A stretch of DNA of 32,000 nucleotides from Gemmata obscuriglobus. Lineage in GTDB: Bacteria; Planctomycetota; Planctomycetia; Gemmatales; Gemmataceae. Below the pieces are notes generated by a model. The model saw only the letters and a program-made list of their open reading frames with translations. It was not told the origin of the DNA and did not search any database. The position numbers and the translations under genes were made by a program. The first letter of the stretch is position 1, and every line of letters begins with the position of its first letter. The stretch covers positions 5,280,001-5,312,000 of the forward strand of contig NZ_CP042911.1 in the NCBI RefSeq assembly GCF_008065095.1, written 5' to 3'. Shown here in pieces: positions 1 to 32,000 of this stretch.

Positions 1-428
1 TGCGGGGCGCACAGGCGACTGCGGTCGCCGTGTTCCTGGCACGCACCGGAAAATCGAAAGACGAGATCCGCTCGCACATCGAATCGGAGTTCGGTTACGA
101 CCTGAGCGCCCGGCTCGACGACATCCGCCCGGGGTACGCGTTCGACGTATCGTGTCAGGGGTCGGTGCCGCAATCGCTCGTCGCGTTCCTCGAATCGGAG
201 AGCTACGAGGACGCGGTCCGCAACGCGATCTCGCTCGGCGGCGACGCCGACACGATGGCCGCCATCGCCGGGGCCGTCGCGGAAGCGTTCTACGGCGGGG
301 TCCCGGAGCACATCGCCGCGCCGGCGCTGGAGCGGCTCGACGGCCGGCTCCGGGCGATCGTGAACGAGTTCAGCCGCGTGTTCGGACACAAGATCTGGCA
401 CAAACCGCCCCGGAAGACGCACTCATGA
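1..428 (+). CDS. ADP-ribosylglycohydrolase family protein, C-terminal part (5' end lies outside the window)
   Basis: The frame is open from the window edge to TGA at 426-428. The C-terminal motif LGGDADTMAAIAGAVAEAFYG matches the GGD(T/A)DT..aI.G...GA..G signature of the ARH/DraG family. The stop overlaps the next gene's start (ATGA). Confidence 0.8.
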   Translation, partial: RGAQATAVAVFLARTGKSKDEIRSHIESEFGYDLSARLDDIRPGYAFDVSCQGSVPQSLVAFLESESYEDAVRNAISLGGDADTMAAIAGAVAEAFYGGVPEHIAAPALERLDGRLRAIVNEFSRVFGHKIWHKPPRKTHS

Positions 429-1168
429 TCGTGACCGACTCCGCACTCGACATCGACACCCCCACCGGGCCGATGCGGACGTACTTCTACGCCCCGTCGG
501 AACCGGGCCGCCCGCCCGCGCCGCGCCCGGGGCTGGTGCTGTACTCCGAGATCTTCCAGCAGACCCCGCCGGTCCGCCGGTTGGCGTTCAACTTCGCCAG
601 CGCGGGTTATCTGGTCGCGGTGCCGGAGGTGTACCACGCCCACGAACCGGCCGGGTGCGTGCTCGGGTACGACGACCCCGGCAAGAACCGCGGCAACGCC
701 CTCAAGCAAATCATCCCGATGAGCGACTTCGACGCGGACGCCCGCGCCGCGGTGGACGCCCTCAAGGCGCACCCGGGTTGCACAGGAAGCGTCGGGGCGG
801 TGGGCATCTGTCTCGGCGGGCACCTCGCCTTTCGCGCCGCGCTGCTACCCGATGTGAAGGCCGCGGCGTGCTTCTATCCGACGGACATTCACTCCGGAAC
901 TCTTGGCAAAGGCGGAAGCGATTCGCTCGCGCGAGCGAAGGACGTGCGGGGCGAGTTGCTGATGGTGTTCGGCCGGCAAGACCCGCACGTTCCGCGCGAG
1001 GGCCGGCGGCTGATCTACGATACACTCACCGACGCCGGCGTGTGGTTCACCTGGCACGAGTTCAACGCCGCGCACGCGTTCCTGCGTGACGAGGGGGAGC
1101 GGTACGACCCGAGCGCGGCGCGTTCCGCACTCGGGCTCGCCACCGACCTGTTCCGGCGAGCGTTGTGA
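425..1168 (+). CDS. Dienelactone hydrolase family protein
   Basis: ATG at 425 lies within track ORF 152-1168. The upstream Arg-rich extension looks spurious. About 247 aa with an alpha/beta-hydrolase layout and the nucleophile motif GICLGGH (the G-x-C-x-G of DLH). Later D and H residues are plausible triad members. Confidence 0.85.
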   Translation: MIVTDSALDIDTPTGPMRTYFYAPSEPGRPPAPRPGLVLYSEIFQQTPPVRRLAFNFASAGYLVAVPEVYHAHEPAGCVLGYDDPGKNRGNALKQIIPMSDFDADARAAVDALKAHPGCTGSVGAVGICLGGHLAFRAALLPDVKAAACFYPTDIHSGTLGKGGSDSLARAKDVRGELLMVFGRQDPHVPREGRRLIYDTLTDAGVWFTWHEFNAAHAFLRDEGERYDPSAARSALGLATDLFRRAL

Positions 1169-1192
1169 TTCGGCTTTGAGGTATCTCTGTCG

Positions 1193-1221
1193 GTAGACCG
1201 CGCCGTTCCGGCGCGGTCTAC
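1193..1221 (+). terminator. Perfect 12-bp stem / 5-nt loop hairpin downstream of the dienelactone hydrolase gene
   Basis: GTAGACCGCGCC-gttcc-GGCGCGGTCTAC, read directly, 25 nt after the stop at 1168. No U-tract follows, so an intrinsic-terminator function is inferred only. Confidence 0.45.
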
Positions 1222-1337
1222 AAGAATCCGATCAACTCACGAGCAAGTCTGACGCCACCACTCTGGGTGGGGGCAAGGAGCGCCCAATGCGCCGTCCGTT
1301 TCAGATGCGGTCGCGTGCGAAGTGACACGCCGCGGGC

Positions 1338-1634
1338 TCACCGGCTCCGCCCCGCCGCCTCCGGCTCGGCCCGCTTCAGGTCGTACTCGTACTCGCCGTA
1401 CTCGGCCGCGTGCTTGCCCTTCTCCGTCAGAGAGTAGGTGGCGTCGAACGGTTCGTCCTCAGACCCGGCCACGCGCTCCAACAGCCCTTCGGTCACCAGC
1501 GCCGTCAGGAACGAGCCGTCCTTGGTGTTGCGGGTCGGGGCCAGCCGGAGCGCGCGACCGGTGAGGGGCTTCTTGCTGCGCTTGGCGGTGCGGAGCACTT
1601 GCCACGTGAAGTGGGACGTAGGGCGTACGGGCAC
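1338..1634 (-). CDS. Small hypothetical protein, possibly winged-helix DNA-binding
   Basis: 98-aa ORF with a GTG start preceded by GGGAGAG. The composition is not Arg/Pro-skewed like the antisense artefacts. The segment SFLTALVTEGLLERV...YSLTEKGK resembles a wHTH recognition helix plus wing. No family was recognised with certainty. Confidence 0.45.
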   Translation of the reverse strand: MPVRPTSHFTWQVLRTAKRSKKPLTGRALRLAPTRNTKDGSFLTALVTEGLLERVAGSEDEPFDATYSLTEKGKHAAEYGEYEYDLKRAEPEAAGRSR

Positions 1635-1792
1635 GGGAGCTCTCCCTGCGAGGCGTAAAAAAATGGGTTGTAGCGAACGCGAGTCAGACAGTGGACCAGA
1701 GCGAGTTATAGACGACTTTAACTCCCGACCGCTCTGAGGGCAAGGGACAGATGACGGAACACTTCTTTTTTTCCCTACACGCCCCGGTTACT

Positions 1793-2791
1793 TCACCCGC
1801 CGAGCTTTTTCCCCCGCGTCACCTTCGTGTACGCCTCCGCCGCGTCCTTGATGAGTCGCCCGTACTCCGCCTCCTTTCCGCGCCCGTTGTAGCACCCCGC
1901 AAACAGCGTAAAGTCGTTCTCTTTTAGCCCCTTCAGACAGTTCGGGTGCGTCTTGATGAACGCAATAATGCCGTCCAACTGGGGCTCGATGCCGCGGTCG
2001 AACGCCTTCACCATCTCTTCGACAGTCGCGTAGCCGACCGTTTTGTGGTTAAAGCCCATGATCTGCCCGGCGCCGTAACTCGCGGATTTCAGCGCCGCGG
2101 GTTTGTCCAGCGTCTGCGCGAACTCCAGCACCTCCCACTCGCCGGCCTGGTTTTTGTGCTCGTCGACCCACGGGCCGGCGGCGGTTTTGCGCCACTGGTG
2201 CCCGAGCCAGCCCTTGTCGGGGTTGAACTTGAAGTGCGCGTCGAACGTGTCCTTGTGCGCCTTCCCCCACTGGCCCCAGAACGTATGGTTCTCGAACCGG
2301 ACGATGGTTCGCCCGTCCGGCCCGAACCCGCGCCCGCCGGACTCGACCTTCAGCACCGCCGCCAGCGCCGCGGGCGACGCCCCCAGTTCCTTGGCCCGGT
2401 CGAACAGGTATTTGCCGCGCGCGTTGTAAATCGACCCCATCACCGCTTCAAGGCCCTTGAGCGGTTCGGTATCGACCTCGTCACCCGGCGCCATCGCGGG
2501 GTCGAACTCCTTCGGGCTGCCGAGGTTCGTTTTCGCGGTCCAGCCGTACACCGTTTTCGCACCGCCGCTCTGCTGCACCTTCGCGTAAACCTTCCCGTCA
2601 ACCGTTTTCTCTTCGAGCACCGTAACACGACCGCCATACGGAGCGCGTTTACCGCTCGGCGCGAGTTTGGGCGGGTCGGTGCGGACCTGGGCGTCCATCC
2701 CGATGACGGCGAACTCCGGGGAGGGATCGGCTCCCGAGGCGGACGCGCACGCCCCCGCCAGAACCGCACCGAGCAAAAGGAACCGATTCAT
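1793..2791 (-). CDS. Secreted N-acetylmuramidase-family (PF11860-like) peptidoglycan hydrolase with an N-terminal SH3-like or unknown domain
   Basis: ATG at 2791 is preceded by AGGAGA. The signal peptide is MNRFLLLGAVLAGACASASG. The C-terminal part contains ASYGAGQIMGFNHKTVGY and FAGCYNG, typical of the Muramidase (DUF3380) family. The rest of track ORF 1793-4120 upstream of this ATG is Arg/Gly-rich junk that overlaps the next gene. Confidence 0.8.
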   Translation of the reverse strand: MNRFLLLGAVLAGACASASGADPSPEFAVIGMDAQVRTDPPKLAPSGKRAPYGGRVTVLEEKTVDGKVYAKVQQSGGAKTVYGWTAKTNLGSPKEFDPAMAPGDEVDTEPLKGLEAVMGSIYNARGKYLFDRAKELGASPAALAAVLKVESGGRGFGPDGRTIVRFENHTFWGQWGKAHKDTFDAHFKFNPDKGWLGHQWRKTAAGPWVDEHKNQAGEWEVLEFAQTLDKPAALKSASYGAGQIMGFNHKTVGYATVEEMVKAFDRGIEPQLDGIIAFIKTHPNCLKGLKENDFTLFAGCYNGRGKEAEYGRLIKDAAEAYTKVTRGKKLGG

Positions 2792-2898
2792 CCGACCGTC
2801 TCCTGTTGTGAACCCGGGTAGCGGCCCCGGTTCTGCTCCGCATCGCATCACCATCTTCTTGACCGGCCCGCCCGTGCGGGGGGCCGGTCCGGCGCCGG

Positions 2899-4470
2899 TC
2901 ACTTCTTCACCCGGTACGCGTGAACCAGCGGGTGCATCTCGCGCCCCACTTGGTACGCGCCCCCGCGCATCACGTACAGCGTGCGTGTCTCCTCTTCGAA
3001 GCACGCGCCGAACGCCGTCCCGACCATCCCGACGTCGGCTCGCACCAGATACGGGCCGGTCACACCGACCGGCCGCGTGCCCTTCGCGGTCTCGCCTAAT
3101 GAGCGGGAATCGTAGAAGTACCAGTACTGGGCCTCGCCCGCGTTGCCGATGTGCCCGTAGTCGTACCCGAGCCGGCCGGTGCCCAGCTTCGCGAACGCGA
3201 TGTAGCCCTGTTTGTCGGCAAGGTCGATCAGCACCCCCGCCCGGCAGTGGTCGCAGTAGGTCCAGGCGCCCGCCGCGCGGCTCGTCGGCTGGTCGCTCCA
3301 GAACGCACAGTTCGCGTTGAAGTAGTCGCCCGGGCGCGGGGCGGGCACAGTTGGTGCGTACCCGAGCAGCGGCACCACGTCGGCCTGCCCCTTGGCGGGG
3401 TCGGGCTTCGCAACGGCACCGAGCGCCGGCCCGCGGCTGCACGGCTCGGCGATGCTGTAATACCCCCCGAACCCGACGCCGAGGGTGGCCCCGCCCGTGT
3501 ACGTGTCGGCGAACGACTTCGGCAGCCGCGTCGCCCCGCCCCAGAACCACTTCTGCCGCGGCAGCGTCCACGAACCGGCCGGCGCTACCGTGCCGTCTTC
3601 GCTCAGCTTCGACGCGTTCAGAACGGGCAGATCGCCCCCGGTCCAGTACCCGTGGTAGTACGTCCAGTACATCACCTGCCGCTCGTCGTCCCAGACGAAC
3701 CCGCCGTTCGCCCCTTGCTTCTTGTCTTTGCTCGTGAGATGGCCCCACTCTTTTTTCACGGCCGCGGTCTTGAGCGGCGCGGCGTCGCCCTTCTCGAACT
3801 TGACCGGGTCCGGGATGTCCGTCTCGAACATCACGGTTTCGGGGTGGGTGTAGTTCATGAACAGCCGCCGGGAGCCGTCCTTCAGGGTGCGGAGCGCGAG
3901 CCCGCTCTCGGAGAATGCGGCCCCGCCCTTCCCGACCGTCTCCGGCAGCTTGAACGACCCGAGGTATTCGAAGTCGTCGAACGTGAGCGGGCGCTTGCCG
4001 CCCGCGTCCGGCCCCCGCGCGGCCAGCGCCTCGTCCTTCGCGTCCGGGCGCTTCAGCACCGTGATTTCGAGCTTGGGCGTGGTCTCGCCGACCGCCCCCT
4101 GCGGGCCGTGCACGCGCCACTGAAAGTTGTGCTTACCGGGCTCGCTCGGCGCGCGCAGGTACGACGCGTACGTGATGTCCTGCCCCGGCGCCACGACCAC
4201 GCCCTGTCCCTGGATGAAGAAGTTGGTCCCCCAGGTGAGGTTGTCCGCGGGCTCGGCCGAGTGCAACGAACTCGGGACGACGTCGCGCGCCTCTTTCCAC
4301 GTCTGGGTGCCGGTGTTGCGCATCGTCACCTTCGCGACGAACACCTGATCCGCGGTGACCTCTTTCGGAACCTCCATCTTGATGTATTTGGCGTCCCACT
4401 CGGGCTTCTGAGCGCTGGCGGTCGGCCCCGCAAGTGCGAGCAGCGCGACGGCGAAGCACATGCGACTCAT
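2899..4470 (-). CDS. Secreted hypothetical protein with an N-terminal NBR1-like Ig beta-sandwich
   Basis: ATG at 4470 is preceded by AAGGAG. The signal peptide is MSRMCFAVALLALAGPTASAQ. Residues about 25-150 (KVTMRNTGTQTWKE...GKHNFQWRV) resemble the bacterial 'Ig-like domain from next to BRCA1' fold. I did not recognise the remaining ~380 aa, which are Trp/Tyr/Gly-rich. Confidence 0.75.
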   Translation of the reverse strand: MSRMCFAVALLALAGPTASAQKPEWDAKYIKMEVPKEVTADQVFVAKVTMRNTGTQTWKEARDVVPSSLHSAEPADNLTWGTNFFIQGQGVVVAPGQDITYASYLRAPSEPGKHNFQWRVHGPQGAVGETTPKLEITVLKRPDAKDEALAARGPDAGGKRPLTFDDFEYLGSFKLPETVGKGGAAFSESGLALRTLKDGSRRLFMNYTHPETVMFETDIPDPVKFEKGDAAPLKTAAVKKEWGHLTSKDKKQGANGGFVWDDERQVMYWTYYHGYWTGGDLPVLNASKLSEDGTVAPAGSWTLPRQKWFWGGATRLPKSFADTYTGGATLGVGFGGYYSIAEPCSRGPALGAVAKPDPAKGQADVVPLLGYAPTVPAPRPGDYFNANCAFWSDQPTSRAAGAWTYCDHCRAGVLIDLADKQGYIAFAKLGTGRLGYDYGHIGNAGEAQYWYFYDSRSLGETAKGTRPVGVTGPYLVRADVGMVGTAFGACFEEETRTLYVMRGGAYQVGREMHPLVHAYRVKK

Positions 4471-4896
4471 GACGGGTTCTCCTTGCGGACGGCTCGACGG
4501 TAACAAGGCCGCGCGAACCGTTGCGGCCCCGGCGCCCGAGGCGTATCCTATTCCGAACAGAGCGCCGAAGCCTCGTCGCCGGAATTCTCGTCACGATGCC
4601 GTTCCAACGCCCCAACGCCGGCACCCAACGCGACGAGTTCGCACTCGTCGCGGTGCCGGTCTTCGCGGTCGAAGACACGGGCTTCACCTGAGTGCGGGCC
4701 GTGTAGCCGCGGCTGATGCGCGGTCACTCTCGAAACGGTCCGTTTCCCAACAGCACCCGAACGCTCCTTCCCCAACCTTCTCCAAGCAGGAAGGTGGGAG
4801 CCAACGCCCGCGCCGCGCGAAGCGAGCGGCAGGCGCGGCAATCGGATTTCGGCACGCTCGTTTACGGGAACTGATTCCTTCCCCTTGAGCGCACGG

Positions 4897-5118
4897 ATGA
4901 ACGACGAACCCGATTGGGACGCCGGCGGCATGGGCTGCGGCGAGCTGGTCATGCTGCTCCGGATGCGGTTACTGCCGCTCGCGCCGGGCACACGGTTCAC
5001 CGTGCGCGCGACCGACGCGGCGGCGCCGGAAGACATCCCCGCCTGGTGCCGGCTCACCCGGCACGCGCTCGTTTCGGCCCGGCACCCGATTTACGTCATC
5101 CAGCGAAGGGAGAACTGA
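4897..5118 (+). CDS. TusA-like sulfur-carrier family protein (variant C-G-x-L/G motif instead of C-P-x-P)
   Basis: 73 aa from ATG 4897 (the track ORF starts at an upstream TTG at 4885). DAGGMGCGELVMLLRMRL...RFTVRATDAAAPEDIPAWCRLTRHALV aligns position by position with TusA/SirA (LD..G..CP.P.....................D......DI..........L). The candidate active Cys codon is at 4936-4938. Confidence 0.75.
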   Translation: MNDEPDWDAGGMGCGELVMLLRMRLLPLAPGTRFTVRATDAAAPEDIPAWCRLTRHALVSARHPIYVIQRREN

Positions 5119-5119
5119 C

Positions 5120-5482
5120 ATGCCCGGCAAATTCTGCATCAACCTGACCTGCGCGAAGGACAACCCCGACAAGGCCACCGTGGCGTTCGTGGTGGCCAAC
5201 GCGGCCGTCGCGTCGGACCAGGAAACCGTCGTGTTCCTCAGCACCGAGGGCGTCCGGGTCGCGGTGGCCGGGTACGCCGATGAAATCGCCGAAGAGGGCT
5301 TCGCCCCGCTCAAGGAACTCATGGCGAACTTCGCAGCGGCCGGCGGAAAGATCTACGTCTGCTCCCCGTGCTTCAAGAAGCGCAAGCTGGACGAGACCGC
5401 GCTGGTCGCAGGCGCGGTCATGGTCGGTGGGGCGAAGCTGGTGGAGTTCATGAGCACGGGCTGCCCGAGCCTCTCGTACTAG
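5120..5482 (+). CDS. DsrE/DsrF-like family protein
   Basis: ATG lies 1 nt after the TusA-like stop, with a GAAGGGAGA SD-like tract. 120 aa. The NPDKATVAFVVANAA...VVFLSTEGV...GGKIYVCSPC pattern is typical of small DsrE-family proteins. Confidence 0.8.
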   Translation: MPGKFCINLTCAKDNPDKATVAFVVANAAVASDQETVVFLSTEGVRVAVAGYADEIAEEGFAPLKELMANFAAAGGKIYVCSPCFKKRKLDETALVAGAVMVGGAKLVEFMSTGCPSLSY

Positions 5483-5494
5483 CGCGAGGAACCC

Positions 5495-5863
5495 ATGCGG
5501 AACCTGATCCCACTGGCCGTCGCCGCACTCGTAACCGGGTGCGGTGCCCCCGGCCGCCCGGCGTCGGAGGTCGAGCGCGCCCGCGCCGCGGTGACCGCCG
5601 CGCTCGACGGGTGGAAGGCGAACGAGGCCCCCGAGAAGCTCAAGGCGCGCCCGGACCCGGTGGACTTCGCGGACGAGTTGCGCGCGACGCACGCCCTCAC
5701 CGATTACACGGTCGGGAAGGTGGACGGTTCGGACAAGGACGTGGTCCGCGTCACCGTCGTGCTGAAGTTGAAAGACAAGAAGGGCAAGTCGAGCGAGCGC
5801 GAGGCCGTGTACGCCGTCGCACTGCGCGCCCCCGTGGTGGTGTCCCGCGATCCGTACTTTTGA
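5495..5863 (+). CDS. Small lipoprotein, function unknown
   Basis: GAGGA SD, then ATG 12 nt after the DsrE-like stop. The signal plus lipobox is MRNLIPLAVAALVTGC. Confidence 0.7.
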   Translation: MRNLIPLAVAALVTGCGAPGRPASEVERARAAVTAALDGWKANEAPEKLKARPDPVDFADELRATHALTDYTVGKVDGSDKDVVRVTVVLKLKDKKGKSSEREAVYAVALRAPVVVSRDPYF

Positions 5864-5872
5864 GTTCCACCG

Positions 5873-7390
5873 ATGGACTGGTCCGAACGACACACGGTCC
5901 CGCCGGACGCCAGCTTCGACGGCGGCAACCTCGACTGCGGCAACGGGTTGCTCCTGCTGATCCGCCGGCACATCGACCCGCTCACACCGGGTCAGGTGCT
6001 GGAAGTGCGCTCGTCCGAATCGTCCGTGGAAGACGACCTACCCGCGTGGGCGCGGCTCACCGGCAACGCCCTGTTGTCACGCACGCGCTCGGGTGATGTG
6101 CGCAGCTACCTGATTCGCAAAGCCGGCACGGCGTCCAGTACCGCTCCCGCACCGCGCCACCCCGTTGACCGCGAGCGCATTCCGGCGGGACCGTCGCCAA
6201 CCGAAACGGCCGCGGCCCCGGGCACGATCAAGCCCTTCGCTGTGATGGGTGTCGGGAGTTGGCCGCGGCCGGCGTGGCTGGTCCGGGCGCTGCACGAACG
6301 CCTGGCGGGGCGGCTCCCGGAGGACGAGTTCCAGCAGTACGCCGACGACGCGGTCCGGCTCGCGGTCGCGGCCCAGGAGCGCGCCGGCGTTGACGTGGTC
6401 ACCGACGGCGAGCAGCGCCGCGACAACTACGCCAGCTTCGTCGCCACCCGGCTCGACAACTGCCAGCTCATCCCGATCACCGACCTGTTGCCCTACGTCA
6501 CAGACCCCGAACACTTCGCGGAAGAGTTGCGCGCCCTGGATGTGCCTGCCGAAAAGGTGCGTCACCCCGCGGTGTTCGGCCGGCTGGCACGCTCACGCCC
6601 GCTCACGGGTCACGAGTTGAACTTCGCCCGCGCCGTCACGGCGAAACCGGTCAAAGTCGCGCTCCCGGGGCCGTACCTGCTCACACGCACGATGTGGCTC
6701 GAGTGCGTCTCCGACAAAGCCTACCTGGACCGCGAAGCGCTCGCCCGCGACATCGTTTCGGCCCTCCGCGCCGAGGCCAACGACCTCCTCGCCGCCGGCG
6801 CGGCGGTCGTGCAGTTCGACGAGCCCGTTCTGACGGAAGTCGTGTTCGCGCGCCCGACCGCCCGGCAGTCGTTCATGTGCGGCGCGCTGAGCGAGCGCCG
6901 GGCGCTCGCCGAGGAACTCGCGTTCGCGGCGCAGCTCCTTCGCGCGGTGCTGGACGGACTGCCGCGCGAGCGGGTGGCGCTCCACGTGTGCCGCGGGAAC
7001 TGGTCGCGGGACGAGAGCGTCGCGCTGTCCGGGCCGTACACGCCGCTCGTGCCGCTGCTCGCGGAACTGCCGGTCGGCACGCTCTTCCTCGAACTCGCCA
7101 CCCCGCGGGCCGGCGAGTTGGCCCCGCTGGCGGACCTCCCCAAAGGGTGCCGGGTCGGGGTGGGCGTCGTGAACCAGAAGCTCGACCGCGTCGAACCGAT
7201 CGACGAAATCGTGGCGAAGGCGACCGCGGCGGCCGAGCTGTTCGGCCCCGAGCGGGTGCTCCTCAACCCCGACTGCGGGTTCGCCACGTTCGCGGACAGC
7301 CCCGTGTCATCGGCCGGAGTGGCCGAGGCGAAACTCGGGGCGATCGCACAGGCCGCGCGCGTGCTCCGCGCGCGGTACGGGTTGGGCTGA
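5873..7390 (+). CDS. Fusion protein: N-terminal TusA-like domain + P/A/T-rich linker + single-barrel cobalamin-independent methionine synthase (MetE C-terminal / Meth_synt_2) family domain
   Basis: ATG lies 9 nt after the lipoprotein stop. Residues 12-82 are [20 protein letters not shown]...[25 protein letters not shown] (TusA-like; Cys22 codon at 5936-5938). Residues ~125-505 carry the MetE-family motifs [18 protein letters not shown], Zn-ligand-type H371-x-C373 (LHVCRGN), E407 (LFLELAT) and C468 (LLNPDCGF). Confidence 0.85.
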
Positions 7391-7434
7391 TCCGCGTCGG
7401 ATCGGCCACAGGATTCGCATCAGGAGGGCTCCCC

Positions 7435-8454
7435 GTGGTTCGGAACTCAAGGTCGAAGGGCTTCACGCTGATCGAGTTGCTCGTGGTGATCGCGATCATC
7501 GCGGTGCTGATCGGGCTGTTGCTCCCGGCGGTCCAGAAGGTCCGGGAAGCCGCCGCGCGGTCGCAATCACAGAACAACCTGAAGCAGATCGCGCTGGCGA
7601 CACGGAGCTTCGAGGCAAACCACGAAACCACCCCGCCGATCTTCGGCCAGCTCCGCGGCAGCGGCACCTCGGGCTCGGTTTTCTACCACCTGCTGCCGCA
7701 CTTCGAGCAGAGCGCGGTGTACAACCTCGGGCCGGACGCCGCCCGGGCGCAGCCGCTCAAGGTGCTGCGGCACCCGGCGGACCGCACGATGACCGGCGAC
7801 GGCGTGTTCGACCTGCCCACGGCCGCGCCCTCCTGGGCCGCCTCGACCGGCACCGCGAACCCGTACCCGGCGTGGGCGAACTCGGCCAACACCACGTGGG
7901 GGCTGAGCAGCTACTCGGCCAACTGGCAGGTGTTCGGCGACCAGGGCGCCCGGCTGACGAAGATCCAGGACGGGCTGTCGAACACGATCATCTTCAACGA
8001 GAAGTACGCGGTCGCGACGCGGCCGAGCGGGAACCCGATGTTCGGCGCCACCCTGTGGGGCTACGGCGTCGACCCGCGGACGATCCCGAACGACTTCACA
8101 CCGGCGCTGGCGGTCGGGCAGTACCCGGGCGACGCGCAGTGGGCAAACGGGTTGGCGGCCACATCGCTGTACGTGAACGGCTACTGGCCGCGCACCGGGT
8201 TCGTGAACAAGGGCGGCCCGGTGACGACCGCGTGGACCGGCACCGCGCCGTGGATGTGCCGGTGCATGTTGCGCCCGGAGTTCGCGCCGCCGCCCAACAA
8301 CGCGCACTGCCTGAAATCGCAGAGCATTAGCTCGTCGGGCATCCATGTGGCGTTCGCCGACGGCTCAGTACGGTTTATCAGTAGCGGCGTGAGCGACCCG
8401 AACTGGTCCGCGGGTGAAACGCCGGCCGACGGCGAAGTGATTGCTCCGGATTGA
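7435..8454 (+). CDS. DUF1559 (H-X9-DG-like) protein with prepilin-type N-terminal cleavage/methylation domain
   Basis: GTG at 7435 lies 7 nt after AGGAGG. The N-terminus [33 protein letters not shown] and the C-terminal [13 protein letters not shown] are hallmarks of this planctomycete family. The upstream 247 codons of track ORF 6694-8454 overlap the MetE-like gene and are Arg-rich artefact. Confidence 0.9.
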
Positions 8455-8491
8455 GAAGCGTCTGTTGAGGACGGAACGTGCGTTTCTGCAG

Positions 8492-8512
8492 AGCCCGCTC
8501 TGCGAGCGGGCT
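8492..8512 (+). terminator. 9-bp stem / 3-nt loop hairpin after the DUF1559 gene
   Basis: AGCCCGCTC-tgc-GAGCGGGCT followed by GTTGT, 38 nt after the stop. Confidence 0.45.
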
Positions 8513-8680
8513 GTTGTCACCCCGCCAACGGAAATCTCATCCGTGCGCGAAGCCTGACTCGGGAGCGGGCGAACCACCTTGCACACGAGCTTACAGTTCA
8601 CCTGCACCGCCATCACCGGATGAGCAGCGCGTCACAAACCCGACGGTGGTGTCAGGTGCAGTGCCGGGTTCGGCCGGTCT

Positions 8681-8956
8681 TTACAGTCCCCAGCGTAACC
8701 CGACCGATTCGGACTCCAGATCGACAGCCACGAACAGTTCGCCGCCGTCAATCACACTGCCGTCTGGCGGGACCGGGGCGAACAGGACGAGCCACGCAAC
8801 GGGGTGTTTGGATGCTCGACTCGGTGGAACCAGTGGGTTCGGGGACGCCCCACGGAGCCGCCACTCGTGGCAGTCCGGCCGATTAGCGACGAAAGCCGCG
8901 GCCCGACGGATTGCCTCAGCTTGAGCATCTTCCCGTGAGTATCGCAGCCGAGCCAA
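8681..8956 (-). CDS. Possible small hypothetical protein (91 aa, TTG start)
   Basis: The C-terminal two-thirds of track ORF 8681-9079 have a protein-like composition (HPVAWLVLFAPVPPDGSVIDGGELFVAVDLESESV). TTG at 8956 has GAGG 8 nt upstream. The annotated ATG at 9079 lies inside a palindrome, so it is doubtful. No family was recognised. Confidence 0.3.
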   Translation of the reverse strand: MARLRYSREDAQAEAIRRAAAFVANRPDCHEWRLRGASPNPLVPPSRASKHPVAWLVLFAPVPPDGSVIDGGELFVAVDLESESVGLRWGL

Positions 8957-9011
8957 ACCGTTGCCCTCTGGGTGCCGAACCGGCTGTTGGTGTGCGTTTC
9001 GGTTTTTGTCT

Positions 9012-9079
9012 TTGTGGCACAGACATTCCTGTCTGTGCGGCCTTATCGCGCCGCACAGACAGGAATGTCTGTGCCACAA
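9012..9079. repeat. Perfect 30-bp inverted repeat with 8-nt spacer; each arm holds a nested 8-bp palindrome
   Basis: TTGTGGCACAGACATTCCTGTCTGTGCGGC-cttatcgc-GCCGCACAGACAGGAATGTCTGTGCCACAA. The inner units are CACAGACA-ttcc-TGTCTGTG (9018-9037) and its mirror (9054-9073). Verified base by base. Confidence 0.9.
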
Positions 9080-9123
9080 GAAACAGACACAACCAGCCGG
9101 ACCGTGAATGAAGGTTTCGGGCC

Positions 9124-9215
9124 AAAAGTCCGATCGTCGAAAGTCACAAAGTCACAAATCAATCAGCCGCAATAATTTGCGACTTTACGACTTACTAACC
9201 TGACGACTTTTGACT
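9124..9215. promoter_or_regulatory. AT-rich block with a dyad array of AAAGTC motifs
   Basis: Forward copies are AAAAGTC at 9124-9130 and a perfect tandem AAAGTCAC AAAGTCAC at 9140-9155. Reverse copies are GACTTT 9181-9186, GACTT 9189-9193, GACTTTT 9205-9211 and GACT 9212-9215. The array is centred on an AT-rich core (AATAATTT). Function unknown. Confidence 0.5.
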
Positions 9216-9257
9216 CGAAGCCTTTAAAACGCGGCCGCCTCCTGGCCCCTTGACCCG

Positions 9258-10073
9258 TTACGGTTCGGCCCCGCTCGCCGCGTTTGACCGCCCCGAAGCG
9301 ATGAGCCGTTCGAGCCGCTGCACCACGCCCGTGTACGCCCGGGTGAGCCGGTCGCGGCGGCCCAACATGAGCACGTCGTAGCACCCGAACCCCGGGTCCC
9401 ACACCGGCGGGCTGCACGCCAGGAACCCGAGCCGCAGATCCATGCGGACGATTTCGGGCAGCGTGCGCTCATCCGCAGGGGACACGGGCACCTCGCGCAA
9501 GCTTCCCACGCGGTTCAGCGGCCACGGCTCGACCGCCCACTCCGGGTCCATCCGGTGCCGCAACAGGTACGAGTAGATGCGGTTCAGCTCGTCCGCGTCG
9601 GCGCGAAAGCTGTCGGCGCCGAGCAGGTACTTACAGCCGTACTCGCGGAGGAGCAGTTCCATGCCGTAAGAAAGGTACTGGAACGCGAGCGTGCTGCGGT
9701 ACTCGGCCGCGACGCACGCGCGGCCCCCCTGGAGGATCTCGTGCGCGATCGGCTTCAGCGGAGCCAGGTCGAACTCGTCGGACGCGTAGAACCCCCCGTT
9801 GGCGACCGCGCTCGGCCCGCTGATCGCCCGGTACGTGCCCACCACCCGCTGCCGGTCGTCATCGAAGAGGAAGAGTTGGTCACACCAGGCGTCGAACTGG
9901 TCGGCGTCGCGCCCGGGGCCGCGGTCGGTGCCGACGTAGTTGTAGCCCTGTTCCGCGACGAACACGTCGTACCGGAGCTTGAACACGGCATCCAGTTCGT
10001 GCGGCTCGGTCGCCAGCCCGAGCCGCCACGGGTGCCCGCACACCGACCGCAGGTCCAGCAGCCACCGCGCCAT
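9258..10073 (-). CDS. GNAT-family N-acyltransferase, OlsB / N-acyl amino acid synthase-like ('putative hemolysin' family)
   Basis: 271 aa. LDAVFKLRYDVFVAEQGY...DQFDAWCDQLFLFD...VVGTYRAI...FYASDEFDL matches the Acetyltransf_5 / OlsB-type pattern, including the N-terminal acyltransferase fold and the C-terminal extension. Confidence 0.8.
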   Translation of the reverse strand: MARWLLDLRSVCGHPWRLGLATEPHELDAVFKLRYDVFVAEQGYNYVGTDRGPGRDADQFDAWCDQLFLFDDDRQRVVGTYRAISGPSAVANGGFYASDEFDLAPLKPIAHEILQGGRACVAAEYRSTLAFQYLSYGMELLLREYGCKYLLGADSFRADADELNRIYSYLLRHRMDPEWAVEPWPLNRVGSLREVPVSPADERTLPEIVRMDLRLGFLACSPPVWDPGFGCYDVLMLGRRDRLTRAYTGVVQRLERLIASGRSNAASGAEP

Positions 10074-10389
10074 CGTCTCTCGCCTCTCGTGTCCCCAACG
10101 CTTATTGAGGGATGATACGAAACCACCCCAACCGCGGCGGGCACTTGCCGCGGGCGCCCGCGGCGCGCGTATAACATGTTTCCAGAACTATTCACGCCCG
10201 TGTGGATCGCGCGAACCGCCGGCCGCGAATTTCGGTCAAGTGGTGTTGATTCCGCGGCCCGCTGCGCTATCGTGCAAGTTCATCCGGCGCCGCGCGCACG
10301 TGCGCCGTGCGAAATCTGTTTGGGGGCCGGCTCGACAAGTTCGGGCCGCGTCCTACGCTAGTCGTTTCGGAATCTGGTTCAGGTGAGTT

Positions 10390-10929
10390 ATGCCAAGAAC
10401 GAAGACCAAGAAGCCGCGAATCGAAGAAGACGAAGAGGAAGCCGCCCTCCCGGAGGAGTCGCTCGAACCGATCGAGCCGCTCGACGCCCCGGTCGCGGCG
10501 CCCGTGCGCCGCGCCGATAACGGGATGATCCTCGACCTGGAGGGCCACGGCGGCGCGGTCGCCAGCGCGCTGATCGTGAACGGGATGCGGGCGTACCTGT
10601 CGGTGGTCAACAAGGGCGTGAACCTGGTCGCCGCGAACCGGGCTCACACCCAATTCGTACCGGTGAAGATCGCGGCCTGCGTCCAGGGCCTCGACATCAA
10701 GCGGGACGAGCTGAAGAGCCTGGCCGATGTGAACGCGGTCGTGGCGTTCCTGCTGGAGAACGGCGAGGAACAGACCAGCTACTATTTCCCGGTCCCGGAG
10801 TACCTCGCGCGGGCCGAAGACCGCGGCGAAGGCGGGCTGCGGGTGCCGCTCGAAGCGGACGCCAACTGGCTCAACGCCCACGAGGGCCACGCGGGCGTCC
10901 GGCGGGCGTTCGCGAAGCTGATCGGCTAA
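10390..10929 (+). CDS. Hypothetical protein with a charged N-terminal tail
   Basis: 179-aa ORF with an ATG start and a balanced composition, unlike the overlapping Arg-rich antisense ORF 10267-10977. No family was recognised. Confidence 0.65.
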   Translation: MPRTKTKKPRIEEDEEEAALPEESLEPIEPLDAPVAAPVRRADNGMILDLEGHGGAVASALIVNGMRAYLSVVNKGVNLVAANRAHTQFVPVKIAACVQGLDIKRDELKSLADVNAVVAFLLENGEEQTSYYFPVPEYLARAEDRGEGGLRVPLEADANWLNAHEGHAGVRRAFAKLIG

Positions 10930-10937
10930 GGCACGAT

Positions 10938-11044
10938 GGGTTCGCCGCCTGGGGCGGGAGGGGGGCGGAGGGAACACAAAGAGAGCGGGACTCGCTCAGC
11001 TTTTGTGTTCCCTCCGCCCCCCTCCCGCCCCAGGCGGCGAACCC
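10938..11044. repeat. Perfect 43-bp inverted repeat with a 21-nt spacer that itself contains a 5-bp hairpin; the arms carry G-tract / C-tract runs
   Basis: GGGTTCGCCGCCTGGGGCGGGAGGGGGGCGGAGGGAACACAAA (10938-10980) pairs with its exact reverse complement at 11002-11044. The spacer is gaGAGCGggactCGCTCagct. It starts 8 nt after the stop of the 10390-10929 gene, so it is likely a terminator structure. Confidence 0.95.
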
Positions 11045-11335
11045 TTTGCGGCTCATTTCCGGGGGCTCAAGCCGTATTCAAAGAACTGGTAAGGCCGCAC
11101 GTTCGATTCCGCATCGGGCGAATGCCCTTTGCGGTTCGTCGCCGCCCCAATCCTCATCGCTTCTGAACGCAACAACACTCGATCATCAAGGCGAGACGAC
11201 TGAATCTCAGTGGTCTCACGTTCTGGGTCCAACGTAAAACCAAACGGCCCACGAGCGATCCGGAGCTTGTGCCGGATCGCTTCCCAACTGGAACTCGGGA
11301 CGAGTGAGGTCGCTGCGACTTCAAAACCGCTGTGT

Positions 11336-11402
11336 AACAGAACCGGGCGGCGTGTGGCGGTGACGTTGTTTGCGTCACCGCCACACGCCGCCCGGTTCTG
11401 TT
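11336..11402. repeat. Perfect 30-bp inverted repeat with 7-nt loop, immediately downstream of the 976-aa gene on the minus strand
   Basis: AACAGAACCGGGCGGCGTGTGGCGGTGACG-ttgtttg-CGTCACCGCCACACGCCGCCCGGTTCTGTT. It lies 25 nt from the stop codon at 11428-11430, so it is likely a terminator structure. Confidence 0.9.
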
Positions 11403-11427
11403 CCGAGGTCTCAGTCGTGTATCCGGA

Positions 11428-14358
11428 TTACTGCGGCGCGTCGCTCTTCTCGGGCTGCTTTTTCTCAGGCTCTTTCTGCTCGGGTGCCTTCTTGGGAGTC
11501 GGAGGTAGGACGGGCGGGTTGTAGTTCTTCAGGTCGTTAGCGAAGTTGCCGGCGTGGTACGCGAGCATCCCCTTCAGCGTGAGCAGTTTCGCGAGCAGTT
11601 CGGAGTCTTTGGCGGTTCCCGGGGTGGCCTCACGCACGACCTCATCGATCGACGCCTGGGGGGCCAGCCGCCCGTAAGCGCGGACGTGCCGAATCGCGGC
11701 GTCCGCGGCCTTGCGCCGCAGGCCGATGGGCGGCTCACCGATCGTCCGCGTGGCGAGTTGGAGCAGGGACTGCTGAGCCGCTGCCGACTTCAGCCGCTCC
11801 ACGGCGTCCACCGCGGCCGACGCGCGATCGACATCGGTCGGAACGTCAACGGCGTTCCGCAGTTCCGCTTCCGCGAGTTTGAAATCGTACCCCGGCAGAT
11901 CGCCGACCGCCATCTGCCGCAGGAACTCGATCGCGGCCCGGGACTCGGCCTTCTTCACCGGTGCCTCGCGGGGGACCATCATCGGGTCGGCGAACAGCAC
12001 CTTGAACTCGGGCTCCAGCGCCAGCTTGCTGTACGGCTCGGTGATGACCTTGACTTCGGGGTACTCCTTCAAGAGCCGCGACAACCGGGCCTCAAGAACG
12101 GGATCGCGGAACGGTTCAACCGCGAGCCCGATCTCGACCGGGTCGACCTTCGAGCGGAGCGCGTCGTACTTGTCCTGAGCCCCCTTCACCTTCGCGACAT
12201 CAAGCTCGAACCGCTCGATCAGCTTCATGAGGTCGGAAGACGCCAACCCGGTGGCGGAGTACTGGGCCGACGGCGGTTGGGCGGCGATCTGGTTCCGGAG
12301 CCGGGTCATTTCCCCCACGGTGCCGGGCGCCGATTCCGGGGACACGGCGAACTCGGCGGCCAGAACGGAGTAGCTCACGAGAAGCAGCCGGAGGTTCAGC
12401 AGCCGTTTCTGGCTGTCGGAGAGCGCGATCGGCAGGGTGTCGATGACCCGCTGCAACCGGGCGGCGCGGCCCTTGGCGGCATCGCGGAGCACGGTGTCGC
12501 GGCGCCGCTGGACCTCAGTTCGCAGTTTGGCCTGCTCGTCGGCGTTGTAGCGCGCGTCCGGGACGTACGGGTCGGCCAAACCGAGGACGTCGTTCTCGGT
12601 CGCGGCAAGCAGTTCGGCCGTCCGGAGGAGCAACTGGTCGAACGTCGGCGAGCGCGGCTTGTCCGGGGAGGCGATCACGAACACGGGGCGGGCGGCCGCA
12701 CGCGGGTCGGCGGCGAGTTGGCCGACGAGTTCGATCAGCTCGGGGTTGGCGGCGTGGTGGTCGATGAAGATCAGATCGAAGTCGGACGACCGCGCGACGC
12801 GCCGCAGCAGGTCCCGCCCGGAGCCCAGAATTTCGACATCGTAGCCGAACCCGCGGAGCAGCGAGGCGTTCGCGTCGGCCCGGAACTTACCCGGATCGAC
12901 TAGCAGCGCGGTGCCCTTCGACTCCCCCGGTTTGCCGCCGTCGAAGCTCGCGGCACGGCGCAGGATCTCGACGATTTGCACCTTCGCCTCGGGCGGCACC
13001 GGGACCGGGCTGCGCAACAGGGCACTGGCCGCAGCGAACTGAACCGAGTGGTCCGGGTAGCCGAGCGCGCGGACCAGCAGCGACGGCTTCGGCGAAGTCC
13101 CCGCGGGCGGGGTCGCGGCCTCGCGGTCGGCGCGGTCCCCGAGCACCTGAACCATGGCCAGGACCAGCGGGGTGCGCTTCTCGGCCAGTCCGCGGGACAG
13201 CAGTTCGATCAGCGCCCGCGACGGCGCTTCGGACAGGAGCTTGTACACCGCCGGTTCCGTCGCCGCGAGCGGGGCGTACTTGGCCCGCTCGACGGCCCGC
13301 TCCGCGGCCAGCGCGAGAATCAGGGCCTGAGCCGGCTCGTAGTCGGGCCGCACGTCCAGCGCCCAGCGGGCGTAGCGCAGGCCGTAGTACTCTTCCGCCT
13401 GGCCCACGGGCACGTCGGCGAGCCGCACGACCCGGGGCACCTCCCCCGGTTGCACCACCCACACCGGCACCAGCGCGGCGCTGGCGTCCGGGTTGGTTTT
13501 TGCACCGAAGTACCTGCCCTTGTGGTCGTAATACTTGCGGGCGAAGGCGGTCAGCTCGACTTCCGGCCGCTTGGTGTCGGCCTTGGGGCCGGGCACCAGC
13601 TCGTTGTGCAACTGCGCCGCGAGGTCGTGGAGCGTCGAGCTCTCGCTCCGCGGACGAGACAGCACGCGCCACAGGAACGGGACGAAATCGGTCTGGGCGT
13701 TGTTGAGCAGGTCGCGCACGTCGCGCCGGCGCGCCAGCGAAACGAGCACGCCGTACTGCTGATCCGGTGTAAACACGTCGAGCGCCGCGACCCACCCCGC
13801 CATCGTCGGGCCTTCGAGCACGGGGATCGTGTCCAGAATGCCCGCGGCCAGCTCCTTGCTCGGGTTGGCGCGGAGCGCGTCGATGAGGAACGGGACCGCG
13901 TACTCGCCGGTCCGCTTGAGTTCCAACTGCGCGAACTGCTTCTCCTCGTAGGTCTCGCCGAGGTTGCGGACGTACTTGGCCACCCGCTCCGGCTTGTACA
14001 GCACCTTCGCGGTCACCGCTTGCGCGTTCTTGTTGACCAGCTCGATGTTGGCGCGGATCTGCTTCTCGGTGGCCGGGTCGTCGGAGTACTTCGGGATCGT
14101 GCGGAGCGTCTGGAACACCGTGGTGCCGTACTTGCGCTCGATCTCGAGGTAGTCGGCGTCGGTGGGGCCGCTCTTGAGGAACTCGTCCAGGAAGAGGCCG
14201 GCGACGTCGTACTTGCCCTCGCCCACGGTGGCGCGGAACCGCTCGTAAATTTCGAGCGGCTTGAGGGCCGGCCCCCTCGGCGGCTGGGCGCCGGCGCCCC
14301 CGCCGAGCGCGAGGGCGAACAGGGCCAGTCCGAAAGCGAGGAACGAAGCGGTTCTCAC
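11428..14358 (-). CDS. Large (976 aa) signal-peptide protein with helical-repeat regions, an internal receiver (REC)-like domain and a Lys/Pro/Glu-rich tail
   Basis: GTG start preceded by AAGAGGAGA. The N-terminus is MRTASFLAFGLALFALALGGGAGAQPP. Residues ~482-568 (ALLVDPG...FDLIFIDHH...VFVIASPDKP) follow the REC pattern D...D...S...KP. The tail is PPTPKKAPEQKEPEKKQPEKSDAPQ. Confidence 0.85.
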   Translation of the reverse strand: MRTASFLAFGLALFALALGGGAGAQPPRGPALKPLEIYERFRATVGEGKYDVAGLFLDEFLKSGPTDADYLEIERKYGTTVFQTLRTIPKYSDDPATEKQIRANIELVNKNAQAVTAKVLYKPERVAKYVRNLGETYEEKQFAQLELKRTGEYAVPFLIDALRANPSKELAAGILDTIPVLEGPTMAGWVAALDVFTPDQQYGVLVSLARRRDVRDLLNNAQTDFVPFLWRVLSRPRSESSTLHDLAAQLHNELVPGPKADTKRPEVELTAFARKYYDHKGRYFGAKTNPDASAALVPVWVVQPGEVPRVVRLADVPVGQAEEYYGLRYARWALDVRPDYEPAQALILALAAERAVERAKYAPLAATEPAVYKLLSEAPSRALIELLSRGLAEKRTPLVLAMVQVLGDRADREAATPPAGTSPKPSLLVRALGYPDHSVQFAAASALLRSPVPVPPEAKVQIVEILRRAASFDGGKPGESKGTALLVDPGKFRADANASLLRGFGYDVEILGSGRDLLRRVARSSDFDLIFIDHHAANPELIELVGQLAADPRAAARPVFVIASPDKPRSPTFDQLLLRTAELLAATENDVLGLADPYVPDARYNADEQAKLRTEVQRRRDTVLRDAAKGRAARLQRVIDTLPIALSDSQKRLLNLRLLLVSYSVLAAEFAVSPESAPGTVGEMTRLRNQIAAQPPSAQYSATGLASSDLMKLIERFELDVAKVKGAQDKYDALRSKVDPVEIGLAVEPFRDPVLEARLSRLLKEYPEVKVITEPYSKLALEPEFKVLFADPMMVPREAPVKKAESRAAIEFLRQMAVGDLPGYDFKLAEAELRNAVDVPTDVDRASAAVDAVERLKSAAAQQSLLQLATRTIGEPPIGLRRKAADAAIRHVRAYGRLAPQASIDEVVREATPGTAKDSELLAKLLTLKGMLAYHAGNFANDLKNYNPPVLPPTPKKAPEQKEPEKKQPEKSDAPQ

Positions 14359-14540
14359 CGTGTGTCTCCTCTTACGGCCGATTGCGGCGAGTCCGAGTTG
14401 GATGGCAGGTCGGCGCCCGCACCTTTCACGCTAAGCGCGTCGGCATGCGGGGTAAAGCCGATAAACTCGGTTGATCGAGCGCGGGCGCTGGCACGGCCGC
14501 GACCAACCGAGCTTGTTAGATGTGATTCTGAAAGCGCCGA

Positions 14541-15854
14541 TCAGGTTAAGCAATCCTCTTCGCACGCGACGAGGTCGGCAAAGGTCTCGCGGCGGCGGAT
14601 TAATCGATGCGTGCGGCCTGAGACGAGCACCTCCGCCGCCCGGCACCGGGAGTTGTAGTTGGACGACATCGTCATCCCGTAGGCGCCGGCGGAGAACACC
14701 GCGAGCAGGTCCCCGCGGGTCAGGCCCGGCAGCGGGCGGTCCTTGGCGAGGTAGTCGCCGCTCTCGCAGACGGGGCCGACCACGTCCTGCTTGAAGCAGT
14801 TCGGCATCTCGCGGAACGGCTGCGGGTCGTCCGGGTCCCCGTTCACGTCGGGCGTCACCGGCACGCCGGCGGCGGGCGCGACCGGCCAGATCCGGTGGAA
14901 CGAGCCGTACAGGGTGGGCCGGATGAGGTCGTTCATCGCGGCGTCCTGGATCACGTAGTGCTTGCCGCCGGTGGACTTCGTGAACACGACGCGGCTGAGC
15001 AGGACCGCGGCGTTCCCGACGATGAACCGCCCGGGTTCGAGGATGAGCTGGCAGCCGCTCTCCTTGACGACCGGGAGGATGACGTCCGCGAACGCGCTGG
15101 CCGGCTTCGCCTCGTCCTTCCGGTAGTTGATCCCGAACCCGCCGCCCATGTTCAGGTACTTGATGTCGTGCCCCTGTGCCCGGAACTGCTTGATGAGCCC
15201 CAGCCCCTTTTCGGCCCCCATCCGGTACGGGTCGGCCTTCAGGATGGGCGAGCCCAGGTGCATGTGCAGCCCGACGACGGACAGCCCCGGGTGTCCGACG
15301 ACCCCCTTCGCGACGTCCACGATGGTTTCGATGTCGAGGCCGAACTTCACGCCCTTGACGCTGGTGTCGGTTTTGACGTGCGTCTTCGGCGGCAGGTCCG
15401 GGTTGACGCGCAGCGCGACATCAGCCTTGACGCCGAGTTTCTGGGCCACGGCGCCGATCGCGTGGAGTTCTTGCTCGCTCTCGACGTCGAACAGGAACAC
15501 GCCGTTCTTCAGCGCGAACTCGATCTCGGAGTCGGTTTTGCCGACGCCGGCGAACACGACCTTCGCGGCCGCCGGGCCGGCCTTCAGGGCGCGCTGGAAC
15601 TCGCCCTGCGAGGTGACGTCGAAGCCGGACCCGTGTTGCCCCATCAGGCGGCAAATCGACAGGTTGCCGTTCGCCTTCACACTGTAACAGATGACGGGGT
15701 TGGCGTCCCGGAACGCGGTCTGCACCTCGTTGAGGTTCGCGACCAGCGCGGCCTCGGAGTAGACGTACAGCGGGGTGCCGTACTTCTCCGCGAGTTCGGG
15801 AACGGGGACGTCTTCGCAGAACAGGGTGCGGTCGCGGTAGTCGAAGTGGTCCAT
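14541..15854 (-). CDS. lysA: Diaminopimelate decarboxylase
   Basis: 437 aa. TPLYVYS, YSVKANGNL (PLP lysine), HLGS, EPGR and CESGD motifs appear in canonical order. Confidence 0.95.
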   Translation of the reverse strand: MDHFDYRDRTLFCEDVPVPELAEKYGTPLYVYSEAALVANLNEVQTAFRDANPVICYSVKANGNLSICRLMGQHGSGFDVTSQGEFQRALKAGPAAAKVVFAGVGKTDSEIEFALKNGVFLFDVESEQELHAIGAVAQKLGVKADVALRVNPDLPPKTHVKTDTSVKGVKFGLDIETIVDVAKGVVGHPGLSVVGLHMHLGSPILKADPYRMGAEKGLGLIKQFRAQGHDIKYLNMGGGFGINYRKDEAKPASAFADVILPVVKESGCQLILEPGRFIVGNAAVLLSRVVFTKSTGGKHYVIQDAAMNDLIRPTLYGSFHRIWPVAPAAGVPVTPDVNGDPDDPQPFREMPNCFKQDVVGPVCESGDYLAKDRPLPGLTRGDLLAVFSAGAYGMTMSSNYNSRCRAAEVLVSGRTHRLIRRRETFADLVACEEDCLT

Positions 15855-15967
15855 GAACCGGCGGCCCGTGAAGGGTGTGTGAGTTTCGTTAACCCGTTCG
15901 CGTTGAACGGAATGGGAGAGGTATCATAACCGCTCCGCCCCGCCGCGTCCCGATCCGCCGAGGCTAC

Positions 15968-16810
15968 GTGATGCGTTCTGTTCTGTTCGTGGTGCTGGCA
16001 ACCGGAACGGCCGGCCTGCTCCCCGCTGCCGACGGCCCGTTCAAAGCCCCGCCCGTCTGGAAACCGCTCTTCAGCGGGGTGGAACTCACCGACCTGATCG
16101 GCGACACGCCGCGCCTCATGAAGGGGCACGCGGTCCGGATCGATCTGAAGGCGGCGGGCATCGGGTTCCTCGCCACCCCGGGCAACGGCGACCGACCCGG
16201 CGAGACCGACGGGCTGAAGACGAGCACGTTTCTGAAGCGCCACAAGTTGCAACTGGCGATCAACGCGGCGCCGTTCGGCCCGATCCACAAGGATGAGGAG
16301 AAGGAGCAGGACGTCGTCGGCGTTCAGGTGAGCGGCGGGAAGCTCGTCTCGCCGGCTCAGCCCGGATACCCCGCGCTGCTGCTCGCGAAGGACAACCGCG
16401 CCCGGATCGCGGCCCCGCCGTTCGACCTAGAAGGGATCGAGAACGCGGTCGGCGGGTTCCACATCGTGCTGAAGGGCGGTGAGGTGCTAACCGGCGACAA
16501 GTCGATCCACCCGCGCACCGCGGCGGGCGTTTCGGCCGACGGGAAAACGCTGGTGCTGCTTGTCATCGACGGCCGGCAGAAGGATTTCAGCGACGGCGCC
16601 ACCACGGCAGAGGTCGGTGAGTGGCTGAAGGCACTGGGGTGCGCCGAGGGCATCAACCTCGACGGCGGCGGCACGACGACGCTGGTGGTCGCGGGTGCGG
16701 ACGGCGCGCCGAAGCTGATCAACCGGCCGATCCACGCGAACAAGTCCGGGACCGAGCGGGTATCGGCCAGTCACCTGGGGGTGTTCGCCAAACCGTTACC
16801 ACAGAAGTAG
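15968..16810 (+). CDS. Secreted phosphodiester glycosidase family protein (NAGPA / DUF2233-like)
   Basis: GTG at 15968 is immediately followed by ATG at 15971, and either could be the start. The signal peptide is MMRSVLFVVLATGTAGLLPAA. The C-terminal motifs are PRTAAGVSADGKTLVLLVIDGRQ and INLDGGGTTTLV. Confidence 0.85.
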   Translation: MMRSVLFVVLATGTAGLLPAADGPFKAPPVWKPLFSGVELTDLIGDTPRLMKGHAVRIDLKAAGIGFLATPGNGDRPGETDGLKTSTFLKRHKLQLAINAAPFGPIHKDEEKEQDVVGVQVSGGKLVSPAQPGYPALLLAKDNRARIAAPPFDLEGIENAVGGFHIVLKGGEVLTGDKSIHPRTAAGVSADGKTLVLLVIDGRQKDFSDGATTAEVGEWLKALGCAEGINLDGGGTTTLVVAGADGAPKLINRPIHANKSGTERVSASHLGVFAKPLPQK

Positions 16811-16852
16811 TTGTTGCGGCGATGTGAAGTGAGAGGCCGCACCGGCGGAGGT

Positions 16853-17392
16853 TCAACCCGGGTTTTCATTCGGGCCGGGCGATGGCGGCTCCACGGGGGG
16901 CACGTGCGCGTTACGCACGGCGTCCAGATGGCCGAGCAGTTGGCGAGCCTCCTCCGCGCTTTCGAACAGGACCGGGTCCAGCGGGACCGGGTCGCGGCGG
17001 TCTGAACAGCCCAATCCAACGAAGTAACCGTCGCGGAATTCGATGACGCACGTCGAGGTGATGTGCGAAATGGGAATCCTGTAAACCGTTGCGTAAATAC
17101 GAACAACGACGGTCGTCTTGCTAACCTCGATCCTGAAGTGCGTGTCCCCTGTGACGAGTACCCTGAGGCACTTAAACAGGGCGTGCAGCGTAATGCCGAA
17201 GGCGAGCTGCCAGCCGGGACCGATGCCGAGGCGCCTGCCCCAATCCTCGCCTTGATACTTGACCAACCCCAAGGCGATCATGCCGGCGAGGAGCACGACG
17301 ACGACGCAGCCGGCGCGTGCTGCCCGTGTGCGTGCGAAGCGGTCACCGGGTGACACCACCAGCCGATCACGCTGTTCGTCGTACCGAATCAT
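16853..17392 (-). CDS. Hypothetical membrane protein (two predicted TM helices, then a beta-rich domain)
   Basis: 179-aa ORF with an ATG start. Hydrophobic stretches are CVVVVLLAGMIALGLV and WQLAFGITLHALF. It lies in DNA of reduced GC. No family was recognised. Confidence 0.55.
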   Translation of the reverse strand: MIRYDEQRDRLVVSPGDRFARTRAARAGCVVVVLLAGMIALGLVKYQGEDWGRRLGIGPGWQLAFGITLHALFKCLRVLVTGDTHFRIEVSKTTVVVRIYATVYRIPISHITSTCVIEFRDGYFVGLGCSDRRDPVPLDPVLFESAEEARQLLGHLDAVRNAHVPPVEPPSPGPNENPG

Positions 17393-17444
17393 GCGCCCCT
17401 CTGGCAGCGAAGCGGTCCGTTCATCCGCCCAGCGAGCGCCACCG

Positions 17445-17774
17445 TCAGTCCGCGGTCGCGGCGCGTGTTCGCTCCTCGTGTCGCCTCAGCATACCATCAA
17501 CGACGAACGGCCCGAACGGAACAATCGAAGCGACGGCGGCGCAGCCCACCAGCTTCGCGGTAACGGCCCCCTGCCCCCACGCGACGAACGTGACGAGCGC
17601 GTACCCGATGAACAGCGCGCCGTGGACCGCGCCGACCCAGTAAACGACTTCCTTGCCGAGTTCGGGCATCCCGGAGAGGTACTTCAGCGGCATCGCGATG
17701 AAGAACAGGACCAGCGCGGAAACGCCTTCCACGAGACCGGCCGCGCGAACGCGGCCAACCGGAGTGTGCAGCAC
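17445..17774 (-). CDS. DUF3817-family small integral membrane protein
   Basis: 109 aa with a GTG start. The pattern PLKYL...VGAVHGALFIGYA...IVPFGPFV is characteristic of DUF3817. Confidence 0.75.
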   Translation of the reverse strand: MLHTPVGRVRAAGLVEGVSALVLFFIAMPLKYLSGMPELGKEVVYWVGAVHGALFIGYALVTFVAWGQGAVTAKLVGCAAVASIVPFGPFVVDGMLRRHEERTRAATAD

Positions 17775-17988
17775 TGTGCTTTCCTCAACAATGAAGCGGT
17801 GCGGGACTCAGCTATTTTATGGCCCGGATGATCTGTGAGGCAGACGCCGTGTTAGCCGTGCGCCAGGCCGTAGCAGCCGTTGCGCACCAACTCACTCGCA
17901 CAATTACCGATCTGTACTCGCCGAAGTGTCGGCTGATTCCCCGTCCATAAGATCGTCCCGGTGCACAAACACTCATTGGGGATGGTCT

Positions 17989-18750
17989 ATGCTCGTACTT
18001 CGCCTCCTTGCTATTGTCGGCATTCTCTCGGGCCTCAGTGGATGCGGATAACAGCCAGTTGTGCCCCCCACTAGTGACAAACCGGGAGACGATAAGGGAG
18101 CGCCCGCGCCGTCCCCGATCTACAAGGTCAAATCTGAAGACCTTGCTGCAGAATTCAAACAGAACGAGGCCGCGGCACAAGCTAAATACTCTGGCGCGGT
18201 CATTGAGGTGAGCGGCAAAATCATTTTCCTCGGATTGCGAAATGTCGACAATGCCCTTGTTGGATTGCGAGAAACTCAGGACCAAAAGTCCGGATCAAGC
18301 ATCGGCCTAAGCGTCGTGATGAAGGGAAGAAGCGTAATTGGTAAAATCGCTTGTGAACAAGAGGTTTCTATACGCTGCACCTGGAAAAAGACACCGCTCT
18401 CGTCGGGCCTCGTCGAGGGAGAACTTCTCACAACCGGACCTGACACGGCGGTACGAATGACATCAGAGGAGTTTGCACAACAGTTTACGGCTGATCCCAA
18501 GGGGATGAAGGAAAAATGCCGGGATCGAACCATCATTCTGCGGGGGGCGGTTGATTCCGGGCCAGACCCCAAGGGCCAAGCCAACGAGTTCGGTCTCAAA
18601 GGCAACGGCCGGATCCGTATTCGCTGTCGAATCCAACCGGCCTATGTAGATGAATGCCCGGTTCCCGCCATCGGGAAAGACGTTACGGTTGTTGCGTCAT
18701 TGTGGCTAGTGGACGAGGGCGAAAGCGTGTTCCTCTTCGTCCACATGTGA
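17989..18750 (+). pseudogene. Lipoprotein with two tRNA_anti-like OB-fold domains, interrupted by an in-frame TAA between the lipobox and the mature region
   Basis: ATG 17989 encodes MLVLRLLAIVGILSGLSGCG, then TAA at 18049-18051. The same frame continues QPV-(GTG 18061)-PPTSDKPGDDKG... to TGA 18748-18750. KVKSEDLAAEFKQNEAAAQAKYSGAVIEVSGKI is the typical start of tRNA_anti-like (PF12869) domains, and a second copy starts at VRMTSEEFAQQF. Alternatively, 18061-18750 is an intact, signal-less CDS. Confidence 0.6.
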
Positions 18751-18754
18751 ACCA

Positions 18755-20113
18755 TCACTTAAGCCGCTCTTTCCACTCGCCCAACTGCCGTTCGACCTCG
18801 GCCGGGGCGGTCGAGCCGTAGCTGCGGAACGCCGCCAGGCTGTTCGCCACGCCCAGCGCGGCCTTGACCTCGGGCGCGGGGAACAGTTCGGCCGGGAGAT
18901 CGGCGAGGCGGCACTTGCGCTGCTCGCACTCCCGCACCAGGTTACCGACCACCTCGTGGGCCGAGCGCATCGGCACGCCGCGGGCGATGAGCGCTTCCAT
19001 CAACGTCGTGGCGTCGAGGAACCCGTCTTCGATGCGGGCGGCAATGACCTCGCGCCGCAGCTTCGTCTGGCTCACGAGCGGGGCGGCCACCGCCAAGCAC
19101 CCCTGAACGGTGTCGAAGGCGTCGAAAAGGGCGGTTTTGTCTTCCTGAAGGTCGCGGTTGTACGCCAGCGGCAACCCCTTCACCAGCAGGAAGAGCTGTT
19201 GCAGCGCGCCGATCACGCGGCCGGCCTTTCCGCGGGTCAGTTCCAGCACGTCCGGGTTCTTCTTGTGCGGCATGATGCTCGACCCCGTGCAGAACGCGTC
19301 GGGCAAGTCGAGGAAGTTGAACTCGGTGGTGCTCCAGATCACCCACTCTTCCGCCCAGCCGCTCAGGTGCGCGGCGACGAGCGACAGGCAGAACACGAAC
19401 TCCAGCGCGAAGTCACGGTCGCTGGACACGTCGAGGCTGTTCCGCGCGACCGAATCGAACGCGAGCTTGGCCCGCACCGACTCGCGGTCGATGGGCAGCG
19501 AGGTGCCCGCGAGCGCCGCGGCCCCGAGCGGCAGCACGTTCACCCGCTTGCGGCAGTCGGCGAGCCGCTCGCGGTCGCGCTGGAACTTCTCGGCGTAGGC
19601 CAGGAAGTAGTGCGCCGCGAGCACCGGCTGCGCGCGCTGCAGGTGCGTGTACCCGGGCAGGATCAACCCCCGCTCGCGCTCCGCCGACTCCACGAACGAG
19701 CGCTGGAGGTCGGCGAGGAGGGAATCCAGCTCGTCGATCGCGTCGCGGGTCCAAAGCTTGAGGTCCGTCACCACCTGGTCGTTGCGGCTGCGGCCCGTGT
19801 GCAGCTTGCGGCCGGTGTCGCCGAGCCTCGCGATCAGCGCGCGCTCGATGTGGGTGTGGATGTCCTCAAGGGAGATCTTGTACTCCATCTTGCCGGCGTC
19901 GATGTCGGCCCCGATGTCGTCGAGGGCGCGAACGATCTGCTCGGCCTCTTGCGCCGTGAGCATGCCCACCTCGGCGAGCATCCGGGCGTGCGCCTGGCTC
20001 CCCTGGATGTCGTGCCGGTACAGCCGCTTGTCGAAGCTGATCGATTCCGTGAACGCTTCCACGCGCGAGTCGGTGCCGCCGCTGAACCGCCCGCCCCAGG
20101 TCTTCTGACTCAT
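18755..20113 (-). CDS. argH: Argininosuccinate lyase
   Basis: 452 aa. The N-terminal WGGRFSGG and the fumarate-lyase signature [12 protein letters not shown] are present. It is full length. Confidence 0.95.
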
Positions 20114-20138
20114 GTTCGTTGCTTGCCGCTCGTCGGGT

Positions 20139-20203
20139 GGGGCAAGGCTTTGCGCAGCCCCACCGCTCGCGTGACACGGCGGGACTGCGCAAAGCCTTGC
20201 CCC
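20139..20203. repeat. 19-bp perfect inverted repeat with 27-nt spacer, in the divergent argH / secreted-protein intergenic region
   Basis: GGGGCAAGGCTTTGCGCAG (20139-20157) pairs with CTGCGCAAAGCCTTGCCCC (20185-20203). There are 25 nt between it and the argH start codon. Confidence 0.8.
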
Positions 20204-20304
20204 GCCTCTAGGGTGTGGTTTTAGGATTTCTCCGCCGGCCTGACACTTTCCTCCGCCCCGCCGAGTACAGTGAGTGACGCCCAGTCCCTCCGGAGTTCAC
20301 GAAT

Positions 20305-21927
20305 ATGCGATTCCGCTGGCTCGCCGCGCTCGCCGTGGCCCTCGCCTCCACCGGCCTTGCGAACGCGCAGCCCAAGCCCCTTGAGCCGACGATCGAGGTG
20401 CGGCTCCGCTCCGTCAACGACCTGGTGGACAAGTTCGAGTACGTCGCGGCCCTGGCGGGCAAGGAGGACGCCGCCGCTCGGGTGCGCGAGTTCCTCAAGG
20501 CGCTCAGTGCCGACAAGAAGGGTATCGAGGGCATCGACCCGAAACAGCCGTTCGGGGCGTACGCGCTGCTCGAAAAAGAGGTGGCCAACAGCCCGTTCGT
20601 CGTCATGGTGCCGGTCGCCGACGAGGAGCAGTTCCTCAAAGCGCTCGAGAAGCACCTGGGCGTGACCGTGGAGAAGGGCGACGAGGGCACCAAGAAGGTG
20701 CCCGTGCCGCTGGCGGGCGAGGCGCACCTGCGGTTCGCCAACGGCTACGTGTACGTGTCGCAGAAGGTGAAGGACCTCGACGCCAAGGCGCTCGTCAAGC
20801 CCGCGACCTACTTCGCGAACGACGACGGGGCGATCGCGTCCCTGATCGTTCACGTCGACCGCATCCCCGCGGACCTGCGGGCCTTCGCGTTCGGGCAGTT
20901 CGAGCTGGGCGTGAACCAGGAGCGCAAGAAGAACGAGGGGAACGAGAGCCCGGCGGAAAAGAAGCTCAAGGGCCTCGTGTTCGACGCCATCCTGGCGGGC
21001 ACCAAGGGCACGCTGGACGACGGCAAGGACCTGACCATCAAGCTCTTCGCCGATCCGAAGTCCGACGACCTGAACGCGGAGGTGACCTTCAGCGCGAAGA
21101 GCGGGACGACGACCGCCCGGAACTTCTCCGCGCTGGGCAGCAAAACGAGCCTGCCGGCGGGCATCGTCGCGACCGCCAACCCGGCCGCGAAGGGCAACCT
21201 GAAACTCGCCATGACCGACGGCATCAAAAAGGAGTTCTCCGCGGCCGTGGACGAGCTGTTCGCCGAGGCGCTCAAGAAGGCGCCGGACGACCAGCAGGCG
21301 GTGCTGAAGTCGCTGATCGCGGCCGTCGGCCCGACGATCAAGTCCGGCGAGCTGGACGTGGCCGCGTCGCTGGTCGGCCCGAACGCGAAGGGCCACGTGC
21401 ATCTCATCACCGCGCTGGCCGCGAAGGACGGTAAGGAGTTCGAGAAGTTCGTCAAGAAGTTCGTGGGCGACTACGGCGACCTCATCGGCGCGTTCGTCGA
21501 GATCAAGCTCGACGTCGAGAAGGTCGGCGCGTTCAACCTCCACCGGATCGAACTGCAGCAGGCGGACGAGAATTTCGAGAAGATCTTCGGCACGAAGGTG
21601 TTCTGGCTGGCCACCTCGGACACCGCGCTCGCGATCAGCATCGAACCGGAGGGCGAGCTGATCAAGAAGGGCCTGAAGGCGCAGCCGGTACCGGTCGCGG
21701 TGGCGTCGGTGGACGCGGCGGTGGCGAAGCTGGCCCCGCTCGCACAGCCGGACGCCAAGCCCGACGAACTGAAGGCGTTGCTGAAGGACGCGTTCGGCGG
21801 CAACCCGGCCGGTAAAGACACGGCGACCTTCAGCATTGAGGGCGGCGAGCAACTGAAGGTAAAGTTCAAACTCAAGGGCAAGGCGGTCCGCTTCGGCGCG
21901 GGGCTCGACGCGCTCAAAGGGAAATGA
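20305..21927 (+). CDS. Secreted Lys-rich hypothetical protein (540 aa)
   Basis: ATG start and signal peptide MRFRWLAALAVALASTGLANAQ. The composition is balanced, unlike the 543-aa Arg-rich antisense ORF. No family was recognised. Confidence 0.8.
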   Translation: MRFRWLAALAVALASTGLANAQPKPLEPTIEVRLRSVNDLVDKFEYVAALAGKEDAAARVREFLKALSADKKGIEGIDPKQPFGAYALLEKEVANSPFVVMVPVADEEQFLKALEKHLGVTVEKGDEGTKKVPVPLAGEAHLRFANGYVYVSQKVKDLDAKALVKPATYFANDDGAIASLIVHVDRIPADLRAFAFGQFELGVNQERKKNEGNESPAEKKLKGLVFDAILAGTKGTLDDGKDLTIKLFADPKSDDLNAEVTFSAKSGTTTARNFSALGSKTSLPAGIVATANPAAKGNLKLAMTDGIKKEFSAAVDELFAEALKKAPDDQQAVLKSLIAAVGPTIKSGELDVAASLVGPNAKGHVHLITALAAKDGKEFEKFVKKFVGDYGDLIGAFVEIKLDVEKVGAFNLHRIELQQADENFEKIFGTKVFWLATSDTALAISIEPEGELIKKGLKAQPVPVAVASVDAAVAKLAPLAQPDAKPDELKALLKDAFGGNPAGKDTATFSIEGGEQLKVKFKLKGKAVRFGAGLDALKGK

Positions 21928-21933
21928 TGTTTC

Positions 21934-21970
21934 TCATTCGCTCTCCGGCGCCGCACCGGGGAGCGAATGA
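21934..21970 (+). terminator. 15-bp stem (one G-U position) / 7-nt loop hairpin just after the 540-aa gene
   Basis: TCATTCGCTCTCCGG-cgccgca-CCGGGGAGCGAATGA begins 7 nt after the TGA at 21925-21927. Confidence 0.5.
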
Positions 21971-22112
21971 AATGCGGGACCGGACCGATGACGGCACACG
22001 CGGCGGCCGCCGAAGCGAGTCGGGGCCGTCGCGGCCTTTCGATCACTTGAGGCGGTCCGCCTGCGATCGCACCGCAGTGGGTCAAGTAGCCACGAAACCG
22101 TCGCACAACACG

Positions 22113-22544
22113 CTATTCGCCCGCCACCGACGCCCGGTACCGCGTGACCACGAACTCGATCACGTGCTCGCTGGTGACCTCACTGACAGGCGCCTGGAGC
22201 GGCCACTCGTGAACGAACACGTTGTGACCGTCACGGACCAGCTCGCGGGCGAGCACGTGAACGCCGGTCGGACCGGAGCGGAACCGGAACTTCAGATCCA
22301 ACTCGGACCGCTCCCGGGACGCGCGCACCACGAACCCGATGGCGCCCGGGCCGGCCGTAATTTCCACCCGGCGCCCGAGCGCACGCAACTCCACGGCGAC
22401 CTGCTCCAAGGCCGGCGCGACCGTTCCCGTCAACCAGAGCGTGGCTTCCGCTTTGAGGATGTCATCGGACCGCGCCCGCTCGACCGACTCGACCTCACCG
22501 GCACGCCCGGCCGCAGCCGCCAAGCTGGCCCGCCATTCGCTCAT
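22113..22544 (-). CDS. Hypothetical protein (143 aa)
   Basis: ATG start, plausible composition, no recognised motifs. Confidence 0.55.
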   Translation of the reverse strand: MSEWRASLAAAAGRAGEVESVERARSDDILKAEATLWLTGTVAPALEQVAVELRALGRRVEITAGPGAIGFVVRASRERSELDLKFRFRSGPTGVHVLARELVRDGHNVFVHEWPLQAPVSEVTSEHVIEFVVTRYRASVAGE

Positions 22545-22900
22545 GGGAACGGCCTTTCAGATCGGGTGATATGTGCGGGCGAAAATCCGAGATGGGCTAC
22601 ATAGCGGCGGCGTGGTGCCGGGACCAGCGCCCTGAACCAGGATCGTTGTGAGGAGAATGCGGCGCAGCCGTCATAAACGGAAAACTCGTACCAATCGAAC
22701 GCACACCGCAGAAGATGGTGGGCCGCACCGACAGGTCCACGGCGCGGCTCTTGTCCAGCTCCCCCCGGTTTCCCCTCAATAACCCGCCCGCCACGCCACT
22801 CAAGTCGGTCGAAATCCGGGCCGAGAAGAACACACCCATCTTCGACCTTCGGGGGTAGCGTCAGCCCTCATGCGCTCACGACTCGTCGGCCAGCTCGAAG

Positions 22901-25900
22901 CTACCCGGTTCGGGACCGAAGGTGTTGCGAGTGGTCGAGCGCCTCACGCACCTTGGCGGCCAGCGATTCGGACAAAAACGGCTTGGGCAGGAAGTGCTCG
23001 GTGTCGCACCGGACGCCGTACTTGAGCAGCGAACCGTCGGTGTAGCCGCTCATAAACAGCACTTCGAGCCCGGGCCGTCCGGCCCGGAGTTGCTCGGCGA
23101 CGACCCGGCCGCTGGCCCCTGGCAGGACCACATCCGTGAGCAGCAGGTGGATCGGCCCCGGGTGCGCGGCCGCCACCGCCAGCGCCTCGGCCCCGTCCGA
23201 CGCTTCAAGGACCTTGTACCCGCGGGCGGTCAGGGTGAGGCGAGCGAAGGCCCGGACGCGCGCATCGTCTTCCACCACCAGAACCGTTTCCGCGCCGCCC
23301 GCGGGCGACACGGTCGGAACCGTTACCGGCCCGGGCGCGGCCGGCTCGGCCGCGCGGGGAAAGTAGATGTCGAACCGGGTTCCGGCCCCGGGCGCACTCG
23401 TCACGGCCAGGTGCCCGGCGCTCTGCTCGACGATCCCGTACACAGTGGACAACCCGAGCCCGGTCCCGTGTCCCGCGGCCTTCGTTGTGAAGAACGGTTC
23501 GAAGATCCGCGACAGCACATCCTGCGACATCCCCGTGCCGGTGTCGGACACACTCAGCCGCACGTGCGGCCCGGGCCGCGCCCCCCTGTGCTCCCGGGCG
23601 TACCCCTCGTCCAGCTCCGCGTTCCCGATCTCGACGGTTAGGGCGCCCCCGGTCGGCATCGCGTCCCGGGCGTTGACCGCCAGGTTCATGAGCACCTGTT
23701 CGATCTGCCCCGGGTCGGCGCGGACCGGCCACACCCGAGCCCCGGCGCTCACCCGCAACCGGATGTCGGCGCCGAGCAACTGGCGGAGCAACTTCTCGGT
23801 GCCGCGCGTCACCGTACTAAGGTCCAGCACCTGCGGGGCGAGTACCTGCTGCCGGCTGAACGCGAGCAACTGGCGGGTGAGGTCGGCCGACCGCTTTCCG
23901 GCGTGCCGGATCTCCTCAATGTGCTCTCGCAGCGGGCTCTTCGGCCCCACCTCGTTAAGGAGCAAGGTGCTGTAGCCGTTGATGACCGTCAGCAAGTTGT
24001 TGAAGTCGTGCGCCACCCCGCCCGCCAGCCGCCCCAGCGCGTCCATCTTTTGAGCCTGGCGGAACTGGTCCTCCAGGTTGCGTCGCCGGGTCACGTCCGT
24101 GTGCACCCCGATGAAGTGCGTCAGCCGGCCCGTCGCGTCCCGCACCGGGGAGATCGACAGCTCGCTCCAGAAGGGGGAGCCGTCCTTCTTGTAGTTCAAC
24201 AGCTCCACGGCACACGGCACGCCGGCGCGCACCGCCGCGCGGACCTGCGCGACCGCCTCCGCGCTCGTGTCCCGCCCCTGCAGCAGGTGCCAGTTCCGCC
24301 CCATCACCTCCGCGGCGGTGTACCCCGTCAGCCGCTCGAACCCCGGGCTGGCGAACACGACGGGGTGGTCCGGGTGCTCGGCGTCGGAGATCAGGATGCC
24401 CTGCGTCACGGCCTGGATGGCGCGGTCCCGCACGCGCAGCGCCTCCTCGGCCGCGCGCCGGGCGGTCACATCTTGGGTCAGGCACAGGAACCCGGTGAAC
24501 CGGCCGTCGTCGCCGAAGAGCGGGGTGTTGTGCCACTCGCAGACGATGACCCGCCCGTCCCGGGTGAGGTTCTCGTTAACGGAGTGGGCCGACATGTCCC
24601 CGCTTCGGATCCGCTCGAACAGTACCCCGGCCTCGTGTTGGGACGAGGCCGGCATGAGATCGAACCCGCTCATCCCGAGGGCCGCGCTCCGGGGGTGGCC
24701 GAAAATGCGCTCGGCCGCCGGGTTCCACTCGACGACGCGCGCGTCGGCGCCGAACAGGATGTAGCCCAGCGGCATGCGCTCGATCTGGAGCCGGAGCCGG
24801 GCCAGCAGGGCGTCGCGCTCGCCCGCAAGCCGGTTCCGCTCGGTCACGTCCCGCGAGATCCCGAGCACCCCGACGACGGCCCCGTCGGCGTTACGGTGCG
24901 GGGCCTTGGTGACCGAAAACGTCCGGAGCTGGCCGCCCGTGGTGAGCGCCTCCTCGTCCGTCACCACCCGACCCGTTTCGATCACCTCAAGGTCGTTGCT
25001 CCGGATGACCCGGGCGCTGACCGGGTCGAACAAGTCGGCGTCGGACCGCCCCAGCACCTCGGCGGCGGGGCGGCCCATGACCGCCGCGGCGGCCGAGTTC
25101 GCGAGCAGGTATCGGCCGGCACGATCCTTGACGAAGATCGCGTCCGTCGTGCCCTCGACCACGGCCCCGAGCAACTCGCCGGTCCGCCGCAGTTCCGACG
25201 CCATACGCTCCCGTTCGGTCACGTCCCGAACGATGAGCGTGTAAAACCGCCGCCCGCCCGTCGATCCGAGCGACACCGAAACCTCTGCCGGGAACTCGTC
25301 CCCGCCCTGGCGGATTCCCCGTGCGGGGAACGCTTGTGCCGGCGCGGCGTCACCGTCACCGGCGGACGGCGTGCCGGGAATGAAGTCGCCGACCGGGCGC
25401 CCCAGGGCGCCGGCCGCGGGGCACCGGAACATCCGCTCGGCGGCCGGGTTGAACAGCGTGACCCGCCGGTCCGGCCCGGCGCCGATGATCGCGTCGTGGG
25501 CGGCCGCGATGAGGGACGCGAGCTGACACTCGGTGCGCACCTGCCCGAGCGCCCGTTCGACGGCGTCCGGGAGGTAGTCCAGGTACTCGATCGACTTGGT
25601 GACGAAATCCCGGACCCCGAGGCGCAGCGCCCGGATCACGGTCGCCTCGCTGCTGAACCCGGTCACCAGGATGACCGGGACGTCGTACCCGGCGGCTTTC
25701 ACCTGCACGTAGAAGTCCAGCCCGTCGGTGTCGTCGGGCAGGCGGTAATCGAGGAGGATCAGGTCCACCTCGGTGGTCGCGAGCGCGGCCAGCGCGCCGG
25801 CCGCGGTGGCCGCGACCAGGACCCTGTACCCGGCGTCTTCGAGGCGGACCTGCTCCAGTTCGGCGAGGCCGGCGTCGTCCTCGACGATCAGCACCGTGGC

Positions 25901-25942
25901 GCTCGGGGCGCCGACGTGGGCGAGTGTGGGAGGCGCAATCAT
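22901..25942 (-). CDS. Hybrid sensor histidine kinase: REC - PAS x3 - LOV-like PAS - HisKA - HATPase_c - REC
   Basis: 1013 aa. The N-terminal receiver has VLIVEDD...DLILLDYRLPD. Repeated PAS modules each end in (D)VT(E/A)R. The H-box is GGVAHDFNNLL. G-boxes are DTGTGM and GHGTGLGLS. The C-terminal receiver has VLVVEDD...HLLLTDVVLPG...KPF. Confidence 0.95.
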   Translation of the reverse strand: MIAPPTLAHVGAPSATVLIVEDDAGLAELEQVRLEDAGYRVLVAATAAGALAALATTEVDLILLDYRLPDDTDGLDFYVQVKAAGYDVPVILVTGFSSEATVIRALRLGVRDFVTKSIEYLDYLPDAVERALGQVRTECQLASLIAAAHDAIIGAGPDRRVTLFNPAAERMFRCPAAGALGRPVGDFIPGTPSAGDGDAAPAQAFPARGIRQGGDEFPAEVSVSLGSTGGRRFYTLIVRDVTERERMASELRRTGELLGAVVEGTTDAIFVKDRAGRYLLANSAAAAVMGRPAAEVLGRSDADLFDPVSARVIRSNDLEVIETGRVVTDEEALTTGGQLRTFSVTKAPHRNADGAVVGVLGISRDVTERNRLAGERDALLARLRLQIERMPLGYILFGADARVVEWNPAAERIFGHPRSAALGMSGFDLMPASSQHEAGVLFERIRSGDMSAHSVNENLTRDGRVIVCEWHNTPLFGDDGRFTGFLCLTQDVTARRAAEEALRVRDRAIQAVTQGILISDAEHPDHPVVFASPGFERLTGYTAAEVMGRNWHLLQGRDTSAEAVAQVRAAVRAGVPCAVELLNYKKDGSPFWSELSISPVRDATGRLTHFIGVHTDVTRRRNLEDQFRQAQKMDALGRLAGGVAHDFNNLLTVINGYSTLLLNEVGPKSPLREHIEEIRHAGKRSADLTRQLLAFSRQQVLAPQVLDLSTVTRGTEKLLRQLLGADIRLRVSAGARVWPVRADPGQIEQVLMNLAVNARDAMPTGGALTVEIGNAELDEGYAREHRGARPGPHVRLSVSDTGTGMSQDVLSRIFEPFFTTKAAGHGTGLGLSTVYGIVEQSAGHLAVTSAPGAGTRFDIYFPRAAEPAAPGPVTVPTVSPAGGAETVLVVEDDARVRAFARLTLTARGYKVLEASDGAEALAVAAAHPGPIHLLLTDVVLPGASGRVVAEQLRAGRPGLEVLFMSGYTDGSLLKYGVRCDTEHFLPKPFLSESLAAKVREALDHSQHLRSRTG
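24083..24430 (-). other. LOV-type PAS domain (residues ~505-620 of the kinase) lacking the photoactive cysteine
   Basis: ILISDAEHPDHPVVFASPGFERLTGYTAAEVMGRNWHLLQG...LLNYKKDGSPFWSELSISPV...FIGVHTDVT aligns with the LOV consensus ..ITDA...D.PI.FAS..F...TGY...E..GRNCRFLQG...L.NY.KDG..FWN.L...P....G....FIGVQ.D.T. The W551 codon (CCA on the plus strand) is at 24290-24292. Confidence 0.7.
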
Positions 25943-25993
25943 CAGTGGGTTCCCTGCGTTCGGCCGGGTGCCGGCCCGGTGCTCCGTGCGTCG

Positions 25994-28129
25994 TCAGGCC
26001 CGCGAGCCGGCGAGCGCCGCCGGTTCGTTCGCGCTGAGCACCTGCCGCACCTTCGTCAGCAGATCGTCCACCTCGAACGGCTTCTGAAGGAACTCGGCGT
26101 CGGCCGACTCGATCCCGTGGCGCACCCGCGGGTCGTCGGTGTACCCGCTCATGTACAGGAGCCGCAGGCCCGGGTCCTGCTCGCGGAGCGCGTCGGCCAG
26201 CTCCCGCCCGCTCATCCCCGACATGACCACGTCGGTCAGCAGGAGGTGGATGGGGCCGCGGGTCTTGTAGAGTTCGAGCGCCTCCTCGCCGCTGCCCGCT
26301 TCCGCCACCTTGTACCCGGCGCCGCGCAGGGTGAGCGCCGCGAGCACGCGCACCGGGCGCTCGTCCTCGACCAGCAGCACCGTTTCACCACCGCGCGGGC
26401 GGGGCGTGGCCGCCGCCTTCGGCACGACCGGGACCGGCTTCGCCGCGGCCGGCAAGTACATCGTGAACGTGGTGCCCACCCCGATCGTGCTGTCCACCAC
26501 GATGTGCCCGCCCGACTGTTTGACGATGCCGTACACGGACGCCAGCCCGAGCCCGGCCCCCTTGCCGACCCCCTGGGTCGAAAAGAACGGCTCGAAGATC
26601 TGCCCCTTCACGTCGACCGTCATGCCGTACCCGGTGTCGGCGACCATCAACCGGACGTACCGGCCGGGGGCCAAATCGCCGGGCGCCGGCCCGCCGTCGT
26701 GGAGGTCCACCGCGTCCGTCGTGAGCGTGAGGCGGCCGCCCTGCGGCATCGCCTCGCGGGCGTACACGCACAGGGTCGCGAGCGCCTGCTCGATCTGGTC
26801 CGGGTCGGCCGAAACGAGGCCGAGGTTGGTGCCCAAGGCGAGCACCAGGCGCACGTCGCCGCCGACCAATTTGGTAAGCACCTTCTGAGCCTCGGTCACC
26901 AGCCCGTTCACGTTGAGCACCTGGGGGCGCAGCACCTGCAAGCGGCCGAACGCGAGGAGCTGCCGCGTCAGGTCGGTGGCGCGGGCGCTCGCGGCGCGGA
27001 CCTCCCCGAGCGCGTCACCGGCGGGGGTGCCCTCCGGACACACGGCGATGAGCTGCCGGGTGTAGCCGTTGATGATGGTGAGCAGGTTGTTGAAGTCGTG
27101 CGCCACCCCGCCCGCGAGCTGGCAGATCGCGTCCATCTTCTGCGTCTGGCGGAACTGGTCCTCGTGGCGGCGCGCGGCCGTCACGTCCTGTGCGAGTGAC
27201 AGGACCCCCTGAAACGTGCCCGCGGCGTCAACGAGCGGCGCGTGGTGCCACTCGCACAGGATCTCGCGCCCGCTCTTGGTGACGTTCTCGGCCACCTCGT
27301 GCGCGTCGCGGTCCCCGGTCGCGAGCCGGGCGAACGTGCTCTCGGCGGCGCCCCGCGCACGCGCCGGAACGACCACCTCGAACGGGCGCTTGCCGAGCAC
27401 CTCGGCCCGGGCGAACCCGAACACTCGCTCGGCGGCGCTGTTCCAGTAGGTGTACCGGTTGGCCTCGTCGCTCAGCAGGTAGGCGAGCGGCAGGAGTTCG
27501 AGTTGGAACGCCAGACGGGTGCGTTCGTCGGCGCCCGCGGCCCCCTCGTGCGCCACTTCGGTGTGCGTGCCGACCCACTCGCGCACCGTTCCGTCCGCGT
27601 CCAGAATCGGCACCCCACGGACGACCATTCGGCGGTATTCGCCGCTCGCGTGCCAGAGCCGGTGCTCCGTTTCGAACTCACGCCGCTCGGACCGCGCCGC
27701 CGCCCAGGCGCCGCGGTACGGCTCCTGGTCTTCCGGGTGCACAACACGCAGCCACCCGTGCCCCCGGTGCTCGCCGAACGGTTGGCCCGTGAACGCGCTC
27801 CACTCCGGCTGCTCGGTTTCAAATTCCCCGACCGGGTCTGCGCGCCACACGATCGCGACGGACGTGCTGACCAGGGCACGGAACCGCTCCTCGTTCGCCC
27901 GCAGTTCGTCCTCGGCGCGGGTCCGCTCGGCGAGTTCGTGCCGGAGCCCGTCGGCGTCGGCGGCCAAACCGGCCGTGCGAATCCGGACCCGCGACTCGAG
28001 CGTGTCGGTCGCCTGTCGCAACAGCGCGGCCGTCTGATCCCGCTCTCGGGCGACGCGCCGAACGAAAACGACCAACAGCCCACCGAGAGCGAAAGCTGCT
28101 CCCGCCGCGATCGCCAATGCGAATACCAT
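25994..28129 (-). CDS. Membrane-anchored hybrid sensor histidine kinase: TM - coiled coil - PAS x2 - HisKA - HATPase_c - REC
   Basis: ATG at 28129 (MVFALAIAAGAAFALGGLLVVF). The track ORF starts 4 codons upstream at TTG 28141. The H-box GGVAHDFNNLL, GKGAGLGLAS and the receiver VLLVEDE...HLLLTDVVMSG...KPF are present. The transmitter and receiver are clearly paralogous to the downstream kinase. Confidence 0.9.
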   Translation of the reverse strand: MVFALAIAAGAAFALGGLLVVFVRRVARERDQTAALLRQATDTLESRVRIRTAGLAADADGLRHELAERTRAEDELRANEERFRALVSTSVAIVWRADPVGEFETEQPEWSAFTGQPFGEHRGHGWLRVVHPEDQEPYRGAWAAARSERREFETEHRLWHASGEYRRMVVRGVPILDADGTVREWVGTHTEVAHEGAAGADERTRLAFQLELLPLAYLLSDEANRYTYWNSAAERVFGFARAEVLGKRPFEVVVPARARGAAESTFARLATGDRDAHEVAENVTKSGREILCEWHHAPLVDAAGTFQGVLSLAQDVTAARRHEDQFRQTQKMDAICQLAGGVAHDFNNLLTIINGYTRQLIAVCPEGTPAGDALGEVRAASARATDLTRQLLAFGRLQVLRPQVLNVNGLVTEAQKVLTKLVGGDVRLVLALGTNLGLVSADPDQIEQALATLCVYAREAMPQGGRLTLTTDAVDLHDGGPAPGDLAPGRYVRLMVADTGYGMTVDVKGQIFEPFFSTQGVGKGAGLGLASVYGIVKQSGGHIVVDSTIGVGTTFTMYLPAAAKPVPVVPKAAATPRPRGGETVLLVEDERPVRVLAALTLRGAGYKVAEAGSGEEALELYKTRGPIHLLLTDVVMSGMSGRELADALREQDPGLRLLYMSGYTDDPRVRHGIESADAEFLQKPFEVDDLLTKVRQVLSANEPAALAGSRA

Positions 28130-28431
28130 ACGCTCATCCAATCAACTTGCCTTTTCCGCCTGGTGCATCCGGAACCTTAGAGGCGAAGTAAGGGCGGGCG
28201 TGTCGGGCAAACCCCGCAAAACGTCCGTGCCGGATGAGCGGGTGCGGGATGATTGTGGGCGCGAGAGAAGTTCTAGGGCGGTGCGCGACGCGGCTGTCAC
28301 GTCGCGTGTGGCCAACACATACTTATTTTGCGAATCTGTAACGGCTCGATTACAGTGAGCCTCACCAAGAAGTGGTTCCGCATCGAACGCAGCAGCCTGC
28401 ATTTGCTCCAAAATGCGGTGTCATCATCATC

Positions 28432-28442
28432 GGGGGGGGGGG
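28432..28442. repeat. G11 homopolymer preceded by (TCA)3
   Basis: tgTCATCATCATCGGGGGGGGGGGcgcgg, read directly. It is intergenic, 290 nt upstream of ATG 28129 of the membrane-anchored kinase (it reads as C11 on that strand). Confidence 0.95.
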
Positions 28443-28717
28443 CGCGGCTGTTCCGGCTCGTGCGAGCGGCGGCAATCGCTTACTCGCCCGCATAACTTGC
28501 CGAACCGATTGCCGTATTTGCAATGATCACGTGTACCGAGTGAGGGCCTGCGCTACCGCTTTGGTGCCTGCGTTACACCCGAACCACCTCGGACGAACCC
28601 GCACGACTTCGCCCGTTGCGCCTGTCGGCCTTACATTGGTGATACGTACCCGGCAGTCTCCAACGGGACCGCTCCAAGAGCGTCTGTTCCCGCCCGCACC
28701 ACTTCGCGAATCGTCGC

Positions 28718-29641
28718 CTACTTCCCGGCGGCCCACTTGCGCCACGCCGCCTCGAGCGGCGCGAACCCCTTGTCCTTCTCCCGCAATCCGGCGGCTTCCA
28801 GAGCCTGCGGGAAGGTCGGGGCGTCGTTGTTCTCGCTTGGCATCAGGCCGCTGAGGATCATCGGGAACTTGGCCGCTCCCGGCCCGAAGGTGAGGTACTC
28901 GGCCAGCGACTGCCCGAGCACGTCGTTGGCGGCGGACTTCGCCTCCCCCCACACGTCGTCCAGCTTCGCGCCCTTGGCAATCGCGGCGCGGGCCTGTGTC
29001 CGGTACGCGGTGTACCGCCGCGCCGTGGTGCCCTCGGCGCGCATCGCCGTGACCCGACCGAACCCGTCGCGGAGCCAGTCCGGCACGTTCTGGGTGCCGG
29101 TCCCCTTCCCCTTCAGGTGCTCGCCGGCGATCCGGGCCGCGGTGTTGAAGTACAGTTCGGCGTCCGTAGTCTTTGCAGGCGCCTCGGCGGGGTCCACGAG
29201 GAACGGCGGATCGGCCCGCAAGTCCGAATGGATGCCCTCGGGCGCCACCTGAAACGCCCGCCGCATGAGCGCCTTGTACTCGGCGCTGTCGGGCATGAAG
29301 TAAACTGTCAGTTTCCCTTTCCAGGGCGCTTCCTTGTCGTCGAACTTCAGCGCCTTGCGGGCCACGGCGGTCGCCTTTTCCAGCGCCTCGCCAAGGGCCT
29401 TTGCCTTCTCCGGCGGGAGCGCACCGGCGACCAGATAGTTGGCGGTTTCGACCACCGTCGGCTTGTCGATGTTGGCCTTCTTCAGGTTCGCGACGGCGAC
29501 GGCTTTCGCCCCTTTCACAATCGCGTCCTTGTCCTGCGCGTCCGCCGGGTGCGGAGTGGACAGGCCGACGGCCAGAGCACAGCACAAGGCGAGGCCGAAC
29601 AAAGCGCGGTACAGCACAGATGAGTCTCCGTCAGAAGACAC
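28718..29641 (-). CDS. Secreted hypothetical protein (about 300 aa)
   Basis: GTG at 29641. An alternative GTG at 29617 gives MLYRALFGLALCCALAVGLS. It has a signal-peptide-like N-terminus and balanced composition. No family was recognised. Confidence 0.75.
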   Translation of the reverse strand: MSSDGDSSVLYRALFGLALCCALAVGLSTPHPADAQDKDAIVKGAKAVAVANLKKANIDKPTVVETANYLVAGALPPEKAKALGEALEKATAVARKALKFDDKEAPWKGKLTVYFMPDSAEYKALMRRAFQVAPEGIHSDLRADPPFLVDPAEAPAKTTDAELYFNTAARIAGEHLKGKGTGTQNVPDWLRDGFGRVTAMRAEGTTARRYTAYRTQARAAIAKGAKLDDVWGEAKSAANDVLGQSLAEYLTFGPGAAKFPMILSGLMPSENNDAPTFPQALEAAGLREKDKGFAPLEAAWRKWAAGK

Positions 29642-29667
29642 GGCGTCGAACCCGAGTATAGCTCAAC

Positions 29668-29688
29668 GCGGCCGGCCGCGCCGGCCGC
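29668..29688 (-). terminator. GC-only 9-bp stem / 3-nt loop hairpin abutting the dapB stop codon
   Basis: GCGGCCGGC-cgc-GCCGGCCGC lies directly adjacent to the dapB stop (29689-29691) and upstream of the next minus-strand gene start. Function is inferred. Confidence 0.4.
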
Positions 29689-30480
29689 TCACAGCCCGAG
29701 TACGTCGTTCATGGTGTACCGCCCGGCCGGGCGGTTCGCCATGTGCTTCGCGGCCAGCAGCGCCCCGCGCGCGTAGCTGTCGCGGTTGTGCCCCTTGTGG
29801 ACCAGTTCCAGCGTCTCGCCGATGGTGGTGAAGACGATCGTATGCTCGCCCACGTTGTCGCCGCCGCGCACCGCGTGGATGCCGATCTCCTCGGCCTTGC
29901 GCTCGCCCACAATGCCCTCGCGGCCGTGGACGAACTGCCCCCCCTGCACTTCCCGGATGATCTCGCCGAACCGCACCGCCGTGCCGCTCGGCGAGTCCTT
30001 CTTGAACCGGTGGTGCCGCTCGATGATCTCCGCGTCGAACCCCTTACCCTTGAGCGCCTCGGAGGTGAGCCGGACCAACTTGAACAGCAGGTTCACAACC
30101 AGGCTCATGTTGGGCGCGTACAGTACGGCGGTCATATGCGCCGCGGCCTCGATCTCCGCCTTTTGCGCGTCGGTGTGGCCGGTGGTGGCGACCACGATCG
30201 GGATCTGCCGGTCCACGCACACCGGCAGCACGGCCATGGTGCCCGAGGGCGCGGAGAAGTCGATCAGCGTATCGACGCGGGTGCCGAGGGGCAGGTCGTA
30301 GCGGATCGGCACGCCGTTCGGACCGATGCCCGCCACTTCGCCGGAGTCTTTACCTTGCGCCGGATTCGTGGCGGCGTCCACGGCCGCGACCAGCACCAGG
30401 TCCGGGTCCTCTTTGGCCAGCGCCACCAGCCGCTGCCCCATCCGCCCGCACGCCCCGTTAACCGCGATATGAACTTTCAT
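29689..30480 (-). CDS. dapB: 4-hydroxy-tetrahydrodipicolinate reductase
   Basis: ATG at 30480 (MKVHIAVNGACGRMG, a Rossmann GxxGxxG). The signature ERHHRFKKDSPSGTA is present. 263 aa. The longer track ORF extension to 30642 overlaps the neighbouring gene and is Arg-rich. Confidence 0.95.
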   Translation of the reverse strand: MKVHIAVNGACGRMGQRLVALAKEDPDLVLVAAVDAATNPAQGKDSGEVAGIGPNGVPIRYDLPLGTRVDTLIDFSAPSGTMAVLPVCVDRQIPIVVATTGHTDAQKAEIEAAAHMTAVLYAPNMSLVVNLLFKLVRLTSEALKGKGFDAEIIERHHRFKKDSPSGTAVRFGEIIREVQGGQFVHGREGIVGERKAEEIGIHAVRGGDNVGEHTIVFTTIGETLELVHKGHNRDSYARGALLAAKHMANRPAGRYTMNDVLGL

Positions 30481-30536
30481 GTGTGCCTCGGCGATCTGTC
30501 GTCGTTCCGTGTCGGTTCGCTTTCCAACATATCGGC

Positions 30537-31217
30537 TCACGGGCCGTGGGGCACGCTGCCGTCGTAGGACACGCTGTTCGCCCGGCCGAGGTGGCGCACC
30601 GGGGCGTGCCGGGCGGCCCGCTGAGCGGCGTCCGCGGCCCAACCGGTAAAGTGATCGGTAGCGCTGCGACAGGCCGGAAGATCGTCGTGCTCGAAAACGA
30701 GCACGCTCCCGCCGACCGCGCTCAATTTCTTGCCCCCCACGTCGGGGTTGATCGCGTAGCCGATCTGGAACGCGCCGCCCCGCGTCGGGCTGTCGGCACC
30801 GGCGTCGACCGCGTCGGGACAGCGGAACACGCGCACCGAGTTTTCAACGAACGGCGTCACGGCCCCGGCGGGCGTGTACCCCGGCAGCGCGCTGGTAACC
30901 GTGGCCCCGGGGCGGTTGTCGTAGGGGCACCACCAGGTTTCGTTCGGCCCGGTGAAGGTGTTCGCCGGGTCGCACGCGCGGCACAGCGGGTCTTTGCCGC
31001 CCTGCCACGGGGCGGGACAGGCGCGTGCGAACGGCAGCGTCTTGTGGGCGTCGTGGTACATGTGGAGGCCGAGGCCGATCTGCCGCAAGTTGTTCTTACA
31101 GACGGCGCCGTTGGCGGCGGCCCGGCCCCGTTGCACGGCGGGCAACAGCAGAGCGAAGAGCACCCCGAGGATCGTGAGCACGACAAGGGTTTCGAGGAGC
31201 GATAATCCGCGCCGCAT
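30537..31217 (-). CDS. DUF1559-like protein with prepilin-type N-terminal methylation domain
   Basis: ATG at 31217 is preceded by GGAGG. The N-terminus is [32 protein letters not shown]. The C-terminal [14 protein letters not shown] fits H-X9-DG. Confidence 0.85.
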
Positions 31218-31269
31218 GACGCCTCCGGAACGCCACCCGACCGGGCACCGCGCGGGCGGACCGGAGCGG

Positions 31270-32000
31270 TCAGCACTGGGACTGGATGGCCGCCACAATG
31301 GCCCCCAGGTCGTTCGGCACCTGGACGGCCCGGTTTGCGAACGACACCGATTTCACGCCCCGCTTGCCGAGCTTCGCCTCAAACGTGGCGGGGTCGGCAC
31401 TGTGGTACGCGACAGTCTCGTCCGAGTCCTTCAGGACGTGGCCGGTCAGGATACAGACGACGCTCGCGTCGCGTTCGATCACGCCTTCGGCGACGAGGTG
31501 ACGGAGGCCGGCGACGCTCGCACCGCTCGCGGGCTCGCACCCGAGGCCGCCGGCCCCGACCTTCGCTTTCGCGTCCAAGATCTGCGCGTCGGGGACCGCC
31601 CGCACGACGCCGTTGCAGCAATCCAGAGCCCGGAGCGCCTTCGGCAGGTTCACCGGACGGTTGATCTCGATCGCGCTGGCGAGCGTGTCGGGCTTCCGGT
31701 TCGTCGCATCGAGTTCACCGTAATACCCGCTAACGCCGGCCGCATCGAACGCCCCGCCGTTCCAGCGCAGCCCGAGTCGCTCGTGGAGTTGGTAGGCGGT
31801 GTGGGCGCCCTCGGCGTTGATAACGGCGAGCCGTGGCAGGCGCGCGATCAGCCCCAGTTCGCGCAGCTCGAAGAACGCTTTTGCGAAGGCCGACACGTTC
31901 CCGAGGTTCCCGCCGGGGACGACCACCCAGTCCGGGACCTCCCACCGGAGCGCCTCCAGCACCCGGAACATGATCGTCTTCTGCCCCTCGAGCCGGAACG
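31270..32000 (-). CDS. thrC: Threonine synthase, C-terminal part (5' end outside the window)
   Basis: The frame stays open to the window edge (…[17 protein letters not shown]…). [11 protein letters not shown] and the C-terminal [10 protein letters not shown] follow the PLP-dependent threonine synthase pattern. Confidence 0.9.

Follow-up and report, generated by a model that had tools for sequence, protein, structure and literature searches.

What a cysteine-based sulfur relay might contribute to an enzyme of methionine chemistry is the question raised by a locus of Gemmata obscuriglobus in which a MetE-type barrel is fused to a TusA-like domain and encoded close to a DsrE-like protein. The locus lies within a 32,000-nt window, the whole stretch of DNA analysed here, and consists of four plus-strand genes, encoding a TusA-like protein (4897–5118; 73 aa, with a TTG at 4885 as an alternative start), a DsrE-like protein (5120–5482; 120 aa), a lipoprotein (5495–5863; 122 aa, lipobox LVTG/C) and the TusA-like::core-MetE fusion (5873–7390; 505 aa). 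Re-measurement of the intervals gave gaps of 1, 12 and 9 nt, and the genes are thus near-contiguous, as the original prediction had it. The promoter of the operon is presumably located in the upstream intergenic region (4507–4896, same strand), in which prediction yielded neither a sigma-70-like promoter nor a terminator and no Rfam family reached threshold. A tRNA-Sec-like match in this region (4652–4757; 21.7 bits) was rejected as a chance hit; ARAGORN reported nothing, and the fold z-score was −0.5.

The two TusA-like domains were predicted to be paralogues that each retain the carrier cysteine, and both points are borne out. They share 42% identity (E = 2e-15), and both exceed the gathering score of 28.6 bits for Pfam TusA (PF01206), the stand-alone protein at 36.7 bits and the fusion, marginally, at 29.9 bits (aa 27–83). 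Each carrier cysteine aligns with Cys19 of Escherichia coli TusA. In the stand-alone protein this is Cys14 (structures 1DCJ and 3LVJ), and a second cysteine, Cys51, aligns with Cys56; Cys51 is present in 100% and Cys14 in 97% of 39 homologues. Neither domain reaches the 78-bit cutoff of the NCBIfam TusA equivalog NF001423, and the score of 38.7 bits for the stand-alone protein (21.3 bits for the fusion) indicates that it is not an orthologous TusA. A C-P-x-P motif has been described as characteristic of TusA (PMC11094781), and it is missing from both domains, which have C-G-E-L (stand-alone) and C-G-N-G (fusion) in its place; the substitution of C-G for C-P is conserved across the TusA-like homologues. 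The longer shared motif that had been proposed, D-x-G-G-x-x-C-G, is found in the stand-alone protein (DAGGMGCG), whereas the fusion departs from it (DGGNLDCG); the form common to the two is D-x-G-x-x-x-C-G.

Assignment of the protein encoded between them to the DsrE family is confirmed by a score of 59 bits against PF02635 (gathering score 22.7). All 38 homologues keep both cysteines of its C81-S-P-C84 motif, C81 aligns with the cysteine of the Sulfolobus DsrE-like protein 3MC3, and an identity of 51–79% between phyla makes this protein better conserved than the enzyme itself. The predicted lipoprotein, with its signal peptide and lipobox LVTGC, found no match in Pfam or NCBIfam searches. Among the 37 loci with the module it has a homologue in just one (L001, 36% identity); in the other 36, dsrE either adjoins the enzyme gene or is separated from it by different genes. 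The predicted four-gene operon therefore stands as a recurring trio of TusA-like, DsrE-like and fusion genes without its lipoprotein, which is a Gemmata-lineage insert outside the conserved module; three genes, tusA-like, dsrE-like and tusA-like::core-metE, make up the core.

The fusion begins with its TusA-like domain (5873–6127; aa 1–85), in which Cys22 (5936–5938), within the motif D-C-G-N-G, is invariant in two alignments (39/39 and 60/60 homologues). A Pro/Ala/Thr-rich flexible linker (6128–6235; aa 86–121), differing in length and sequence among homologues, leads to a single (beta/alpha)8 core-MetE-type barrel (6236–7390; aa 122–505). This architecture agrees with the original prediction and with an AF2 model that has a confident TusA-like domain (pLDDT 84–96, about 70 in the cysteine loop), a disordered linker (pLDDT below 50 at aa 87–113) and a barrel. 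The barrel matches Meth_synt_2 (PF01717) at 108 bits over aa 126–474, and the N-terminal folate-binding barrel is missing, as had been noted; Meth_synt_1 gives just a sub-threshold cross-match of 14.5 bits within the C-terminal domain, and the TusA-like domain stands where the folate barrel would be. None of the NCBIfam methionine-synthase models reached its cutoff against the fusion (TIGR01371, 78 bits, cutoff 930; PRK05222, 88 bits, cutoff 541; PRK09121, 106 bits, cutoff 392). The top structural matches in Foldseek are the MetE C-terminal domain and MesD, with TM-scores, normalised by target length, of at most 0.83. In place of a loop of MetE there are about 20 residues (aa 196–228), and two barrel cysteines, C197 and C278, are clade-specific.

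All the active-site residues named in the original prediction are located as claimed: Cys22, DGE178, DEP316 and the zinc ligands H371 (6983–6985), C373 (6989–6991), E407 (7091–7093) and C468 (7274–7276). These ligands align with those of MesD (3RPD) and T. maritima MetE, as does a homocysteine triad of S129, E180 and D316; not one of these seven residues varies among the 81 enzymes aligned (64 of the subfamily and 17 of an out-group). One further residue, 336 (6878–6880), on which the original prediction was silent, defines the subfamily: it is Cys in 58 of the 64 and an in-frame TGA in the remaining 6, and is absent from the 17-member out-group. Neither MetE nor MesD has Cys or Sec at this position in the active-site loop. 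The TGA codons (loci L033, L048, L054, L057, L061 and L062) fall in two distant clades, the reading frames continue past them, and just 3' of the TGA is a conserved SECIS-like hairpin, for which two of four cases gave fold z-scores of −3.3 and −3.2. A further 47 metagenome contigs have both the TGA at 336 and the conserved hairpin, at least 24 of them with a set of DsrE and TusA::OsmC. Since residue 336 is Cys or TGA throughout the subfamily and the hairpin accompanies the TGA, these relatives are candidate selenoproteins, which implies, on the strength of their sequences, thiol/selenol chemistry at the active site. Families already known to contain selenocysteine include DsrE-like (UxxC), rhodanese-like and OsmC-like proteins.

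A survey of the best 80 genome loci shows that the linkage is not peculiar to Planctomycetota. The TusA-like, DsrE-like and enzyme genes occur together in 37 of these 80, in cultured Xanthobacter, Caballeronia, Duganella, Neobacillus, Bacillus and Gemmata and in metagenome-assembled genomes (MAGs) labelled Rokubacteria, Binatota, Terriglobia, Actinomycetota, Dehalococcoidia, Anaeromyxobacter and Poribacteria; conservation thus extends to cultured isolates of three phyla and to MAGs assigned to about six more, and recurrence in 37 loci places the arrangement far beyond chance. Hosts of the system also include Haemophilus haemolyticus, Parvimonas and Gemella, which are host-associated and probably scavenge methionine. 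Relatives of the enzyme have other partner sets, either TusA::OsmC or OsmC plus rhodanese. Class-B relatives encode a protein separate from the enzyme in which the TusA-like domain is followed by an OsmC-like one, TusA::OsmC and the enzyme being separate adjoining genes in 12 loci; the cysteine of the OsmC-like domain is not conserved. Eight Chloroflexota loci (seven Dehalococcoidia and one Anaerolineae) have the enzyme and OsmC followed by a tandem rhodanese that retains the active-site CRSG motif. A further set consists of OsmC, an acyl-CoA-dehydrogenase-like protein and a cytoplasmic SBP-like protein. These last two, without a sulfur carrier, lie beside an enzyme 79.5% identical to one linked to TusA/DsrE, so that what the partners provide may not be sulfur but, for example, electrons, and a reading purely as a sulfur relay does not explain this set. 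The neighbour censuses of the loci revealed no methyl-donor protein or further conserved neighbour, no corrinoid-protein or MesX gene was found in the module, and no S-box or T-box riboswitch was found before the Bacillaceae or Peptoniphilaceae versions. Genes for AhpC and DinB are sporadic neighbours, and in one Poribacteria genome a methanethiol-oxidase (SBP56) gene is divergent to the module.

The closest known relative is MesD, which with MesX forms a folate-independent methionine synthase (Price et al. 2021, PMC7857596). MesD likewise consists of one MetE-type barrel and lacks a folate domain, has the same zinc (H, C, E, C) and homocysteine (S, E, D) ligands, depends on unrelated partner protein(s), and in 3RPD provides both the nearest solved structure (TM 0.81–0.83) and the top sequence match in the PDB (E = 1.9e-21). 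A member of the MesD group would be encoded together with MesX (DUF1852) and share no less than about 72% identity with the ACIAD3523-type MesD; identity between MesD and the barrel here is about 24%, and neither the neighbours in the window nor the neighbour censuses included a DUF1852 gene. The module differs further from MesD in its cysteine-carrier partners, its fused N-terminal TusA-like domain and its active-site-loop Cys/Sec336. With MetE (PF08267 plus PF01717) the enzyme has in common the catalytic barrel fold, zinc site and homocysteine pocket, but it scores far under the cutoffs of TIGR01371 and PRK05222, has aa 196–228 in place of the MetE loop and carries the extra Cys336. The MesA, MesB and MesC enzymes of anaerobes are also core barrels fed by a partner protein and not by methyl-folate, the partners being corrinoid proteins (MtrA, CoFeSP) of methanogenesis or the Wood–Ljungdahl pathway; no corrinoid-protein genes were found in the loci described here. 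Hosts of the module are mostly soil and freshwater heterotrophs, which we take to be mainly aerobic, whereas those of MesA, MesB and MesC are strict anaerobes.

Protein-bound donors, and not free sulfide, provide the sulfur of homocysteine and cysteine in the HcyS/MetY system of Wolinella and the CysO/CysM system of Mycobacterium tuberculosis, through ubiquitin-like thiocarboxylate carriers and PLP enzymes; the module, unlike these, has neither a PLP enzyme nor a ThiS/MoaD-like carrier. Persulfide relays run from TusA through DsrEFH/TusBCD to DsrC/TusE, and thiosulfonate is transferred between DsrE3A and TusA (PMC4175335, PMC11094781). As in those relays, TusA-family and DsrE-family genes stand side by side, cysteines occupy known sulfur-carrying positions, and in relatives of the module rhodanese is an alternative entry point. 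The differences are C-G in place of C-P-x-P, a lone DsrE-like gene with CxPC, no dsrF/dsrH (tusC/tusB) paralogue, with which a heterohexamer is built in DsrEFH/TusBCD, having been found in the window or the 37 module loci, and an end acceptor that is a MetE-type enzyme where Tus/Dsr relays have DsrC, sHdr or MnmA. A full-text literature search found no characterised MetE-type enzyme fused to a sulfur relay, in keeping with the original prediction, which knew of none.

A functional coupling of the cysteine carriers to the MetE-type enzyme is supported, at the level of sequence and gene order, by synteny across phyla, the invariant or nearly invariant carrier cysteines, the substitution by rhodanese in Chloroflexota and the Cys/Sec in the enzyme, and the module points to a sulfur- or redox-dependent step in homocysteine/methionine chemistry. 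We tentatively favour, at somewhat less than an even chance, a cysteine relay that delivers sulfane sulfur to the homocysteine-type zinc site. From the domain identities, conserved residues, linkage and fusion, interchange of TusA/DsrE with rhodanese and the Cys/Sec position that we observe, we infer a cargo, a direction of flow and a chemical step for this relay. Cys14 of the free TusA-like protein would pass sulfane sulfur, as persulfide or possibly thiosulfonate, to Cys81-x-x-Cys84 of the DsrE-like protein, from which Cys22 of the tethered TusA-like domain would accept it; the flexible linker, of about 30 residues, would bring Cys22 to the catalytic face of the barrel, where mobile-loop Cys336 (Sec in some relatives) and the His/Cys/Glu/Cys zinc would act on an amino acid of the homocysteine type bound by Ser129, Glu180 and Asp316. 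The net result would be a carrier-dependent sulfur (C–S or S–S) transaction on a homocysteine- or methionine-type substrate, for example one in which carrier-bound sulfur becomes the thiol of homocysteine, and would not be methyl transfer from methyl-folate. Against a sulfur reading, all characterised PF01717 enzymes with these residues are homocysteine methyltransferases, and both TusA-like domains lack CPxP. A more specific version, which we consider rather unlikely, has the module acting as a homocysteine (or methionine) synthase that depends on carrier persulfide and needs no PLP: sulfane sulfur relayed through the TusA-like, DsrE-like and TusA-domain cysteines to Cys/Sec336 would be activated at zinc and then coupled to O-acyl-homoserine, O-phospho-homoserine or a similar activated four-carbon amino acid in the Ser/Glu/Asp triad.

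The invariance of all seven predictor residues of Price et al. would equally suit a fifth folate-independent core methionine synthase family, a doubtful but credible alternative in which the barrel methylates zinc-bound homocysteine while the partners (TusA/DsrE, rhodanese, or the acyl-CoA-dehydrogenase-like and SBP-like proteins) generate, present or recycle the methyl donor as MesX does for MesD. MesD and MetE are the nearest solved relatives, the requirement of MesD for the unrelated MesX and for O2 provides a precedent, and the differing partner sets could be alternative donor systems. An activated methyl group is not, on chemical grounds, plausibly carried by cysteine persulfide carriers, however, and neither MetE nor MesD has a Cys/Sec in the active-site loop. 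The lack of a folate barrel, and the failure to find corrinoid, MesX or methyltransferase partner genes in the loci or an S-box or T-box before the Firmicutes versions, argue against an ordinary methionine synthase, as do the NCBIfam methionine-synthase scores, all far under cutoff. MetE and/or MetH are, moreover, normally present in most of the cultured hosts (Burkholderiaceae, Bacillus).

The same missing riboswitch, the retention of a methionine-type pocket and the occurrence in the probably methionine-scavenging Haemophilus haemolyticus, Parvimonas and Gemella are compatible with a reductase, in which Cys/Sec336 would attack an oxidised sulfur amino acid in the methionine/homocysteine pocket (free methionine sulfoxide, homocysteine disulfide or persulfide, for example) and be re-reduced by the TusA-like, DsrE-like (CxxC) or flavoprotein partners. 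Redox active sites are the usual place of Sec, the DsrE-like proteins already include UxxC selenoproteins, the member encoded here shows an invariant CxPC, and AhpC and DinB genes are sporadically close by. Reducing equivalents could be supplied by a cysteine relay or by an acyl-CoA-dehydrogenase-type flavoprotein, a currency common to both partner sets that would explain their exchange in situ. We nevertheless hold a reductase to be decidedly unlikely, because characterised TusA, DsrE and rhodanese members all carry sulfur and none is known as a general disulfide reductase, no conserved thioredoxin or reductase gene was found in the module, and sulfoxide reduction by a His/Cys/Glu/Cys zinc site is without precedent. 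Detoxification of reactive sulfur, essentially what the original prediction proposed, would have the carrier persulfide alkylated (methylated), or its sulfane sulfur stripped by homocysteine, with removal of excess sulfide or polysulfide. Persulfide-stress gene sets typically hold TusA-like, DsrE-like, rhodanese and OsmC-like proteins, and such a role has been proposed for DsrE4; the divergent SBP56 gene also fits, but is a single case. Methylation of a protein persulfide would not need an invariant amino-acid-binding triad, there is no evident methyl donor, and none of the 37 loci has a linked gene for a persulfide dioxygenase, SQR or a CstR/SqrR-type regulator, all of which makes this role highly improbable. 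The chance is negligible that the fusion arose from a frameshift or an assembly error, or that the TusA-like domains are degenerate structural or regulatory modules without thiol chemistry. The loss of CPxP from both domains, a paralogue cluster (P0125) that retains the TusA-like domain while lacking the zinc ligands, and in-frame TAG stops within the enzyme gene in two MAG loci could be read that way, but an artefact is largely refuted by an identical fusion protein in the G. obscuriglobus database record, 23 intact fusions in further, independent genomes that include cultured isolates, more than 100 protein clusters with both Pfam domains, invariant or nearly invariant Cys22, Cys14 and C81/C84, and linkage that is kept where the parts are separate genes.

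The last step of methionine synthesis has been assigned to MetH, MetE and four core families defined in recent years. The enzyme of the module represents an additional, widespread core-MetE subfamily, with thousands of database sequences, whose partners are cysteine-based sulfur carriers and whose active site has gained a Cys/Sec. Its common annotation as 5-methyltetrahydropteroyltriglutamate--homocysteine methyltransferase is wrong and would corrupt metabolic reconstructions. Whichever reaction applies (sulfur insertion, carrier-dependent methionine synthesis or reduction), persulfide trafficking would be tied to homocysteine/methionine chemistry in a way newly described here, and the TGA-containing relatives would add an apparently unlisted family to the known selenoproteins. 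Were the persulfide-dependent synthase to prove true, it would provide a new sulfur route into methionine, and a MetE-family enzyme would for the first time be seen in selenoprotein form. The Gemmata gene itself has the cysteine codon TGC at position 336.

The four plus-strand genes lie at window positions 4897-5118, 5120-5482, 5495-5863 and 5873-7390, separated by gaps of 1, 12 and 9 nt, and the ORF calls place them just where the original prediction of a sulfur-relay-coupled MetE operon had put them. Pfam profile searches agree with the domains proposed there: the first product (TusA1) matches TusA with 36.7 bits, the second matches DsrE with 59 bits, and the 505-residue product of the fourth gene combines a Meth_synt_2 match of 108 bits with a TusA match of 29.9 bits, barely over the gathering score of 28.6. 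The predicted lack of a folate barrel is borne out by the absence of a Pfam Meth_synt_1 match in this fusion protein. The third gene encodes a putative lipoprotein with the lipobox LVTG|C and no family match. Antisense and overlapping ORFs also appear in the ORF list of the window, and are the usual by-product of its G+C content of 68-71%.

The two TusA-like domains are paralogous, as had been claimed, with 42% identity (E = 2e-15), and Cys14 of TusA1 corresponds in the alignment to Cys19 of E. coli TusA, the residue that bears the persulfide. The motif D-x-G-G-x-x-C-G attributed to both domains is too narrow, and only D-x-G-x-x-x-C-G is common to the two (DAGGMGCG and DGGNLDCG). In the fusion protein, C22, H371, C373, E407, C468, DGE178 and DEP316 all occupy the positions assigned to them. 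HMMER alignment to T. maritima MetE and to MesD (3RPD), of the folate-independent core methionine synthase system, shows that H371, C373, E407 and C468 fall on the Zn ligands and that S129, E180 and D316 fall on homocysteine/methionine-binding positions; the residues matching these three hold homocysteine or methionine by its carboxyl and amino groups (Price et al., PMC7857596). An AlphaFold2 model of the fusion protein (mean pLDDT 82, pTM 0.75) resolves a TusA-like alpha/beta domain with confidence, shows disorder in the linker (residues 87-113), and ends in a TIM barrel that, among PDB structures, most resembles MetE C-domains and MesD (TM up to 0.83, target-length normalised). A further conserved cysteine, overlooked in the original prediction, is Cys336, which the model places at the catalytic side of the barrel, in a low-confidence loop that joins beta-6, the strand bearing D316, to alpha-6.

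Homologues of the fusion protein number 7,722 database proteins at E <= 1e-5, and an exhaustive search of 50%-identity representatives gave 190 clusters at E <= 1e-30. The fusion is real: nearly all of the 120 best database matches (67-100% identity) bear both Pfam domains. G. obscuriglobus database entries match the fusion protein and the DsrE-like protein at 100% identity. Among 80 loci from a scan with one genome per GTDB species, tblastn with the window proteins found the TusA-like, DsrE-like and enzyme genes together in 37, so that three members of the proposed four-gene order are conserved, whereas a homologue of the lipoprotein occurs in a single locus (L001, 36% identity). Twenty-five of the loci, which we refer to as class A, have the fused arrangement of Gemmata, and are found in Planctomycetota, Beta- and Alphaproteobacteria, Rokubacteria, Binatota, Terriglobia, Actinomycetota, Dehalococcoidia and Anaeromyxobacter, including the cultured proteobacteria Duganella aceris, Caballeronia sp. 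and Xanthobacter tagetidis. The 12 class B loci encode a TusA-like protein, a DsrE-like protein, a TusA::OsmC fusion and a separate, adjoining enzyme gene; their hosts include Neobacillus novalis, Bacillus sp. FJAT-29790, Poribacteria, Planctomycetota and Terriglobia. Some of these taxon labels are MAG assignments, and the module is also present in cultured isolates of three phyla. Across phyla the DsrE-like protein (51-79% identity) is more conserved than the enzyme (45-76%), and a homologue search with it returned only relatives at least 81% identical, with no alternative contexts.

The class A genes comprise 23 intact ORFs and two interrupted by TAG. We considered and rejected selenocysteine as an explanation of these stops, which lie at differing, non-conserved positions in the otherwise intact fusion genes at L008:8635-10224 and L014:8571-10154; MAG errors or pseudogenes are the probable cause. 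P0125 (503 residues) stands for a cluster of paralogues with 51% identity to the fusion protein. The DCG motif of its TusA-like domain and its homocysteine triad are retained, and the Zn ligands His371, Glu407 and Cys468 are lost together with the loop Cys336, Cys373 being apparently kept in the alignment; the protein may be a derivative that is regulatory or lacks catalytic activity.

Apparent frameshifts in two relatives proved to be in-frame TGA codons that coincide exactly with the Cys336 codon of Gemmata (motif F-M-C-G-A-L; window 6878-6880), with the reading frame running on through the Zn ligands (L033:8658-8660 and L057:9437-9439). The same is seen at L048:9385-9387 and L054:695-697, and in a distant Firmicutes branch in Atopococcus (L061:1065-1067) and Gemella (L062:2409-2411). 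Position 336 is Cys in 58 of 64 subfamily enzymes and TGA in the other six, and the residue is missing in the out-group described below. In the four Planctomycetota/Verrucomicrobiota genes the TGA is followed by a hairpin with a 6-bp apical stem (ACCCGC...GCGGGU) about 15 nt downstream, closing a CGUGAY loop; the synonymous sites of this stretch are almost invariant, and the folding z-scores are -3.3, -3.2, -1.6 and -1.3. An exact-pattern scan recovered 47 metagenome contigs (L081-L127) with TGA plus hairpin, all 47 of which read FM*ATLAT, and where flanks exist, at least 24 of them encode the DsrE and TusA::OsmC set with the C-[SAT]-P-C and C-G motifs intact. Because of the hairpin, the near-invariant synonymous sites, the z-scores and these contigs, we read the TGA as a putative selenocysteine codon; TGA plus hairpin is the sequence signature of a bacterial selenoprotein. 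The database protein P0144 has W at position 336, probably because genetic code 4 was applied to a TGA. Among the prokaryotic selenoprotein families catalogued in a 2022 review are DsrE-like (UxxC), OsmC-like and rhodanese-like ones, and no MetE/COG0620 family appears there. The TGA-bearing relatives look like an unlisted selenoprotein form of a MetE-family enzyme.

Stand-alone enzymes with 37-49% identity have an inserted segment (residues 196-228) in common with the subfamily, and their neighbours are different. An OsmC-like gene is present in 20 of 27 such loci. Eight Chloroflexota loci (seven Dehalococcoidia and one Anaerolineae) encode a tandem rhodanese whose CRSG active site is intact; the alternative is an acyl-CoA-dehydrogenase (ACAD)-like gene, in nine loci, and a Phosphonate-bd/SBP-like gene lacking a signal peptide, in ten. 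The OsmC-like cysteine is replaced in many members by Asp, Ala or Glu and so is not the conserved residue that a peroxidase or a relay would need; an adaptor role is more likely for this domain. The top NCBIfam matches of the ACAD-like and SBP-like pair are the families of Rv1679 and Rv1680, two uncharacterised M. tuberculosis genes, and are solid yet below the family cutoffs; TusA1 also matched the N-terminal part of the Rv1681 radical-SAM model, too weakly (E = 0.003) to be of use. A four-gene island composed of an ACAD-like protein resembling Rv1679, a cytoplasmic SBP-like protein resembling Rv1680, the core-MetE-like enzyme and an OsmC-like protein is shared by Haemophilus haemolyticus and Peptoniphilaceae/Clostridiales (L043:6003-9630, L044:5920-9633; also L047, L050 and L059), a distribution that suggests spread by horizontal transfer.

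In a neighbour-joining tree all class A fusions form one clade, to which the invariant C197 and C278 are specific, nested among interspersed class B, OsmC plus rhodanese, and OsmC plus ACAD plus SBP variants. The L057 enzyme, of class B, and its ACAD/SBP-linked counterpart in L033, a locus with the complete set, share 79.5% identity, and a C-terminal remnant of an SBP-like gene (L057:6902-7219) lies directly upstream of the L057 tusA-like gene; this close identity and the remnant indicate that one partner set was displaced by the other in situ. The out-group, MetE-like proteins of about 33% identity, keeps the Zn and homocysteine residues, and its enzyme gene is preceded by a nucleotidyltransferase-like gene in ten of 15 loci (L066-L080; for example L072:7157-7921 beside 7971-9056); in P0227 the two form a single fused protein. 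This adds a further uncharacterised setting for a core MetE.

The NCBI annotation pipeline names the fusion protein an ordinary MetE or a 'TusA family protein'. The enzyme is structurally closest to MesD and MetE and would work like them; it falls outside every curated methionine-synthase family in NCBIfam. The carriers belong to the TusA and DsrE Pfam families; the TusA-like ones have no CPxP motif and stay under the cutoff of the TusA equivalog, and the genes of a DsrEFH set are absent. Full-text literature searches turned up no description of a TusA-MetE fusion, of the module or of a MetE-like selenoprotein, and we rate the enzyme as a candidate new core-MetE subfamily with a new partner class and a new predicted catalytic residue.

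The enzyme is fused to, or encoded beside, proteins whose characterised relatives bear sulfur, as persulfide or thiosulfonate, on the same conserved cysteines; in one lineage a rhodanese stands in for the TusA and DsrE carriers; and the enzyme has Cys/Sec336, which is absent from MetE and MesD. The barrel keeps the full set of Zn- and homocysteine-binding residues and has no folate, corrinoid or MesX partners. We tentatively prefer a cysteine relay, and infer what it carries, which way the flow runs and what the carbon substrate is: sulfane sulfur would pass from TusA1 Cys14 to C81/C84 of the DsrE-like protein, then to Cys22 of the fused TusA domain and on to Cys336, and so reach a Zn-bound, homocysteine-type substrate. 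If it does, a transaction of sulfur (C-S or S-S) would take the place of methyl-folate chemistry, and such sulfur insertion could be categorically new.

Family precedent speaks for a fifth folate-independent methionine synthase, with the partners furnishing some methyl donor, but the cysteine-carrier chemistry and Cys/Sec336 are both unfavourable to it and Rfam found no S-box or T-box control in the Firmicutes versions, leaving this somewhat unlikely. Lower still we place a thiol- or selenol-driven reductase, for instance of free methionine sulfoxide, an improbable reading overall that gives the best account of the flavoprotein set replacing the cysteine relay. Persulfide detoxification would be a long shot, and an artefact or inert association is essentially excluded.

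Neither all-versus-all clustering nor a Pfam census of 184 flanking ORFs revealed further conserved neighbours, and because of this we regard the three genes as an autonomous and evidently mobile module. AhpC, DinB and SBP56 genes occur sporadically nearby, and in four loci (L011, L013, L017 and L019; Duganella, Caballeronia and Rokubacteria) PhnD/PhnE/PhnC-like ABC transporter genes lie between the dsrE-like and fusion genes, as at L017:5433-7965. We note that the SBP56/selenium-binding-protein homologue of the methanethiol-oxidase type at L034:3513-4904 (minus strand; Pfam E = 1e-177), divergent from the Poribacteria module beside it, is a single case, which may be fortuitous or may point to a chemistry of methanethiol or selenium.

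No riboswitch or leader was found by Rfam at gathering thresholds in the window and 13 loci, Bacillaceae and Peptoniphilaceae included, or by an E-value scan of the upstream region in the window; the only matches across these sequences were an unrelated leuS T-box, tRNAs and one tRNA-Sec-like match in the intergenic region upstream of the operon (window 4652-4757, plus strand). The latter is judged to be a chance match, with 21.7 bits against a gathering score of 47, no tRNA called by ARAGORN and a fold no better than shuffled sequences.

Genes for DUF1559/prepilin-type N-terminal-methylation proteins lie at window positions 7435-8454 (plus strand) and 30540-31298 (minus strand), the former beginning only 44 nt past the fusion stop codon and perhaps co-transcribed with it. 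In the neighbour census DUF1559 appears mainly beside planctomycete copies of the module (three flanking ORFs), and it flanks the module in a few other planctomycete loci too, probably because the family is so numerous. The remaining window genes, unrelated to the module, encode a muramidase, DUF1559 proteins, lysA-, argH- and dapB-like products and PAS histidine kinases, among them two large adjoining hybrid sensor kinases with multiple PAS and receiver domains (22904-28141, minus strand). At 31273-31971 (minus strand), 24 kb from the module and with no evident linkage to it, is the C-terminal part of a PALP-family PLP-dependent enzyme, which could be of the cysteine synthase or threonine synthase type.
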